In this document: in pieces, positions 1-64,000 of the stretch | Position numbering within the stretch: the first letter of the stretch is position 1 | Layout: the number at the start of each line of letters is the position of its first letter | Assembly: GCF_004765795.1 (NCBI RefSeq) | Contig: NZ_SBIV01000001.1 | Coordinates: forward strand, 372,001 to 436,000 | Source: Halorussus marinus | Lineage (GTDB): Archaea > Halobacteriota > Halobacteria > Halobacteriales > Haladaptataceae | DNA length: 64,000 nt | Direction: 5' to 3' | Notes under the pieces: generated by a model | The model's database searches: none | What the model saw: the letters and a program-made list of their open reading frames with translations, nothing else | Told to the model about the DNA's origin: nothing | Translations under genes and position numbers: made by a program

Positions 1-60
1 GACGCCGACGAGTCGGCCTCGTGGTCCGAGCGGAACGCCGTCGCTCCGGCCGACGACTGA
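1..60 (+). CDS. 3' end of an upstream gene (partial): ...DADESASWSERNAVAPADD*
   Basis: Open acidic frame from base 1 ending in TGA at 58-60; the 'ADD*' ending is common in haloarchaeal proteins. Confidence 0.6.
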   Translation, partial: DADESASWSERNAVAPADD

Positions 61-194
61 GGCGTCGGTCCGGGCGACGCCGCCGGGCGCCGAGTCGATT
101 TCTGTGGCGATTTTCTTCGTCTCGTCGTCCCTGATCGGCCGCCGGGGGTTCCGGGACCCGGACGTTTAGGATGTGTCGGGACAACTACTCGCAC

Positions 195-1349
195 ATGCTG
201 GCACTCCGAGGCGGGACAGTCGTAGACGCGGGCGGCACTCGAAAAGCGGACGTCGCCGTCGAGGACGGCGAGATCGCGGCGGTCGGGGACGTGCCCGACG
301 CCGACGAGGAGATCGACGCGACCGGACAGTTCGTCGCGCCCGGACTCGTCGACGCCCACGTCCACCTCACCCTCGACGGCCGGCCGGATCCGGGGTCGGC
401 GCGCGGGGCCTCCGAAGCGACGCTCGCCTACCGGGCCGCCAACAACCTCGAGAGCGCGCTCGACGGCGGCGTGACGACGGTTCGAGACCTCGGGGCGGCG
501 GCGTCGGTCGCGCTCGACGCCGCCGACGCCGTCGAGTCGGGCGTGCTCGACGGGCCCCGGGTCCTCGCCTGCGGCCAGAGCGTGGTGATGACCGGCGGCC
601 ACGGCCACTGGCACGCCCGCGAGGCCGACGGCGTCGCCGAGGTACAGAAGGCGACTCGCGAGCAACTCAAGCGGGGTGCGGACGTCGTGAAGACGATGGC
701 GACCGGCGGGGTCCTCACCGAGGGCGCGCTGACGGGCGCCCCGGAACTCACCGAGGAGGAGCTGTCGGCGCTCGTCGAGACGGCCGCGGCCAAGCGCGTG
801 CCGACGGCGGCCCACGCTCACGGCGCGGCGGGCATCAAGAACGCGACCCGGGCGGGTATCACCAGCGTCGAACACGGCACCTTCATGGACCGGGAAGCGG
901 CCGAGCTGATGGCCGATCGGGGCACCTACTGGGTCCCGACCGCGAAGGCGCTCCACGGCATCGTCGACGCCGGGACCGAAGCCGGGATCCCCGAGTTCGC
1001 GGTTCGGAAGGCCGAAGAAGCGGCCGAGGCGTTCGACGAGGCGTTCGACCACGCGATCGAGGCGGGCGTCCCGATCGCCATGGGAACCGACGCCGGCACG
1101 CCGTTCAACCACCTCGCCGACGCCCCGGAGGAGTTGGCGTTGATGGTCGACCACGGCCTCTCGCCGGCGGCGGCTCTGGAGGCGGCGACGGTCAACGCCG
1201 CCGACCTGCTGGGTCTCGACGGCGAGGTCGGGCGGGTAATCGAAGGCTACCGGGCGGACCTCCTGATTCTCGACGGGGACCCGCTCGACGACGCGACCGC
1301 GTGGCAATCGCCAGCACGCGTCGTGGCCGATGGCACCGTTGTCCGGTGA
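195..1349 (+). CDS. Metal-dependent amidohydrolase (Xaa-Pro dipeptidase-like TIM barrel)
   Basis: PGLVDAHVH (HxH), VKTMATGG, AAHAHG, SVEHG and MGTDAG motifs; ATG at 195 preferred. Confidence 0.9.
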   Translation: MLALRGGTVVDAGGTRKADVAVEDGEIAAVGDVPDADEEIDATGQFVAPGLVDAHVHLTLDGRPDPGSARGASEATLAYRAANNLESALDGGVTTVRDLGAAASVALDAADAVESGVLDGPRVLACGQSVVMTGGHGHWHAREADGVAEVQKATREQLKRGADVVKTMATGGVLTEGALTGAPELTEEELSALVETAAAKRVPTAAHAHGAAGIKNATRAGITSVEHGTFMDREAAELMADRGTYWVPTAKALHGIVDAGTEAGIPEFAVRKAEEAAEAFDEAFDHAIEAGVPIAMGTDAGTPFNHLADAPEELALMVDHGLSPAAALEAATVNAADLLGLDGEVGRVIEGYRADLLILDGDPLDDATAWQSPARVVADGTVVR

Positions 1350-1400
1350 CAGCCCCACGTCAAAAGGTCTTTTATACCGGGCAATGGAGGAATAACGTGC

Positions 1401-2576
1401 ATGAGACGGCTGCTGGCTGTCGGCCTCGTAGTCGTGTTACTCGTCGGAGCGGTGCCCGCGGCGGCGTTCGCGGGCGGGCCGTCCGCAAGCTCGCCGACCG
1501 CCGAGCCACAGCGGCTCGGCGTCGGCGACGACTTCGACGACGTCACGTTCCACATCACGGTGTACGGCAACGGCACCGCCAAGTGGACGTTCACCTACCA
1601 GCAGACGCTCAACGAGACCGAAAAAGACGAGTTCGAGGCGTTCGCCGAGGAGTTCAACAACAACTCGACCGCACTCTACGACGGCTTCCGAGGGCAGGCC
1701 AAGGACCTCGCGAGCGCCGGCCAGAACCGGACGAACCGGACGATGGACGCCGAGCGCTTCTCGAAAGAGGCCCGCGTCGGCGGGATCGTCAACGAGAATC
1801 GAGGGATCGTCCAGATGTCGTTCCACTGGACCTCCTTCGCGGTCGCCGACGGCGCTGACGTGGTCATCGGAGACGTGTTTCAGGACGGGCTGTATCTGGG
1901 TCCGAACCAGTCGCTGGTCGTCCACGCGGGCCCCGAACTCCGGTTCACCGCTGTCGATCCGAACGCCACCGTCTCTGACGGCACGCTGGCCCAGTCCGAA
2001 TCGGTGACCTGGGAGGGCCGACGCGACTTCAACGACGAGCGCCCGCGCGTTCGATTCGAGCCGGTCCCCGTGACTACGACGGCCGCCGAGACGACCCGCT
2101 CTGGCGGCGTGGCCGGCCCGAACGCGACGACCACCGCCGTCGCCCAACAGCCCGGGGAAACCGGATTGCCGCTGGCGCTGTTCGTCGCGGCCGTCGTCGT
2201 CCTGCTCGGGCTCGCGGCGGCGTTCGCGTGGCGACAGGGCGATTTCGGCTCGTTCGTGGACCGCGGCGACGACCCCGGCGGGACAGCCGGCTCGGCCGCC
2301 GCCAATCCCGACTCGGGCTCGCCCGCCCCGTCGGTCAGCGACGAGGAACTGCTGACCGACGAGGCCCGGGTCAAGAAGCTGTTAGACGAGAACGGGGGCC
2401 GGATGAAACAGGTCAACATCGTCGACGAGACCGGGTGGTCGAAATCGAAGGTGAGCATGCTACTCTCCGAGATGGAGGAAGACGGCGAGATCAGCAAGCT
2501 CCGGGTCGGTCGCGAGAACATCATCAGCCTCGAAGGCCACGAGCCCGACGCGGCCGGCTCGCCGCTCGAAGAGTGA
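1401..2576 (+). CDS. Membrane-anchored protein: signal peptide, extracellular domain, TM helix, C-terminal winged-HTH
   Basis: N-terminal hydrophobic signal, Thr-rich linker, TM LPLALFVAAVVVLLGLAAAFAW, C-terminal GGRMKQVNIVDETGWSKSKVSMLLSEMEEDG. Confidence 0.8.
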   Translation: MRRLLAVGLVVVLLVGAVPAAAFAGGPSASSPTAEPQRLGVGDDFDDVTFHITVYGNGTAKWTFTYQQTLNETEKDEFEAFAEEFNNNSTALYDGFRGQAKDLASAGQNRTNRTMDAERFSKEARVGGIVNENRGIVQMSFHWTSFAVADGADVVIGDVFQDGLYLGPNQSLVVHAGPELRFTAVDPNATVSDGTLAQSESVTWEGRRDFNDERPRVRFEPVPVTTTAAETTRSGGVAGPNATTTAVAQQPGETGLPLALFVAAVVVLLGLAAAFAWRQGDFGSFVDRGDDPGGTAGSAAANPDSGSPAPSVSDEELLTDEARVKKLLDENGGRMKQVNIVDETGWSKSKVSMLLSEMEEDGEISKLRVGRENIISLEGHEPDAAGSPLEE

Positions 2577-2700
2577 CCCTCGGGTCTGTTTTCTGAGTAA
2601 TGCCGGCGTGCGTTTGTATACCGACCGTTACCGTCGGGAATTCCCAGTCGTGAACTGTTCACGCCGGGCCGGATCCGTGTGGAACCGGGACACGGCGGCA

Positions 2701-2720
2701 CGAAAACGCAACTGTTAAAC
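2701..2720 (+). promoter_or_regulatory. Probable BRE/TATA promoter of tRNA-Glu
   Basis: CGAAAA followed by GTTAAA about 40 nt upstream of the mature tRNA. Confidence 0.5.
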
Positions 2721-2758
2721 GGTCCGTCCGACTACGATTGAGTGCAGAGGCGACGCAC

Positions 2759-2833
2759 GCTCCGTTGGTGTAGTCCGGCCAATCATCTTGCCCTCTCACG
2801 GCAAGGACCAGGGTTCAAATCCCTGACGGAGCA
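2759..2833 (+). tRNA. tRNA-Glu (anticodon CUC), intronless, CCA not encoded
   Basis: Acceptor stem GCTCCGT/ACGGAGC, anticodon arm TTGCC-CTCTCAC-GGCAA, T-arm GGTTCAAATCC. Confidence 0.96.
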
Positions 2834-3069
2834 CTCCTTCCTGCCGCCGTTCGACCTTCTAACAGTGCGTATTTCACCACCTATGTGTGATCGAAGACAG
2901 CCATCCGAGAATCGCACACAATCCGAGTCGTCTCTACTCGTTTAGACGCAGTAGCGCGGCCCGCCTCTCGGATCTGAAGCGGAGAGAGAGAAACGACGTT
3001 CCGGATCTCCCGTACCACTGACGATACCCCGAGAGTCGCGTCGTCTCCCTTCGTCTATCCCTCGAATAC

Positions 3070-4028
3070 CAGTAGTTGAAAACGCGATTTCTTTATTCAG
3101 TGTGAGAGATGAAACAGCCGGTCAGTACAGCTCAAAGACTGAATGCCCCGTGCCACCGAGAGACGGCTTACGCCGGCGTCCCGATGGCCTCTTAGATGTC
3201 CGGCTGCTCGACATTCGATTCCCAGAAGTAGTCTCGTAAGTATCGGTCGTCCATCGCACTACGCCCGGTCAATCGCGCGACTCGACAGACAGAAGCCCAG
3301 AGTAGCTGTTGAACGATCTTCGGCGCGATAGTAATCCGTGTTTCCTCCTTGACGTACTCGGCCAGCAACAGCCCTTGGACGAAATCAGGTTCTCCGTATC
3401 CGTCGTCAGTACCGAAGTATCCCTCGTGGTCGAGCCCCGCAGTCATGTATTGGGTGTCGATCGTCTTCTTCCACGGTACTTCTACCTCGAATGCCACAAA
3501 ATCGTCGGTATCGTTCTGAAAGTAGTGTGGGTCTCCCGGTTCGACGGTGAGTTCTTCACCGGTAGCGAGGTGTCGAGGGCTGTCATCAACGACGACAGTC
3601 AGTTCGCCTTTGACCGATCGAAAGACCTCTGTGCTCTCCATATGTACGTGGGCCGGCAGTGTCGTGGCCTCCGGACTCAACCAGACGAGCATGGCGGGAG
3701 TCTCTTTCTCGCTTGCTTCTGGGTACCGCAGTATCGTCGACCACATTCCCATACCCGGACTTGATGCGAGTGCATGAGGAGACTCTGAAAACAGTTCTAT
3801 AGCCCGTCCTTCCGGGTCAATTTCGAGAGCGGGCCCTTCGGTCGGCCCACCGGTGTCATCGAGTGGCCGGCCTGTAGTCTGAGATACCATACTGTTATTT
3901 ATAATCCTATTCACATGTGTCTGGCGGAAAGACTCTCCCTTCTCCTGACTTCGCATTCTCACGTACCGATTCAGCCGCCTCATTTTCAGCGCCTGCTCTG
4001 AATAAAGAAATTGCGCTAATAACTACTG
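3070..4028. mobile_element. Non-autonomous TIR-bounded cassette (MITE/mobile-insertion-cassette-like) carrying a cupin gene
   Basis: 31-bp imperfect terminal inverted repeats (26/31 identical) at 3070-3100 and 3998-4028 starting CAGTAGTT; ATAC direct repeat at 3066-3069 and 4029-4032; lower GC than flanks; no transposase. Confidence 0.75.
3192..3890 (-). CDS. Cupin-domain protein
   Basis: Cupin motif 1 PAHVHMESTEVFRSVKGEL and motif 2 GEELTVEPGDPHYFQN; ATG at 3890. Confidence 0.85.
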   Translation of the reverse strand: MVSQTTGRPLDDTGGPTEGPALEIDPEGRAIELFSESPHALASSPGMGMWSTILRYPEASEKETPAMLVWLSPEATTLPAHVHMESTEVFRSVKGELTVVVDDSPRHLATGEELTVEPGDPHYFQNDTDDFVAFEVEVPWKKTIDTQYMTAGLDHEGYFGTDDGYGEPDFVQGLLLAEYVKEETRITIAPKIVQQLLWASVCRVARLTGRSAMDDRYLRDYFWESNVEQPDI

Positions 4029-4274
4029 ATACGGGCGGGGTTTTCGCGCCGAAACGAAACCTATCGGGGAATATGCGAACCACGGTGCTCCGTGGGTATT
4101 CGAGGCGCCACCTACTTGTGCCCGCGTATTTTATCCGTTTTAGAAGATAGCTGTACAGTGAGAGACCAACTCGCGCGCCGAATTACCGAACGGTAAGCCG
4201 CCCCTCGAAGAATCGCCCGGAGCGCCAACAGTAATCGAACACTGACTTCGGAGACCGTCCGACCGACTCGACTC

Positions 4275-5627
4275 ATGGATCTGAACGCTCTCAAAGGGGT
4301 GGTAGAGCGCACTCGCGACGGCCAACTCGGGCTACCGGAGGTCGTAGCCATGGGCGTCGGCGGGATGGTCTCGGGAGGCATCTACGCCGCCCTCGGTGTC
4401 GCGATGCAACAGGCCGGCAACGCCGTCGCGCTCTCGTATCTGATCGCGGGAATCATCACGTTGCTCACCGCGTACTCGTATCTCAAACTGACCTTCCACT
4501 TCGAGGAACACGCCGGGGCGTTCACGTTCGTCGAACACGTCGTCGACAGCCCGACGATCGCCGCGTACACCGGGTGGGTGTTAGTCGTCGGCTACGTCGG
4601 CGTCATGGCGATGTACGCATTCGCGTTCGGCGCGTACGCCCTCACCGCCGCGCGGGCCGTCGTCGGGATCGAACTACCGCGAGTCCTCCGCCCCGTCGTT
4701 TCGGTCGGGATCGTCGGCCTCTTCGTGGGATTGAATCTCTCGGGCGTCCGCGAAACCGGCCTGTTCGAGGACGTCGCGGTCTACCTCAAGATCGTAATCC
4801 TGCTCTCGCTCGCCGCGCTCGGAATCGCCTTCTTCCGGGGCGATCCCACTGCAGTCGACTTCTTCGACGAGGGGTATCTGAGCCCGATCACCGGATTCGC
4901 GATCATCTTCGTCTCCTACGAGGGGTTCCAGTTGCTGATCTACGAGTACGAAGAAATCCGGAACGTCGAGCGGACCCTCCCGATCGGGATGTATCTCGCC
5001 ATCCTGATCGCGATCGCGATCTACGTCGCGGTGTCGTTCATGGCGACCCTCCAACTGAGGCCCGAACAGCTCGTCGCACACGAGGAGACCGCGCTCGCGG
5101 CGGCCGTCTCGAACATCCCGCTCCTCGGGACTGCCGGGTTCGCGCTCGTGATCCTGTCCGCGATGAAAAGCACGTCGTCGGGGATCAACGCGACGCTCTT
5201 TGGCGCCTCGCGGCTCGCTCACGAGATCGCGACCGAGGGTGCGATCCCGCGACTCTTCTCGTTTCGGAACCGGGAGGGCATCCCCGTCTACTCGCTTGTC
5301 CTCATGGGAGGGCTGACCGCCGCCTTCGCCGCGCTCGGGACGCTCAAGCAGATCACCGAGTTCGGGTCGGTCGCGTTCTTGCTCGCCGACGCGGTGACCA
5401 ATTTCGTGAACCTCCGGCTCGCGGACGAGACGGGATCGAATCGCCTGTTCCCCGCGCTCGGTCTCGTCGGGACGACCGCGGCGATTCCGATCGTCCTCTA
5501 TCACCTCTATCGGACCGACGTCGAGATCCTGTTCGGAATCGCGGGCATCTTTCTCACGCTCTTTTTGTTCGAGGCGCTCTACATCGAGCGCAGTCCGTTC
5601 GAGCCCGATGTCGACGACGAGCGATGA
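4275..5627 (+). CDS. APC-family amino acid permease
   Basis: About 12 TM helices; GVGGMVSGGIY TM1 motif and SYEGF TM6 motif. Confidence 0.9.
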   Translation: MDLNALKGVVERTRDGQLGLPEVVAMGVGGMVSGGIYAALGVAMQQAGNAVALSYLIAGIITLLTAYSYLKLTFHFEEHAGAFTFVEHVVDSPTIAAYTGWVLVVGYVGVMAMYAFAFGAYALTAARAVVGIELPRVLRPVVSVGIVGLFVGLNLSGVRETGLFEDVAVYLKIVILLSLAALGIAFFRGDPTAVDFFDEGYLSPITGFAIIFVSYEGFQLLIYEYEEIRNVERTLPIGMYLAILIAIAIYVAVSFMATLQLRPEQLVAHEETALAAAVSNIPLLGTAGFALVILSAMKSTSSGINATLFGASRLAHEIATEGAIPRLFSFRNREGIPVYSLVLMGGLTAAFAALGTLKQITEFGSVAFLLADAVTNFVNLRLADETGSNRLFPALGLVGTTAAIPIVLYHLYRTDVEILFGIAGIFLTLFLFEALYIERSPFEPDVDDER

Positions 5628-5713
5628 CGCCGACGCTCGTCGAGGCCCGCACCCACTCCGCGATCACCGCTCGACGTTGGCCGCCGTGTCGGACCCGGCG
5701 ACACCGCCCGCGG

Positions 5714-6340
5714 TCAGTCGCCGGTCTCACACTCGAAGGGGTCGACTCGCGGGTACGACTGGCGCTGGCCCGTCGAGTTGCGCGCGACGAGTCGGACGAC
5801 CGCGCCCGAGCGACCGTCCGCCCGCGTTTCGGTGCGCTCGTCGTAGTAGAGCACCGTGAGGTCGAGACAGTCCCGGAGGAGCTCGTTGGCCCCGTACCGG
5901 TAGCGGTCGCCGCTCGATCCCGACCGGAGGTCCTCGGACGACCGGAGGTGGTGCTGGACGAACAGCGCGCCGCCCGGGGCGAGCGCGGCCTTGATGTCGG
6001 GAAACCGGTCGACCGCACGATAGAAGCTGATCGCGATGACGTCGTAAGTCGACTCCGGAAACGCGTAGGTCGGCACGTCGGCTCGAATCCACTCGGTCCG
6101 GTCGGCGACGCCGCGGTCGATCGCGTTCTGACGGGCAATCTGCAGTCCCTCGCGGGACCTGTCGATGCCGTCGACCCGATAGCCCGCCTCGGCGAGAAAC
6201 ACCGCGTTGCGGCCCGTCCCGGTCGCCACGTCGAGCGCGCGGCCGTCGGGAAACGAGTCGACGTACCTGCAAAGCACCGGCGACGGATCGGGATTTCGGG
6301 GGTAGTCGCCGTCCCGGAACCGCTCGTCCCAACTCGGCAT
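5714..6340 (-). CDS. Class I SAM-dependent methyltransferase (TehB-like)
   Basis: RALDVATGTGRNAVFLA motif I; start MPSWDERF preceded by an SD-like GGGTGA. Confidence 0.88.
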   Translation of the reverse strand: MPSWDERFRDGDYPRNPDPSPVLCRYVDSFPDGRALDVATGTGRNAVFLAEAGYRVDGIDRSREGLQIARQNAIDRGVADRTEWIRADVPTYAFPESTYDVIAISFYRAVDRFPDIKAALAPGGALFVQHHLRSSEDLRSGSSGDRYRYGANELLRDCLDLTVLYYDERTETRADGRSGAVVRLVARNSTGQRQSYPRVDPFECETGD

Positions 6341-6347
6341 CGTTCGA

Positions 6348-6533
6348 TCACCCGCTCCGGGACGCTCCGGTCGGTCTCGCGGTGTCGGCGTCGGTCGGGC
6401 CCGGTTCGTCGAAGGCGAGCGTCGAGACCGGCTCACTGCCGATCGGGGCGGTTTGGCGCGGGGGACGGTGCGGTCTCGTCGCGATCTCGACGCTCGCCGA
6501 AACGGTCGCTGTCCCGGCTCGAATGGTGGCCAT
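6348..6533 (-). CDS. Possible 61-aa leader or small protein
   Basis: ATG about 26 nt downstream of TATA-like CTTAAA (6559-6564, minus strand); its stop lies inside the SD-like motif of the methyltransferase. Confidence 0.3.
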   Translation of the reverse strand: MATIRAGTATVSASVEIATRPHRPPRQTAPIGSEPVSTLAFDEPGPTDADTARPTGASRSG

Positions 6534-6657
6534 CGGCTCGGGCTACGGCCGCCGGTCGTTTAAGCGTCACCGTGAACGCGACCGGCGGGCGGTCCAGCGG
6601 TCGCGAGGTGTCGGTGCGCCGTCCCGTCGGCGCTCCTCGACTATCGACCGTGGCTCC

Positions 6658-7761
6658 TCACTGCTCGGCGTCGACTTCCCGGGCGATGACGAAAAACCGC
6701 GCGTCGCCGTCGAGGTCGACTCGCACGAGGTGGACCTCGACCGGGAACGTCGATCCGTCGCGTCGGCGGTATCTCCCCCGAAGCGTTCGCATCTCGCCGG
6801 GCGCCATCTCGGCCCACAGTTCGCGGGCGGTCTCGGGGTCGATCGCCTCGTCGACCTCCCAGACGCGCTTTCCGATCAGTTCGGACTCCGTGTATCCGAG
6901 CGCATCGCACAGCCGGCGGTTGGCGTCGATCAGTTCGCCGTCGGCGTCGTGGATGTCGATCAGGTCCGGCGACTGCTCGAAGAGCACGTCGAGTTTGGCG
7001 GCCTTCGCTCGGAGCTCGGCCTCGCGCTCTTTCTGGTCGGAGATGTCGCGGATCACACACACCCGACCGCCGTCGCCGAGGTCGGCCAGCGACAGCAGTT
7101 TCGGGTAGACGCTGTCGTCGACGCGCTTGCCGACCGACTCGCTCGACCAGCTCTCGGCTTCCAGCGTGGGAAAGACGTCCTCTCTGAGCCGCTCGGCCTC
7201 GTCCTCGGGAACCGTCTTCACCCACGGCTCGCCGATCAGCTCGGCGGGCTCGACGCCGTAGAGGTCGGCGTACGCCCGGTTCATCTCGGCGTACCGGCCG
7301 TCCGGGCCGACGATCGCGATCCCCTCGTTGGCGGCCTCGATCGCGTCGGTCCAGAGTTCGGCCCGGCGCTCGGCGCGGCGCCGCCGGACGGCGTTTCGGA
7401 TGCGGTTGGCGAGCAGTTCGTAGCGGTCGGCGCCGGACTTCTTCTTGAGGTAGTCGGTGACGCCCTTCGAGATCGCCTCGCTGGCGACCGCCTCCGATCC
7501 CTTCCCCGTAAAGAGGATGAACGGGAGATTCGGTCGCTCGGTTCGAACGTTCTCGAGGAACTCGATGCCGTTCTGTCCGGGCATATCGTAGTCCGAGACG
7601 ACGCAGTCGAACTCCCCGTCGGCGAGGTGCTCGAGACCCTCGGTCACGTCGGTCGCCGTCTCGACCGAGAACCGGTCGTCGATGCGTTCGAGATACGTGG
7701 CCGCGAGATCGGCGAACTGCGCGTCGTCTTCGACGTGAAGCACCCGGATCGGGGTGTCCAT
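6658..7761 (-). CDS. Response-regulator receiver plus two PAS domains, no output domain
   Basis: VLHVEDD, VVSDYDMP, FTGKG and DYLKK receiver motifs, then two PAS/PAC-like segments. Confidence 0.88.
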   Translation of the reverse strand: MDTPIRVLHVEDDAQFADLAATYLERIDDRFSVETATDVTEGLEHLADGEFDCVVSDYDMPGQNGIEFLENVRTERPNLPFILFTGKGSEAVASEAISKGVTDYLKKKSGADRYELLANRIRNAVRRRRAERRAELWTDAIEAANEGIAIVGPDGRYAEMNRAYADLYGVEPAELIGEPWVKTVPEDEAERLREDVFPTLEAESWSSESVGKRVDDSVYPKLLSLADLGDGGRVCVIRDISDQKEREAELRAKAAKLDVLFEQSPDLIDIHDADGELIDANRRLCDALGYTESELIGKRVWEVDEAIDPETARELWAEMAPGEMRTLRGRYRRRDGSTFPVEVHLVRVDLDGDARFFVIAREVDAEQ

Positions 7762-7802
7762 ACCGAGTGGTGGGACCGCGAGGTGAAATAACCTCCTTAA
7801 TA

Positions 7803-9143
7803 TTACGAGTACAAATTATTGAAATCATACTTGAACGGTCTCGGTACCATCGGCGAGACGGCTCGAGACGACTCGACGCCCGAGACGTCCCCGGTCTCGC
7901 GGATCACGACCACCGCCACCTCCCGGTCGGTGTTCGCTTCGATCCGGTCGCCGAGCGCCATCGCCGACCCGCCCGACCCGCCGACCGTCCGGACCGTCAC
8001 CGTCTCGGGGTGTCGGAAGAAGAGTTCGGTCCGGTAGGACACCTCGACCGAGAGGACGCGGGCGTCGGTCTCCGACGCCAGATCCGTGACCGACCGCTCG
8101 AACTCGGCGTTCTCGGCGACGTTGACCGACGTGACGACGAGCGCCGACGAGAGCACCACCACGACCGCGAGCAACACCGCCGCCCGGCGGACGACGGCCC
8201 GCCGGGCGGTCCCCTCGGCGTGCCACTGCTCGGGGCGATACCCTTGCAACCAGAGGGTGGCGAGGCTCGCGACGTTGATCGAGAGGACGTTGATCAGCAC
8301 CAGCAGTCCGGCGCTCACCGCGGCGGTCAGATCGCCGTAGGCGATCCCCAGCCCGACGGTGGCCGCCGGCGGGATGAGCGCGACCGCGATGGCGACCCCG
8401 ACGAGCGCGACGCTCGTGGCGGCGGTCAGCGACATCGCGCCCGCAACCCCGGCGCCGACCGCGACCACGAGCGCGAGCGCGCCGGGGTTGACACGCTCGG
8501 CGACCTGCCCGATGACCTGGAGGTCGGCGTGGGGAACCAGCGTCGCCCGGAGGAGCCCGGCGAACACCGCCGCGCTGGCGACCGCGATCAGCAGGCCGGC
8601 GAACTGGGCTTTGACGCTCGTTCGGAACAGGTCGGCGTCGTCGAGGATGCTCCCGACGCTCGCGGCGATCGGCGGCCCGATCAGCGGGGCGATCACCATC
8701 GATCCGACGACGACCGCGGCGCTGTCCATCAACAGCCCCGCGGTCGCGATGATCGTGCTCACCACGGTGAACACGACGTAGTTGGTCGTCACCGGCGCGA
8801 CCGCCGCCGCCCGGGCCCGGAGCTCCTCGCGAGCGATCCGGCCGTTGGTCTCCTCGATGTCGCTCTCGTCGGCCGCGTTCGCACGATTCCGGCGCTCGAA
8901 GCGCTCGGAGACGACGGTTTCGAGTTCGCTCACCGTGACGTAGCCGTCCCGGTGGACGCCGAGCCCCCGGAGGTCGTCGACCAGCGACTCGACGTTCTCC
9001 GAGTCGGTCGGGACGAACGCGAGCGCCGCGTAGTCCCGTCCCGACGTCTCGTCGGTGAGGAAGTACTCGACCCCCGCGTCCGACAGCGTCCGCTCGACGG
9101 CGTCGCGCTCGCCGAGGGGCACGGCGATCTGGAGCAGTCGCAT
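7803..9143 (-). CDS. TIGR00341/DUF389-family membrane protein
   Basis: DSAAVVVGSMVIAPLIGP and GVAIAVALIPPA motifs; start MRLLQIAV at 9143. Confidence 0.85.
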   Translation of the reverse strand: MRLLQIAVPLGERDAVERTLSDAGVEYFLTDETSGRDYAALAFVPTDSENVESLVDDLRGLGVHRDGYVTVSELETVVSERFERRNRANAADESDIEETNGRIAREELRARAAAVAPVTTNYVVFTVVSTIIATAGLLMDSAAVVVGSMVIAPLIGPPIAASVGSILDDADLFRTSVKAQFAGLLIAVASAAVFAGLLRATLVPHADLQVIGQVAERVNPGALALVVAVGAGVAGAMSLTAATSVALVGVAIAVALIPPAATVGLGIAYGDLTAAVSAGLLVLINVLSINVASLATLWLQGYRPEQWHAEGTARRAVVRRAAVLLAVVVVLSSALVVTSVNVAENAEFERSVTDLASETDARVLSVEVSYRTELFFRHPETVTVRTVGGSGGSAMALGDRIEANTDREVAVVVIRETGDVSGVESSRAVSPMVPRPFKYDFNNLYS

Positions 9144-9291
9144 ACCACGGTCCACCCAGCCCGGTTCAAATAATCTTGTGAAGGGCCGGCCCCGAGCGCC
9201 GCCGGCGCGAGGGCCGTCCCCGACGACGAGGCCCCCGGGGACCGCACGACTCGACCACAGGGTTATCCGACTCCGCGGCGTATGCGGATAG

Positions 9292-9891
9292 ATGGCAGAC
9301 GACAAGCAAGGCAGAGACAAGCAGGCCCGCGACGAGGAGCGACGACAGCGAGAGCGAGAGCTCGAAGCCACACTGGAGCGGGGCGACGAACCCGAGCCGC
9401 CGATCGAGGCCGAGGAGCTGACCGACCTCGAGGCGGAGCTCGAATCTGTTTCGTTCCCGGCCCCGGCCACCGAGGTAGTCGCGACGATCGGCGATCGCGA
9501 AATCGAGGTCCCGGACGGTCGCGTCGCGGTCGCGGAACTGGTGGCCGACGCCGACGCCGAGACGTTCGATTCGTCGGCGGCGGTGCGCAAGCGCGTCCAG
9601 CGACCGACCGTCGCGGCCGCGATGAAGCGGGTCGCGGAGGCCGCCGACACGCTCCGGAACGTCGAGCTCGGCGGGTCCCAGCGCGACGCCTACGAGAAGA
9701 CGTTCGAGGAGCTGAAAGCGATCGACGCGGACGACGACGACGAGGGGATCCGGGCCATCGCCGACTGGATCGTCGACCGAGTCCGGGAGAAAGAAGCGCT
9801 TCCGGGCTCCCGAGCGGTGCGCCGACAGGCCGCGGAGTTCTGCCGGGCGAACGGCTACGAGGTCCGGAACGACGAGTGGCTCGGCGTGTAG
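9292..9891 (+). CDS. Conserved haloarchaeal hypothetical protein (DUF5789-like)
   Basis: Acidic ORF, MADDKQGRDKQA...FPAPATEVV. Confidence 0.7.
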   Translation: MADDKQGRDKQARDEERRQRERELEATLERGDEPEPPIEAEELTDLEAELESVSFPAPATEVVATIGDREIEVPDGRVAVAELVADADAETFDSSAAVRKRVQRPTVAAAMKRVAEAADTLRNVELGGSQRDAYEKTFEELKAIDADDDDEGIRAIADWIVDRVREKEALPGSRAVRRQAAEFCRANGYEVRNDEWLGV

Positions 9892-9998
9892 CCGCGGGCG
9901 TTCGGACGCCTACAGCGCGATGAAAGGACGTAAGAGTAGCCGTCGCGTACGGTCGGCCAACGAGCGGTCCGAACCATCCCGCCGGTCTCACAGTAGCG

Positions 9999-11927
9999 AT
10001 GAATCCGAAACCCGTTCTCGCAGTGATCGCCGCCGTGTTGCTGGTGAGCAGTGGGTCGTTCGCGGTCGACGCCGGCGGCGACCGGCCCGACCCGGTCGCG
10101 TTCGAGGACACCATCACCACGGGCATGACGGCGGCCGCCACGGTACAGGCGGGCGAACGCGGCGTCGAGATCCCCCGGGCGCAGGTGTTTTACTCGCAGT
10201 ATCGGTACGTCGTCGGTTACAACGGCGTCACCGCGCTGGTGGACGAACTCGGCCGAGAGGGCCACGACCGCCAGTTCGGGGTCCCGCTCACCGCGTACGT
10301 GAGCGACTACGCTACCGCAGAGCCGACACTCGACGATCGGGGGTTGCTCGGAGTCCCCGATAGCCCGTCGACGTACGTGGGGTGGGTCGCCGCCGAGGAG
10401 GCGTACTTCGTCGTCGGGAGCGAGGCGCGAACCCCCGCCGGCGAGACGGTCGTCCCGTTCTCCGAGCGGGGCGCCGCCGAATCGTTCGTCGCGTCCTACG
10501 GCGGCGAGATCCGGCGCTGGAGCGCGGTTCGGTCGATGTCGTTCGGTACCGGGCCGGCGACGAGCGCGGCGTTCGAACGCGACGTGACCGCCCACCACGA
10601 GTGGGCCGACCGGCGCGTCGCCGACGCCGCGGCGGCGCTCGACCGGCCGGTCTCGGTCGTCGTCGGCGACGACGCCCCGACGATCGCGGCGGCGCTCGAG
10701 GCGGCGCCGCCCAACACCACCGTCTTCGTCCCGCCGGGTCGCTACGACGCCAACGTCACGATCGACGAGCCGGTGACTCTCCGGGGCGCGGGCAACGCCA
10801 CCCACCTCCGGGGCGGCGGCGAGGGGAGCGTCGTGACCGTCACCGCCGACCGCGGGGCGGTCGCGGACCTGCGCCTCTCGGGCGTCGGCGCCACCCACAC
10901 GCCCGAAGACGTCACGACCGACCGGACCGGCGAGTGGGACTACCGCATCCAGCTCGGCTACGGCTACGGCGACGCGGGCGTCACGCTCGACTCGGCGAAC
11001 GGGTCGATGGTCCGGAACGTCTCGATCGACACGCCCGCGAACGGCGTCGTCGCCCGGTGGAGCGACAACGCGGTCGTCGACGGCGTGCGGGTCAACGGCA
11101 CCGAGGAGTGGTCAGAGGGCTTCATGGGCGTCATGGTGATGGACTCGCGGCTCGTCGTCCAGAACTCGACGTTCGTCGGCGGCCGGGACGGCGTCTACAC
11201 CCACCTCGGAGACGGGACGGTCGTCCGGAACAACCGGATGGTTGGCGAGGACGGGATGCGGTACGGCGTCCACGAGATGTACACCTCCGACGCGCTGGTC
11301 GCCGACAACACCGTCACCGGTGCCAGCACGGGCGTGATCGTGATGACTCGGCCGACCGCTAACCTCGTCGTCGGCAACGTCGTCCGGGACAGCTACTCCG
11401 GGATCAACGTGGGCGGTCGAGCGTCCTACGTCGCCCGGAACACGGTCGTCGGCAACCACTACGGCCTCGAAGCGCCCTCGACCACGTCGATGTACGAGCA
11501 AAACACCGTGGTCGGCAACGACATCGGGTTCCGGGCCGCCTCGCTGATCCCGACCAACCGGGTCGCGGCGAACGACTTCGCGGACAACCGTCGGTCGGTC
11601 TCGGCGTCGCTCGGGCCGCTCCGAGTGTGGACCGTCGACGGGCGGGGCAACTACTGGGCGAACGCGCCCGGCGACGACGCCGACGGCGACGGCGTCCTCG
11701 ACCGGTCGTTCCGCCCGACCGGCCCGGTCGACAGCCGGGTCGGCGACGTCGCCGGCGCGTCGACGCTGGCCGAATCGCCCGCGCTGAAGGCGCTTCGAGG
11801 CCTTCAGGGGCTCGTCCCCGGGCTCAGACCCACGGGCGTCGTCGACGAAGCGCCGCTGGCCCAACCGGTCGCTCCCGACCGCCTCGCCGCGGCCCGCGGG
11901 TCGAACCAGACTGGAGAAAACCGATGA
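9999..11927 (+). CDS. NosL-like domain fused to a NosD-like beta-helix (exported)
   Basis: Signal peptide; NosL-like WVAAEEAYFVVGS...VPFSERGAAESFVASYGG; NosD-like RDGVYTH, RYGVHEMY and GNYW...DGDGVLD. Confidence 0.8.
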   Translation: MNPKPVLAVIAAVLLVSSGSFAVDAGGDRPDPVAFEDTITTGMTAAATVQAGERGVEIPRAQVFYSQYRYVVGYNGVTALVDELGREGHDRQFGVPLTAYVSDYATAEPTLDDRGLLGVPDSPSTYVGWVAAEEAYFVVGSEARTPAGETVVPFSERGAAESFVASYGGEIRRWSAVRSMSFGTGPATSAAFERDVTAHHEWADRRVADAAAALDRPVSVVVGDDAPTIAAALEAAPPNTTVFVPPGRYDANVTIDEPVTLRGAGNATHLRGGGEGSVVTVTADRGAVADLRLSGVGATHTPEDVTTDRTGEWDYRIQLGYGYGDAGVTLDSANGSMVRNVSIDTPANGVVARWSDNAVVDGVRVNGTEEWSEGFMGVMVMDSRLVVQNSTFVGGRDGVYTHLGDGTVVRNNRMVGEDGMRYGVHEMYTSDALVADNTVTGASTGVIVMTRPTANLVVGNVVRDSYSGINVGGRASYVARNTVVGNHYGLEAPSTTSMYEQNTVVGNDIGFRAASLIPTNRVAANDFADNRRSVSASLGPLRVWTVDGRGNYWANAPGDDADGDGVLDRSFRPTGPVDSRVGDVAGASTLAESPALKALRGLQGLVPGLRPTGVVDEAPLAQPVAPDRLAAARGSNQTGENR

Positions 11928-12715
11928 CAGACGCCACATCCACCCAGCGAGAGAGCGAGGAGTCGAGCGACCGAGCGACCGTCCTCGACGTCGAGGGGCT
12001 GAGCCACTCGTTCGGCGAGGTCGACGTGTTCTCGGACCTGTCGTTCTCGGTCGCGTCCGGGAGCGTGACGGCGCTCGTCGGCCCGAACGGGTCCGGAAAG
12101 ACGACCCTGCTCCGGGCGGTTCTGGGCCTGACGCCGCCCGACGACGGTCGAGTCAGGCTGACCGCCGGCGACCGATCCGGTCGCGACGTGGGCTACCTCC
12201 CGCAGAACCCCGACTTCCGGTCGGCGTTCACGGTCGAGGAGACCCTGCAGTTCTACGCCGACCTGTTGGACCGCGAGGTCGACGTGTCGGCGATCGTCGA
12301 TCGCGTCGGTCTCGGCGAGGCGTCCGACCGCCGAGTCGACGCCCTCTCGGGGGGGATGCGCCGACTCCTCGGCATCGGGCAGGCGATCCTCGGCGAGCCG
12401 TCGGTCGTCGTCTTAGACGAGCCGACCGGCGACCTCGACCCCCGGATGACCGAGTACATCTTCGAGGTGGCGCGCGACCTCGCCGACGACGGAATGGCGG
12501 TGGTGGTGGCGACCCACAACCTCGCCGGCGCCGAGACCGCCGACACCGTACTCCTGCTCGACCGCGGCGACGTGGTCGCGGACGGCTCGCCCGACGACTT
12601 CGCGGCCCGGACCGGGGCGGAGTCGTTTCGCGAGGCGTTCCTGTCGCTCACCGCCGCCGACGACGACCGGGACTCGCCCGCGATCAGCGCCAGCGCCGAC
12701 GGGGGCCAGCGATGA
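11924..12715 (+). CDS. ABC transporter ATP-binding protein (NosF-like)
   Basis: GPNGSGKT, LSGGM, VLDEPT and H-loop; ATGA overlap with the upstream gene. Confidence 0.92.
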   Translation: MTDATSTQRESEESSDRATVLDVEGLSHSFGEVDVFSDLSFSVASGSVTALVGPNGSGKTTLLRAVLGLTPPDDGRVRLTAGDRSGRDVGYLPQNPDFRSAFTVEETLQFYADLLDREVDVSAIVDRVGLGEASDRRVDALSGGMRRLLGIGQAILGEPSVVVLDEPTGDLDPRMTEYIFEVARDLADDGMAVVVATHNLAGAETADTVLLLDRGDVVADGSPDDFAARTGAESFREAFLSLTAADDDRDSPAISASADGGQR

Positions 12716-13524
12716 ACCGCCAGTCGATCGACCAGTTGTTCGCGGTCGCGGGCCGGGAGCTGACAACGGTGGCTCGGACCCGGGCGTTCCTCGCGCTCGC
12801 GGCCGGATTCGGCGCGATCGTGGGCGTCCTCGGGTGGACCGGCGAGGCGGTCGGATACGTCCCGCTGGTGCTCGACCTGCTGACGCCCGTCGAGGTGCTG
12901 GTGCCGGCGCTCGCGCTGGCGGTCGGCTACCGGGCGATCCTCGGCGACCGCGAGCGGGGCGAACTCGACGTGCTCCGAACGTATCCCGTCTCGCGGCCGA
13001 CCTACGTCCTCGGGGTGTATCTGGGCCGGGCGTCGGCGCTGGTCGTCGCGGTGGCGGTCCCGCTGGTCGCGGTCGCCGCGCTCGTGCCCCTGTTCGGCGG
13101 CGTCGGGACGACCGTGATCGCGTCCCACGGCGCGGCGGACTCGCCCGTGCTGTATCTCCGGTTCGTCGTCCTCTCGGCGGCGTTCGCGCTGGTGCTCGCG
13201 GCGGCGGCGACCGCCATCTCGGCGGCCGCGACCACGACCCGGACCGGGCTCGTGCTGGCGGTCGCGCTCGGACTGGCGCTGGTGATCGGCCTCGACGCCG
13301 GGATCGTCGCGGGGCTCGCCGGAGGCGTCGTTCCCGACGAGGCGCTCGGCGCGGCGCTCTCACTCAGCCCGAACAGCGCGTTCCGCGGGCTCGTACTCTC
13401 GACGGTCGTCGGCGGGGTCGAGTCGAGCGCCCCCGTCTCGTCGGCCGCCGGCGTCGTCGGCCTGCTCGCGTGGCTCGCGGGGTCGCTCGCGATCGCCACG
13501 CTCACCGTCTGGTCCGAGTCGTAG
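12712..13524 (+). CDS. ABC-2 permease (NosY-like)
   Basis: About 6 TM helices; GDRERGELDVLRTYPVSR motif; ATGA overlap. Confidence 0.85.
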   Translation: MNRQSIDQLFAVAGRELTTVARTRAFLALAAGFGAIVGVLGWTGEAVGYVPLVLDLLTPVEVLVPALALAVGYRAILGDRERGELDVLRTYPVSRPTYVLGVYLGRASALVVAVAVPLVAVAALVPLFGGVGTTVIASHGAADSPVLYLRFVVLSAAFALVLAAAATAISAAATTTRTGLVLAVALGLALVIGLDAGIVAGLAGGVVPDEALGAALSLSPNSAFRGLVLSTVVGGVESSAPVSSAAGVVGLLAWLAGSLAIATLTVWSES

Positions 13525-13697
13525 CGTCGACACCGCGAATCCGCGAGCCATAGGGGCCGACGCGCCGAGACCCGCCGCGTTTGCCAAGGTATTTGAACCG
13601 AGAGCCACTCTGTAATAGTATCCGTGTATTCTCGCATATTTGGTAGGAAGCGGCTCGCTCACGCGATCGAACGGTCCCCAGAAGGTTCGGGTGAGCG

Positions 13698-14342
13698 ATG
13701 AACCCGAGCCGGGTCGACTCGATCGTCGACCTCACCTACGGGCTGTTGATCGCGATCTCGGTCGGGCTGATCGTCGTGGCCGGCAACGCCGTGGGACTCG
13801 CGTTCGGGTTCGGCGTCCTCCTGTCGTACGTCATCCACGTCGTCTGGAAGATGGCCCGATTCGACCCCGACTGGATGACCACCGCGGTCAAAGAGACCGT
13901 CGAGGAGACGGTCGACGAGACGGTCGAAGAGAAGGTCGGCGAGACGGTGGAGAAGACCGTCGACGAGACGGTCGGCGACGCGGTCGAAGAACAGGTCGGC
14001 GAGACGGTCGAGGAGACCGTCGGCGAGACCGTGGAAGCGACGGTGGGCGAGACGGTCGAGGAGACCGTCGAAGAGACTGTCGGCGAGACCGTCGAGCAGA
14101 AAGTGGGTGAAACCGTCGAGCAGAAAGTCGGCGACGCGGTCGAAAAGCAGGTCGGCGAAACCGTCGAAGAGACTGTCGGCGAGACGGTCGAGGAGACTGT
14201 CGAAGAAACGGTCGAGGAGACGGTCACCGAAACGGTCGACGAAACCGTCGAGGAGACCGTCGAGAAGACCCTCGAAGAGCAACTGGGCGACGGAGACGAC
14301 GCCGAGAACGCCGAAGACGACGCCACGGACGGAGACCGCTGA
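13698..14342 (+). CDS. Membrane protein with 2 N-terminal TMs and an acidic tetrapeptide-repeat tail
   Basis: Hydrophobic N-terminus followed by 33 V-x-x-x units; stop overlaps the next ATG (TGATG). Confidence 0.85.
   Translation: MNPSRVDSIVDLTYGLLIAISVGLIVVAGNAVGLAFGFGVLLSYVIHVVWKMARFDPDWMTTAVKETVEETVDETVEEKVGETVEKTVDETVGDAVEEQVGETVEETVGETVEATVGETVEETVEETVGETVEQKVGETVEQKVGDAVEKQVGETVEETVGETVEETVEETVEETVTETVDETVEETVEKTLEEQLGDGDDAENAEDDATDGDR
13887..14282 (+). repeat. Imperfect 12-bp tandem repeat, 33 units, consensus approximately GTCGAGGAGACC
   Basis: Encodes VEET, VGET, VDET, VEQK, VGDA and similar units. Confidence 0.9.
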
Positions 14343-15520
14343 TGGTCGAACTCCTGCTCGTCGTCGGCGTCCTCGTCTCGATGTTCGTGGCGTACAACAT
14401 CGGCGGGTCGACGACGGGACCGGCGTTCGGCCCGGCGGTCGGCGCGGACGCGATCTCGAAGAGCGGGGCGGCCGCGCTGATGGGCGTGTTTTTCTTCATC
14501 GGCGCGTGGACTATCGGCCGCAACGTCGTGACGAAACTCGGGACCGAACTGGTGGTCGATCCGGCCGTGTTCACGCTCGAAGCGTCGATCACGGTGCTGT
14601 TTTTCATCGGGATCGCGCTCCTCGTGGGCAACGTCTTCGGGGTGCCGGCCTCGACGTCGATGACCGCGGTCGGCGCGATCGCGGGGCTGGGGCTGGCGGG
14701 CGGCGTCCTCGATCTGGCGGTCATGGGCGAGATCCTCGTCTGGTGGATCGTCTCGCCGATCATCGGCTTCTGGGTGTCGCTGATCATCGGCCGGTACTTC
14801 TACGCGCGGCTCAACCGTGCGGTCGCGATGGAGCGAAGCACCGGGCCGCTCCTCGAAGTCGACCGGTCGGGCGTCGTCCCGATTCCGCGGGTCCACCCGA
14901 CCACGAACCGCCGGGAGCTGATCGGGACGATCACGGTCGTCGCGATCGGCTGTCTGATGGCGTTCAGCTCCGGCACCTCGAACATCGCCAACGCTGTCGC
15001 GCCGCTGGTCGGTAGCGGCGAGTTGGCGATGAACCCCGCGATCATCTTCGGCGGGGTCGCGGTCGCGATCGGCGCGTTCACGATCGCCCGCCGGACGCTG
15101 GAGACGATGGGAAGCGACATCACCGAACTGCCCCTGACCGCCGCGATCGTCGTCGCCGGGGTCAGCTCCACGCTCGTGGTGTTCCTCTCGGCGCTGGGGA
15201 TCCCGGCGAGCTTCGTCGTCATCGCGACGATGTCGATCGTGGGACTCGGCTGGGGCCGGGCGACCCGTCCGGTCACGGTCTCGGAGGTCGTCGGCGACCA
15301 GCAGACCCCGCCGGTGACCGTCGACGCGCTGGCCGGCGACGAGCCGGGCGAGGAGCTACCGCCGATCGGCGAGGAGCCCACCGAGAGCGCCCCGAGCGGC
15401 GGGGACCTGTTCAAGCCCGCGACCACCGCGCGGGTCGTGTTGATGCAGAACATCGTCCCGGCGATCGCCACCGTCGGCGCGTATCTCACCTTCCGATTTC
15501 TCCCGGTGTTCGGGTTCTGA
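14342..15520 (+). CDS. PiT-family anion permease (CysP-like signature)
   Basis: NIGGSTTGPAFG, GVPASTS, SSGTSNIANAV and GIPASF segments; multiple TMs. Confidence 0.85.
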   Translation: MVELLLVVGVLVSMFVAYNIGGSTTGPAFGPAVGADAISKSGAAALMGVFFFIGAWTIGRNVVTKLGTELVVDPAVFTLEASITVLFFIGIALLVGNVFGVPASTSMTAVGAIAGLGLAGGVLDLAVMGEILVWWIVSPIIGFWVSLIIGRYFYARLNRAVAMERSTGPLLEVDRSGVVPIPRVHPTTNRRELIGTITVVAIGCLMAFSSGTSNIANAVAPLVGSGELAMNPAIIFGGVAVAIGAFTIARRTLETMGSDITELPLTAAIVVAGVSSTLVVFLSALGIPASFVVIATMSIVGLGWGRATRPVTVSEVVGDQQTPPVTVDALAGDEPGEELPPIGEEPTESAPSGGDLFKPATTARVVLMQNIVPAIATVGAYLTFRFLPVFGF

Positions 15521-15703
15521 GCCGAGTCCTCTGACCGGCCCCGTCTCGTCCGGACGAACTGCCGTCTCGCTTCCGGTATCGGTAGCGCTGGCGGTACGTT
15601 CGGCGCGTCGGCGAATCGGGCGACGGGATGGTCTCGCTCCGGCGAGGCCGGCCAAATGTTTAAGAGACTGACGATAGTGGTACGCCTGACGGCTACTGTG
15701 TCG

Positions 15704-16705
15704 ATGAACGTGAGAAGAGTCACACTCGGGGAGTGGGAGAATAGTCTGCCGGCGACCGGAACTGAAGTGTTTCACTCACCGGAGGTGCTTCGGGTCGTAG
15801 ACGAGTACGCGACGGGGGAGCTACGGCTGTACGTCGGCTACCGCGGCGAACAGCCGGTCGGATTTCTCCCCGCGTTCGTCAGGGAACTGGCCGGCGTGCG
15901 GGCGGTGCTCTCGCCGATCCCGGGGTTCAGTCTCTCCCGGATGGGGCCGATCGTCGCGTCGAACAGCCCCAAACAGCGAAAGCGCGAGCGCGTCAACCGG
16001 ACGTTCACCGAGCAACTGCTCGAAACGCTTCGCGAGGGGAGCCTGCTCACGCTGGTGGCGATGGTCTTCAGCACCGAGTACGTCGACCCCCGGCCGTACC
16101 TGCGCGACGGGTTCGACGTCGTCCCGCGATTTACCTACGCGCTGGACCTGCGCGAGACCGACGCCGAGTCGGTTCTCAAGGGGTTCACCCGCGACCTCCG
16201 GTCGGAGATACGCAAGCTCGAAGACACCGACCTCGACGTCGCTGTCGGCGGCGCCGCCGACGCGGTTCGGGTGTACGACGACTACTGCGAACGGTTCGCC
16301 GAGCAGGGCGCGGAGTTCCCCACGCCGCGGGCCTACACTCGCGAGATCGTGGCCGCGCTCGGCGACCGCGCCCGCGTCTACACCGCCGCGAGCCCCGACG
16401 GGTCGTTTCTGGGCGGCGTCTCGGTGCTTTACTCCGGAGAGACCGCCTACTTCTGGCAGGGCGGGATGCGCGCCGACTACGACGGGCTGAGCGTCAACAG
16501 CCTCCTCCACTGGCGGATCGTCGAGGACATACTCACGGACCCGGAGCTGGACTCGATCGAGCGCTACGACCTCGGTCGCGCCGCGGTCGAGCGCCTCGGC
16601 CGGTACAAGAGCAAGTTCAACCCCGAGCTGGTCCCGTACTACGAGGTCCGATCGAGCAAACTGCTGTGGGTCGCAAAGAAGCTCTACGAGTTCGTGACCT
16701 ACTGA
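15704..16705 (+). CDS. FemAB/FemX-like GNAT protein
   Basis: AYFWQGG...NSLLHWRIV...YDLG...KSKFNP double-GNAT pattern. Confidence 0.8.
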   Translation: MNVRRVTLGEWENSLPATGTEVFHSPEVLRVVDEYATGELRLYVGYRGEQPVGFLPAFVRELAGVRAVLSPIPGFSLSRMGPIVASNSPKQRKRERVNRTFTEQLLETLREGSLLTLVAMVFSTEYVDPRPYLRDGFDVVPRFTYALDLRETDAESVLKGFTRDLRSEIRKLEDTDLDVAVGGAADAVRVYDDYCERFAEQGAEFPTPRAYTREIVAALGDRARVYTAASPDGSFLGGVSVLYSGETAYFWQGGMRADYDGLSVNSLLHWRIVEDILTDPELDSIERYDLGRAAVERLGRYKSKFNPELVPYYEVRSSKLLWVAKKLYEFVTY

Positions 16706-16820
16706 TCGGTCGAGCGGCGACCGGGCTCGGTCGGACTCTCGGCGGCCCGGCGCTCGACGCCGCCCTGAGTTCACAGACAGCCGGTATCTTTTATTCTATT
16801 CGGGTAGTGGTCGTGTCGTG

Positions 16821-16949
16821 ATGGACGCAGTTTCGAGCGGCGCCGCCCGGTCGGTGCCGCCCGTCCCGAGTCGAGTGAGTTCGGCCACCCCGGCGGGCGC
16901 GTGCGGGTCTGCCGGACGCGATCGCCGGCCGACGGAGGCCGTCGCGTGA
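16821..16949 (+). CDS. Possible 42-aa leader peptide (MDAVSSGAARSVPPVPSRVSSATPAGACGSAGRDRRPTEAVA)
   Basis: ATG 26-30 nt after TATA-like CTTTTATT; TGA overlaps the GTG start of the next gene. Confidence 0.3.
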   Translation: MDAVSSGAARSVPPVPSRVSSATPAGACGSAGRDRRPTEAVA

Positions 16950-18574
16950 CCGCGACCACGTCGATGCGGACGCTACTCGTCGGGATCGACGCCGCGTGTT
17001 TCCCGGTGCTCGATCCGCTGTTCGAGGCCGGGGCGACACCGACGCTCGACCGACTGTTCGCGGACGGCGTCGCCGGCCGACTCGAATCCCAGATTCCGCC
17101 GTGGACCCCGAGCGCGTGGCCGTCGCTGTACACCGGGGTCAACCCCGGCAAGCACGGCGTGTTCGACTTCCTGACGTTCGACGGCTACGACTGGGACGTC
17201 GTCAACCACAGCCACGTCCGCGAACACGCCCTCTGGGAGGTGCTCGATCGACGGGGGCTGTCGAGCGTCGTCGTGAACGTCCCGGTGACCTACCCGCCCC
17301 GCGAGTTCGACGGCGCGCTCGTGCCGGGCTACACCGCCCCGGAGGACCCCGAGTGCCACCCGGCGGGGCTCCTCGAAGACGTGCGGGCGGCGATCGGCGG
17401 GTACAGCGTCTACGCGCCCGGGGAGCTCTCGGACCGCGACCGCGGGGAGACGATCGACGGCTACCGGGAGGCCGCCCGGATGCGGGGGGAAGCGTTCCGG
17501 TATCTCGCCGACCGGTTCGACCCCGAGTTCGGGTTCGTGGAGTTCCAGTACACCGACACCGTGTTTCACGAACTCCCCGAAGACGACGGGGCGATCCGGG
17601 CGGCGTACGCCGCGGTCGACGAACAGATCGACGCGATCCTCGAGGAGTGCGATCCGGACACCGTCGTGGTCGCCAGCGACCACGGCATCGGCGAGTACGA
17701 CGGCTACGAGTTCCGCGTCAACGAGTTTCTCAGAAACCGGGGGTACGCCGAGACCACCCGGGGCGGCGGCTCGCTCCCCTCGTGGTCGTCGGTGGTGCGC
17801 AACAACCTCATGCGGGGCGAGGCCGACGCCGACCGAACGCCGTCCCCGCTCGAACGCGCGCTCGACCTCGCCGCTCGGGTCGGACTCACGAGCCAGCGCC
17901 TCGGCGCCGCCCTCGAAGCGGTCGGCCTCGACGACCTCGCGCTCGAATACGTGCCCGACGACGCGATTCGCGCCGGGACCGAGCGGGTGTCGTTCCCGGA
18001 GTCGGCGGCATACATGCGCTCGCGCATCGAGTGCGGAATCCGGCTCAACGTGGCGGGCCGCGAGCCCGAGGGCGTCGTCGCGCCCGAGGAGTACGACGCG
18101 GTCAGGGAGTCGCTGATCGAGGCGCTCCGCGAGGTCCGGACGCCCGACGGCGAGGCGGTGTTCGACGCCGTCTTGCCCCGCGAGGCGGTGTTCGACGGCC
18201 CGTACGTCGAGGACGCGGCCGACGTCGTGCTCGTGCCCGCCGACTACGACCACTACCTCTCGTCGCTGTTGCTCGGCGACGAGTTCGGCGAGCCGTGGCA
18301 GTCGCACAACCACAAGCGGTACGGAATCGTCGCGGCCGCCGGCGCCGGCGTCGACGCCTCGGCCGGCGTCGGCGACGCCCACCTCTTCGACGTCGCGCCC
18401 ACGGTGCTCGCGACCCTCGGCGTTCCCGCGAGCGAGCGCATGGACGGGCGCCCGTTGCCGTTCGTCGAGCCGGTCGGCACGGAACGCTACTCCGACTTCG
18501 AGGGCGGCCCCGCCGCCGAGGCGGTCGACCGCGATGTCGAACGGCGACTCTCGGACATGGGGTATCTCGAGTGA
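16946..18574 (+). CDS. Alkaline phosphatase superfamily protein (type I phosphodiesterase/nucleotide pyrophosphatase-like)
   Basis: VGIDAA, PPWTPSAWPSLYTGVNPGKHG, DTVFH and SDHG motifs, C-terminal LSDMGYLE; GGAGG SD before GTG 16946 (alternative ATG 16964). Confidence 0.88.
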   Translation: MTATTSMRTLLVGIDAACFPVLDPLFEAGATPTLDRLFADGVAGRLESQIPPWTPSAWPSLYTGVNPGKHGVFDFLTFDGYDWDVVNHSHVREHALWEVLDRRGLSSVVVNVPVTYPPREFDGALVPGYTAPEDPECHPAGLLEDVRAAIGGYSVYAPGELSDRDRGETIDGYREAARMRGEAFRYLADRFDPEFGFVEFQYTDTVFHELPEDDGAIRAAYAAVDEQIDAILEECDPDTVVVASDHGIGEYDGYEFRVNEFLRNRGYAETTRGGGSLPSWSSVVRNNLMRGEADADRTPSPLERALDLAARVGLTSQRLGAALEAVGLDDLALEYVPDDAIRAGTERVSFPESAAYMRSRIECGIRLNVAGREPEGVVAPEEYDAVRESLIEALREVRTPDGEAVFDAVLPREAVFDGPYVEDAADVVLVPADYDHYLSSLLLGDEFGEPWQSHNHKRYGIVAAAGAGVDASAGVGDAHLFDVAPTVLATLGVPASERMDGRPLPFVEPVGTERYSDFEGGPAAEAVDRDVERRLSDMGYLE

Positions 18575-18708
18575 CAGGCGAGCTAAAACGTGTCGCGATC
18601 GCGACCGACGTACAAGATATCCGTCACGCAGACATATAGTAAATCGTGTGTAATATATGAATTCGGAGGATGCTTTGAAGTTCTAGCGGCGACTACACGC
18701 GGTCACTG

Positions 18709-19653
18709 ATGCTTCCTGACGAGGAGACAAACCGGGAGGGAGGGGGTTCGCCATCTGTCGAGGGGTCGAGCGATTCGCACGAGGAGACCGATCGTTCCAC
18801 CGAACGCGACTGTTCCGATTCCGACGACGTCCGCACCACCAGCCGTCGGTCGTACGTGAAACTGCTCGGCGGCGCCGTCGCCGTGACCGGACTGAGCGCC
18901 GGCCGAAACACCGCCACAGCGGTTCAGGAGGGCGGCCCGCCGAACCGCGCCGACAGGGTGATCGCGCTCGAAGACCGCTTCGAGGACGGGTCGCTCGACA
19001 GCGACACCTGGGAGACCGGCTGGGGGTGGGGGACCCGAACCCGGACGAGCCCGACCCGGATGGTGCCCGAGAACGTGACGGTGACCGACGGCCAGCTCAG
19101 GCTCGAAGCGAGCCACGAGGGCGGCAAGATCCTCTCAGGGTCGGTGAACACCAAGAACAAGGTGACCGTCGAGCCCGGCTCGTACTTCGAGGCGAAGATC
19201 AAGTTCCCCGACCGGGACGGATTTCTGCCGGCGTTCTGGGCCAAACCGAACGACGAGACCTGGCCGCCCGAGATCGACGTCGTCGAACTGTTCCAGAAGG
19301 GCGGCGGGCGCCCCGACACCCACTACTCTCACCACCACCTCCACTACTCGACTTCGACGAACCCCGGCGATAGGTCGACCTACGAGGGGATGGGCAAGTC
19401 CTACACGCCCGGCGACGACCTCACCCAGAACTTCCACGTCTACGGGGTCGACTGGCGGCGCGACCGGATCGTCCACTACGTCGACGGCGAGCCGGCGATG
19501 GTGACGACCGATCCGACGGTGCTGGACGCGATGGCGAAGGGCGCGCCGTTCTACCTGATGTGTACGCTCGAAGTCAACAAGATCGGAACCGCGCCGACCG
19601 ACGAGGAGTGGGACGAACAGTTCGTCGTCGACTGGACGCGAGTCTGGGAGTGA
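18709..19653 (+). CDS. Tat-exported glycoside hydrolase family 16 (copy 1)
   Basis: SRRSYVKLL Tat motif; PAFW...WPPEIDVVE catalytic ExDxxE; FHVYGVDW. Confidence 0.9.
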   Translation: MLPDEETNREGGGSPSVEGSSDSHEETDRSTERDCSDSDDVRTTSRRSYVKLLGGAVAVTGLSAGRNTATAVQEGGPPNRADRVIALEDRFEDGSLDSDTWETGWGWGTRTRTSPTRMVPENVTVTDGQLRLEASHEGGKILSGSVNTKNKVTVEPGSYFEAKIKFPDRDGFLPAFWAKPNDETWPPEIDVVELFQKGGGRPDTHYSHHHLHYSTSTNPGDRSTYEGMGKSYTPGDDLTQNFHVYGVDWRRDRIVHYVDGEPAMVTTDPTVLDAMAKGAPFYLMCTLEVNKIGTAPTDEEWDEQFVVDWTRVWE

Positions 19654-19702
19654 TCGGCTCGCGGCCAAACAGAAATAGAGCGGGTGTTCTGACCGAACGG
19701 GC

Positions 19703-20644
19703 CTACTGCTGCCAGACGCGCACCCACTCGGCGTCGAACGTCTCGCCCCACTGCTCGGAGCGGTCGGCCCGACCGAGCGAGCCGCTGAGGTCCCCGCCGA
19801 CGTTGATGTCGAGGTTCAGCTTGAGGTAGAAGGGCGCGCCCTTCCGGAACGACTCGAGTATCGTGCTGTCGGTCCAGGTTTTGATCTCTTGGCCGTCGAC
19901 GTAGTAGGTGATCCGGTCGTTTTGCCACTCGGCGGCGTAGACGTGGAAGTTCTGGGTGAGGTCGTCGCCGGGCTCGTGGAAGTGGCTGACCCGCTGGCTG
20001 GTCGAGTCGTCGCCGGGGGTCGTCGAGACCGAGTAGTGCATGAAGTGTCGGGACGTGTGGGTGTCGTCGCGACCGCTCCCGTCTTGGGCCAACTCGACGA
20101 CGTCGAGTTCGGGCGGCCAGTCGTTGGTCGCGGGCTGGCCCCAGAACGCGGGGTGGAAACCGACCCGATCGGGAAATCGGAGCTTGGCTTCGACGTAACT
20201 GCCGGGACCGAACTCGACGTTGCCTCTGGTGTGGACCCCGCCGCTCAACACCGAATCGCCGTCGTGGGTGCCCCGGAGGCGGAGGCCGGTGCCGTCGACG
20301 CTCACGTTTTCGGGAACGATCGTGGCGTCGCTGGCGGTCGACTCGTCGCCCCATCCCCAGCCGACGCTCCAGGCCGATTCGTCGAGCGATTCCGCGTCGA
20401 ACGTGTCTTCGAAGGCCGGCGACCACGAGTCGGGATTCGGCGGGCCGCCGTCGGTGTCTTGGGCGCCGAGGGCCGCCGTCGACCCGAGACCGATCGCGGC
20501 GAGACTTCCTCCGGACAGTCGGAGGAATCGCCGTCGGCTCGAACCGCGGTCGGCCTCGGCGTCGCTCGGGGGGCGCTGTTCGGACGGGGGCTGGTCGTCG
20601 CCGCGCTGCTGTGTCGCGTTAGGTAGGTTCTCTGACCGACGCAT
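19703..20644 (-). CDS. Tat-exported glycoside hydrolase family 16 (copy 2)
   Basis: SRRRFLRL Tat motif; WPPELDVVE; FHVYAAEW. Confidence 0.9.
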   Translation of the reverse strand: MRRSENLPNATQQRGDDQPPSEQRPPSDAEADRGSSRRRFLRLSGGSLAAIGLGSTAALGAQDTDGGPPNPDSWSPAFEDTFDAESLDESAWSVGWGWGDESTASDATIVPENVSVDGTGLRLRGTHDGDSVLSGGVHTRGNVEFGPGSYVEAKLRFPDRVGFHPAFWGQPATNDWPPELDVVELAQDGSGRDDTHTSRHFMHYSVSTTPGDDSTSQRVSHFHEPGDDLTQNFHVYAAEWQNDRITYYVDGQEIKTWTDSTILESFRKGAPFYLKLNLDINVGGDLSGSLGRADRSEQWGETFDAEWVRVWQQ

Positions 20645-21077
20645 ACGACTCGACTAACCACGGTCTTAGTTAAATTGATTTCGGGACATTGAATTAGTAG
20701 GCCGCAACTGCGATTCCCAAACCCTGCATTTCCGGATTTCAACCGCGCGTTGCGATCGTCGGACGAGCCCGCGCGGTCCCGGCTGATCGGTAACGTCCCG
20801 TTTCCTGACGGCAGGCGGCGAAGCGCGGCCGAGTTCCTTGCAATACGTTGACGAGCACCTAGACTCGGAGTAACGCGGGAGGCCGGGTTCGACGAACGAC
20901 CGGTACCGGCGGTCTCCGGCCGGTAATGTGAGCTTACCGGACCGTTGTGCCGGGACGGAACGGTCAACGTTCCGTTTCCGATACCGCGCGGCCCCGGTAG
21001 CTTACACTTAAATCCTAGACCTGTCATTGAAGATTTCCGGAAGCTATATCAATGGCCGGTTAACCATTGAAAATTGC

Positions 21078-22571
21078 ATGGCACGCGACGATACTGCACG
21101 CGAACGCTCCCCCGAAACGACCGCCCCCGACAACCGCGAGAACGACTCGAAGCTCCTCGGCCGCCGCGAGTACATGCGGCTGGCAGGCGCGAGCGTCGCC
21201 GCGCTCGGTCTCGGTGCCTCCTCGGCCACGGCCGACGAGGGCGGCCCCGAGAACTCCGACGACTGGGAACTGGCCTTCGAGGACCAGTTCGACGCCGGCT
21301 CGCTCGACACCGACAAGTGGAGCGTCGGCTTCGGCTGGGGTCGCACCACGAACTCCCCCGAGCGCATCGTCGACCGCAACGTCTGGGTCGAAAACGAGCG
21401 CCTCCACCTCAAGGTGACCCACGACGGCGGCTCGGGGTCGGTGTACGCGGGCGCCGTCAACACCAAGAACAAGGTCACGTACGGCCCGGGCACCTACTGG
21501 GAAGCCCGACTGCGTACCCCCGACCGCCACGGCCTCCTCCCGGCGTTCTGGGCGAAGTCCAACACCGAGCAGTGGCCCCCGGAGATCGACTTCTTCGAGA
21601 TGCTCGGCAACGACCCCACCTCCTCGCACCACAACGTCCACTACGACAGCACGGGCGGGATGGGCGGCAACCACTCGGAGCTCAAGATGCACAATCCCGA
21701 CCTCGGCTCGACGACCGACTTCCACGTCTACGGCTGTGCGTGGTACGACGACCGAGTCGAGATGTACGTCGACGGCCAGCTCGTGGGCACCCACGACGAC
21801 CCGACCGCGATGGAGTCGCTGCGGACGGGCGCGCCGTTCTACATGATGCTCAACATCCACGTCGGCCGGACGGGCACCCCCGACTACAGCGAGTCGTGGG
21901 GCGACCAGATGGACGTCGACTGGGTCCGGGTCTGGGAGCAGTCCTCGAACGACGGTTCGAGCACGGACACCTCGTCGACCGACACCGAGGAGACGACCGA
22001 TCTCCCGAACACGCTGAGCGTCAGCGGCGACGGCTCCGAGTCGGTCTCCTACAGTTTCAGCGTCACCGACACGATCGAGAAGAGCACGGCGCGAGACGGG
22101 AGCATCTCCCCCGAGGACACGATCGACAGCGGTGACGTCGAAGGTATCGTCGCCGGGGGAACCGACAGCTACGACTACGCGGGCCGGATCTCGTCGTTCA
22201 GCGTCGACGGGAGCGCGACGATCTACCGGAACGGCGACCGGGTCTCGGCGTCGTCGCTCGGGAGCACCTCGACTCAGACCACCGACGACGCCACCGCCGG
22301 GGACGCCGACTCCTCGCTCCCCAATCTGGTCGTCGTCGACGGCTCGAACGCACCCAACCGAGTCACCTCATACACGTTCGAGGTGGACGGCGACGTCGCC
22401 AAGGACCCCGAGCACGGATCGATCAACGCCTTCGACGACATTTCCGACGGCACGGTCTCCGGGCGAGTCGTCGGCGGCAAGGACGCCTACCGCTTTGCCG
22501 GCGAGATCACCCGGTTCGAGACCGACGGCGCGGCGTTCGTCTCGGTGCAGGACAGCGCCGACTCGAACTGA
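21078..22571 (+). CDS. Tat-exported GH16 (copy 3) with a duplicated C-terminal domain
   Basis: GRREYMRL Tat motif; WPPEIDFFE; Ser/Thr linker then two LPN...GGxDxY repeats. Confidence 0.88.
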   Translation: MARDDTARERSPETTAPDNRENDSKLLGRREYMRLAGASVAALGLGASSATADEGGPENSDDWELAFEDQFDAGSLDTDKWSVGFGWGRTTNSPERIVDRNVWVENERLHLKVTHDGGSGSVYAGAVNTKNKVTYGPGTYWEARLRTPDRHGLLPAFWAKSNTEQWPPEIDFFEMLGNDPTSSHHNVHYDSTGGMGGNHSELKMHNPDLGSTTDFHVYGCAWYDDRVEMYVDGQLVGTHDDPTAMESLRTGAPFYMMLNIHVGRTGTPDYSESWGDQMDVDWVRVWEQSSNDGSSTDTSSTDTEETTDLPNTLSVSGDGSESVSYSFSVTDTIEKSTARDGSISPEDTIDSGDVEGIVAGGTDSYDYAGRISSFSVDGSATIYRNGDRVSASSLGSTSTQTTDDATAGDADSSLPNLVVVDGSNAPNRVTSYTFEVDGDVAKDPEHGSINAFDDISDGTVSGRVVGGKDAYRFAGEITRFETDGAAFVSVQDSADSN

Positions 22572-22687
22572 GGGTCCGGCTCGGGGGACCGGTCCCCGAT
22601 CCCACGACGACGCCCTCCCGTCGTCCGAGTCCCCGTTTCGACTCCGCCCGCCCAAACTGTTTTGAGCGACCCCGTTGGCTCCTAACC

Positions 22688-23689
22688 GTGGAGGAAAACG
22701 TGTCCGACGACGCAGACGGTCCGCTCGTGTCCTACATTCTGGCGACCTACGGTCGGCCCGACGAGCTCAGAGACGCCGTCGACTCGATCGTCGACCAGAC
22801 GTATCGGCCTCTCGAGATCGTCGTGGTGGGCGACACCAGCGACGAGGTCCGCCGGCTCTTCGAGTCGGGGGGCCGCTTCGACGAGGAGTGGATCCACTAC
22901 CACCGAAACACCGAGCGACGCGGCCCGGGCTACGCCAAGAACATCGCTTACGAGCACGCGACCGGCGACATCGTCGTCCAGATCGACGACGACGCCACGC
23001 TCGTCGACGACGACGCGACCGAGACGGTGGTCTCGCTGTTCGAGGACCACGAGGACGTCGGCATCCTCGCGTTCCAGAGCCGGAACGCCGACACCGACGA
23101 GGTGAAACTCGACGAGACACCCGACCCGCCGGAGTTCCACATGACCCCGACCGAGCCCTACCGAGCGACCAACTTCGTCGGGGTCGGCTGTGCGTTCCGC
23201 CGGGCGGCGATCGAGGCGGCCGGCGGGCTCTACCCGGACAACTTCACCTACGGGTTCGAGGAGATGGATCTCTCGCTGCGCGTCCACGACACGGGCTACG
23301 ACATCCTCTACACCCCGTCGATCGCGGTCGCCCACAAGAAGTCCCCGGGCGCGCGCCGCGAGACGACCGAGACGCAGGTGCGACTGGTCGAGAGCCGGAT
23401 CAAGCTCGCGGTCCGGAATCTCCCGTGGCGCTACGTCGCGTTCACCGCGCTGGGGTGGTCGGTGTACGCGCTCGCGCTCACCCGGAGCCCGGCGGCGCTG
23501 GCGGCTGTCCTCCGGGGCGTCTACGAGGACCGCCGGGAGCTACTGGCCGAGCGACGCGTCGTCGACGATCGGACGATCGCCCGGATCAAGTCCCGGAAGA
23601 CGATGCTTTACTTCTGGTGGTACGGACCCCACCCGGGCCGAATCCTGCCGCCGAACGGGAACCTCGACCGGCTGAAGTGGGAGGCCTGA
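22688..23689 (+). CDS. Glycosyltransferase family 2
   Basis: LVSYILATYGR, VQIDDD (DxD) and GFEEMDLSLR. Confidence 0.9.
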   Translation: MEENVSDDADGPLVSYILATYGRPDELRDAVDSIVDQTYRPLEIVVVGDTSDEVRRLFESGGRFDEEWIHYHRNTERRGPGYAKNIAYEHATGDIVVQIDDDATLVDDDATETVVSLFEDHEDVGILAFQSRNADTDEVKLDETPDPPEFHMTPTEPYRATNFVGVGCAFRRAAIEAAGGLYPDNFTYGFEEMDLSLRVHDTGYDILYTPSIAVAHKKSPGARRETTETQVRLVESRIKLAVRNLPWRYVAFTALGWSVYALALTRSPAALAAVLRGVYEDRRELLAERRVVDDRTIARIKSRKTMLYFWWYGPHPGRILPPNGNLDRLKWEA

Positions 23690-23697
23690 CCGGTCGG

Positions 23698-24879
23698 TCA
23701 CTGGACGACCGGCGACGCGTCGACGTCGACTCGCGAGACCTCACGGTACAGATCGAGGTGCCGGCGCGCGATGGACTCCCACGAGAGCTCTTCTGCCATC
23801 CGGCGGCTGTTTCTCGCCATCCGGTCGCTCGCTTCGGGGTCGGTCAGAACCGACACGAGCGCCTCGGCGAGTCGCTCGGGGTCCTCGGGCGGGACCACGA
23901 CCCCGGCGCCCGATCGCTCGACGAGTTCGGGGAAGTCGCCCGCCGACGTCGAGACGACCGGCTTGCCGAACGAGAAGGCGGTCGCTAGCGCGCCGCTGTG
24001 GCCCTTCGTCCCGTCCTGCTCGCGGTACGGGAGCGCGACGACCTCCGACCGAGCGAAAAAGCGCTTTACCTCCTCGTTGGGCACGAAGTAGTTGTGTATC
24101 TCGAAGCTCTCGGGGTGGTCGTCGATGATCGCCCGCGACCCCGCGGTGATGCGGCCGTCGCCGGCGACGAGGAGTTCGACGTCCGGGAGCTCGCGTTTCA
24201 CCAGCGGGATCGCCTCGATCAGCGTGTCGAGGCCCTTCGGCGGGACGACGTTGCCGAAAAAAAGCACCGTGTTGGGCCGGGTCTCGACGTCGGTGTCCTC
24301 GCTGTCCCCGAACACCGAGTAGGCGCCGTGAGGGATGACCTCGATCCGGTCGCCCCCTCTGTTCTGGCGCCGGAGCGCTCGCTTCTGGTTTTCGGTGTGG
24401 ACCACCACGCCGTCGACGTCGAGGTCGGGCAGGGCGCTGTTTATGAGTTCCTCGACGAACACCGGCGGTCGCGACAGCGAGAAGGGATCGCTTGGCACCT
24501 CGTGGTGGGTCACGACCAGCGGCCCCAGTTCGTCGATCCGGTGGAGCCACGAGAACAGTTTGACCTGCGGAAAGAGACCGGTGGTGATGTGGGTGACGTC
24601 GGTCTCGATCTCCGCGACGCGCTTCAGGTTGTTGTACGAGAGCAGTCCCCGGACGAACTCGACGGGGTCGACGTTCAGGTTGTAGAGGTTCGGCATCGAG
24701 ACGCTGATCGAGCCGAACGCCTCCACGAGCTCGATCTCGTCGACGAACAGGTCGTCGGCGGTCGTCTCGGCCGGTTTCATCACCGTGACCTCGGCGTGTT
24801 CGGTCATGGCGTTGGCGAGTTCGGCGGTGTAGTGGGGCAGTCCCCCGGCGTTCTGTCCGATGACGTAGAGCACCTTCAT
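23698..24879 (-). CDS. Glycosyltransferase family 4
   Basis: VIPHG, FFGNVVPPKGLD, ALPY...SGALATAFSFGKPVV. Confidence 0.9.
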   Translation of the reverse strand: MKVLYVIGQNAGGLPHYTAELANAMTEHAEVTVMKPAETTADDLFVDEIELVEAFGSISVSMPNLYNLNVDPVEFVRGLLSYNNLKRVAEIETDVTHITTGLFPQVKLFSWLHRIDELGPLVVTHHEVPSDPFSLSRPPVFVEELINSALPDLDVDGVVVHTENQKRALRRQNRGGDRIEVIPHGAYSVFGDSEDTDVETRPNTVLFFGNVVPPKGLDTLIEAIPLVKRELPDVELLVAGDGRITAGSRAIIDDHPESFEIHNYFVPNEEVKRFFARSEVVALPYREQDGTKGHSGALATAFSFGKPVVSTSAGDFPELVERSGAGVVVPPEDPERLAEALVSVLTDPEASDRMARNSRRMAEELSWESIARRHLDLYREVSRVDVDASPVVQ

Positions 24880-24883
24880 GAGC

Positions 24884-25948
24884 TCAGAGGCTGATGGACT
24901 GCCGGAGGTGCGGGCCGACCAGCCGCGTCACCGGGATCGGGAGCTTCTTCCAGACGTCTTTGACCGGCTCGTAGGCGTCCTTTTCGGGGTGGGGAAGCTC
25001 CGCGGAGGGGTTCGGGAAGTAGTGGAGGTCGCTGTACCACGTCTTCTCGCCGCCGAAGCTCTTCTTGAACATGTAGACGCCCGACCCCTCGCGGGTCCGG
25101 CCGAACTCGTAGGCGTCGTAGTCGCTCTCGGCGGCCCACTCCATCGACTTCCAGACGAGGAGACTGCCGCCGTTCAGGTCGCGGTACTCGTAGTCGTTGA
25201 CGACGCCCCACTGGGTGACCGTCGACCCGAGCGCGAGGTTGATCACGGCGTTCACGAGCACGCCGTCCTTCCGAAGCATCTCCATCCGGAGATTCCCGGA
25301 CTCGCCGAGGGTCTCCCACAGCGTCCGGAAGAACGCGAACGAGTGGGGCGGGCTTCCGTGTCCGCGCACCGACCGCAGGTAGAGCCGGTAGTACTCTCGG
25401 AGGTCCGCGAGCGAGTCGCCGACGTCGTGGACCATCTCGGAGTCGGCCGCCTGCGTGATCTGGCGCCGTCGGCTCTCTTTGATTCTCTCCCACGCGTCGT
25501 CGGCGCTCGCGACCGGCGCCCGGAACGTGACGAATCGAGTCCGTTCCTCGAACCCCCGACGGGCGTCGGTGTCCCCGCCACGGAGGCTCACGAAGTCGAC
25601 GTCGAGCGCCTCGGCCAGTTCCTTCGTCCGTTCGAGGAGAAACGACGCCACGTCGTCGTCGGTCCCGTCGGCGAGCAGGATCGACCCGCGCTCGCCGAAC
25701 GGGGGCGACACCAGCTTCGACCCGAACAGCCGGCTCCGGACGTAGAACAGCGGCACCCCGCCGACGATCCGGTCGCCGTCTTTCGCGACCACGTACCACC
25801 GGTCGTGTCCGTACGTCTCGACGGCGTCTCCCCATCCCCAGAGCGCGAACGGCGACCCGTCGTTTCGGGCGACGAACGCGTCCCACGCCTCGGGATCGGC
25901 GCACCGTTCGGCGGTTAACTGCGCTTTCGCTTGCGATTGAACTGTCAT
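24884..25948 (-). CDS. FemAB-related GNAT (resembles the PEP-CTERM-locus FemAB-like family)
   Basis: SRLFGSKLVSPPF, HGSPPHS, YEFGRTREGSGVYMFKKSFG, WKKLPIP. Confidence 0.85.
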   Translation of the reverse strand: MTVQSQAKAQLTAERCADPEAWDAFVARNDGSPFALWGWGDAVETYGHDRWYVVAKDGDRIVGGVPLFYVRSRLFGSKLVSPPFGERGSILLADGTDDDVASFLLERTKELAEALDVDFVSLRGGDTDARRGFEERTRFVTFRAPVASADDAWERIKESRRRQITQAADSEMVHDVGDSLADLREYYRLYLRSVRGHGSPPHSFAFFRTLWETLGESGNLRMEMLRKDGVLVNAVINLALGSTVTQWGVVNDYEYRDLNGGSLLVWKSMEWAAESDYDAYEFGRTREGSGVYMFKKSFGGEKTWYSDLHYFPNPSAELPHPEKDAYEPVKDVWKKLPIPVTRLVGPHLRQSISL

Positions 25949-25952
25949 AGTT

Positions 25953-26879
25953 TCACTCCAAATCGTTGGCCCCGACTGCTCGTTCGACGTCAGAACCGCC
26001 CGAATCGAGCAGAGCTTCCTGTTCGAGGACGCTCCGAGCCGTATTAAAGCTGAAGGCCGACAGCAGTCCGTCGAGCTTGGATTCGAGGCCCTCGACCCCG
26101 TGGAAGCTCACGAACCGCTTGTGGGGCCGAAGCGACTCGACCTCGATGGCGGGGTTGAACTCCCACGGGTGAAAGTAGAGGTTGGCGGGGATCCCCCGAC
26201 GATTGAGCCGCCTGATCCCCCACTTCAGGAGGCGCTCGGGAAGCACCCGGCCGTAGAAGCCCCCGGCGATCGGGAGCCGGAGGACCGACCCGATCGCCGC
26301 CAGCGGCGACTCGACCAGCGACCGGAGCGCCTCGCGGTTCGATCCGATCCGGAACGGGTCGTCGACCGGGACGGTGTACGGCCGTCGCGGCGCGTCGGGC
26401 ACGCCGTACATCGGCGTCTTGACCGGGAACACGCTCGAATCGTACCGGAACCCCGCCGACTCCAGAACGTCGAACGCCCACTCGGTCTCTCGGGTCACCG
26501 AGAAGTTGGGCGCGCGAAACCCCTCGGGCTCGACGCCGGTCGCGCGTTCGATCGCGCCCGAGGACCGTTCGAGTTCGGTCTCGAACGCGGCGGGCGAAAG
26601 CTCGAACAGCGGCGTGTGGGTGTGGCCGTGCGAGCCGATCTCGTGGCCCTCCGAGCGCACCCGGTCGATCAGGTCCGGGTACTCCTCGGCGACCTCGCCG
26701 ACCACGAAGAACGTGGCGGTCACGCCGTGTTTTCTCAGCAGATTCAACACGATGTCGACCGACTCCTCGATCCGGTCGACTGGGTCCTCGAGGGCGGAAC
26801 TGAGCAGGGTCGCGGAGTGCCAGTGTTCGAGATCGAAGCTTAGCACATTAGTTTTAGAAGTGCCATTGAAACTCGTCAT
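25953..26879 (-). CDS. Polysaccharide deacetylase (CE4, DUF3473-type C-terminus)
   Basis: SFDLEHW, ATFFV, HEIGSHGHTH, GFRAPNFS, YDSS, GGFY and YFHPWE motifs. Confidence 0.92.
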   Translation of the reverse strand: MTSFNGTSKTNVLSFDLEHWHSATLLSSALEDPVDRIEESVDIVLNLLRKHGVTATFFVVGEVAEEYPDLIDRVRSEGHEIGSHGHTHTPLFELSPAAFETELERSSGAIERATGVEPEGFRAPNFSVTRETEWAFDVLESAGFRYDSSVFPVKTPMYGVPDAPRRPYTVPVDDPFRIGSNREALRSLVESPLAAIGSVLRLPIAGGFYGRVLPERLLKWGIRRLNRRGIPANLYFHPWEFNPAIEVESLRPHKRFVSFHGVEGLESKLDGLLSAFSFNTARSVLEQEALLDSGGSDVERAVGANDLE

Positions 26880-26970
26880 GTGTCGGGTCGAAGATGTCGA
26901 CTGATCCGAACATAAAGCTACGCATCGGGCGGCCGCAAGCGTTTAGCGCCGCGGTGTTGCGGAGAGTGCC

Positions 26971-28218
26971 ATGAACCAACGAAGCCCGCTGTCGACCCTC
27001 GCGACGGCCGATTCGGTCGACAACGTCGTGGTGTTCGTCTCCGACGCGCTCCGGTTCGACTTCCTCCCCGAGTCCGTCCGCGAACTGGGGGTGACCGCGA
27101 AGGCGATCGCACCGAGCACGTTCACCGCGTCGGGACTCCCCTCGCTGTTGACCGGACAGTACCCCGCGACCCACAAAGTCTGGATGTTCGACGACCAGCT
27201 CCGCGAGCGACCCCCGTTGCTCCGAGAAGACGGCGTCGACGTCGGGTTCGACGCCGAGGGCGTGTGGATCAAGCTCCCGTCAGCGGAGAAACCGCCCCTG
27301 AAGATCCACCACGTCAAGACCGAATCGAAGCTCGCGGACGTGGCGTCGCCGTTCGTCCACGTCGTCCACGACATCGGCCCGCACGCGCCGTACGGCTTCG
27401 AGAACGACGTGTTCGATTCGACCAAGGAGTACTTCCGGAGCTACGAGCGCGACCGCCCCGCGCTGGTCGAACTCTATCGCCAGGACTGTCGGAACTCCGC
27501 AGAGCGGTTCCGGGCGATGTACGACCAACTCGTCGACCGGGGGCTCCTCGAAGACACGCTCGTCGTCTTCACCAGCGACCACGGTCAGTCGCTGGGCGAG
27601 TGGTCGAACGGCGGGCGGTTCGGTCACGGCCACCCCCTGTGTCCCGAGAACGTCGAGATTCCGGTCGTGTTCATGGGCGCGGGCCTCCCGGAGGGCGAGA
27701 CCTACCCCGGGCTCGTGAGCGGGACCGACGTCGTCCCGACCGCGCTGTCGGCGCAGGGCCGGCGGGTCCCAGACGACGCCGACGGGCTCGACCTCTGGGA
27801 GGGCGTCCCGACTCCCGACCGGAAAGTCCGCTCGGACGTGTGGCAACACCTCGAAGTCGGCGCGCGCGGCTACGCGACCGACGTGTCGGTGTACGCCGCG
27901 ACCTCGGCGTGGGACGACACCGGCGGCTACGTGTTCCACCGCCACTCGACCGCCGAGCGACTCGCCGCCACGTTCTACGACAACGTCTTCCGGGGCTACG
28001 GGCCGGCGTGGCGCCACAATGCCACGCTCGGGAAGGCGGTCGCCCTGTTCAATCTCATGGTCGCCGAGAGCCTGACCTACCGGACCCCGGAGTTCTCGGA
28101 GGCAGAGGCGAGGCGTGCAGTCCCCGACGAGTTCGAGGAGGCCGCCCACGAGTTCGCCGACGCGTCGCTCAGCGGCGATCAGGAGTCCCAGCTTCGGGAT
28201 CTCGGCTACCTCCAGTAG
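26971..28218 (+). CDS. Sulfatase-like/AlkP superfamily hydrolase or transferase
   Basis: SDALR, TFTASGLPSLLTG, PHAPY, TSDHG and GHG motifs, C-terminal LRDLGYLQ. Confidence 0.85.
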   Translation: MNQRSPLSTLATADSVDNVVVFVSDALRFDFLPESVRELGVTAKAIAPSTFTASGLPSLLTGQYPATHKVWMFDDQLRERPPLLREDGVDVGFDAEGVWIKLPSAEKPPLKIHHVKTESKLADVASPFVHVVHDIGPHAPYGFENDVFDSTKEYFRSYERDRPALVELYRQDCRNSAERFRAMYDQLVDRGLLEDTLVVFTSDHGQSLGEWSNGGRFGHGHPLCPENVEIPVVFMGAGLPEGETYPGLVSGTDVVPTALSAQGRRVPDDADGLDLWEGVPTPDRKVRSDVWQHLEVGARGYATDVSVYAATSAWDDTGGYVFHRHSTAERLAATFYDNVFRGYGPAWRHNATLGKAVALFNLMVAESLTYRTPEFSEAEARRAVPDEFEEAAHEFADASLSGDQESQLRDLGYLQ

Positions 28219-28315
28219 CGGCCGGTGTGCGGGCGGCGTCTCACCCGGAAATCCCCGTTTCGCCTTAGCTACCCTATCTTTCAGCCGTCACATTAATCAC
28301 CGCCAGTGTGGTCGG

Positions 28316-29521
28316 ATGGGTCGTATGAACCACCGAGCCGGCGAGTCTGCGGTCGTCCCGGCACCGTTCGGCCCCCACGGTCTGGCCTGCGTGCGGTCGC
28401 TCAGTCGCCGCGGCGTCCGCACGGTCGTGGCCGCCGAGAGCGACGCCGACCTCACCAGCGCCTCGAAGTACTGCGACGAGTCGGTCGCGGTCCCCTCGCC
28501 CCACGAGGACGTGCTGGCGTACAAGGACGCGCTCCTGTCGCTGGCGGCGCGGTCGGACGTGCGCGCGGTGATACCGAACCGCGAGGAAGACGTGTACGTG
28601 CTGGCGAAGTACCGCGAGGAGTTTGCGACCCACGTCTCGCCGCTCTGGCCGGAGTTCGAGACGCTCCGGACGGCCCACGACAGGGTCCGACTCGCGGCGG
28701 CCGCCGAGGAAGCCGGGGTTGCCGTCCCCGAGACCCTGCTCCTCGACGACGTCGGCGCGGCCGAGTCGGAGCTGTTCGTCAAACCCCGGTATCCGATCCT
28801 CATCGCGGACTACGAGAGCACCTACGCCCCCACCGAGTGCGACCCGCGGAATCGGACCCAGTATCTCCGGTCGGGCGAGCGGCCGAACCGCGAGGCCATC
28901 GTCGCGGAGATGAACCACGTCCCGATCGCACAGGAGTTCGTCCGGGGCGGCGGCGAGGAGTACGCCTTCTTCGCGCTGTACGATCGGGGCGAGCCGGCCG
29001 CGACGTTCCAGCACCGCCAGCTCCGCGGGGAGACCTACGCCGGCGGCGCGAGCGTCTACCGCGAGTCGGTCGACATCCCGGCGCTCGACCGAGCCGGCCG
29101 GGCGCTGTTCGACCACCTCGGGTGGCACGGGATCGGCGAGGCGGAGTTCCTCAGAGACCCCGAGACGGGCGAGTTCAAGCTGATGGAGGTCAACCCCCGG
29201 ATGTGGGCGTCGCTGTCGTGTGCGATCGAGGCCGGCGTCGACTTCCCGTACTACTTCTGGCAGGTGTCGAACGGGGTCGCCGGCCCGTTCGAGGACGACT
29301 ACGCCGAGGGGATCGGGACCCACTCGCTGTTCGGCGAGCTCAAGTATCTCCGGAGCGTGATCGCCGGCGACTCCTCGCACGTCCCCAGACCTTCGGCCGG
29401 GTCGGCGATCAGGGACGTGGTCGCGTCGTGTCTCGCCCAGCCGAACTTCGAGTACTTCCGGCTCGACGATCCCGAGCCGTTCGTCCGCGGCCTGCTCGAC
29501 GTGAGCCCGTTCGACAAGTAG
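28316..29521 (+). CDS. ATP-grasp carboxylate-amine ligase (copy 1)
   Basis: ASKYCDE, VKPR, IAQEFV and EAEF...EVNPRMW; start at 28316 or 28325. Confidence 0.88.
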   Translation: MGRMNHRAGESAVVPAPFGPHGLACVRSLSRRGVRTVVAAESDADLTSASKYCDESVAVPSPHEDVLAYKDALLSLAARSDVRAVIPNREEDVYVLAKYREEFATHVSPLWPEFETLRTAHDRVRLAAAAEEAGVAVPETLLLDDVGAAESELFVKPRYPILIADYESTYAPTECDPRNRTQYLRSGERPNREAIVAEMNHVPIAQEFVRGGGEEYAFFALYDRGEPAATFQHRQLRGETYAGGASVYRESVDIPALDRAGRALFDHLGWHGIGEAEFLRDPETGEFKLMEVNPRMWASLSCAIEAGVDFPYYFWQVSNGVAGPFEDDYAEGIGTHSLFGELKYLRSVIAGDSSHVPRPSAGSAIRDVVASCLAQPNFEYFRLDDPEPFVRGLLDVSPFDK

Positions 29522-29618
29522 CAGGGCCGCTCGACGCCGGCCGGCGAGCAACGCAGTCGTCTACCTCGCCCGGTTCGGGGCCCACACGTTGATCCGCCTC
29601 AACGACCGTACGTAGTAC

Positions 29619-30809
29619 ATGACCCGATCGACGACGGAGTCGGTGTTGCTCTCGGCGAAGTACTCGCCGTCGTGTTATGCGTGTCTGCGGTCGCTCGCCG
29701 AGCGCGGCGTCCGCACCGTCGTCGTCTCGCCCCACGAGGGCGTCCCGGCGTTCGCGTCCAGGTACTGCGAGGAGTCGATCGTGGTGCCGTCGCCGAACGA
29801 CGACCTGCTGGCGTACAGAGACGCGTTGCTGTCGGTCGCCGACCGCCCCGAGGTGGCCGCCTTCGTCCCCATCTGGGAGGAAGACGCCTACCTGCTCGGA
29901 AAGTACGGCGAGGCGTTCGGCGCCCGGGTCGGCGGCGCGTGGCCCGACTTCGAGACGCTCCGGTCCGTTCAGGACCGACTCCGACTGGCGGAGGTCGCCG
30001 CCGACGCGGGCGTGGCCGTCCCGGCGACCCAGTCGTTCGACGACGTCGACGACTGGGACCGCGAGCGCATCCTCAAGTCGCGGTACAACCTCCTCGCCGG
30101 CGAGTACGTCGACTCGTTCTCGGAGCGAGACGCCGAACTCAACAAGACGCTGAAGTACCTCGCGCCCGGCGAAGAGCCCGACCCCGAGACCGTCTACGCG
30201 GCGCTAAACCACGTCCCGATCGCTCAGGAGACCGTCACCGGGGGCGCCGACGAGTACGCGTTCATCGCGCTGTACGACCGGGGCGAGCCGGTCGCGACGT
30301 ACCAGAAACACCAGATCCGGGCCAAGACCTACGCCGGCGGGACCAGCGTCTACCGGGAGTCGGTGGCGGTCCCGGCGCTCGAACGGGCCGGCCGGGCGTT
30401 GCTCGACGAGCTCGACTGGCACGGTCTCGCGGAGGTGGAGTTCCTCAGAGACCCCGAGACGGGCGAGTTCGAGCTGATGGAGGTCAACCCCCGGATGTGG
30501 GCGTCGGTCGCGTGCGCGATCGAGGCCGGTGCCGATTTCCCGTACTACTACTGGCGGCTCGCGACCGGCGAGGCCGACGGGATCGACGACGAGTACGCGG
30601 TCGGGACGGGGAACCACTCGCTGTTCGGCGAACTCCAGCACCTCTCGAGCGTGCTCCGGGACGACTACCCCGACGTCGAGCGACCGGCGTTCGACCGGCG
30701 ACTCTGGGAGATCGCCGCCTCGTGTTACAGCCAGCCCAACTTCGACTACCTCCGGCTCGACGACCCCGGCCCGTTCGTCCGGGGCGTGCGCGACGCCGTT
30801 CGGCTCTGA
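29619..30809 (+). CDS. ATP-grasp carboxylate-amine ligase (copy 2)
   Basis: ASRYCEE, LKSR, IAQE and EVEF...EVNPRMW. Confidence 0.9.
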   Translation: MTRSTTESVLLSAKYSPSCYACLRSLAERGVRTVVVSPHEGVPAFASRYCEESIVVPSPNDDLLAYRDALLSVADRPEVAAFVPIWEEDAYLLGKYGEAFGARVGGAWPDFETLRSVQDRLRLAEVAADAGVAVPATQSFDDVDDWDRERILKSRYNLLAGEYVDSFSERDAELNKTLKYLAPGEEPDPETVYAALNHVPIAQETVTGGADEYAFIALYDRGEPVATYQKHQIRAKTYAGGTSVYRESVAVPALERAGRALLDELDWHGLAEVEFLRDPETGEFELMEVNPRMWASVACAIEAGADFPYYYWRLATGEADGIDDEYAVGTGNHSLFGELQHLSSVLRDDYPDVERPAFDRRLWEIAASCYSQPNFDYLRLDDPGPFVRGVRDAVRL

Positions 30810-30983
30810 CGGTCGTGGCGCCCGAGTCCGGGCGCTCGGAGACCGACGCGCTCGACGACGGGCGAAACCGGGAGACCGGACCCGGAGACCGGTTCGTCTT
30901 CGCGGCGCGTCCCGTTGTTCTTACCCCGATCGGCGCGAGACGATGGTATACGTTCTTTGCTCTCTGCGACGATGCTCACCTAC

Positions 30984-32171
30984 ATGGGAGAGAGAATGGG
31001 GGATGCGGTACTGCTGCCCGCGAAGTATTCGCCGTCGTGTTACGCGTGTCTGCGGTCGCTCGCCAAGCGCGGCATCCGCACCGTCGTCGTCTCGGCGAAA
31101 GGGAGCGTGCCGGCGTTCGCGTCCCGGTACTGCGACGAGGCGCTGACGGTCCCGTCGCCCGACGAGGACCTGCTCGCGTACCGCGACGCACTGTTGTCGA
31201 TCGCGGCGCGGCCCGAGGTGAAGACGTTCGTTCCGACCGGCGAGGTCGACGCGTATCTGCTGGCGAAGTACAGCGACGAGTTCGAGGCCCACGTCACCGG
31301 AGTGTGGCCCGACCTCGACCGGCTCCGGCGGGTCCACGACCGACTGCTGTTGGCCGAGGCCGCCGAGGCCGCGGGGGTGCCGTTTCCGGAGACTCAGTCG
31401 TTCGACGACGTCGACGACTGGGACCGCGAACTGGTCATCAAGTCGCGGTACAACCTCCTCGCCGGCGAGTACCTCGACTCGCTGTCGGAGCGAGACGCCG
31501 AACTCAACAAGACGCTGAAGTACCTCCCGCCCGGCGAGCGACCCGATCGGGAGGCCATCCTCGCGGAGATGAACCACGTCCCGATCGTCCAGGAGTGCGT
31601 GCCCAAGCGCGGCGAGTACCTGTTCGGCGCGCTGTACGACCGGGGCGAGCCGGCCGCGACGTTCCAGCACCGCCAGATCCGCGGGGAGACCTACGCCGGC
31701 GGCGGCGGGTCCTACCGCGAGTCGGTCGACATCCCGGCGCTCGAGGAGGTCGGCCGGGCGTTGCTCGACGAACTCGACTGGCACGGGCTGGCCTGCATCG
31801 AGTACATGGAGGACGCAGAGACCGGGGAGTTCGTGCTCACCGAGATCAACCCCCGGATGTGGCGGTCGCTGGCGTTCGCGGTGGCGGCCGGCGCCGACTT
31901 CCCGTACTACTACTGGCAGCTCGCGAACGGCGAGGCCGACCGCTTTGGCGACGGCTACGAGGTCGGCGTCGGCGGCCACTACCTCCACGGCGAGCTGACC
32001 TACCTCCGGAGCGTGCTCCGCGACGAGTACCCGAACGTCGAACGACCCCCGGTCGGCCAGACGGTGTGGGAGATCGCCGCCTCGTGTTACGACCAGCCCA
32101 ACTTCGACTACCTCCGGCTCGACGACCCCGGCCCGTTCATCCGGGGCGTCCGCAGTACGATCCCGATGTGA
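30984..32171 (+). CDS. ATP-grasp carboxylate-amine ligase (copy 3)
   Basis: ASRYCDE, IKSR, IVQE and CIEY...EINPRMW; start uncertain (30972, 30984 or 30996). Confidence 0.88.
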   Translation: MGERMGDAVLLPAKYSPSCYACLRSLAKRGIRTVVVSAKGSVPAFASRYCDEALTVPSPDEDLLAYRDALLSIAARPEVKTFVPTGEVDAYLLAKYSDEFEAHVTGVWPDLDRLRRVHDRLLLAEAAEAAGVPFPETQSFDDVDDWDRELVIKSRYNLLAGEYLDSLSERDAELNKTLKYLPPGERPDREAILAEMNHVPIVQECVPKRGEYLFGALYDRGEPAATFQHRQIRGETYAGGGGSYRESVDIPALEEVGRALLDELDWHGLACIEYMEDAETGEFVLTEINPRMWRSLAFAVAAGADFPYYYWQLANGEADRFGDGYEVGVGGHYLHGELTYLRSVLRDEYPNVERPPVGQTVWEIAASCYDQPNFDYLRLDDPGPFIRGVRSTIPM

Positions 32172-32364
32172 GCGTCGGCCGGCCGATCGAATCGGGGAAA
32201 AGACGCTAATACCCGGGCGTCGTGCGTCTGCCAACGGCAGTTGGTGGGTGGATATGAGTCACACAACGTCGAGAGTAGCTTCCGGTGAGACGATCGCATC
32301 GACGCGCGACCGCGCGGCGCGAGCGGCCCGCTCGCCGGCCGCGCCGGGGGGCGGCTCCTGACCG

Positions 32365-33822
32365 ATGGATCTCGGCCACTCGACCTTCCGGCTGTTCCTC
32401 TCGAAGGGCGGGAACGCGATCCTCTACTTTCTGGGGCTCGCGTACTTCTCGCGCCACCTGACGCCCGACGAGATGGGGGCGTTCGTCCTCTTTCTCGCGG
32501 TGCTCGGGATCTCCTCGATCCCCGCGGACTTCGGGATCAAGGGCGCACTCGAAAAGCGGCTGAGCGAGGGGACCGACCCCGAGAAGACGCTCGGCTCCGC
32601 GCTGGCGTTCAAGGCGGTCACGCTCGCGGCCGTCGCGACGATCGTTCTCGCCGTCCGGGGCCACATAAACCACTACATCGGCGCGCCGCTGGCGGAACTG
32701 CTGGTCGCGGCGCTGTTCTTCCGGGAGTTTTCGTTCGCGTATCTCTCGGCGCTCCGGGGCCGGCTTCGGGTCGCCGAGACCGCCGTCATCAAACTCACCG
32801 TGCGGTTCGTCTGGATGGTCGGGGGCGCGGTGTTGGTCACCGCGGGCTTCGGCCCGGAGGGACCGATCATCGGGCTGATCGCGGGGCTGGCGGTCGGGCT
32901 CGTCTGGGCGTACCGGCGCCTCGACGTCGGGATCGGCCGCCCGTCGCTCGACCACGTCCGGTCGCTGGTGGCGTTCTCGAAGTACAACACCGTCACCTCG
33001 GTCGGCGGCCGGTTCTACCAGTGGGTCGACATCGCCATCATCGGCTTCCTGCTGACCCAGCTCGACGTCAGCGCCTACGAGTTCGCGTGGCAGATCACCC
33101 TGCTCGTGCTCATGCTGAGCAAGTCGATCTCGCTGTCGATCTTCCCTCAGATAAGCCAGTGGGACGCCGAGTCGGCGACCGACCACATCGAGACCACCGT
33201 CTCGAAGGCGATCGGGGTCGTCCTGTTCGTCTCGGTGCCCGCCATCGTCGGCGTCCAGATCTACGGCGCCGAGCTCCTCCGGGTGGCGTTCGGCCCGGAG
33301 TACGCGTTCGCCACGACGGTGCTTGTCGTCCTGATGGTCGAGAAGCTCATCCAGTCGTTCAACGACATCGTCGAGGCGTCGGTCCGGGCGATCGACCGGC
33401 CGGAGCTCGCCGCGAAGGCGACCGTGATCTCGGTCGGGCTCAACCTCGTCCTGAACCCGGTCCTGATCCTGTGGGTCGGGCTGGTGGGCGCCGCGATCGC
33501 GACCGCCGTCACCGGCCTCCTCAACACCGCGTTACATTACCGGTATCTCACGCGGTTCATCTCGGTCGACGTTCCGTTCCGGCTGGTCGGCTGGTACGGC
33601 CTCGCCTCGTGTGTGATGGGCGGGCTGTTGCTCGGGATTAGACACCTCGTGCCCGTCACCGGCGTGATCACGCTCGTGGCGGAGGTCGGGCTCGGCGTCG
33701 TGATCTATCTCGCGGTCTCGCTCGCGATCCCGGACGTGCGCCGACGCATCCTTCGGCCGGGGCTCCGGGTGCTCGGCGCCCAGCTCGGGGTCGGGGCCGA
33801 CGGGGAGGGCCGGCGATTCTGA
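32365..33822 (+). CDS. Oligosaccharide flippase (Wzx/MOP family)
   Basis: About 12-14 TMs; ADFGI, WVDIAIIG, IFPQIS and LNPVLILWVGLVGAAIAT. Confidence 0.9.
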   Translation: MDLGHSTFRLFLSKGGNAILYFLGLAYFSRHLTPDEMGAFVLFLAVLGISSIPADFGIKGALEKRLSEGTDPEKTLGSALAFKAVTLAAVATIVLAVRGHINHYIGAPLAELLVAALFFREFSFAYLSALRGRLRVAETAVIKLTVRFVWMVGGAVLVTAGFGPEGPIIGLIAGLAVGLVWAYRRLDVGIGRPSLDHVRSLVAFSKYNTVTSVGGRFYQWVDIAIIGFLLTQLDVSAYEFAWQITLLVLMLSKSISLSIFPQISQWDAESATDHIETTVSKAIGVVLFVSVPAIVGVQIYGAELLRVAFGPEYAFATTVLVVLMVEKLIQSFNDIVEASVRAIDRPELAAKATVISVGLNLVLNPVLILWVGLVGAAIATAVTGLLNTALHYRYLTRFISVDVPFRLVGWYGLASCVMGGLLLGIRHLVPVTGVITLVAEVGLGVVIYLAVSLAIPDVRRRILRPGLRVLGAQLGVGADGEGRRF

Positions 33823-33955
33823 GCCGACCCGGTGCGCCCGACCCTCGTGGCAACAACATATATATTCACCCCTACCGTTTGATCGATACACTTTCTCTCG
33901 GTCGGCCGGACCCGATCGGGCGGTCGCGGATATCTTCGAGTGAGGAACCTGATAC

Positions 33956-36211
33956 ATGAGAGCTACTGTCGAGAGGATGGCACGTTCGGTGGACAGCGGC
34001 GTCGTCGCGTTCGGTGGGGTCGTGCTCGGACTACTGGCGGTGTTTTGGGCGACCCCTGCGTTACAGGATGTCGGGGCGCTCGTCCCGGCCGTCCGGGCGT
34101 TCGCGGGGCTCTTCCTGATACTGTTCGCTCCCGGGGCGTTGCTGGCGCGACTGGTCGGCATCCGGCCCGACCGATTCGGCGTGTTCGCGCTGTTCGCGAT
34201 CACCCTCAGTTTCGGCGTCCTGACCCTGCTGAACCTCTTCGTCAGCTTCGTGTTGGCGCCGCTGGGCGTCGCCGAGCCCCTCTCGTTCCTGCCGCTTGCG
34301 GGCGTGCTGTCGGCCGTCCTCGCGGCGCTGTTGGCGGCCATCCACGTCACCGGGACCTCGATGTCGATCCCTCCGATTCGACTCCGCGGCTCGCCGGCGG
34401 TCGTTCTCGGGCTGGTCGCGCTCCCCGGACTCGCGGCCGCGGCCGTGATCGGCGTCGACCAGTTCGGCACCAACCTCGGGATGTTCGCGCTCCTCGGCGG
34501 GGTGATCGCGGTCACGCTACTGGCGGCGACGCGGCTGGTCCCGGGGTCGCTCGCGCCGCTGGCGGTGTTCAGCGTCTCGCTGTCGGTCCTGTTGCACCGA
34601 AACCTCCTGACCGACCACGTCGTCGGCGCCGACATTCAGGCGTCGTACTTCCTGTCGGACCTCCTGTTGGACACCCACTACTGGGCGCCCGACATGGGCG
34701 GGTCGATGATGAGCCTCTCGGTGGTCACCTCGGTTCCGGCGTCGATCACGATGCTGACCGGCCTCGACCTCGCCACCACGTACAAGGTCGTCTACGTGTT
34801 CCTGTTCTCGCTGGTACCAGTCGGGCTCTTCTACGTCAACAGCCGGGTGTTCGACGACCGGATCGCGCTGTTCGGGAGCCTGTTTTTCGTCTTCTACCAC
34901 GGCTCGTTTTACTTCACGCCCGGCAAACAGCTCATGTCCGAGCTTGTGGTCGTCGCGATGCTCCTGTTGGTCGTCTACGAGGGCGTCGACACCGTCGGAC
35001 TGAAGGCCGCGCTGGGGATCTTCGCGGCGACGCTGATCTCGGCTCACTACGGGATGACCTACGCGATCGGTCTGTCGCTACTCGCGGCGGTCGCCGGGCT
35101 CGGAATCGTCCGGCGGCTAGGCGGGGACTTCGACCACGACCTCTCGATCTGGCAGCCGGTCGTCCTGCTCGGGGCCGCGACCGCCTTCTACGCGTACAGC
35201 GCGCCCGATCTGGTCGATCGGCTCGGGGCGCTCCCGTTCGGGATCGTCGACCAGCTCGTGACGCTCGCGATCACCGGCGCCGTTCCGGGCTCGGGGGCCA
35301 GCTACGTCTCGGGCGAGACCGGGCTCCTCGACTCGCTCCGGCTGTACCTGTACCTCCTGCTAACGGGGCTGATCGGGCTCGGGCTGGCCCGGGACGTCCT
35401 CGGGCGACTCGACCGAATCCGGACCGGCGCCGACCCCGGGTACGTCGAGTACGCCGCGCTGGCGGTCCCGCTGTTCGCGTTTCTCGGCTCGTCGTACTTC
35501 GTCATCGCCAACCTCTGGGCCGACCGGGTGTACCAGCTCGTGCTGACGATCCTCGCGCCGTACGCGGCGGTCGGGGTCGCCACCGTGTTCGGCGGCGCCG
35601 GCGCCGTCCTCGACCGTGCGAGCGCGGCGCTCGGCCGGACGAGCCGAGCCGCGAGCGACGGCGGCGTCCGGCGACGGCTCGGAGGCGCCCACTGGACCCT
35701 GCTGGCGGTCGTGCTGGCCGCGGTGCTCGCGCTCAACTCGGGACTGGCGTTCGCGCTCGTCGGGACCGCCGACGCGTCCGGGTTCAACGCCGAGACCAAC
35801 GACCTGACGTTCAACGGACCAGAGCGCGAGGCCGCCGACTGGCTGGTCGACAACGCCACCGCCATCGAACGCTACGACCGGCTGGGCGCCGACGACGGCG
35901 CGGCGACGCTCCCGATCTACACCGAGCCGAGGAGCTACCAGCTGTTCCGAGCGGTCGCCCTCCCGGGGTACACCAACGTCGAAATCCGGTATCTAAAGAG
36001 TCAGTGGCGGCCGACGGTGTTCCCCGCGGAGGTCGAGGAGGGGTACGTCTTCGTTCGCCAGCGGAGCGTCGACCCCGACGCGCGGTCGGCCGACCTCCCG
36101 CCGTCGATGCTCTCGGGGAGCACCGTCGGGAACCTCTCGGGCCCCCGAAACGTGGTGTACGCGAGCGAGTCGGCCCGGATCATGGACTCGAACACGACCG
36201 CGGTCCCGTGA
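33956..36211 (+). CDS. Polytopic membrane protein (DUF2206-like, possible polymerase or GT-C fold)
   Basis: Many TMs with FAPG, GADIQ and SAHY segments, plus a C-terminal soluble domain; lies within the glycan locus. Confidence 0.7.
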   Translation: MRATVERMARSVDSGVVAFGGVVLGLLAVFWATPALQDVGALVPAVRAFAGLFLILFAPGALLARLVGIRPDRFGVFALFAITLSFGVLTLLNLFVSFVLAPLGVAEPLSFLPLAGVLSAVLAALLAAIHVTGTSMSIPPIRLRGSPAVVLGLVALPGLAAAAVIGVDQFGTNLGMFALLGGVIAVTLLAATRLVPGSLAPLAVFSVSLSVLLHRNLLTDHVVGADIQASYFLSDLLLDTHYWAPDMGGSMMSLSVVTSVPASITMLTGLDLATTYKVVYVFLFSLVPVGLFYVNSRVFDDRIALFGSLFFVFYHGSFYFTPGKQLMSELVVVAMLLLVVYEGVDTVGLKAALGIFAATLISAHYGMTYAIGLSLLAAVAGLGIVRRLGGDFDHDLSIWQPVVLLGAATAFYAYSAPDLVDRLGALPFGIVDQLVTLAITGAVPGSGASYVSGETGLLDSLRLYLYLLLTGLIGLGLARDVLGRLDRIRTGADPGYVEYAALAVPLFAFLGSSYFVIANLWADRVYQLVLTILAPYAAVGVATVFGGAGAVLDRASAALGRTSRAASDGGVRRRLGGAHWTLLAVVLAAVLALNSGLAFALVGTADASGFNAETNDLTFNGPEREAADWLVDNATAIERYDRLGADDGAATLPIYTEPRSYQLFRAVALPGYTNVEIRYLKSQWRPTVFPAEVEEGYVFVRQRSVDPDARSADLPPSMLSGSTVGNLSGPRNVVYASESARIMDSNTTAVP

Positions 36212-36269
36212 CCGACGCGGCGCGTTCGCGACGGGCGCGGTACGAAAAGAGCGATAGTGGCCGACGACC

Positions 36270-37604
36270 TCACCGAACGGGGTCGGTCTCGACCGCGGGG
36301 ACCTTGTCGAAGTACTTGTTGAGGCTGTGGAGGATGATCCCGACCAGACAGACGAGTAGTCCGACGAAGATGAAAAACGCGGCCAGAACCGCCCGGCTCA
36401 CGGGGAAGTAGCTCGCCTGAATGTAGTGGAGAAACCCCCAGTAGCCGAACCCGACACCGATGAAGGTGAGTACCGACCCCGGGAGCGCGAGGGCGGTGAG
36501 CGGCCGCGTGCGCTCGATCGTGTTGAGCAGGTTCATCACGAGGACGTAGCCGTGGGACACCGGGTTGTGACTGCTCGCGCCCTCGACGTCGTAGTCGATG
36601 ACCGTGCCGACCTCCTCGATCCGGTAGCCCCGCTGTTGGGCGTGGTAGAGGATGTCGGTGCTGATGCTCATGTGGTCGCCGAGCGTGCGGTCCTGAGCGA
36701 GGCTCTCGATCGCGCGCTCGTCGTACGCCCGGAACCCGCTCTGGGTGTCGCTGACTCGGGACTCGGCCTTCACCACCCCGAGGCTCAGATTCGTGAGGAC
36801 GTTCACCACCGAGAGCCCGAAGCGCCGATACAGCGGGATGTCCGTCCGGGCGTCGCCGACGAACCGACTCCCGATGAGGACCTCCGCGCCGGTCTCGTCC
36901 TGGCACTCGATCAGTCGAGCGATGTCGTCGGCGTTGTGCTGGCCGTCGCCGTCGATGGTCACGAGGTGTTCGACCCCCCGGTCGTGGGCCTCGACGAACG
37001 CCGTCTTCAGCGCGGCGCCGTACCCCCCGTTGGTCTCGTGCTGGACGACCTCGGCGCCGGCGGCCTCGGCGACGGCCGCGGTGTCGTCGGCGCTCCCGTC
37101 GTCGACGACCAGCACCGTGTCGGCGTTCCGGCGGACCGACCGGACGACCTCCCCGATCGAGCCCGCCTCGTTGTACGCCGGGATGGCGACCAGAACGTCG
37201 GCGTCGGTCTCGCTCGCCGAGTCGCGGGTCGGGGCCGGCACGGTGAACGCGGCGCTCGACCGGAACGCCTCGCGGCTCCGCTCGTAGTTGATGCACTCTT
37301 CGGGCGAGTCGTGAAACAGGAGGCCGGGGAATCCGCGCGCGCGAGCCATCGTCGCCACCACGTTCCGGAGGACGTCCTCGTCGCCCGATCCGTCGTCGGT
37401 CGCGACCGTCTCCGCGCCGAGCTGGCGAGCCAGACGTGCCGATTCGGGCTCGTCTCGGCCGTCGTACCCGACGAACACGGCGTGACCGTGTTCTCTGGCG
37501 AGGGCGGCGACCCGGACGATGGCGTCAGTGTTGTCTCCCGTCGCGATGACCCCGATCGCCGGGTGATCCAGGGCCGACTCCTCGTACTCACTGACAGTTT
37601 CCAT
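36270..37604 (-). CDS. Glycosyltransferase family 2 (polyprenol-phosphate glycosyltransferase-like, N-terminal extension, 2 C-terminal TMs)
   Basis: IPAYNE, VVDDGS, TIDGDGQH, IGSRF and DTQSGFRAY. Confidence 0.9.
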   Translation of the reverse strand: METVSEYEESALDHPAIGVIATGDNTDAIVRVAALAREHGHAVFVGYDGRDEPESARLARQLGAETVATDDGSGDEDVLRNVVATMARARGFPGLLFHDSPEECINYERSREAFRSSAAFTVPAPTRDSASETDADVLVAIPAYNEAGSIGEVVRSVRRNADTVLVVDDGSADDTAAVAEAAGAEVVQHETNGGYGAALKTAFVEAHDRGVEHLVTIDGDGQHNADDIARLIECQDETGAEVLIGSRFVGDARTDIPLYRRFGLSVVNVLTNLSLGVVKAESRVSDTQSGFRAYDERAIESLAQDRTLGDHMSISTDILYHAQQRGYRIEEVGTVIDYDVEGASSHNPVSHGYVLVMNLLNTIERTRPLTALALPGSVLTFIGVGFGYWGFLHYIQASYFPVSRAVLAAFFIFVGLLVCLVGIILHSLNKYFDKVPAVETDPVR

Positions 37605-37928
37605 CAATTCTCGCAAGGAATTTTCCCGCCGACGGCCTTTGTTATGAACCAGCTACCCGAACGTCCAGTTTACTGTACTATTCTGTGTGTAATTATGTCG
37701 GCGGAAACGCCGAATTACACCTGTCCGGTCCCAAATAAATAGGTCGTGGAGTCGGCCTGCCGCTCGCGGTCGGACACCTATCAGCGACCGAACCGTCGGC
37801 CGGGACGACGACGCCGGTGAAACGATCGCGACCGTCGGCGTGACCGCCGGTTCCGGCCGCGATCCGGCGGCGTCCCGACGCGGCGGGCAGGAGCCTTATT
37901 AGGGCGTGTCTCGTCAGAGACCGAGAAG

Positions 37929-38519
37929 ATGGTCCTCGACAGAGTCGCGGCGTGGGTCGCCAGCGCGTTCGACATAAACGGCCGACACAGCGCCGCGGTG
38001 AACGCGCTCGTCCTCGTGGTCGCGATCGCCGGGATCGCCGGCGTCGGCTACACCGCCGCGGTCTCGGAAGGCACCCACGAGTACACCGAGTTCTACCTGC
38101 TGGCCGAAAACGAGTCGGGCGAACTGGTCGCCCAGGGGTATCCGGCGTCAATCCAGTCCGAACGGCCAAACGAGTTCCACGTCGGGGTCGAGAACCACCG
38201 GAGCGAGCCGACGACCTACTCGGTCGTCGTGAAACTCCAGCGGATGTACACCGCCAACGAGACGCCGGAGGTGCTCGAAGAGGAGACCGTCACCGTCGAT
38301 CGAGTCCCGCTGGCGGCCGACGCCGGCACCGTCGAGCGACTCAACGTCTCTCCGGAGATGCGGGGCTCTGACATGCGCTTGCGATTCTTGCTCTATCCCG
38401 ACGATCCGCCCGAGAACGCCTCGATCGAGACCGCCTCCCACGAGACCCACCTCTGGCTGAACGTCACCGCGCCCGCCGAGAGCGACGCCACCGCGTCCGC
38501 GGGCCTGCCGTCGCGGTAG
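37929..38519 (+). CDS. DUF1616-like membrane-anchored protein
   Basis: One TM then YTEFYLL...A.GYP...VGVENH...RLRFLLY...HLWLNV. Confidence 0.75.
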   Translation: MVLDRVAAWVASAFDINGRHSAAVNALVLVVAIAGIAGVGYTAAVSEGTHEYTEFYLLAENESGELVAQGYPASIQSERPNEFHVGVENHRSEPTTYSVVVKLQRMYTANETPEVLEEETVTVDRVPLAADAGTVERLNVSPEMRGSDMRLRFLLYPDDPPENASIETASHETHLWLNVTAPAESDATASAGLPSR

Positions 38520-38525
38520 CGGCCC

Positions 38526-39080
38526 TCAGTTGGCCGACAGCCGGCGATACGCCAGCCGGGGCGCTTCGAGCACCGCTCGCAGTCCGGGGCGGCCGTCGGC
38601 GATCCACAGCCCGATCATGAGCGCGCCGAGCCCGAACTCGATCGCGGTGAAGGCCGAGAGTTCGAGCGTCGCCAGTTGGGCCGCGAAACTCTTCTCGCCG
38701 TAGTCGATCGCGGGCAACACGGGCCACCCGAGGAAGGTGACGTAGTAGTACTCGCCCGCGAGAAACGGACCGATCGCGTCGCCGAACAGGTGAACCAGAT
38801 AGCCGACCCCGAACGCCGTCGAGACTCGGGCGTGGCCGTACCGACGCAGGACGAACCGGATCGCGAGGACGAGCACGACCGCCGTGAAGATCGAGTGGGC
38901 CAGCGACCGGCCGTTCGGGATGACGCCGAACGTCCACGCGAGGGGTTTGTCGACGAGGTCCGGAAACTGGGTGCCGACGGCCAGCGCGAGCGTCGGATAG
39001 TCCCTGAGTCGTTCGCCCGAGACCCGAACGAGCAGCGAGTACGCCAGATACCCCGTCGCAAGATGTCCCCATGGCCACAT
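38526..39080 (-). CDS. Membrane-bound metal-dependent hydrolase (YdjM/DUF457-like)
   Basis: MWPWGH, PDLVDKP, GRSLAHS and HLFGD. Confidence 0.88.
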   Translation of the reverse strand: MWPWGHLATGYLAYSLLVRVSGERLRDYPTLALAVGTQFPDLVDKPLAWTFGVIPNGRSLAHSIFTAVVLVLAIRFVLRRYGHARVSTAFGVGYLVHLFGDAIGPFLAGEYYYVTFLGWPVLPAIDYGEKSFAAQLATLELSAFTAIEFGLGALMIGLWIADGRPGLRAVLEAPRLAYRRLSAN

Positions 39081-39244
39081 TGGTCCTCCGTACGCCGCAA
39101 CGACGCATAGGCCTTCGGGGCCGTCTAGTCGCCGAGACGACCGGCGCCACCGCGCGGTTTCCGTCCGGTAACCGCCTAACTGTGTGGTTAGCGAGCACTT
39201 ATGAGTAACTGTGAGTAAGTAGGTTACAGAAGGTGACTCAAAAG

Positions 39245-40273
39245 ATGACCACGAGTTCGGACGACGCGGACCGAGCGGCGTACGACGTCGCCGTCGTCGG
39301 CGGCGGGCCCGCGGGACTCACGACGGCGCTGTACGCGACGCGACTCGGCCACGAGACAGCGGTGTTCGACCGCGGCGGCGGCCGAGCCGCGATGATGCGA
39401 GACACCCACAACGTCGTCGGCGTCCCCGAGTCGGTCTCGGGCAACGAGTTCCTCCGGACCGCGATCGACCAACTCGAAGGCTACGGCGCGAGCTACGAGC
39501 GGGCCTTCGTCACCGGGATCGACGAGGCCGACTCGTCGCGACGGTTCGAGCTCGAAACGACCGACGGGACGGCGTTCGCCGACCGGATCGTGCTCGCGAC
39601 CGGGCTCGGCGACGGACGGCCCGACCCGCCGCTTGCCCGCACGGGTCGGGGTCTCCACTACTGTCTGCACTGTGATGCGTACATGTTCGTCGACGAGCCG
39701 GTGTACGTCATGGGGGCCGGCGAGTCGGCCGCCCGCGTCGCGATGATCATGCTCAACTTCACCGACGACGTCGACCTGCTGTTGCGGGGTGACGATCCCG
39801 AGTGGAGCGGGGAGACCGACCGCCAGCTCCGGGCCCATCCGGTCGATATCGTCGAGTCGGACGTGGTCGGGGTCACCAACGGCGAGGACGGGTGGTTAGA
39901 GAGCCTCGCGTTCGCCGACGGCACCGAGCGCGAGTACGCCGGCGGGTTCGCGATGTACGGCGCCGACTACAACAACGACCTCGCCGCGAGCCTCGGCGTC
40001 GAGATCGACGACGACGGGGCGGTCGTGGTCGACGACCACGGTCGGACGAGCCGCGACGGCGTGTACGCGGTCGGCGACCTCACGCCCGGCCACAACCAGA
40101 TCCCGGTCGCGATGGGCCAGGGCGCGAAGGCGGGGCTCGCGATCCACAAGGACCTCCGGACCTACCCCAAACCGCTCTCGGAGATCGACGGCGAGGTCGA
40201 ACCGACCGACGTTCCCGCGATGCCCGAGTCGCTCCGGAGCCGGGCCGCGAGCCGCGCCGACGCCGACGACTGA
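39245..40273 (+). CDS. trxB: Thioredoxin reductase-like NAD(P)/FAD oxidoreductase
   Basis: GGGPAG, ATG motif, YCLHCD (CxxC) and YAVGD; SD-like AGGTGA before ATG 39245. Confidence 0.85.
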   Translation: MTTSSDDADRAAYDVAVVGGGPAGLTTALYATRLGHETAVFDRGGGRAAMMRDTHNVVGVPESVSGNEFLRTAIDQLEGYGASYERAFVTGIDEADSSRRFELETTDGTAFADRIVLATGLGDGRPDPPLARTGRGLHYCLHCDAYMFVDEPVYVMGAGESAARVAMIMLNFTDDVDLLLRGDDPEWSGETDRQLRAHPVDIVESDVVGVTNGEDGWLESLAFADGTEREYAGGFAMYGADYNNDLAASLGVEIDDDGAVVVDDHGRTSRDGVYAVGDLTPGHNQIPVAMGQGAKAGLAIHKDLRTYPKPLSEIDGEVEPTDVPAMPESLRSRAASRADADD

Positions 40274-40441
40274 TCCGGCCCGGCGATCCGACGCCCACCG
40301 GTCTTTCGGAAGCGATCGCGTCTTCGACGAGGCTCACTCGTCTCGGTTTGCGCGTCGCCGAACCCGATGCTGTTCTTTGCGGGCATTTCTGCGCGATATT
40401 TTGGGAAGGAGTGTTGACTCGCCCGACCGTGGGTGAGCGTA

Positions 40442-41908
40442 ATGGAACTCCCGCGTCGTCGCGCTCGGTCGCTCGCCCTCGCGGCGGTCGCGCTTCTCGT
40501 CGTCGCGGGTCTCGCGGGCTGTCTCGGCGGCTCGGGCGGCTTCGGAGACGGGGGCTCCGGGACCGCCTCCCCCGCGTCGCCGACCGGCGCCGACGCGGTC
40601 GGCGACGACTCCGCCGGCAATCTCTCGATCCACTTTATTCACGTCGGACAGGGCGCGAGCGTCCTCGTGGTCGGGCCGACCGGAGAGACGCTGTTGTACG
40701 ACACGGGCGACTGGGAGGACGACGGCGAGCACGTCCTCGACTATCTCCGGGCGCGCAACGTGACCCGGATCGACTACCTCGTGACCTCCCACGCCGACGC
40801 CGACCACATCGGGGGCCACGCCGCGGTCATCGAGTACTTCGAGACCGAGGCCGACGGCGTCGGGGCGGTCTACGACCCCGGCGTGGCGGCCGCGACCCGG
40901 ACCTACGAGCGGTACCTCGACGCGGTCGAGGCCCACGACGTGACCCTCTACCGGGCCGCGGCCGGCGACGCAATCGCGCTCTCGGGCGCGAGCGCTCGGG
41001 TGCTCGCCCCGCCCGCGGAGGGCTTCGCGGGCGAGGACCGCAACGAGAACAGCCTCGCGCTCCGGGTCGCCCGGGGGAACGTCAGCCTCCTGCTGACCGG
41101 CGACGGCGGGTCGACCGCCGAACGCTACCTCCGGGAGCGCTACGCCGACGGGCTGAACGCGACGATCCTCGCGGCCGGCCATCACGGAAGCAACTCCAGC
41201 ACCGGGCCGGGCCTGCTCGCCGCGAGCGCGCCCCGGGTGGCGGTCGTCCAGAGCGCCTACGACTCGCCGTACGGCCACCCTCATCGGGAGGTGCTGGGGC
41301 GTCTGGCCGACCGCGGGGTCCCGACCTACTGGACCGGCGTCCACGGCACCGTGGCGTTCGAGACCGACGGGGAGCGCGTCGCGGTCCTGACTCGACGCGG
41401 GGCCCCGACCGACCCGCGCGAACTCCGGACGGCGCCCGGGGTGAGCCCGGGTTCGGAGGGCCGACTCGATCTCCGGGCCACGTTCCGGGCTCGCGGCGAA
41501 GCGCCCGCGAGCACGTCCGGTCCGACGAGGACGCCCGACGCGACGGTGGTCGCCGACGGGGGCGAGACCGCCGGCGCGCTCGAAGTCGCGGAGATCCACG
41601 CCGACGCGCGGGGCAACGATCACGAAAACCTCGACGACGAGTACGTCGTCTTCCGGAACGCCGGCGACCGCACCCTCGACCTCTCGGGGTGGACGGTCGG
41701 CGACGAGGCCGACCACGCATACGCGTTCCCGGCCGACACCGAACTCGGGCCGGGCGAGACGCTCACGCTCCACACCGGCTCCGGGACGGACGCCGACGGT
41801 CACTACTACTGGGGCGCCGACACCGCCGTCTGGAACAACGGCGGCGACACCGTTTTCGTCCGGACGCCCGAAGGCGAACTCGTGACGGAGGAGGCGTATG
41901 CTTCCTGA
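40442..41908 (+). CDS. Lipoprotein with ComEC-like MBL-fold hydrolase and lamin-tail domain
   Basis: RRR plus LAGC lipobox; HVGQG, SHADADHIGG, LTGD, GHHGS, YGHP; C-terminal EYVVFRN...LSGW...VWNNGGD. Confidence 0.88.
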   Translation: MELPRRRARSLALAAVALLVVAGLAGCLGGSGGFGDGGSGTASPASPTGADAVGDDSAGNLSIHFIHVGQGASVLVVGPTGETLLYDTGDWEDDGEHVLDYLRARNVTRIDYLVTSHADADHIGGHAAVIEYFETEADGVGAVYDPGVAAATRTYERYLDAVEAHDVTLYRAAAGDAIALSGASARVLAPPAEGFAGEDRNENSLALRVARGNVSLLLTGDGGSTAERYLRERYADGLNATILAAGHHGSNSSTGPGLLAASAPRVAVVQSAYDSPYGHPHREVLGRLADRGVPTYWTGVHGTVAFETDGERVAVLTRRGAPTDPRELRTAPGVSPGSEGRLDLRATFRARGEAPASTSGPTRTPDATVVADGGETAGALEVAEIHADARGNDHENLDDEYVVFRNAGDRTLDLSGWTVGDEADHAYAFPADTELGPGETLTLHTGSGTDADGHYYWGADTAVWNNGGDTVFVRTPEGELVTEEAYAS

Positions 41909-42185
41909 CGGGCGCTACGCCGCGGTGCTCGACCGATTCGAGGGCGAGCGGGCGGTCTTGCTCGTCGAGGACGGCGGGACGGTCCTCGACGAGTTCGCCG
42001 TCCGGACGCGTCGGCTACCGGCCGACAGCCGCCAGAACGCCGTCTTCCGGGTAACGGTCCGGAACGGCCACCTCGTCTCGGCGCGACCCGACCCCGAGGC
42101 GTCCGAGCGCCGGCTCGCCGAGGCCCAAGACCGATTCGACCGACTCGCCGAGCGCCCGCCCGACGAGTCGGACGAGGACGCCTGA
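41898..42185 (+). CDS. DUF3006-family protein
   Basis: YAAVLDRFEGERAVLLVE; overlaps the upstream gene and has a GGAGG SD. Confidence 0.8.
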   Translation: MLPDGRYAAVLDRFEGERAVLLVEDGGTVLDEFAVRTRRLPADSRQNAVFRVTVRNGHLVSARPDPEASERRLAEAQDRFDRLAERPPDESDEDA

Positions 42186-42289
42186 GTCGACGGCGTCCGG
42201 ACCAGAGTCGGGCCGCCCGCGGGTCGTGAATCGCTCCACGACTCGGTCCGTTTACGCACGCTTAAGTGTGCGCCGAGTGATCTCCGAAT

Positions 42290-42742
42290 ATGACTCGAAG
42301 AGTATCAGAGCCGGCCTCGCCCGGCGCCGACGAACGGACCCTCTACGTCGGCCGCGACCGACCGATTCGGATCAGCGCCGGCCACCGCATCCGCCACCAC
42401 GACGGCAAATGCAGTCGCCCGCACGGCCACAACTACGAGATCGCGGTGAAGATCGTCGGCGAACTCCGCGAGGAAGGGTGGGTCGTCGACAAGGGGTCGG
42501 TCACCGCTGTCGTCTCCGAGTGGGACCACCGCTTCCTCCTTGAGGCCGACGATCCCCTCGTCGAGGCGTTCGAGGCGAGCGGCGACGGCGACGCCGTCGT
42601 CGTCCTCGACGACCCGCCGACCGCCGAAGTGATGAGCGCGGTGCTCGAACGCCGGCTCGAAGCGACGCTCCCCGAGACCGTCTCGGCGGTCAGCGTGCAG
42701 GTCAGCGAGACCGCCGAGCTCTGTGGCGGCGCGGAGTTCTGA
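42290..42742 (+). CDS. queD: 6-carboxytetrahydropterin synthase
   Basis: SAGHRI..HDGKCSRPHGHNY, WDHRFL, PTAE and VSET. Confidence 0.92.
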   Translation: MTRRVSEPASPGADERTLYVGRDRPIRISAGHRIRHHDGKCSRPHGHNYEIAVKIVGELREEGWVVDKGSVTAVVSEWDHRFLLEADDPLVEAFEASGDGDAVVVLDDPPTAEVMSAVLERRLEATLPETVSAVSVQVSETAELCGGAEF

Positions 42743-42744
42743 CC

Positions 42745-43512
42745 GTGCCGGTCTCCAGCGACCTCGACGAGGCGCCCGGGGAGTCGGACGCCGACGGCCT
42801 CCCGATCAACGAACTGTTCGAATCGCTTCAGGGAGAGGGGCGGCTCGCGGGCGTCCCGAGCGTGTTCGTCCGGACCTCCGGCTGTAACCTCCGGTGTTGG
42901 TTCTGCGACTCGTATCACACCTCGTGGGAGCCGACCCACGCGACGATGAGCGTCGACGAGATCCTCGCGGAGGTGGCGTCGTACGACGCCGACCACGTCG
43001 TGCTCACGGGCGGCGAGCCGCTGATCCACGACTCGGCGGTCGACCTCCTCGACGCCCTCGACGATCGGGGGTACCACACCACAGTCGAGACCAACGGCAC
43101 CGTCTTCCGGGACGCTCCCATCGACCTCGCCAGCGTCAGCCCGAAGCTGGCGTCGAGCACCCCCACGCCAGAACGCGATCCGAAGGGCGACGGCGAGTGG
43201 GCCGAGCGCCACGACGCCCGCCGCATCGACCGCGACGCACTCGGGGCGCTGGTCGAGGCCTACGACGTCCAACTCAAGTTCGTGGTGAGCGACCGCGGGG
43301 AGATGGACGAGATCACCGATCTGGTGGCGCGGCTCCGCGAGGCGGTCGACGTTCGGATTCGGGACGCCGACGTGCTTTTGATGCCGGAGGGCGCGACCCG
43401 CGATCGGATCGAGGAGACCCGACCCGTCGCCGCCGAACTCGCCCGTGAGTACGGCTTCCGGTACACCCCGCGGCTCCACGTCAACCTCTGGAACGACGCG
43501 CCCGAGACCTAG
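42745..43512 (+). CDS. queE: 7-carboxy-7-deazaguanine synthase (radical SAM)
   Basis: SLQGEG, CNLRCWFCD, LTGGEP, VETNG, SVSPK and RLH. Confidence 0.93.
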   Translation: MPVSSDLDEAPGESDADGLPINELFESLQGEGRLAGVPSVFVRTSGCNLRCWFCDSYHTSWEPTHATMSVDEILAEVASYDADHVVLTGGEPLIHDSAVDLLDALDDRGYHTTVETNGTVFRDAPIDLASVSPKLASSTPTPERDPKGDGEWAERHDARRIDRDALGALVEAYDVQLKFVVSDRGEMDEITDLVARLREAVDVRIRDADVLLMPEGATRDRIEETRPVAAELAREYGFRYTPRLHVNLWNDAPET

Positions 43513-44354
43513 GCGAGCGAGTCGAGACAGTCGTCGTAGAACGCGACCTGATAGGTCACCCCGAACGCCGAGAGCAGGGCCGTGAGGACGACCATCGCCG
43601 CGCCGACCGCGACGAGGACGCCCGGAGCCACCTCCGGCACTCCCGTGCCCACACCCGGGCCGGCGCCGGCGCCAGCGCCCGGGGCCGGGGACTCGACGCC
43701 GGCGCCGCCGAACAGCGTGAAGAAAACGCCCAAGAGCCCGCCGACCGCGCCGATCGCGAGCGAGACGGCGGAGTACCCGAGCGCGGAGACGAGGTTCCGG
43801 CGGACGAGGCCGGCGCTCCGCTTGAACGACGCCGCGACCCCGAGGTCCGAGACGACCACCGCCGCGGCGTAAAACTGCAGGAAGAACACGGGTAGCCCCA
43901 CCGCGAGGACCCCGAGCACGCCCAGAATCGCCAGCGCGACCAGACTGGCCTCTGTGATCGCCGCCGACCCGGCGCCGACGCCCACCGCGAACGCGGCGAT
44001 CGCCGCGATCCCCAGCACGGCGCCGATGGCGCCGAACAGCACCACGAACAGGACGATCGCGGCCAGCAGTCGCAGATAGTGTTTCCGGCCGCCCGCGAGG
44101 AACGTCTCGAAGCTGGCGGTCCCGTCGAGTCCCTCTCGGGCCATCGAGAGCAGTCCGCCCGTCAGGAACGGTACGACCAACAGCGAGAGCCCCGACAGCG
44201 GAACCATCACCACCCCGGCGGTCGGCGGCGGGAGGAGGACCGACAGTCCCGTCGGGAGGAAAGAGACCAGCGTGACGACGAACGCCGCGCCGAACAGACT
44301 GCTATTTCGCGCGAGCGTCCGGCCCGTCGTGGAGAGCGACGAAATTGCACCCAT
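43509..44354 (-). CDS. Conserved haloarchaeal polytopic membrane protein
   Basis: About 6 TMs; FFLQFYAAAVV...FKRS motif. Confidence 0.75.
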   Translation of the reverse strand: MGAISSLSTTGRTLARNSSLFGAAFVVTLVSFLPTGLSVLLPPPTAGVVMVPLSGLSLLVVPFLTGGLLSMAREGLDGTASFETFLAGGRKHYLRLLAAIVLFVVLFGAIGAVLGIAAIAAFAVGVGAGSAAITEASLVALAILGVLGVLAVGLPVFFLQFYAAAVVVSDLGVAASFKRSAGLVRRNLVSALGYSAVSLAIGAVGGLLGVFFTLFGGAGVESPAPGAGAGAGPGVGTGVPEVAPGVLVAVGAAMVVLTALLSAFGVTYQVAFYDDCLDSLA

Positions 44355-44443
44355 ACGGACACGTCAGCCGTTCGTGTATTATCGCTGTCGGTTTCGGCCG
44401 CGCGACCGCATCGTTGATAGTATTCGCGTGCGAGTGGTCGAGT

Positions 44444-45145
44444 ATGACCGAGAGCACATCGAAGCGGGCCGTCGTCCTGGTCTCCGGCGGGATGGACAGC
44501 GCCACCGCCGCCTACGAGGCCCAGGCCGAGGGCTACGACCTCTACCTGTTGCACACCTCCTACGGACAGGAAACCGAGGACAAAGAGTACGAGTGCGCCG
44601 AGCGACTGGCCGAGGAAGTCGACGCCGCGGACTTCCTCCGGATCGAGACCGACCACCTCGCGGCGATCGGCGGGTCGAGCCTGACCGACGACGAGATGGA
44701 CATCGCGGACGCCGACCTCGACTCCGAGTCGGTCCCGACGTCTTACGTCCCGTTCCGGAACGCGAACCTGCTCGCGATGGCGGTGTCGTACGCCGAGGCC
44801 AACGACTGCGAGGCCGTCTTCATCGGCGCCCACACCGAGGACTTCTCGGGGTATCCGGACTGCCGGCCGGCGTTCTTCGACGCGTTTCAGGGGGTCGTCG
44901 ACGCCGGAACGAGAGACGACACCCACGTCGAGATCCGGGCGCCGTTCGCCGAGCTGTCGAAGACCGACATCGCCGAGCGCGGCGTCGAACTCGGGGTCCC
45001 CTACGAGGACACCTGGAGCTGTTACCGGGCCGAGTCGCCGGCGTGTGGCACCTGCGACGCCTGCGCGTTCCGGCTCAAGGCCTTCCAGAACGTCGGCGTC
45101 CGGGACCCGATCGAGTACGAACGGCGCCCCGAGTACGCCGACTAG
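44444..45145 (+). CDS. queC: 7-cyano-7-deazaguanine synthase
   Basis: SGGMDS, YVPFRN, YPDCRP and TWSCY...CGTCDAC. Confidence 0.95.
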   Translation: MTESTSKRAVVLVSGGMDSATAAYEAQAEGYDLYLLHTSYGQETEDKEYECAERLAEEVDAADFLRIETDHLAAIGGSSLTDDEMDIADADLDSESVPTSYVPFRNANLLAMAVSYAEANDCEAVFIGAHTEDFSGYPDCRPAFFDAFQGVVDAGTRDDTHVEIRAPFAELSKTDIAERGVELGVPYEDTWSCYRAESPACGTCDACAFRLKAFQNVGVRDPIEYERRPEYAD

Positions 45146-48100
45146 CGGTCGCCCGCCCGCCCCCGGCGCGCCGCGACCAGCAGTGCCCCGACGAGAGCGA
45201 TCAGCGCCCCGCTCGCGCCCAAGCCCAGGATCGACGCGTCGGGCGCCGACGAGTCGGTTGCGTCGGGGGCGGTTTCGACGACCGCGATCTCGACGGTCTC
45301 CCCGCCCGCGCTCGCGGTGTAGTCGCCCGCCGCGCCGATCTCCCGGACGAACGTGACCGACCGGCGCTCGCCGGCGGGCACGGCGACGGTCTCGGTCGCG
45401 ACCGCCTCGCCGAACAGTCCGAGCGCGAGTTCGCGCTGGCCGTCTTTCGCGCCGCGGTTCTCGACGCTCGCGGTGATCGCGACCCGGTCGCCGGCGTCGA
45501 TCCGGGAGGCGTTCGCCGACAGGTCGGCGACCGCGATGTCCGCGACCGGGTCGGCGACCGACACCGTCCCGACGGGCTCGCCGGCCACGGCGACCTCGTG
45601 GATGCCCGGCGCGAGCGAGCGCTCGAACGCGACCGCGGCGGTCTCCCCGCCCGGCACCTCGACCGTTTCGGTGGCGACCGGCTCGCCGTCCGCGGTCAGG
45701 TCGACCGCGAACGTCCGGGAATCGGCTCTGTCGTTGCGGACCGTCGCGTTCACCGCGATCGAATCGCTGGCCGCGACCGACTCGGCCGCGAGCGTGGCCC
45801 CGGTCACGGCGTACGGTCTGTCGGCCCCGACAGCGAGGGCACCGATCGCGTCGGCCGTGGCTCGGACCCGGACGCGCTCGCCCCGGTCGGTGACGGTCGC
45901 GTCGAGGGCCGACCACTCGCCGTCGCGGCGCTGGTACGCCGCGAGGTCGTCGGGGCCCACCCCGGCGGCGTCGAGGCGGTCGCGCGCGACCGTCGCGACG
46001 TAGACGACGCGCTCGACCGACGCGGCGTCGAGGTACTTCGCGCCGACGGCGAGGCTCCCGAACGCTTCGTCGGCCGGCAGTTCGGCCCCACCGTCGGCGC
46101 CGCGGGCGGTCTCGACCACGAAGTGCGGGTCGTCGGTCGCGAGGTCGATCTCGACCGCCCGGAACCGAAGGGCGGTCTGGTCGGCGGCGTCGGTCGCGGG
46201 CAGGTCAGCCGTGACGGTCTCGTCGCCCCGCGCGTTGCGCACGTCGACGGCGGTCGCGTTCGGGCCGCGAGCCTCGGTCTCGGTGAGGACGGACACAGAG
46301 CCGCCGCCTCCGGCGCTTCCGCCTCCGCCGCCCCCGCCGCCACTTCCGTCGGCGCTTCCACCGCTATCGCCGCCGCTTCCGCCACCACCGCCGCTTCCGC
46401 CGCCGCCACTGTCTCCTATCGCCTGCTCCTCGGTGACTCGGACGCCGACGGCCGCCGCGGTGTCGTCGTTGCCCGCGCCGTCGACGACGGTGACCGTCGC
46501 GTTGTACGACCCCGGTTCGCCGTAGGCGTGGTCGACGCGCGCCGCGTCCGTGGTTCGGGTCTCCCCGTCGCCGAACGTCCACCGGTACTCGGCGACGCCA
46601 CGGTCGTCGCTGCTGTTCGTCGCGTCGAAGGTCACGTCGTCGCCGACGCTCGCCTGCTCGTCCTCGACCGAGAGGGCGGCGGTCGGCGTCGTTCGGTCCG
46701 GTCCCAACACCCGCACTCTGGCGGCGGTCCGGTTGGCGTTGCCCGCCCGGTCGGTCGCGGTCAGGGTCACCGTGTAGTTGCCCGGGTCGTCGTAGCTGTG
46801 GTTCGCGGTCGGCCCCCGGGCGGTCGCCCCGTCACCGAACGCCCACCGGTAGCCCGCGATCCGGCTCCGATCGGCGGCCGATCCCTCGACGTCGAGCGTC
46901 GCGTCGACTCCGACCGCGTCGGGGACCGTGGCGCTCACGTTCGGCGGCCGAGCGCGGACGACCTCGACGGTCGCGTTGGCGGTGGCGGCGTTGCCGGCGG
47001 CGTCGGTGACGGTCACGGTCGCGGTGTAGGTCCCCGGCTCGTCGTAGATGTGGCTCGCGGTCTCGCCCGAGCCGGTCGACCCGTCGCCGAACGCCCACCG
47101 ATAGCTCGCGATCCGGCGGTCGTCGGTCGCGTCGGCGGCGTCGAGGGTGACGCTCGCGCCGGCTTCGACGGTCGATGGGTCGACGCTGGCCGCGGCCGTC
47201 GGCGGGGTCTCGTCGGGCGCCAGCACCTCGACGTCGACCGTCGCGGTCGCCGCGTTGCCCCCCTCGTCGGTCGCTTCGAGCGCGACCTCGTAGCTCCCCG
47301 CGGCGTCGAACCGGTGGGTCACCGTCTCGCCGGTCGCGGTCGCGTTGTCGCCGAACGCCCACCGATAGGTGTCGATCCCGGTGTCGTCGGTGGTGTTTCC
47401 GGCGTCGAAGACGAACTGCTCGCCCCGGACGGGGTCGGCCGGCGCCGCCACCTCGATCGTCGGCGCGGGCGGCTCGTCGGCCCCGACCGACACCGAAACG
47501 GTCGCGGTGTCCTCGGAGCCGCCGCGGTCGACGGCGGTCACGCTCGCCTCGTAGGTCCCGCTCTCGTTGTAGACGTACCCCGTCCGGGGCCCGTCGGTCG
47601 TTCGCTCGATCTCGCCGTCGCCGTCGAGGTCCCACCGGTAGCTCGCGACCCCCACGTCGTCGACGGTGGCGGTCGCGTCGAGGACGGTCCGGAACCCCTC
47701 GGTCGGCGCGTCGGTCGCGACAGTGACGGCCGCCTCCGGGGGCGCGTCCGCCTCGACGGTGACGTTCGCGGCCGCGGCGTCGGTGTTGCCCGCGGCGTCG
47801 GCGACGGTCACCCGAGCCCGGTACTCGCCGGGGTCGTCGTAGACGTGATCGATCGACGGCGTCGACGTGGTCCGCTCGACCTCGCCGTCGCCGTCGACGT
47901 CCCACCGGTACTCGGCGACGCCCCGGTCGTCGCTCGCGCCGCTCGCGTCGAGCGAGACCGGAACTCCGGCCACGCCGTCGCCCGCGACGAGCGCGGCGTC
48001 GGGCGCCGACGAGTCGGTACAGCTCCCGGCTCGGATCGTGATCGGTCGGCTCATCCGGAGGTCGGTCGTCGCGGGATCGTCGACGCTCCCCGAGAGGAAC

Positions 48101-48693
48101 TGCCACGCCCGGACCTCGCCGGTCCGATCGAGGTCGTCGTAGAGGGCCGCCCGCTCGTCGAACGCGGGGTCGATCGTGATCCGGGTGTCGGCGGCGTCGA
48201 TGCCTCGGAAGATCCCGCCGTCGGTGCGGTCGCCGTACCACGTCCAGTCGATCCGGTCCCGGGAGATCCGGTCGTCCCGGTCGTCGTAGTTGTCGTCGAC
48301 GAGCGCCCACTCGCCGTCGCCGGGCAGTCCCGAGAACCGGAACGTCGCGGCGCTCCCGCCGCCGCTCGCGCCGCGCTCGTTGTGGACGATCACGAGGCTC
48401 ACGCCCTCGGGCCCGTCGTAGAGGAACAACCGGCTGGTGTCCTCTCGGGGGAGGGTCGACGGCATGTAGGTGCTGTACGTGTACTCCTCGTCGTCGATCG
48501 GACTGCGGTAATCGTAGAAGTCGACGACATCCTCGCCGCCCTCCAGCGGCGACACCTCGAAACACCGGTCGCCCTGCTCGACGACGAACGCGTTCTCGGC
48601 GGCGCTCGCGGTGTCGACCGCGTGGGGCGCCACCGGCGCGACGACGAGGAGCGCGACGACCACGACCGCGGCGTAAGAGCGTATCTGAGTCAT
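45142..48693 (-). CDS. Large surface protein: signal peptide, unassigned N-terminal domain, about 6 PKD repeats, Gly-rich linker, PGF-pre-PGF-like and CARDB-like domains, C-terminal TM anchor
   Basis: Repeated YRW(D/A/T)xxDG...H.YD.PG.Y.A.VTV.D PKD pattern; C-terminal TM followed by RRGR. Confidence 0.85.
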   Translation of the reverse strand: MTQIRSYAAVVVVALLVVAPVAPHAVDTASAAENAFVVEQGDRCFEVSPLEGGEDVVDFYDYRSPIDDEEYTYSTYMPSTLPREDTSRLFLYDGPEGVSLVIVHNERGASGGGSAATFRFSGLPGDGEWALVDDNYDDRDDRISRDRIDWTWYGDRTDGGIFRGIDAADTRITIDPAFDERAALYDDLDRTGEVRAWQFLSGSVDDPATTDLRMSRPITIRAGSCTDSSAPDAALVAGDGVAGVPVSLDASGASDDRGVAEYRWDVDGDGEVERTTSTPSIDHVYDDPGEYRARVTVADAAGNTDAAAANVTVEADAPPEAAVTVATDAPTEGFRTVLDATATVDDVGVASYRWDLDGDGEIERTTDGPRTGYVYNESGTYEASVTAVDRGGSEDTATVSVSVGADEPPAPTIEVAAPADPVRGEQFVFDAGNTTDDTGIDTYRWAFGDNATATGETVTHRFDAAGSYEVALEATDEGGNAATATVDVEVLAPDETPPTAAASVDPSTVEAGASVTLDAADATDDRRIASYRWAFGDGSTGSGETASHIYDEPGTYTATVTVTDAAGNAATANATVEVVRARPPNVSATVPDAVGVDATLDVEGSAADRSRIAGYRWAFGDGATARGPTANHSYDDPGNYTVTLTATDRAGNANRTAARVRVLGPDRTTPTAALSVEDEQASVGDDVTFDATNSSDDRGVAEYRWTFGDGETRTTDAARVDHAYGEPGSYNATVTVVDGAGNDDTAAAVGVRVTEEQAIGDSGGGGSGGGGGSGGDSGGSADGSGGGGGGGGSAGGGGSVSVLTETEARGPNATAVDVRNARGDETVTADLPATDAADQTALRFRAVEIDLATDDPHFVVETARGADGGAELPADEAFGSLAVGAKYLDAASVERVVYVATVARDRLDAAGVGPDDLAAYQRRDGEWSALDATVTDRGERVRVRATADAIGALAVGADRPYAVTGATLAAESVAASDSIAVNATVRNDRADSRTFAVDLTADGEPVATETVEVPGGETAAVAFERSLAPGIHEVAVAGEPVGTVSVADPVADIAVADLSANASRIDAGDRVAITASVENRGAKDGQRELALGLFGEAVATETVAVPAGERRSVTFVREIGAAGDYTASAGGETVEIAVVETAPDATDSSAPDASILGLGASGALIALVGALLVAARRGRAGDR

Positions 48694-48904
48694 TGTGGGG
48701 GCCAGCGCCGCACAGAGCCGGGCGGTCGACCCGTCCGCGCGGTCGAGTCGCGGCTCTGGGCGCCGAGTCACCCCGGCTTTGCGGCGAGTCGGTCTTTGTT
48801 ATACGTCGGCTGTCCGAACCTAGGCCGAGTCGGCGTCGCGGCGTCCTCGAAGCCTAACCGCCGACAGCGCCGGCTTAAAAAGAACCGCGAATGCGATCGC
48901 GCCG

Positions 48905-51900
48905 TCAGGACCGCCGACGGGCGATGAGCGCGGCCGCGAGCACCGCGACCAGCGCCGCGCCGACGCCGAAGCCGGGCACGCCGCCGTCGGTGGTGCTCTC
49001 GGCCGTCGTCTCGGTCGACTCGGACGTCGCGGGACCCGCCTCGGTCGTCGCCTCGGCGGTCTCGATGCCCTCGACGACGATCTCGGCGCGCTCGTCGTCG
49101 ACGCTCACCTGATAGACGCCGGGGTCGTCGAACTGCCGAGCGAACTCGACCTCGCGGGTCGAGTCGGCCGGGACGGTGACCGACTCGGTCGCCACCACCT
49201 CGCCGTCGACGGTGAGTTCGACCTCGTGGGTGCCCTCCGCGAGGCCGTCGTTGGCAACCGTCGCGGTGACGGTCGCCCGGTCGCCGGGCGCGACGCGGTC
49301 GCCCGGCACCGACAGGCCGGCGATCGCGGTCGCGGGCCGTTCGACGCCGACCGCGTAGGCGCCGTCGGTGGCGTTCGCGCCGAACCGCTGGGCGTCGTCG
49401 GTCTCGTTCAGGCGCTCGACGTCGACCGGGGTCCACGAGTCGTTCTCGTATCGGAACAGCGAGACGTGCTCGGGGGCGGCGTCGGCCGCCGCCAGCCGGT
49501 CGTTCGAGACGGTGAACGTCGCGTTCGCGCCGTCGGCGTCCGCGACGGTGACGTACGACAGGGCCTCGAAGCCGTCGGCCGCGGCGGTCGGCGCCCGCAC
49601 GTCCGCGGGCGCGGTCTCGTTGACCGTCAGGCTCGCGCCGCTCGACTCGACGACGACTTCGCCGGCGTCGTCGCCGAGCGAGGCGATCGTGCGGTCGTTG
49701 CGCTCGTTCGAATCGTCGTTCGAGCTCGATCCGCGGTTCGGGCTGGCGGTTCCGATCCCGCCGCCGGTGGCCCCGTCGTCGGGATCGTCGACGACGGGCT
49801 CTTTGTCGCCGTCGTCACCGTCGTTCGCGTCGCCGGAATCGCTCCCACCGTCGGCCTCCTCGACGGTGATCGTCCGCTCGATCATGTTCTTGTTGCCGGC
49901 TTTGTCCACGATGTGGAGCTTCACCGTCTTGTCGCCGGGCGAGTCGAAGACGTGGGTCGCGGTCTCGCCCTCGGGCTTGTCGTGGTTGTGCTCGTCGCCG
50001 TCGACGACGACCCAACAGATGTGTGAGACCCCGGACTCGACGCCGGTGAGGTCGGTCGCCTTCAGGTGGACTTTCTGGCCGACCTCGGCGGTCTCAGGAA
50101 CGTGGAGCGTCGCGCCGGGTTTCGTGTGGTCGTTCCGCTCGATGGTGATCTGGGCGCCGGCGATGTCTTTGTCGCCGTTCGCGTCCACGACGGTCACCGA
50201 GGCGGTGTAGGTCCCGGGCTCGTCGTAGATCTTGTGGACTCGGTGGTAGACGGTGCTGTTGTCTTTCGTGTTGGTCCGGCGGTCGATCTCGTCGTCGCCG
50301 TCGAAGTTCCACCGGTACTCCTCGATGTCGGCGTCGCTTTTCGAGTCGCTCGCGTCGAAGCCGACCTTCTCACCGAAGTCTGCGGTGTCGGTCGAGAGGG
50401 TGAGCTTCGCGGTCGGACCGTCGTCGTCTTTCGGATCGTCGTCTTTGGGCGGCGCCGAGTCGGGTTTCTCGACCGTGAGCAGGTGGGTCGCGGTGTCGGT
50501 GTTGCCCGCGGCGTCGTTCACCGTGAGCGAGACCTCGTACTCGCCGGGCTCGTCGTAGGTGCGAGTCACCGTCTCGCCCATCGCGGTCGTCCCGTCGCCA
50601 AACTGCCAGTGGTAGCCCACGACGCCGGCGTCGTCGGTCGATCCGGAGCCATCGAGGCTGATCGTCTCGCCGACGGTGGCCGTCTCGGGCGCGTCGATGT
50701 GCGCGCTCGGTGGTTCGGCGTCGGCCTCGATCTGGGCGGCCGTCGGGCTCGTCGCGGTGGCCGCGCCGAGGTCGAAGTTCCCGAAGTCGGTCTGCCAGAC
50801 GAGGTTCGAGTCGTCGGTCTCGGGCGTCCACGTCACCGTGAAGGTGTTGCGCCCGGGCTCGAAGACCGACGGCGGTTCCGCGTCGACGTTGCCGGCTCCG
50901 AACTCGTTGACCGCGGGCGACATCTCGGCGTCGTTCGGGTTCTCGTAGCCGAACGTCACCTCGTAGGTGCCGTCGCCGACCCGGGTCGCGCTCTCGACGA
51001 AGGTGCTCGGACGCTCGGGGCGGACCGCCGCGAGTTGGGACTCGTAGTCGGGGTTCTGTCTGGTCGCGACGGCGTCGCCGGTCCGATCGCCGTCGTAGAC
51101 GGAGACCTCACGGATCACGGGCCCCCACTGACCGCTGTCGGGGGCTTCGAGCACGGTAGTACCGCTGACCGGGCCGAGGTCGAGGTCGTCGGCTCCGGCC
51201 CCGTCGGTGGCGTAGAACGGCGCGTGGACGTACACCGTCTCGAAGTCGCCGTTGATCCGGACCGCGCTCTCGTTGAGGTACTCGATGGGGTCACGCTCCT
51301 CGACGGTGACGGTCTCGCTCGCGGTGGCGGTGTCGCCCTCGCCGTCGGTCACCGTGAGCGAGACCTCGTACTCGCCGTAGCCGTCGTAGCTGTGCGTGGC
51401 GGTTTCGCCGGTGGCGCTCGACCCGTCGCCGAAGTCCCACTCGTAGCTGGTGACGTCGCCGGACGAATCGCCGGCGTCGAACGTGATCGCCTCGTCGTTT
51501 CCGGCGGGGTTCGGATCGGCGGAGAAGGCGGCTACGAGGCCGGTCCCGTCCCCGCTATCGGACGCTGTGACCTCGATCTCCGTCGTCGTAGTGGCGGTGT
51601 TGTCGCCCCCGTCGACGACCGTCACCGCCGCGGTGTAGGTCCCGGGGGTGTCGTACGTCCGGGAGACCGTCGGTTCGGAGGTCGTCCGGTCGATCTCGCC
51701 GTCGTTTTCGAAGTCCCAGCGGTACTCGGCGACGTCGCTACCGGTGCCCGAGGAGCCGCTGGCGTCGAGCGTGACCGCCTGATCGTTCGCGACGGGGTTC
51801 GGCGTGGCCGTCAGCGAGGCCTCGGGGTCGGTGGTGTCGGGGCAACTCCCCTTCTTGATCGTCACCGTCTCGCCTTTCGTCAGCGAGTAGCTGTTTCCGT

Positions 51901-52537
51901 CGCCGGATTCGACCTCCCAGTCGGTGATGTCGTCAGTTGCGGGACCCCACTGATCGCTACGCTCTTGGTACGCCCACGAATTCTCGCCGAAAGCCGAGTC
52001 GATGGTGATGGCGTCGAACTCCCCGCTCAGACCGCGCACGGCCGCACCGTCGGTGCGGTCGTCGGCCCACATCCAGTCGATGGTCGACTTCGTGCCGTCG
52101 TGGTCGAAGTTGTCGTCGGGGTTCTCGTAGCTGTCGTCCTCGACGGTCCACTCGCGGTTCTCGGGGAGCCCCTCGATGTCGAACGTTACCGCACCGCCCT
52201 CAGAGCCGTTGAGAGCGTCGTGGAGCATCACGAGGCTGAGCCCCTCCGAGCCACGGTAGACGAAAAGGTGGCTGACCTGATTCTCCTGGATCGCCTGTGA
52301 CTCCTCGCCGTAGGAGCCGTAGAGGGTTCCGGGTCCCGAGCGGTAGTCGTAGAACTCTTCGATCGTCTGCTCACCGGAACCGATCGGCGACACCTCGTAA
52401 CACTCCTCGCCCTGCGAGACGTGGAACGTGGTCGCCGCGCCCGACGGCGCGGCGCCACCGACGCCGGCCACCGAGAGCGACGAGACGACGAGCAGTCCGG
52501 CGAGCAGGACCGCCCGGGCCTGGGCTCGGCGGCTCAC
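48905..52537 (-). CDS. Large PKD-repeat surface protein with PGF-CTERM sorting signal
   Basis: GTG start with GGAGGTG SD; PKD repeats; C-terminal VPGFGVGAALVAVLAAALIARRRS. Confidence 0.88.
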   Translation of the reverse strand: MSRRAQARAVLLAGLLVVSSLSVAGVGGAAPSGAATTFHVSQGEECYEVSPIGSGEQTIEEFYDYRSGPGTLYGSYGEESQAIQENQVSHLFVYRGSEGLSLVMLHDALNGSEGGAVTFDIEGLPENREWTVEDDSYENPDDNFDHDGTKSTIDWMWADDRTDGAAVRGLSGEFDAITIDSAFGENSWAYQERSDQWGPATDDITDWEVESGDGNSYSLTKGETVTIKKGSCPDTTDPEASLTATPNPVANDQAVTLDASGSSGTGSDVAEYRWDFENDGEIDRTTSEPTVSRTYDTPGTYTAAVTVVDGGDNTATTTTEIEVTASDSGDGTGLVAAFSADPNPAGNDEAITFDAGDSSGDVTSYEWDFGDGSSATGETATHSYDGYGEYEVSLTVTDGEGDTATASETVTVEERDPIEYLNESAVRINGDFETVYVHAPFYATDGAGADDLDLGPVSGTTVLEAPDSGQWGPVIREVSVYDGDRTGDAVATRQNPDYESQLAAVRPERPSTFVESATRVGDGTYEVTFGYENPNDAEMSPAVNEFGAGNVDAEPPSVFEPGRNTFTVTWTPETDDSNLVWQTDFGNFDLGAATATSPTAAQIEADAEPPSAHIDAPETATVGETISLDGSGSTDDAGVVGYHWQFGDGTTAMGETVTRTYDEPGEYEVSLTVNDAAGNTDTATHLLTVEKPDSAPPKDDDPKDDDGPTAKLTLSTDTADFGEKVGFDASDSKSDADIEEYRWNFDGDDEIDRRTNTKDNSTVYHRVHKIYDEPGTYTASVTVVDANGDKDIAGAQITIERNDHTKPGATLHVPETAEVGQKVHLKATDLTGVESGVSHICWVVVDGDEHNHDKPEGETATHVFDSPGDKTVKLHIVDKAGNKNMIERTITVEEADGGSDSGDANDGDDGDKEPVVDDPDDGATGGGIGTASPNRGSSSNDDSNERNDRTIASLGDDAGEVVVESSGASLTVNETAPADVRAPTAAADGFEALSYVTVADADGANATFTVSNDRLAAADAAPEHVSLFRYENDSWTPVDVERLNETDDAQRFGANATDGAYAVGVERPATAIAGLSVPGDRVAPGDRATVTATVANDGLAEGTHEVELTVDGEVVATESVTVPADSTREVEFARQFDDPGVYQVSVDDERAEIVVEGIETAEATTEAGPATSESTETTAESTTDGGVPGFGVGAALVAVLAAALIARRRS

Positions 52538-52899
52538 GCCCGCCCACCTCCGGGACGTCTCTGGCGGGTCGGCGGTCCGGGTTCGGTCGGCTTATCGATG
52601 CTAGCGTGGGTGTACCGCCGCTTTCGAGGCCGTTCGAGGCGTCTGCGGCGGGGATGGCGTTCGGGCATTCTGAGTCGGGATTCGTCGGAAATTGCGCGTT
52701 TCGAGACGTTTCGTCGGTCTTAACCGTCGAATCGGTCGTCACGACATCGTTACCCGACAACTTCCGGCGTACCCGCCCTTTGTTATCCACCGGCTGTCGC
52801 CCGAACAGAACGCGCCTGACCGTTCACAAACCGTCGGCTATACGGCCGTAGGCCGTGCCTGTCGAGCGTTCAGAAATCCGACCGAGAACTCGGCGTCGC

Positions 52900-53805
52900 C
52901 TACGGACGGCTTCGCGCGGTGACGTAGATGCCAGCGAGCACGACCGCGCCGCCGGCGACGGTGAACGCGTCGGGGACCTCCCCGAGCAGGACGAGCGCGA
53001 GCAGGGTCGACCCCACCGGTTCGCCGAGCAGGGTGACGCTGACCACGCTCGACTCGACGTACTTCAGCGCCCAGTTGATGACCGTGTGACCGAAGATCCC
53101 CGGCCCGATCGCCATCCCGAGAAAGAGGAGCCACTCGGTGGGCTCGTAGGCGGTCAGCGCCACGGTCGCGCCCTGACCGACCGCGACCGCCAACAGCGCG
53201 AGCGCACAGACGGCGTACACCACCGTGACGTACGGGACGAGCGCGACTCGTTGGCGGAGCGACCGCCCCGCGAGGACGTAGCCGGCCGCCATCACGGCGC
53301 CGACCAGCGCCAGCCCGTTGCCGAACAATGGTCGGGCGCCGGCGAGCGCCGCCCCCGACAACAGCCCCCCGAGCGACATCACCGCGACCCCGGCGACCGC
53401 GATCAGGATTCCGGCCGCCATCCGGCGGGTGACGGTCTCCTCGAGCAGGAGGGCCGCGCCGACCGCGACGAACAGCGGCTGGGACTGGACCAGCGTGACG
53501 CTCGCCGCGACGGTCGTCCACTCCAGACTCTCGAACCACGTCGCAAAGTGAGCCGCGAGCGCGACCCCGGTGACGATCGCGATCGCCGCGTCCCGCCCCG
53601 AGAGCCGCCGGAGGTCCTCCCGGTAGCGCGTGACCGCCACCGGCGCGAGCATGAGCGTGGTAAACACCACGCGGTAGAGCGCCTTGACGATGCTCGGGGC
53701 CTCGCTGTATCGGATCAGGATGGCGCTGGTGCTGACCGCGACGATCGCGACCGCGAGCCCCGCCATCGGTGGGGTCCGCGCTTCGAGCCGCGAGAGCGTG
53801 CTCAT
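52900..53805 (-). CDS. DMT/EamA-family transporter
   Basis: About 10 TMs in a two-repeat EamA pattern (HFATWFESL, GHTVINWAL, GEPV). Confidence 0.9.
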   Translation of the reverse strand: MSTLSRLEARTPPMAGLAVAIVAVSTSAILIRYSEAPSIVKALYRVVFTTLMLAPVAVTRYREDLRRLSGRDAAIAIVTGVALAAHFATWFESLEWTTVAASVTLVQSQPLFVAVGAALLLEETVTRRMAAGILIAVAGVAVMSLGGLLSGAALAGARPLFGNGLALVGAVMAAGYVLAGRSLRQRVALVPYVTVVYAVCALALLAVAVGQGATVALTAYEPTEWLLFLGMAIGPGIFGHTVINWALKYVESSVVSVTLLGEPVGSTLLALVLLGEVPDAFTVAGGAVVLAGIYVTARSRP

Positions 53806-53863
53806 CGTTGACGGTGTCGGACGGCGGCGGTTTAGTCGAACCGGTTTCGGACGGCTCGCCTGC

Positions 53864-54844
53864 TCAGACGTACCCCGACCGCCTGAAGTACGCCACCAGC
53901 ACCACCGTCACGCCGAGCATCCCGACCATCACGGCGGGATAGCCGTACGTCCAGCCGAGCTCGGGCATGTTGTACGGGCTCCCCTCGAAGTTCATCCCGT
54001 AGACTCCGACGACGAACGTCAGCGGGAGGACCACGGTCGCGACGACGGTCAGTCGCTTCATCACCTCGTTGGTCGACAGCGACAGCGAGTTGAGGTAGAT
54101 GTCGCGCGCGCCGCTCGCGAGGTCCCGATAGGTCTCGGTCAGATCGACCAACTGGACGAGGTGGTCGTACACGTCCCGGAAGTACTTCTCGGTCGACTCC
54201 TGAATCTGGTCGGGGTCGCCGCGGGCGAGCGAGCCGGCGGCCTCGCGAGTCGGCCACAGCAGTTTCCGAAACGAGAGCAGTTCCCGGCGGACGTTGTTGA
54301 TGACCTCCAGCGTGTCGATGTCGGCCGCCGTGGTCACGTCGTCCTCGACGGCCTCGATCTGGTCTTCGATCTGGTCGAGCACCTCGAAGTAGTCGTCGAC
54401 GACCGCGTCGACGATCCGATAGACCGCGAAGTCCGCGCCCTGTCGGAGGAGCCGGCCCTCCTCGGACTCGACCATCCCCCAGACGCGCTCGACCGCCGAG
54501 AGGTCGTGGGTCGATAGGGACACGATCCAGTCGTCGCCCACGAACAGCCCGACGTTTCGGGTTCGGATCTCCTCGTCGAACGTCGTCTCGCCCCGGCGCA
54601 GTGAGGCGGTCTTCAGCAGGACGAAGGTGTGGTCGTCGAACTCCTCGGTCTTCGGGCGCACGTCGTTTCGCACGTCCTCGACCGACAGCGGGTGAATACC
54701 GAACGTCTCGGCCACCCGGTCCAGTTCGGCCGGCGTGCCGTCCGACACCCGAACCCACGTCGTCCCATCGGCGCCTCGGGCCTCGGCCAGATCGGTGTAG
54801 TCGGTCGTCCCGTCGGCGGAGTACACCACCGAGCGGACGGTCAC
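53864..54844 (-). CDS. corA: Mg2+/Co2+ transporter CorA
   Basis: RPKTEE, YFRDVYDH, NEVMKRLT, YGMNF and MPEL signatures. Confidence 0.95.
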   Translation of the reverse strand: MTVRSVVYSADGTTDYTDLAEARGADGTTWVRVSDGTPAELDRVAETFGIHPLSVEDVRNDVRPKTEEFDDHTFVLLKTASLRRGETTFDEEIRTRNVGLFVGDDWIVSLSTHDLSAVERVWGMVESEEGRLLRQGADFAVYRIVDAVVDDYFEVLDQIEDQIEAVEDDVTTAADIDTLEVINNVRRELLSFRKLLWPTREAAGSLARGDPDQIQESTEKYFRDVYDHLVQLVDLTETYRDLASGARDIYLNSLSLSTNEVMKRLTVVATVVLPLTFVVGVYGMNFEGSPYNMPELGWTYGYPAVMVGMLGVTVVLVAYFRRSGYV

Positions 54845-55017
54845 GAGTCGGCCCCCGCGGCGCCGGTCGTGTCGGCACCGATCGCGAGCAGTGTGATGCC
54901 GACCATCACGCCCGACACCGAGAACGCCCGGCCGGGATAGGCGGCAACGAGCCCCGCGAGATAGCCGACGAGGCCGAGCAGTGTGAGCCCGGCTCCGGCG
55001 GCGAACGCACCGTTCAT
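54841..55017 (-). CDS. 58-aa two-TM small protein (MNGAFAAGAGLTLLGLVGYLAGLVAAYPGRAFSVSGVMVGITLLAIGADTTGAAGADS), absent from the ORF track
   Basis: ATG at 55017; TGA overlaps the corA GTG start (GTGA); two hydrophobic helices around a YPGRAFS loop. Confidence 0.75.
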   Translation of the reverse strand: MNGAFAAGAGLTLLGLVGYLAGLVAAYPGRAFSVSGVMVGITLLAIGADTTGAAGADS

Positions 55018-55055
55018 ACTCGCGGCTCGCGCGCGAACGAGAAAAGGGTTTGGCG

Positions 55056-55694
55056 CTACGCCTCGTGTTCGACGCCGCGGATCAGTTCGTTGATCGCGGC
55101 CTGCTGGTCGGGGAGCTGTTTGGGATACACTGCGATCGCCCCCACGAAGTCGTCGCCGTGTTCGACCTTCGTGACGTGGAGGTAGGCGTCGAACTCGAGT
55201 CCGGTACTGGTGGTCACGGTCGCCTCGAACTTCGTGACGTTCGCGTCGCTACCGAGCATCGTGATCGTCCGACTGCCGACCCTGCGGACGTCGCCGACGC
55301 TCGCGAGCTGGGCGGTGAACTGCTCGGCGAGCTCGCGGTTGTCGTAGTCGTCGAGCGGGTTGAACGACTGGCCCACCACCTCGACCGTCGGGCTCGCGAA
55401 GGTCGCGAACACCGCGACGCGCTGTTCGGCCAGCCCCTCGATGCCGACGCTCTGGTGGTACTCGGAGATCCAGTTTGTCACCTCCACGTCCTTGCTCTGG
55501 CCCGCCGCCGAGAAGGTGCGGTTGACCACCATCTCCTCGGTGCGGTTGTGTTCGTATCCGGTCGATTCGAGCGCGGCCTCGCTCACCGTCGCCTCCGTGG
55601 CGGCGAACGTGACCGGTCCAGAGAGAACGCCGACGCACCCGCTGGTGACGACCAGCAGGGCGAGTAGCGTGCCAGTAGCTACGGGTTTCCTCAT
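55056..55694 (-). CDS. Lipoprotein (DUF6517-like)
   Basis: TSGC lipobox; SPTVEVVGQSFNPL. Confidence 0.75.
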   Translation of the reverse strand: MRKPVATGTLLALLVVTSGCVGVLSGPVTFAATEATVSEAALESTGYEHNRTEEMVVNRTFSAAGQSKDVEVTNWISEYHQSVGIEGLAEQRVAVFATFASPTVEVVGQSFNPLDDYDNRELAEQFTAQLASVGDVRRVGSRTITMLGSDANVTKFEATVTTSTGLEFDAYLHVTKVEHGDDFVGAIAVYPKQLPDQQAAINELIRGVEHEA

Positions 55695-55810
55695 GCTACT
55701 CGCCCGGTAATCAGAGGGCCCTTATCAATCTCGTGGCCGGCGACGGCCACCGAGGCCGACCGAAAGGATCGACGAGGGACCGCCGGTCTCGCCGCTCGGG
55801 AGCCGACGGG

Positions 55811-57259
55811 CTACTCGATCCGGAACGTGGCGCCGTCGTCGGTGTCCTGAACCTCGACGCCGAGCGCCGCGAGCTCGTCGCGCAGGTCGTCGGCTCGCTC
55901 GTAGTTGCCCGACTCGCGCTCGCGCTCGCGGACGTCGAGCACGAGCTCGACCAGCTCGTCGAGCAGTCGGACGTCGCCCTCGGCGTCGTCGGCGAGCGCG
56001 AACCCGAGCACCTCACCGCCCAGTTCCTCGAACGCCTCGACGGCGTCCCGGAGCGCCCGGTAGTCGTAGGTCTCGCGGTCGTCGACGTGCCTGTTGACCG
56101 CCGAGACGAGTTCGAGTAGCGCCGCGATGGCCTCGCGAGTGTTGAAGTCGTCGTTCATCGCACCGGCGAACGACTCGCGGGCGTCGGCGACCGCCGCCCG
56201 GAGGTCGCCGTCCTCGACTTTCGTCCGGGCGTCGACGCCGTCGACCGCCTCGACCGCCCGGTCGTAGCCCCGTTCGAGGCGCTCCCAGCGCTCGACCGCC
56301 TCGCTCAGGGTCTCCTCGCTGTAGGTCTGGCGACTGTTGTACGCCGTCGACAGCAGGAACATCCGGACCGCGTTCGACCCGAACTCCGAGACCGCGTTCC
56401 GGACCGTGAAGTAGTTCTCCAGCGACGAGGACATCTTCTCGCCGCCGGTCTCAAGCAGGCTGACGTGGAGCCAGTACTTCGCGAACTGCTCGCCGGTCGC
56501 GGCCTCGCTCTGGGCGATCTCGTTCTCGTGATGGGGGAACACGAGGTCCTGCCCGCCGACGTGGACGTCGAGCGTCTCGCCGAGGTGAGTCATGCTCATC
56601 GCCGAGCATTCGATGTGCCAGCCGGGCCGGCCCTCGCCCCACGGGGAGTCCCACGTCTGGCCGCCCGGCCCCGCGTTGTCCGGGTGGGCCTCGCCGGCCT
56701 TCCAGAGCGCGAAGTCCGCGGGGTTTCGTTTCTCGGCGCGCTCGCTCTCTTCGCCCTGGGCTTCCATCTCCTCGACCCGCTGGTTCGAGAGCTTGCCGTA
56801 CTCCTCGAACTCGGTCACGTCGAAGTACACCGAGCCGTTCGACTCGTAGGCGTAGCCCTTCTCGATCAGCGTCTCGACGAGGTCGACGATCTCGGGGACG
56901 TGCTCGCTCACCCGCGGGTACACCTCCGCGCGCTTGAGGTTGAGCGAGCGCATGTCCTCGATGACCTCCCCGATGAACGTCCGGGCGACCTCGCTCTCGG
57001 TGTCGCCGAGGTCGTCTTCGCCCGTCCGCGCGACGATCTTCTCGTTCACGTCGGTGAAGTTCTCGACGTGGCGCACGTCGTATCCGACGTGTTCGAGCCA
57101 CCGGTGCATCACGTCGACGTGGACCCACGACCGGGCGTGGCCGAGGTGGGCGAAATCCGAGACCGTCAGCCCGCAGTAGTAGAGCAACACCGAGTCCGGG
57201 TCCTGGGGCTCGAACGGTTCCCGGTCGCCCGAGAGCGTGTTCGTCACTTGGAGCGTCAT
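55811..57259 (-). CDS. cysS: Cysteine--tRNA ligase
   Basis: YYCGLTV..HLGH (HIGH-like), DFALWK, GRPGWHIECS, FPHHENE and KMSSS. Confidence 0.97.
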   Translation of the reverse strand: MTLQVTNTLSGDREPFEPQDPDSVLLYYCGLTVSDFAHLGHARSWVHVDVMHRWLEHVGYDVRHVENFTDVNEKIVARTGEDDLGDTESEVARTFIGEVIEDMRSLNLKRAEVYPRVSEHVPEIVDLVETLIEKGYAYESNGSVYFDVTEFEEYGKLSNQRVEEMEAQGEESERAEKRNPADFALWKAGEAHPDNAGPGGQTWDSPWGEGRPGWHIECSAMSMTHLGETLDVHVGGQDLVFPHHENEIAQSEAATGEQFAKYWLHVSLLETGGEKMSSSLENYFTVRNAVSEFGSNAVRMFLLSTAYNSRQTYSEETLSEAVERWERLERGYDRAVEAVDGVDARTKVEDGDLRAAVADARESFAGAMNDDFNTREAIAALLELVSAVNRHVDDRETYDYRALRDAVEAFEELGGEVLGFALADDAEGDVRLLDELVELVLDVRERERESGNYERADDLRDELAALGVEVQDTDDGATFRIE

Positions 57260-57333
57260 TGGCGACTAGTAGCCCCACGGCCCGTTTGAAACATTCGAAA
57301 GGGACAGTACGCGCCGACGGGCCCGTCGGGGCG

Positions 57334-57852
57334 CTACCCGTCGGCGTCCGTCCCGTCGCGAGTCGGGACCGACGCCAGCGCGTCCTCGGCGATCCGGAGC
57401 GCGTCGGGGCCGTCGCGGCGCTCGACCGCGACCGCGAGCGCCTCGCCCGCGAGGCCCGCGGCCCGGACGTCCGCGCCCTCGGCGTCCAGTCGTCCCAGAA
57501 CGTGTGCCAGCGCCGCGGCGTCGACCTCGCCGGTCGCGAGGACGGCGGTGAGCGACCCCGCGCCGGGCGCGAGCGCGATCCCGCCGACCGCGAGCACCGG
57601 GTCGTCGGCCCCCTCGCTCGCGATCCCGACGCCGCTGGTCATGGTGACCCGGACGTCGCGCGAATCGACCGTACGTTCCGAGAGCGTCTCGGCGAACCTC
57701 CGGAGCGCGGTCGCGACCGACTCGGTGTCGCCGTCGACGTCGTCGGCCAGCGCTCGCGCCGCGGCGGTGTAGTTGACGACGCCCGCGCGCAGGGCGGCCA
57801 GCAGGACGGGGCGATCACGGACCGCGGCGCGCGCGTCTTCGGCGAGTGACAT
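57334..57852 (-). CDS. Conserved hypothetical protein (HTH-like N-terminus, ACT-like C-terminus)
   Basis: LRAGVVNYTAAAR...ATALRRF pattern. Confidence 0.7.
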   Translation of the reverse strand: MSLAEDARAAVRDRPVLLAALRAGVVNYTAAARALADDVDGDTESVATALRRFAETLSERTVDSRDVRVTMTSGVGIASEGADDPVLAVGGIALAPGAGSLTAVLATGEVDAAALAHVLGRLDAEGADVRAAGLAGEALAVAVERRDGPDALRIAEDALASVPTRDGTDADG

Positions 57853-57916
57853 GGGTGTGGGCTCGGAGCCGACGGGTAAAACGGTTGGGTGCTGTCGGAC
57901 CGAACGAACCGGGGCG

Positions 57917-58504
57917 TCACCGGACGAGAAGGTAGCCGGCGGCCGCGAGGCTGGCGATCACGGCCCCGACGCCGACGAGGACGACCGCGCTGTCGGCCAG
58001 CAGTGCGGTGCTCGCGGCGACCGCGACCGCGAACAGCCCGAGCGCCGCAAGCGGCGCGTTCGCGCCGAGGTCCGGGTCGACGCCGCCGAGTCCACCGTCG
58101 GCGTCGTCGTCGCGGTCGCGGTCCGGGGCGGGTGCGGCGAGCGCCTCGTCGACCGCGACGGTCTCCTCGCTCTCCTCGGGGTCGACGATCGAGACGCTGA
58201 CGTAGTCGGTCTCGGCGCCGTGACCGGTGACGATCTTGAGCTGGCCGTCGACCGGTCGGGGGCCGTCCTCGACCTCGACGTTCACCTGCCGGGCGGTGTC
58301 GGCGCCCACGAAGTGGTTGTTCGCCCGGATCGACGCCACCGACGAGAGCTCGTCGTCGAGCCGGAGGTGGACGTGGACCGGCGCGTCGCCGTTGTTCAGC
58401 ACGACGGCGAACGAGCCGGTCGCCTCGAACGCGGTCGCTGTCCGGATGTCGTGGAGCCGGTCGTCGTTCAGGTGGACGGTGAGGTTCTCTGACACTCGGT
58501 TCAC
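57917..58504 (-). CDS. Conserved hypothetical protein with two C-terminal TMs
   Basis: VHLN...PVHVHL...GQLKIVTGHG followed by a hydrophobic C-terminus. Confidence 0.7.
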   Translation of the reverse strand: MNRVSENLTVHLNDDRLHDIRTATAFEATGSFAVVLNNGDAPVHVHLRLDDELSSVASIRANNHFVGADTARQVNVEVEDGPRPVDGQLKIVTGHGAETDYVSVSIVDPEESEETVAVDEALAAPAPDRDRDDDADGGLGGVDPDLGANAPLAALGLFAVAVAASTALLADSAVVLVGVGAVIASLAAAGYLLVR

Positions 58505-58530
58505 ACCTTCGCGCCCGGGTAGAAAAAAGT

Positions 58531-58722
58531 TCAGGCCTCGACGTCCCGCATGTCGGGAGGTAGCAGGTTCGGGATGCCGTCTTCGATCGGGTAGGTCTCA
58601 CCGCACTCGGTGCAGGTCAGCGTGCCCGCGAGGACCTCCTCGTCGTCGGTCTCGGTCGCGTCGAGTTCGAGCTCCTGCTTGTCCAGCGGACAACAGATGA
58701 TGTCCATCAGCGACTCCTTCAT
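58531..58722 (-). CDS. trm112: Methyltransferase activator Trm112
   Basis: MKESLMDIICCPLDK...CTECGETYPIEDGIPNLL. Confidence 0.92.
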   Translation of the reverse strand: MKESLMDIICCPLDKQELELDATETDDEEVLAGTLTCTECGETYPIEDGIPNLLPPDMRDVEA

Positions 58723-58831
58723 GGGTTGGACTGTGTGGGGACGGGCCAAAAGCGTGACGGGTTTCGGGTGGGCGAACCCCCGCTCGATGGCGTCGCTCGG
58801 TTCGGTTCGACGGCCGGCTCCGAGGTGACCG

Positions 58832-59062
58832 TCACGGCTCCGACAGTTCCGGCTCGGGCTCGTCGGTCGAGAGCTCGTCGGCGATGTGGGCGGCCAGCGT
58901 GCGGGCCGCCGCCTCGTGGTCGGCCTTCCGGTGTTGGATCTGATAGGGTCCTACCTCGGCGTCGTACTTCGGGAACGACTCGGGCAGATCGTGACGGTCC
59001 GCGAGGTACTCGTGAACAGCCGCGAGCAGCGCGTGCACGTAGATGAGCTCGACTTTTTGCAT
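58832..59062 (-). CDS. UPF0058-family protein
   Basis: MQKVELIYVHALL...Y...VGPYQIQHRKADHEAA. Confidence 0.75.
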   Translation of the reverse strand: MQKVELIYVHALLAAVHEYLADRHDLPESFPKYDAEVGPYQIQHRKADHEAAARTLAAHIADELSTDEPEPELSEP

Positions 59063-59220
59063 TCTCCTCGCGCGGCGGTCGGTCCACCGTCCAGTGGTCG
59101 TGGCGTCGACGGCGCCGCCCCGACGCGCCGCGCAGAACTAGAGAGTCCGCGTCTCCTTAAATCGTCGCCGCCCTATATAGGTCGTCCGGCCGAATTCCGG
59201 GCCGTCCGCTCACCTCGGGG

Positions 59221-60576
59221 TCACTCGAAGGGGTCTTCGAGCACGACCGTCTCCTCGCGACCGGGGCCGACGCCGACCGCGTAGATGTCGGTGTCGAGTT
59301 CGTCGCTGACGTACTCGAGGTACGCTCGGGCGTTCTCCGGGACCGCGTCGTACCCCTCCTCGGCGACCGCCGCCCAGTCGACGTCCGACCAGCCGTCGAA
59401 CCGCCGGAGGTTCGGCTCGCAGTCGGCCCACTGCTCGGTGGTGGCCGGCAGGGTGAACACTTCCTCGCCGTCGAGGTCGTAGCTGTGGCCCACCTTCACC
59501 TCGTCGAGACCCGCCAGCACGTCGATGTGGTTAATCGCGAGGCCCGTAAAGCCGTTCGCGCGCGCGGCGTGGCGCAACATCGGGATGTCGAGCCACCCAA
59601 CCCGGCGGGGCCGGCCCGTGACGGTGCCGTACTCGCCGCCCTCCTCGCGGATGTACTCGGCGAGCTCCTCGCTTTCGTCGTCGCCTTTCAGTTCGGTCGG
59701 GAGTGGGCCCGAGCCGACCCGCGAGAGGTACGCCTTCACGATCCCGACGACCTCGCCCCGCCCGACCGTCGTCGGGCCGACGCCCGTCCCGGTCGCGGCG
59801 TAGCCCGCGGTGGGGTTCGAGGAGGTGACGTAGGGGTAGTTGCCGTGGTCGATGTCGATCGAGGTGCCTTGTGCACCCTCGAACATGACCTCCTCGCCGC
59901 GCTCGATGCGATCGGCGAGGAAGGCCCCGGCGTTGACGGTCATGTCCTCCTCGCGAAGCCGGCGTCCGTACTCGCTGTACTCCTCGTGGATCGCGTCGAC
60001 GTCGAACGCCGATCCGATCTCCTCGTCGGCGTCGGGGCCGTCGACGTCCACGCCGAACACGTCCTCGGCGAGCGCGCGCTTCTGGGCCACCACGTACTCG
60101 AGTTTCTCGCGGAGGCCCTCCGGGTCGAGCAGGTCGGCGATCCGGAGCCCGCGCCGGCCGACCTTGTCCTCGTAGGTCGGCCCGATCCCGCGGCCCGTCG
60201 TGCCGACTTTCATGTCCGAGTCGCTTTTGGCCTCCTCTTCGATGCCGTCGAGCACGCGGTGATACGGGAGGATGACGTGCGCGCGCTCGGCGACCCGCAC
60301 GTCGGGAGCCAGCCCCCGGTCGCGGAGGTCGTCGATCTCCTCGAACAGCGTCGCGGGGTTGACCACACAGCCGTTGCCGAGCACGCCGACCTTGTCCCGC
60401 ACCGCGCCGCTTGGGACGAGCGAGAGTTTGTACTCCGTCCCGCCCTCGACGACGGTGTGGCCCGCGTTGTCCCCGCCCTGATAGCGAGCGACGACGTCGG
60501 CGGCGTCGCCGAAGAGGTCGACGACCCCGCCCTTGCCCTCGTCTCCGAGTTGCGATCCGACGATAGTTACGGTCAT
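59221..60576 (-). CDS. purA: Adenylosuccinate synthetase
   Basis: GDEGKG, GGDNAGHT, GTTGRGIGPTY, EGAQG and GTVTGRPRR. Confidence 0.97.
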   Translation of the reverse strand: MTVTIVGSQLGDEGKGGVVDLFGDAADVVARYQGGDNAGHTVVEGGTEYKLSLVPSGAVRDKVGVLGNGCVVNPATLFEEIDDLRDRGLAPDVRVAERAHVILPYHRVLDGIEEEAKSDSDMKVGTTGRGIGPTYEDKVGRRGLRIADLLDPEGLREKLEYVVAQKRALAEDVFGVDVDGPDADEEIGSAFDVDAIHEEYSEYGRRLREEDMTVNAGAFLADRIERGEEVMFEGAQGTSIDIDHGNYPYVTSSNPTAGYAATGTGVGPTTVGRGEVVGIVKAYLSRVGSGPLPTELKGDDESEELAEYIREEGGEYGTVTGRPRRVGWLDIPMLRHAARANGFTGLAINHIDVLAGLDEVKVGHSYDLDGEEVFTLPATTEQWADCEPNLRRFDGWSDVDWAAVAEEGYDAVPENARAYLEYVSDELDTDIYAVGVGPGREETVVLEDPFE

Positions 60577-60791
60577 TACGCGGAGTGATTCTCGCCGATT
60601 CCCTAAACCGATTTCGATCGTTACGCCCCGAAAATGCACGTCCGTGGATACTACTTCGCGACCGGTGTGAGAAAAGCGCACTATCGAGGATACACCGGAT
60701 CGCCGACACCGGACGGCCTGACCAGAACCGTTAACTGTTCGCACCGACAAGCATCGATCTGATCCGGAACACCGCGGTCCGGGACAATAAC

Positions 60792-60799
60792 TTTTAAAA
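60792..60799 (+). promoter_or_regulatory. TATA box for the wHTH gene at 60826
   Basis: TTTTAAAA about 27 nt upstream of the ATG, consistent with a leaderless transcript. Confidence 0.55.
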
Positions 60800-60825
60800 C
60801 CCTCTAAGACAAGTTAACACATGCC

Positions 60826-61131
60826 ATGATAGATAGACTGGAGAAGGAAGTCGATATGCTGGAACGACATCTTCAGGTGCTGAAGATGGTCATCGAGAGC
60901 GAACCGATCGGCATCGTGAAGATGTCGAACGAGACCGGCTACCCCCACCACAAGGTTCGGTACTCCCTCCGGGTTCTCGAAGAGGAGAACCTTATCGAAC
61001 CCTCGAGCCAGGGTGCGATCACGACCGAGCGCACCGAGGAGTTCGTCTCCGAACTCGACGGTAAGATCGACGAGACGACCGCGAAACTCGAGGAGATGAA
61101 GATCAGCGAGACGCCCGAAGCCGAGAACTAA
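60826..61131 (+). CDS. Conserved small winged-HTH-like protein
   Basis: PIGIVKMSNETGYPHHKVRYSLRVLEEENLIEPSSQGA. Confidence 0.85.
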   Translation: MIDRLEKEVDMLERHLQVLKMVIESEPIGIVKMSNETGYPHHKVRYSLRVLEEENLIEPSSQGAITTERTEEFVSELDGKIDETTAKLEEMKISETPEAEN

Positions 61132-63491
61132 AGCTCCGGGACGTTCAGGTGGAAGCCGCCGCTTCGGGACTCGACTAAACAGAGGTGGAACCCGCGTTTC
61201 CGCGAGAGCTTGACGAAACTCGCTCTCTTCTCGCGGCTCAGAAGGCCGCCGCTGGTCGCCGTTTCCGTCGTCTCCAGGGCCGCGGGCTCGAAGAAGCTCT
61301 CGGTCACCTGGAACGCGCCGACGAGTTCTCCGTGAGCCTGCGCGACGCCGGTCGCGGCGTCGACGAGCGATCCCATCATCTCCCCTGTCGTGGGGTCACG
61401 CGAATCGTTTAGGTCCGCGACGATCAGGGGGTTTCCCATCCGGTCGCGCATGATGACGTCGAACGTCTCCTGGCGGGTGTCGTCGCCGTCGGTGCCCGCG
61501 CCGACCGACCCGTGGAAGTCGACCCGGTCGATCTTAGAGATCGCATCGTAGAGCCCCCGGAGGCGGCTCTCGTAGCCCGTCTCTCGGATCTCGTAGAGGA
61601 GCTGTTCGACGACCCACGAGGCGAACCGGTACTCGAAGGAGTCGGTGAGAAACTCCTCGAACGGCGCGCCGTCGACCGCGACGTCGGCCGCCTCGAACTG
61701 GGTGTGGTGTTCGAGCTGGAGGTTCGCGTTCACCTCGTCGGGCTCTGCGTCCCCCGCGGCCGCCTGTTCGAGGGTCGCGTCGCCCTTCGAGCGGTAGCGA
61801 ACGAAGAGGTTCGTCCCCTCGAAGGCCTCGCCCGCGCCGAGGCGCGAACTCGCGTCGACCGAGCCGCCCGATTCGGCCGCGTCGAGTTCGGATTCGAGGC
61901 GGTCGACCTCCTGGCGGAGCGCGTCGCGCTCGCGCGCCAACTCGTCGCGCTCGGACTTGATCGACGAGAGCCGACGCTTGAGTTTCTCGATCTCCTTGGT
62001 GCGCTGGCGGAGCTCCGACCGGACCTCCGCGACGCGCTCGTCGGCGTCGCCCGTCGGCTCGCCCGAAGACGGCTCGCGGGCCTTCGACGCTCGGCTCGAC
62101 TCGCCGCTCGCCCGCGGGTCGTCGGTCCGCGAACGGTCCGCCGCTCCGGAGCGTCGGCCCGCCGACCCGCTCGAGGGCTCGGAACCGCCGCGACTCTCGG
62201 TCGCCGACCCCGACGAGGACGGCGAGGGGGTCGACCCCGCCGCGGCGCGCTCGCCGGTCCGCTCGGGACCCGCGTCGTCGGCTGTCCGGTCGGGGTCGAG
62301 CGAGGGAATCGTGGTGGTCTCGCGCCACTCGGCCTCGCCTTCGAACATCTCGCCGTCGTCGCTCTGACGTTCGTCCGACGATTCGCCCGAACCGGTCGGC
62401 GTGGTCGGCTCGTCTTCGCCGGCGTCGGCCGGCGATTCGTCCGCCGCCGCGCTCGGCGTCGGCTCGGATTGCACCTCGGCGCTCGCGGCGCCACCGGCCG
62501 GCTCCGCGGAGTCGGTATCGGCGACCTCGGCTCCGGTGGTCGCCTCGGTCGGGGCGGACTCGGCCGATGAGGTATCGGGAGAGCGTTCGGCCGGGGCGTC
62601 GCCGGCGTCGGTCGACGCCTCGGCGGTCGGTCCGCCACCGAGCGCCGACTGGTCGCCACGCTCCCGAGCACTTTGCGCGGCGTTATCTCGCGCGTCCGCG
62701 CGCTCGGACCGACTGCCCGTCCCGGACGCGGTTCGTCTCTCGGTCTCCGTCCCGGACGCGTCTCGGGCTCCGGACGGATCGCCGCCTCGGGAGGGGTCGG
62801 TCTCGGTCGCGTCGGTCGCCGGCGAGGCGTCGGCCCCCTCGGACGGCCCTCGGCGCTGGTCGCGTCCGGTGGCGGGCGTCGAGTCCGGGGCCGTCCCGCC
62901 GTCAGCGCCGCCGGCGCTCGGAGCATCCGGGGCGGGGTCGTCGGGCTCCTCGGGTTCGGGGAGGTCGATCACGTCGATGTCGACGTCGGTGACTTTGTAG
63001 ATGCCCACCTCGTCGGCCGCCCGTTCGAACGCCTCATCGCCGGAGACGACCTGTTCGCTCGCGCCGACGAACGCCACGCTCATCGAGCGCCCGCCGTAGT
63101 AGGCGACGTAGTAGTCCCCGCTCAGGACGTTCTCGCTGAGTTCGATGAAACCAGTGAACCCGCCGTCGCTGAGCGTCGAATCGACCTCCGTCAGCGGCGT
63201 GTCGTTGGTGTAGTACTTGGCTCGCGTGTCGCCGCCGGTCTCTTGCATGCTGAAGAGCAGCGGGAGCGAGGGGTGTGGCGCGGCGTACGCGGTTCCGTCG
63301 GCGTCCTCGAAGTCGTCCAGATCGCCCTCGTGGACGCCGATTGCCCGCCCGTTGAGCATGAACAGCCACGCCCCACCCGTTCGTACCGCCCCCGAGAACT
63401 CCCCGTCGGAGAGTTCGCGCAGGCCGGCGTACCCGCCCGAGAACGGACGGGAGTTCCAGCCTTCGACCTGCTCGACCGTGCGCGTTTCCAT
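61128..63491 (-). CDS. Conserved haloarchaeal multidomain protein (globular N-domain, disordered linker, coiled coil, C-terminal alpha/beta domain)
   Basis: Acidic ORF starting at ATG 63491; low-complexity middle; heptad-rich RVAEVRSELRQRTKEIEKLKRRL. Confidence 0.8.
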   Translation of the reverse strand: METRTVEQVEGWNSRPFSGGYAGLRELSDGEFSGAVRTGGAWLFMLNGRAIGVHEGDLDDFEDADGTAYAAPHPSLPLLFSMQETGGDTRAKYYTNDTPLTEVDSTLSDGGFTGFIELSENVLSGDYYVAYYGGRSMSVAFVGASEQVVSGDEAFERAADEVGIYKVTDVDIDVIDLPEPEEPDDPAPDAPSAGGADGGTAPDSTPATGRDQRRGPSEGADASPATDATETDPSRGGDPSGARDASGTETERRTASGTGSRSERADARDNAAQSARERGDQSALGGGPTAEASTDAGDAPAERSPDTSSAESAPTEATTGAEVADTDSAEPAGGAASAEVQSEPTPSAAADESPADAGEDEPTTPTGSGESSDERQSDDGEMFEGEAEWRETTTIPSLDPDRTADDAGPERTGERAAAGSTPSPSSSGSATESRGGSEPSSGSAGRRSGAADRSRTDDPRASGESSRASKAREPSSGEPTGDADERVAEVRSELRQRTKEIEKLKRRLSSIKSERDELARERDALRQEVDRLESELDAAESGGSVDASSRLGAGEAFEGTNLFVRYRSKGDATLEQAAAGDAEPDEVNANLQLEHHTQFEAADVAVDGAPFEEFLTDSFEYRFASWVVEQLLYEIRETGYESRLRGLYDAISKIDRVDFHGSVGAGTDGDDTRQETFDVIMRDRMGNPLIVADLNDSRDPTTGEMMGSLVDAATGVAQAHGELVGAFQVTESFFEPAALETTETATSGGLLSREKRASFVKLSRKRGFHLCLVESRSGGFHLNVPEL

Positions 63492-63533
63492 GTTACGGTC
63501 AAGCCAAAGCCCTTCTAAATATCTTGCGGCCCG

Positions 63534-63900
63534 CGACCTTTTGCTGCGGGCGCGCCCCGAGCGGCGCGCCCTTGCAAAAGCTCGATCAAAATCCTGCGTC
63601 ACCCCCTTCGGGGGTTCCTTGGTCCGCTCGCTCGGGCTTCGCCCTCGCTCTCGGTACAATTGCTCGCCTCCCGTGGACGATGGGAGTCACGAAGGTCACA
63701 AAACAGTGCGTGGCTCGGGGACACGTTCCACGGACCCACACCACAATCCGCCGCGAGCGACCGAAGGGAGCGAGCGGACCAAGGAACCGTCGAAGGAACA
63801 CCCGAGCGAAGCGAGGGTGTGACTGAGGCGGTGACGCCGTGTTTTTGATCGAGCTTTTGCAAGCGAGCGCCGCTCGGGGCGCGAGCGCAGCAAAAGGTCG
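63534..63900. repeat. 367-bp nested palindromic (REP/MITE-like) intergenic element
   Basis: About 58-bp near-perfect terminal inverted repeats CGACCTTTTGCTGCG...GCAAAAGCTCGATCAAAA, plus an inner 21-bp IR GGTTCCTTGGTCCGCTCGCTC/GAGCGAGCGGACCAAGGAACC. Confidence 0.9.
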
Positions 63901-63902
63901 TT

Positions 63903-64000
63903 TTAGATCTTAGACTCGGCGTCGTCGGCGAGTTCCTGCATGCGCTTGCCGATGCGGCCGGCCTCGCTGAACTCGTCGTCGCTCATCGCGGTCGCGAGCG
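63903..64000 (-). CDS. 3' end of a probable UPF0058-family gene (partial): ...LATAMSDDEFSEAGRIGKRMQELADDAESKI*
   Basis: Open minus-strand frame ending in TAA at 63903-63905; C-terminus resembles haloarchaeal UPF0058 proteins (from recall). Confidence 0.7.
   Translation of the reverse strand, partial: LATAMSDDEFSEAGRIGKRMQELADDAESKI

Follow-up and report, generated by a model that had tools for sequence, protein, structure and literature searches.

A cupin gene cassette in a haloarchaeon belongs to a family of transposase-free elements with a likely mobiliser that combines an ISH3-like transposase and an HRAMP module

Introduction

Elements of the MIC231 type, described from Bacillus cereus sensu lato and assigned to the IS231 subgroup of the IS4 family, consist of two inverted repeats without a transposase around one or several passenger genes, over 0.7-3 kb (PMC6199540). 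Insertion sequences of the ISH3 family are characterised in the available part of their description by CRGT ends, a 4-5 bp target duplication, a DDE transposase with the signature Y-2-R-3-E-3-R and a length of 1.2-1.5 kb (PMC2266710). The haloarchaeal MITEs (ISH2, HqIRS, MITEHsal) that are described in the accessible portions of two papers are mostly non-coding and shorter than ~520 bp (PMC3119063, PMC7002104). Finally, HRAMP, the haloarchaeal RAMP system, is presented as a nuclease-linked defence candidate, and the open sections of the papers concerned name no transposon in connection with it (PMC8730458, PMC12669027).

Here we analysed a stretch of 64,000 nucleotides of Halorussus marinus (hereafter the window; contig C1:372001-436000 of the source assembly), in which an earlier note, made from the letters alone, had proposed a cupin gene bounded by terminal inverted repeats (TIRs). 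We consider it likely, from sequence comparison, that this cassette belongs to a large haloarchaeal family and was inserted in trans by the ISH3-like transposase of a 6-7 kb element carrying HRAMP genes. The full-text literature that we searched, which covers the lesser part of the subscription papers, holds no description of such a cassette family or of a transposon-borne HRAMP; small members may already bear names, for example HqIRS39 or class ISH16, and so may the transposase.

The cupin cassette and its surroundings

The features of the locus are as follows, in window coordinates.

3070..4028, no strand: the whole transposase-free cargo cassette, 959 bp
3066..3069, plus strand: left target-site duplication ATAC; the family target is nTAn
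3070..3100, plus strand: left 31-bp TIR; 24-27/31 against TIRs of transposase-bearing elements, 13-18/31 against those of sister IS groups
3101..3130, plus strand: A-type subterminal module, with a 9-bp spacer, TGAAAC, 7 bp and CAGTACAG; conserved among cassettes with unrelated cargo
3192..3890, minus strand: cupin gene, 232 aa; Pfam Cupin_2, with HxHxxxxE and PGxxH motifs
3891..3948, minus strand: AT-rich upstream region captured with the cupin gene, likely the promoter; it aligns to the upstream DNA of the TIR-less homologs L376 and L377
3949..3997, minus strand: B-type subterminal module, with a spacer and TGAAA(C/A)TGA ... TCGGTA ... TGCGAA
3998..4028, minus strand: right 31-bp TIR; 19-25/31 against TIRs of transposase-bearing elements
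4029..4032, plus strand: right target-site duplication ATAC, matching the left copy
2759..2834, plus strand: tRNA-Glu(CTC), given for context; the relatives shown differ in the DNA that follows it

The left end (3070-3100) and the reverse complement of the right end (3998-4028) are identical at 26 of 31 positions, with the outer 8 and the inner 14 bases perfect, and an ATAC direct repeat (3066-3069 and 4029-4032) flanks the 959-bp interval; all of this reproduces exactly what the earlier note had read. In simulations of 2835-4274 with matched dinucleotide make-up (n = 40), the best inverted match was 19-22/31. The cassette was also said to be lower in GC than its neighbours, which holds clearly against the whole window (0.54 vs 0.685), but the short flanks are low as well (0.56 and 0.57): the low-GC patch is all of 2835-4274 and is wider than the cassette.

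The cupin gene is the only credible gene inside (Pfam Cupin_2, E 1e-10). It is intact, as had been claimed, and has an AT-rich region upstream, though its start had to be corrected to the ATG at 3890, giving 232 aa and not the 263-aa ORF; homologs of 229-235 aa begin there. Its GC3 is 0.60 vs 0.86-0.90 in three neighbour genes.

The proximity of tRNA-Glu, to which attention had been drawn, is incidental: a tRNA lies within ~3 kb of the repeat at only 2 of 60 other loci, and targeting of tRNA genes was rejected on this count. A relative with an empty, single-ATAC site had been suggested as a check. None was found for the cupin cassette among 60 relatives, which have the tRNA in common and differ in the flanks that follow it, or in four sequencing runs searched; one close contig in run X1 (99% identical) carries the cassette at the same place.

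Three other repeats were seen in the window. A 367-bp stretch at 63534-63900 resembles haloarchaeal transposase-free repeats, having inner palindromes and inverted ends of 58 bp (93%); an apparently coding array of 12-bp tandem repeats (~40 units) lies at 13833-14348; and a coding unit of ~1.3 kb stands in three tandem copies, 65-86% alike, at 28342-32157.

A haloarchaeal family with the same ends

Searched with a looser pattern, 114 of the 401 Halobacteriales genomes contained the 31-bp repeat, and the reversed control gave no hit. When the common TIR bases were used as an exact pattern, 78 stretches in the genome collection matched, 74 of them haloarchaeal by title and the other four without a partner end. 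Loci from several searches were pooled into 122 repeat pairs, and 110 were left after removal of duplicates and of pairs longer than 8 kb; these counts are slightly generous, as pairing favoured partners with the same duplication, some pairs lie within others and L302/L330 is still counted twice. Exact 4-bp duplications flank 66 of the 110 pairs, with nTAn in 62 of the 66, and the other 44 are without one; unrelated ends match over 4 bp by chance in 4.2% of cases (first 80 pairs).

By content, the 110 pairs comprise 80 cassettes longer than 300 bp without transposase or HRAMP hits, 15 MITEs (110-280 bp) and 15 with such genes or their remnants. The expectation that the same TIR pair would surround other cargo genes in haloarchaea was thus borne out. 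Among the cassettes, 46 that are flanked by duplications fall in 37 content clusters. The cargo that could be named includes an ars-type trio, a Cys/Met enzyme with MOSC, VapBC pairs, hydrolases, a racemase, an MFS transporter, a sensor kinase, Usp, Rieske genes and ferritin-like genes; no Pfam family was assigned to many cargo ORFs, and a clear ORF is missing from some small cassettes. Interior GC is below flank GC in 43 of 53 cassettes. One sequence, L003, holds adapter-like text and was not used as evidence.

The source genome contains a second family cassette (C19:12702-13169, equal to L001:4703-5170), which is 468 bp long, is flanked by an ATAG duplication and holds one small membrane-protein ORF. 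Degenerate or unpaired family ends were also seen there at C4:205940, C6:38041, C10:47573 and C10:48102, and the one at C10:47573 retains an A-type module.

The conserved ends extend past the TIRs, as modules of 61 bp (A, left) and ~80 bp (B, right) that are made of conserved boxes with free spacers between them. One A and one B end were present in 33 of the 74 pairs scored, among them the cupin cassette, with A on the left and B on the right; 40 of the ends of these A/B pairs had served as seeds for the profiles. Both gene orientations occur among the 33 A/B elements, which rules out a fixed orientation dictated by a built-in promoter. In run X1, 11 contigs depart from the window at 3130, the edge of A, and one contig joins 3129 to 3984; in this mixed sample, and at 80% likeness, the departures are only a hint of other cassettes with the same ends.

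Mobility was assessed from other members of the family. Gapless empty sites were found for three of them: L019 against L350 (89%, with one of the four target bases differing), L049 against contig C14 (92%) and L077 against contig C7 (95%), the latter two matches lying in the source genome. One VapBC cassette stands at four unrelated sites with the duplications TTTA, CTAA, CTAT and TTAA, and in a fifth copy without duplication; genome G038 holds three near-identical 110-bp MITEs with duplications. On this family evidence we regard the cassettes as a real and mobile family. Together with the same TIRs around many cargoes and the TIR-bearing DDE elements described below, the empty sites support the proposal of the earlier note that the cupin cassette is a non-autonomous, gene-carrying element moved in trans. 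The cassette lies in a variable region, behind a tRNA gene, which might instead recall a site-specific recombinase, whose sites, or mere chance, would then account for the repeats in place of transposon ends. We find this scarcely credible, since the simulations reach 22/31 at most, a DDE transposase lies inside the same ends, and the family-wide 4-bp duplications and gapless empty sites already refute it.

A candidate mobiliser with an ISH3-like transposase

One repeat pair, L076, contained part of a DDE transposase. Used as a query against the 401 genomes, this fragment retrieved transposases of 600-690 aa with a TIR directly behind the stop codon, with close hits in only ~15 of the genomes vs the 114 that have TIRs. 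Eighteen regions were fetched. In 9 of them the transposase is accompanied by three conserved genes at the opposite end; 2 have remnants of these genes, 1 is cut by a contig end, 1 retains just the left TIR and the transposase, 2 are fragments, and the last 3, which are more distant, have neither the three genes nor TIRs. Both TIRs and exact duplications (TTAC, ATAC, ATAA, GTAA) delimit elements of 6.0-7.3 kb in L232, L233, L234 and L245, and L230 has both TIRs and no exact duplication. Internal-deletion forms (L030, L074, L076) link the large and small elements.

The transposase of L233 contains the residues D333, D412 and E526, and the signature Y-2-R-3-E-3-R as Y519, R522, E526 and R530. 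Large-element transposases score 64-119 bits vs the NCBIfam ISH3 cut-off of 225 (NF033541), and in a quick tree, which took in no IS701-like rows, they occupy a branch apart from classical ISH3. We found two further ISH3-like IS groups, with transposases of ~385 and ~550 aa (L190, L193, L197, L214-L217, L220, L222-L229; L189, L192, L194), whose ends begin CAGTAGTT and have a different inner sequence. The TIRs of the cupin cassette agree with those of the large elements at 19-27/31 vs 11-18/31 with these sister groups.

Several other partners were ruled out. None of the IS701-like (DDE_5) loci retrieved rose above 9 with the TIR profile, classical ISH3 loci had no TIR, none of the transposases of the source genome carries one, and a 430-aa transposase in L044 belongs to a nested, unrelated IS with its own ends. 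The ends had initially been likened to both ISH3 and IS701; the first attribution stands, for the ends as for the partner transposase, and the second falls.

A search for the partner in the genome of the cassette itself had been suggested. None was found in the source assembly, where the best tblastn matches have 24-29% identity and belong to another group; the 6-7 kb element lies in other genomes. Because the source assembly is without a partner, the transposase for the cupin cassette was likely supplied by a visiting plasmid or by a copy since lost. An identical large element occurs in the plasmid record NC_019967.1 (intact element at 63380-69948), some match was obtained in 44 plasmid records, and there was no match in the phage collection. 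A degenerate large element with both TIRs and a TTAC duplication is present in pNRC200 of Halobacterium NRC-1 (NC_002608.1; L371:2501-8508); its cas7 is missing, an IS6 gene lies inside, and it is annotated only as hypothetical proteins and a transposase.

The likely mobiliser of the cassettes, judging by its sequence, is this 6-7 kb element with the same ends, an ISH3-like DDE transposase and an HRAMP module. It is quite improbable, in our estimate, that another ISH3-like transposase moved them, from the 385-aa or 550-aa sister groups or one yet unfound, with the HRAMP elements merely sharing an ancestor with it. The sister groups are commoner, have the first 8 bases in common with the family and also begin CAGTAGTT, and most TIR-positive genomes are without a large element. 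Moreover, in most cassettes the A and B modules do not copy the large-element ends and have only the TIR and a TGAAA.TGA box in common with them, so that a different, undiscovered cognate transposase is possible. Yet the sister TIRs reach only 11-18/31 and are without the inner TTTCTTTATTCAG box, whereas the large elements reach 19-27/31, and the TIR was absent from the IS701-like and classical ISH3 loci.

If the HRAMP-bearing element is indeed the mobiliser, its transposase would bind the TIR and the subterminal boxes and excise the cassette with cuts at the TIR tips, then insert it at nTAn with no other preference for a site; by analogy with IS4-related families, the chemistry would be of the cut-and-paste kind. 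The cassettes may spread between species on plasmids, sometimes by insertion into a large element. Of the 67 pairs that came from pattern scans, three are inside or next to a large element, which gives a possible route for co-transfer, and in L013:774-3031 an arsenic-resistance-type cassette (ArsR, LMWPc and SBF families) sits inside a large element, between its HTH and transposase genes.

The HRAMP module of the large element

The three genes beside the TIR at the end opposite the transposase encode a Cas7-like, a conserved uncharacterised and a predicted Cas5-like protein. Neither the Cas7-like nor the Cas5-like protein gave a hit in Pfam or NCBIfam. The Cas7-like protein (285 aa) yielded an alignment-based model of pLDDT 79 (31 from the single sequence), which matched type VII and Csm complexes in Foldseek (E 1.7e-7, TM 0.40); it also matched Atlas RAMP clusters (0.96-0.98), and according to the predicted structure it folds like Cas7. 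The predicted Cas5-like protein (306 aa) matched Atlas clusters named Csm4 or with RAMPs/Csm4_C (0.90-0.99). The middle protein, of 246 aa, has 46-94% identity over 39 loci.

The Cas7-like gene is found in 86 of the 401 genomes. Of 40 further loci fetched, 14 are canonical HRAMP, one of them in the source genome; none of the 14 has a TIR, and 12 have a DEDD-type gene after cas5, which was present in 0 of the 34 transposon-clade rows shown. The remaining loci group with the transposon copies, apart from canonical HRAMP with 100% support in a quick Cas7 tree, and Cas7 of this clade is 55-60% identical to that of nuclease-linked HRAMP loci, including one in the source genome. Among 35 rows of the clade, our labels give a full TIR behind cas5 in 17, only its inner part in 13 and none in 5. 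From these sequences, the nuclease-stripped HRAMP clade appears to be transposon-borne, as in CRISPR-associated transposons (CASTs).

Two further observations concern HRAMP loci. In the source genome, L287 (C11:18054-24165) is a canonical HRAMP with Cas7-like, unknown, Cas5-like and DEDD-type genes, then a gene with an HNH-like motif, and no TIR. Elsewhere, transposase-less HRAMP copies have the inner TIR box right behind cas5 and a changed tip (L249, L250, L256, L260-L263, L266, L268-L270, L272), and inner-box retention in such copies extends over several separate lineages.

HRAMP might be part of the machine. On that account, Cas7, X and Cas5 would form a nuclease-less complex that binds either an RNA or the inner TIR box and aids transposase assembly, target choice or cargo capture, as in CRISPR-associated transposons. 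We think this rather unlikely, although several findings speak for it. The three genes adjoin the TIR in elements whose transposases are as little as 32-36% alike, their Cas7 clade is fully separated from canonical HRAMP, and the TIR stands after cas5 where canonical loci have the DEDD-type gene. In 12 copies without the TIR tip, positions 17-28 were kept in 10-12, as against position 1 in 2 and position 3 in 1, a count that is partly circular as the copies were chosen by the inner TIR motif. In four elements (L230:4096-4755, L234, L236, L251), a ~220-aa TnpB-like gene comprising only the RuvC and zinc finger part abuts the start of cas7, and could be a stand-in nuclease for HRAMP.

Other findings weigh against such a role. 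There was no match to CRISPR or other Rfam RNA in the three elements scanned, and no TnsC ATPase or TniQ/TnsD adaptor among 26 proteins from 8 elements. Insertion targets show no pattern beyond nTAn, no tRNA link and no likeness to the element itself (mean local score 8.78 vs 8.86 in the control, 46 elements); with the Rfam scan blank, an element-encoded guide was rejected, and a guide might still come from outside the element. HRAMP is lacking from the simple IS to which the sister transposases with CAGTAGTT ends belong, L238 has the left TIR and transposase and no HRAMP, and the HRAMP and transposase halves have been swapped between elements (L230 vs L234, 93% alike on the left and 72% on the right). 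Because no sign of RNA-guided targeting was found, HRAMP may by default be read as a stable passenger module and not as a target selector. We hold it correspondingly doubtful that an HRAMP complex without nuclease and array was recruited by an ISH3-like enzyme, that it recognises either the inner TIR box or an RNA containing the TIR and acts in transposition or host-gene capture, and that the cupin cassette is one of hundreds of gene shuttles built and moved in this way across haloarchaea.

Capture of the cargo and present state of the cassette

Copies in genus g21, which belongs to another family, have 82-85% identity to the cupin of the cassette, against 57-58% for copies in its own genus; no TIR was seen at any of 23 homolog loci. 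The nearest of these, L376 and L377, have the gene and ~65 bp upstream in common with the cassette. At L376:1430-1500 and 2197-2270 the likeness takes in the inner tip of each end module (19/24 and 15/24), and both matches are the single best place among 3,672; no such likeness was seen in L377. L376 is therefore either a relic of the same cassette with decayed ends, for which its low GC (0.57) would fit, the ends having been lost, or the trace of a capture by short homology. Either way, it points to capture of the promoter region and gene as DNA. The TATA-like words upstream of the cargo in L021, L078 and L333 match those of their TIR-less homologs as well. RNA-mediated capture is unlikely, since upstream DNA was captured along with the gene.

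We thus envisage that cargo is taken up as DNA, promoter and gene together, close to the end modules, and that gap repair or recombination at short homologies probably exchanges the interior while the ends stay fixed. Four cassettes (L008, L021, L037, L064) have doubled ends, with two same-facing TIRs ~123 bp apart on each side; their ends are 77-88% alike and their contents differ, which fits a swap of cargo between fixed ends by DNA repair.

It is possible, though on the improbable side, that the cupin cassette is a fixed relic, once mobile and now inert, with the cupin kept as an ordinary gene. The partner is absent from the genome, the X1 contig has the cassette at the same site, the TIRs differ at five positions, and L376 resembles a copy with decayed ends. 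Against this, both TIR tips, both inner boxes, both subterminal modules and the duplication are all intact, and the five mismatches fall at positions that vary across the family. As to origin, such a relic is compatible with insertion in trans by the HRAMP-bearing element.

Implications

The family would represent an unannotated route of gene flow in haloarchaea, with ends in over a quarter of the sampled genomes and a cargo that spans arsenic-resistance, metabolic, transport, signalling and toxin-antitoxin genes. Annotation misses the cassettes because there is no transposase inside. HRAMP, a CRISPR derivative, gains a defined setting as a transposon-borne clade without the usual nuclease gene, of which cultured strains have intact copies and Halobacterium NRC-1 a degenerate one; its function, and the steering of a non-Tn7 transposase, thereby become directly testable. 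Should HRAMP prove an active partner, the large element would be a new kind of CRISPR-derived transposon. The 61 + 80 bp ends offer a minimal delivery vector for haloarchaea.

Comparison with known systems

The large element resembles ISH3 in its ends, duplication, DDE motif and archaeal host (PMC2266710). It departs from the family, as far as the available part of that description goes, in a transposase of 600-690 aa below the NCBIfam cut-off, a length of 6-7.3 kb and a bipartite 31-bp TIR. Unlike IS701, whose ends are ---YACT-Y--YR, the family ends read CAGTAGT, and none of the DDE_5 loci retrieved has a transposase within such ends.

The Cas7-like, conserved unknown and predicted Cas5-like genes correspond to those of HRAMP, with no array seen in the three elements scanned against Rfam. 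Compared with the HRAMP of the open sections of the literature, however, the partner's module is a separate clade that has no DEDD-type gene behind cas5 and shares its transposon ends with a DDE transposase. As in the CRISPR-associated transposons (Tn7-like, Mu-like, telomeric) covered by the accessible text, class 1 effector genes without the usual nuclease lie inside a transposon; unlike in these, no array was seen and no TnsC or TniQ recognised, there is a single ISH3-like transposase, and no targeting was seen (PMC12669027).

The cassettes share with the haloarchaeal MITEs of the sections available that they are transposase-free and TIR-bounded and, with a candidate partner, likely moved in trans; they differ from them in holding whole host genes and operons, up to ~3 kb. 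With MIC231, as partly accessible, the likeness is closer. Two terminal IRs, no transposase, a passenger CDS and the same ends around different passengers were all found in the family, and as to duplication and empty site, there is ATAC at the cupin cassette itself and empty sites for three other members only. As in MIC231 (PMC6199540), the cargo is varied and the subterminal region is conserved; the movement in trans by a related element described for MIC231 would here fall to the candidate partner. The differences are that the present family is archaeal, has ISH3-type CAGT ends and a 4-bp nTAn duplication vs CAT ends and 10-12 bp, comprises at least 37 content clusters vs 10 MICs described in the sections available (PMC6199540), has two distinct end modules, and has as candidate partner a multi-gene element of 6-7 kb. 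By analogy, the cassette appears to work like MIC231 yet is not one, and its partner is unexpected.
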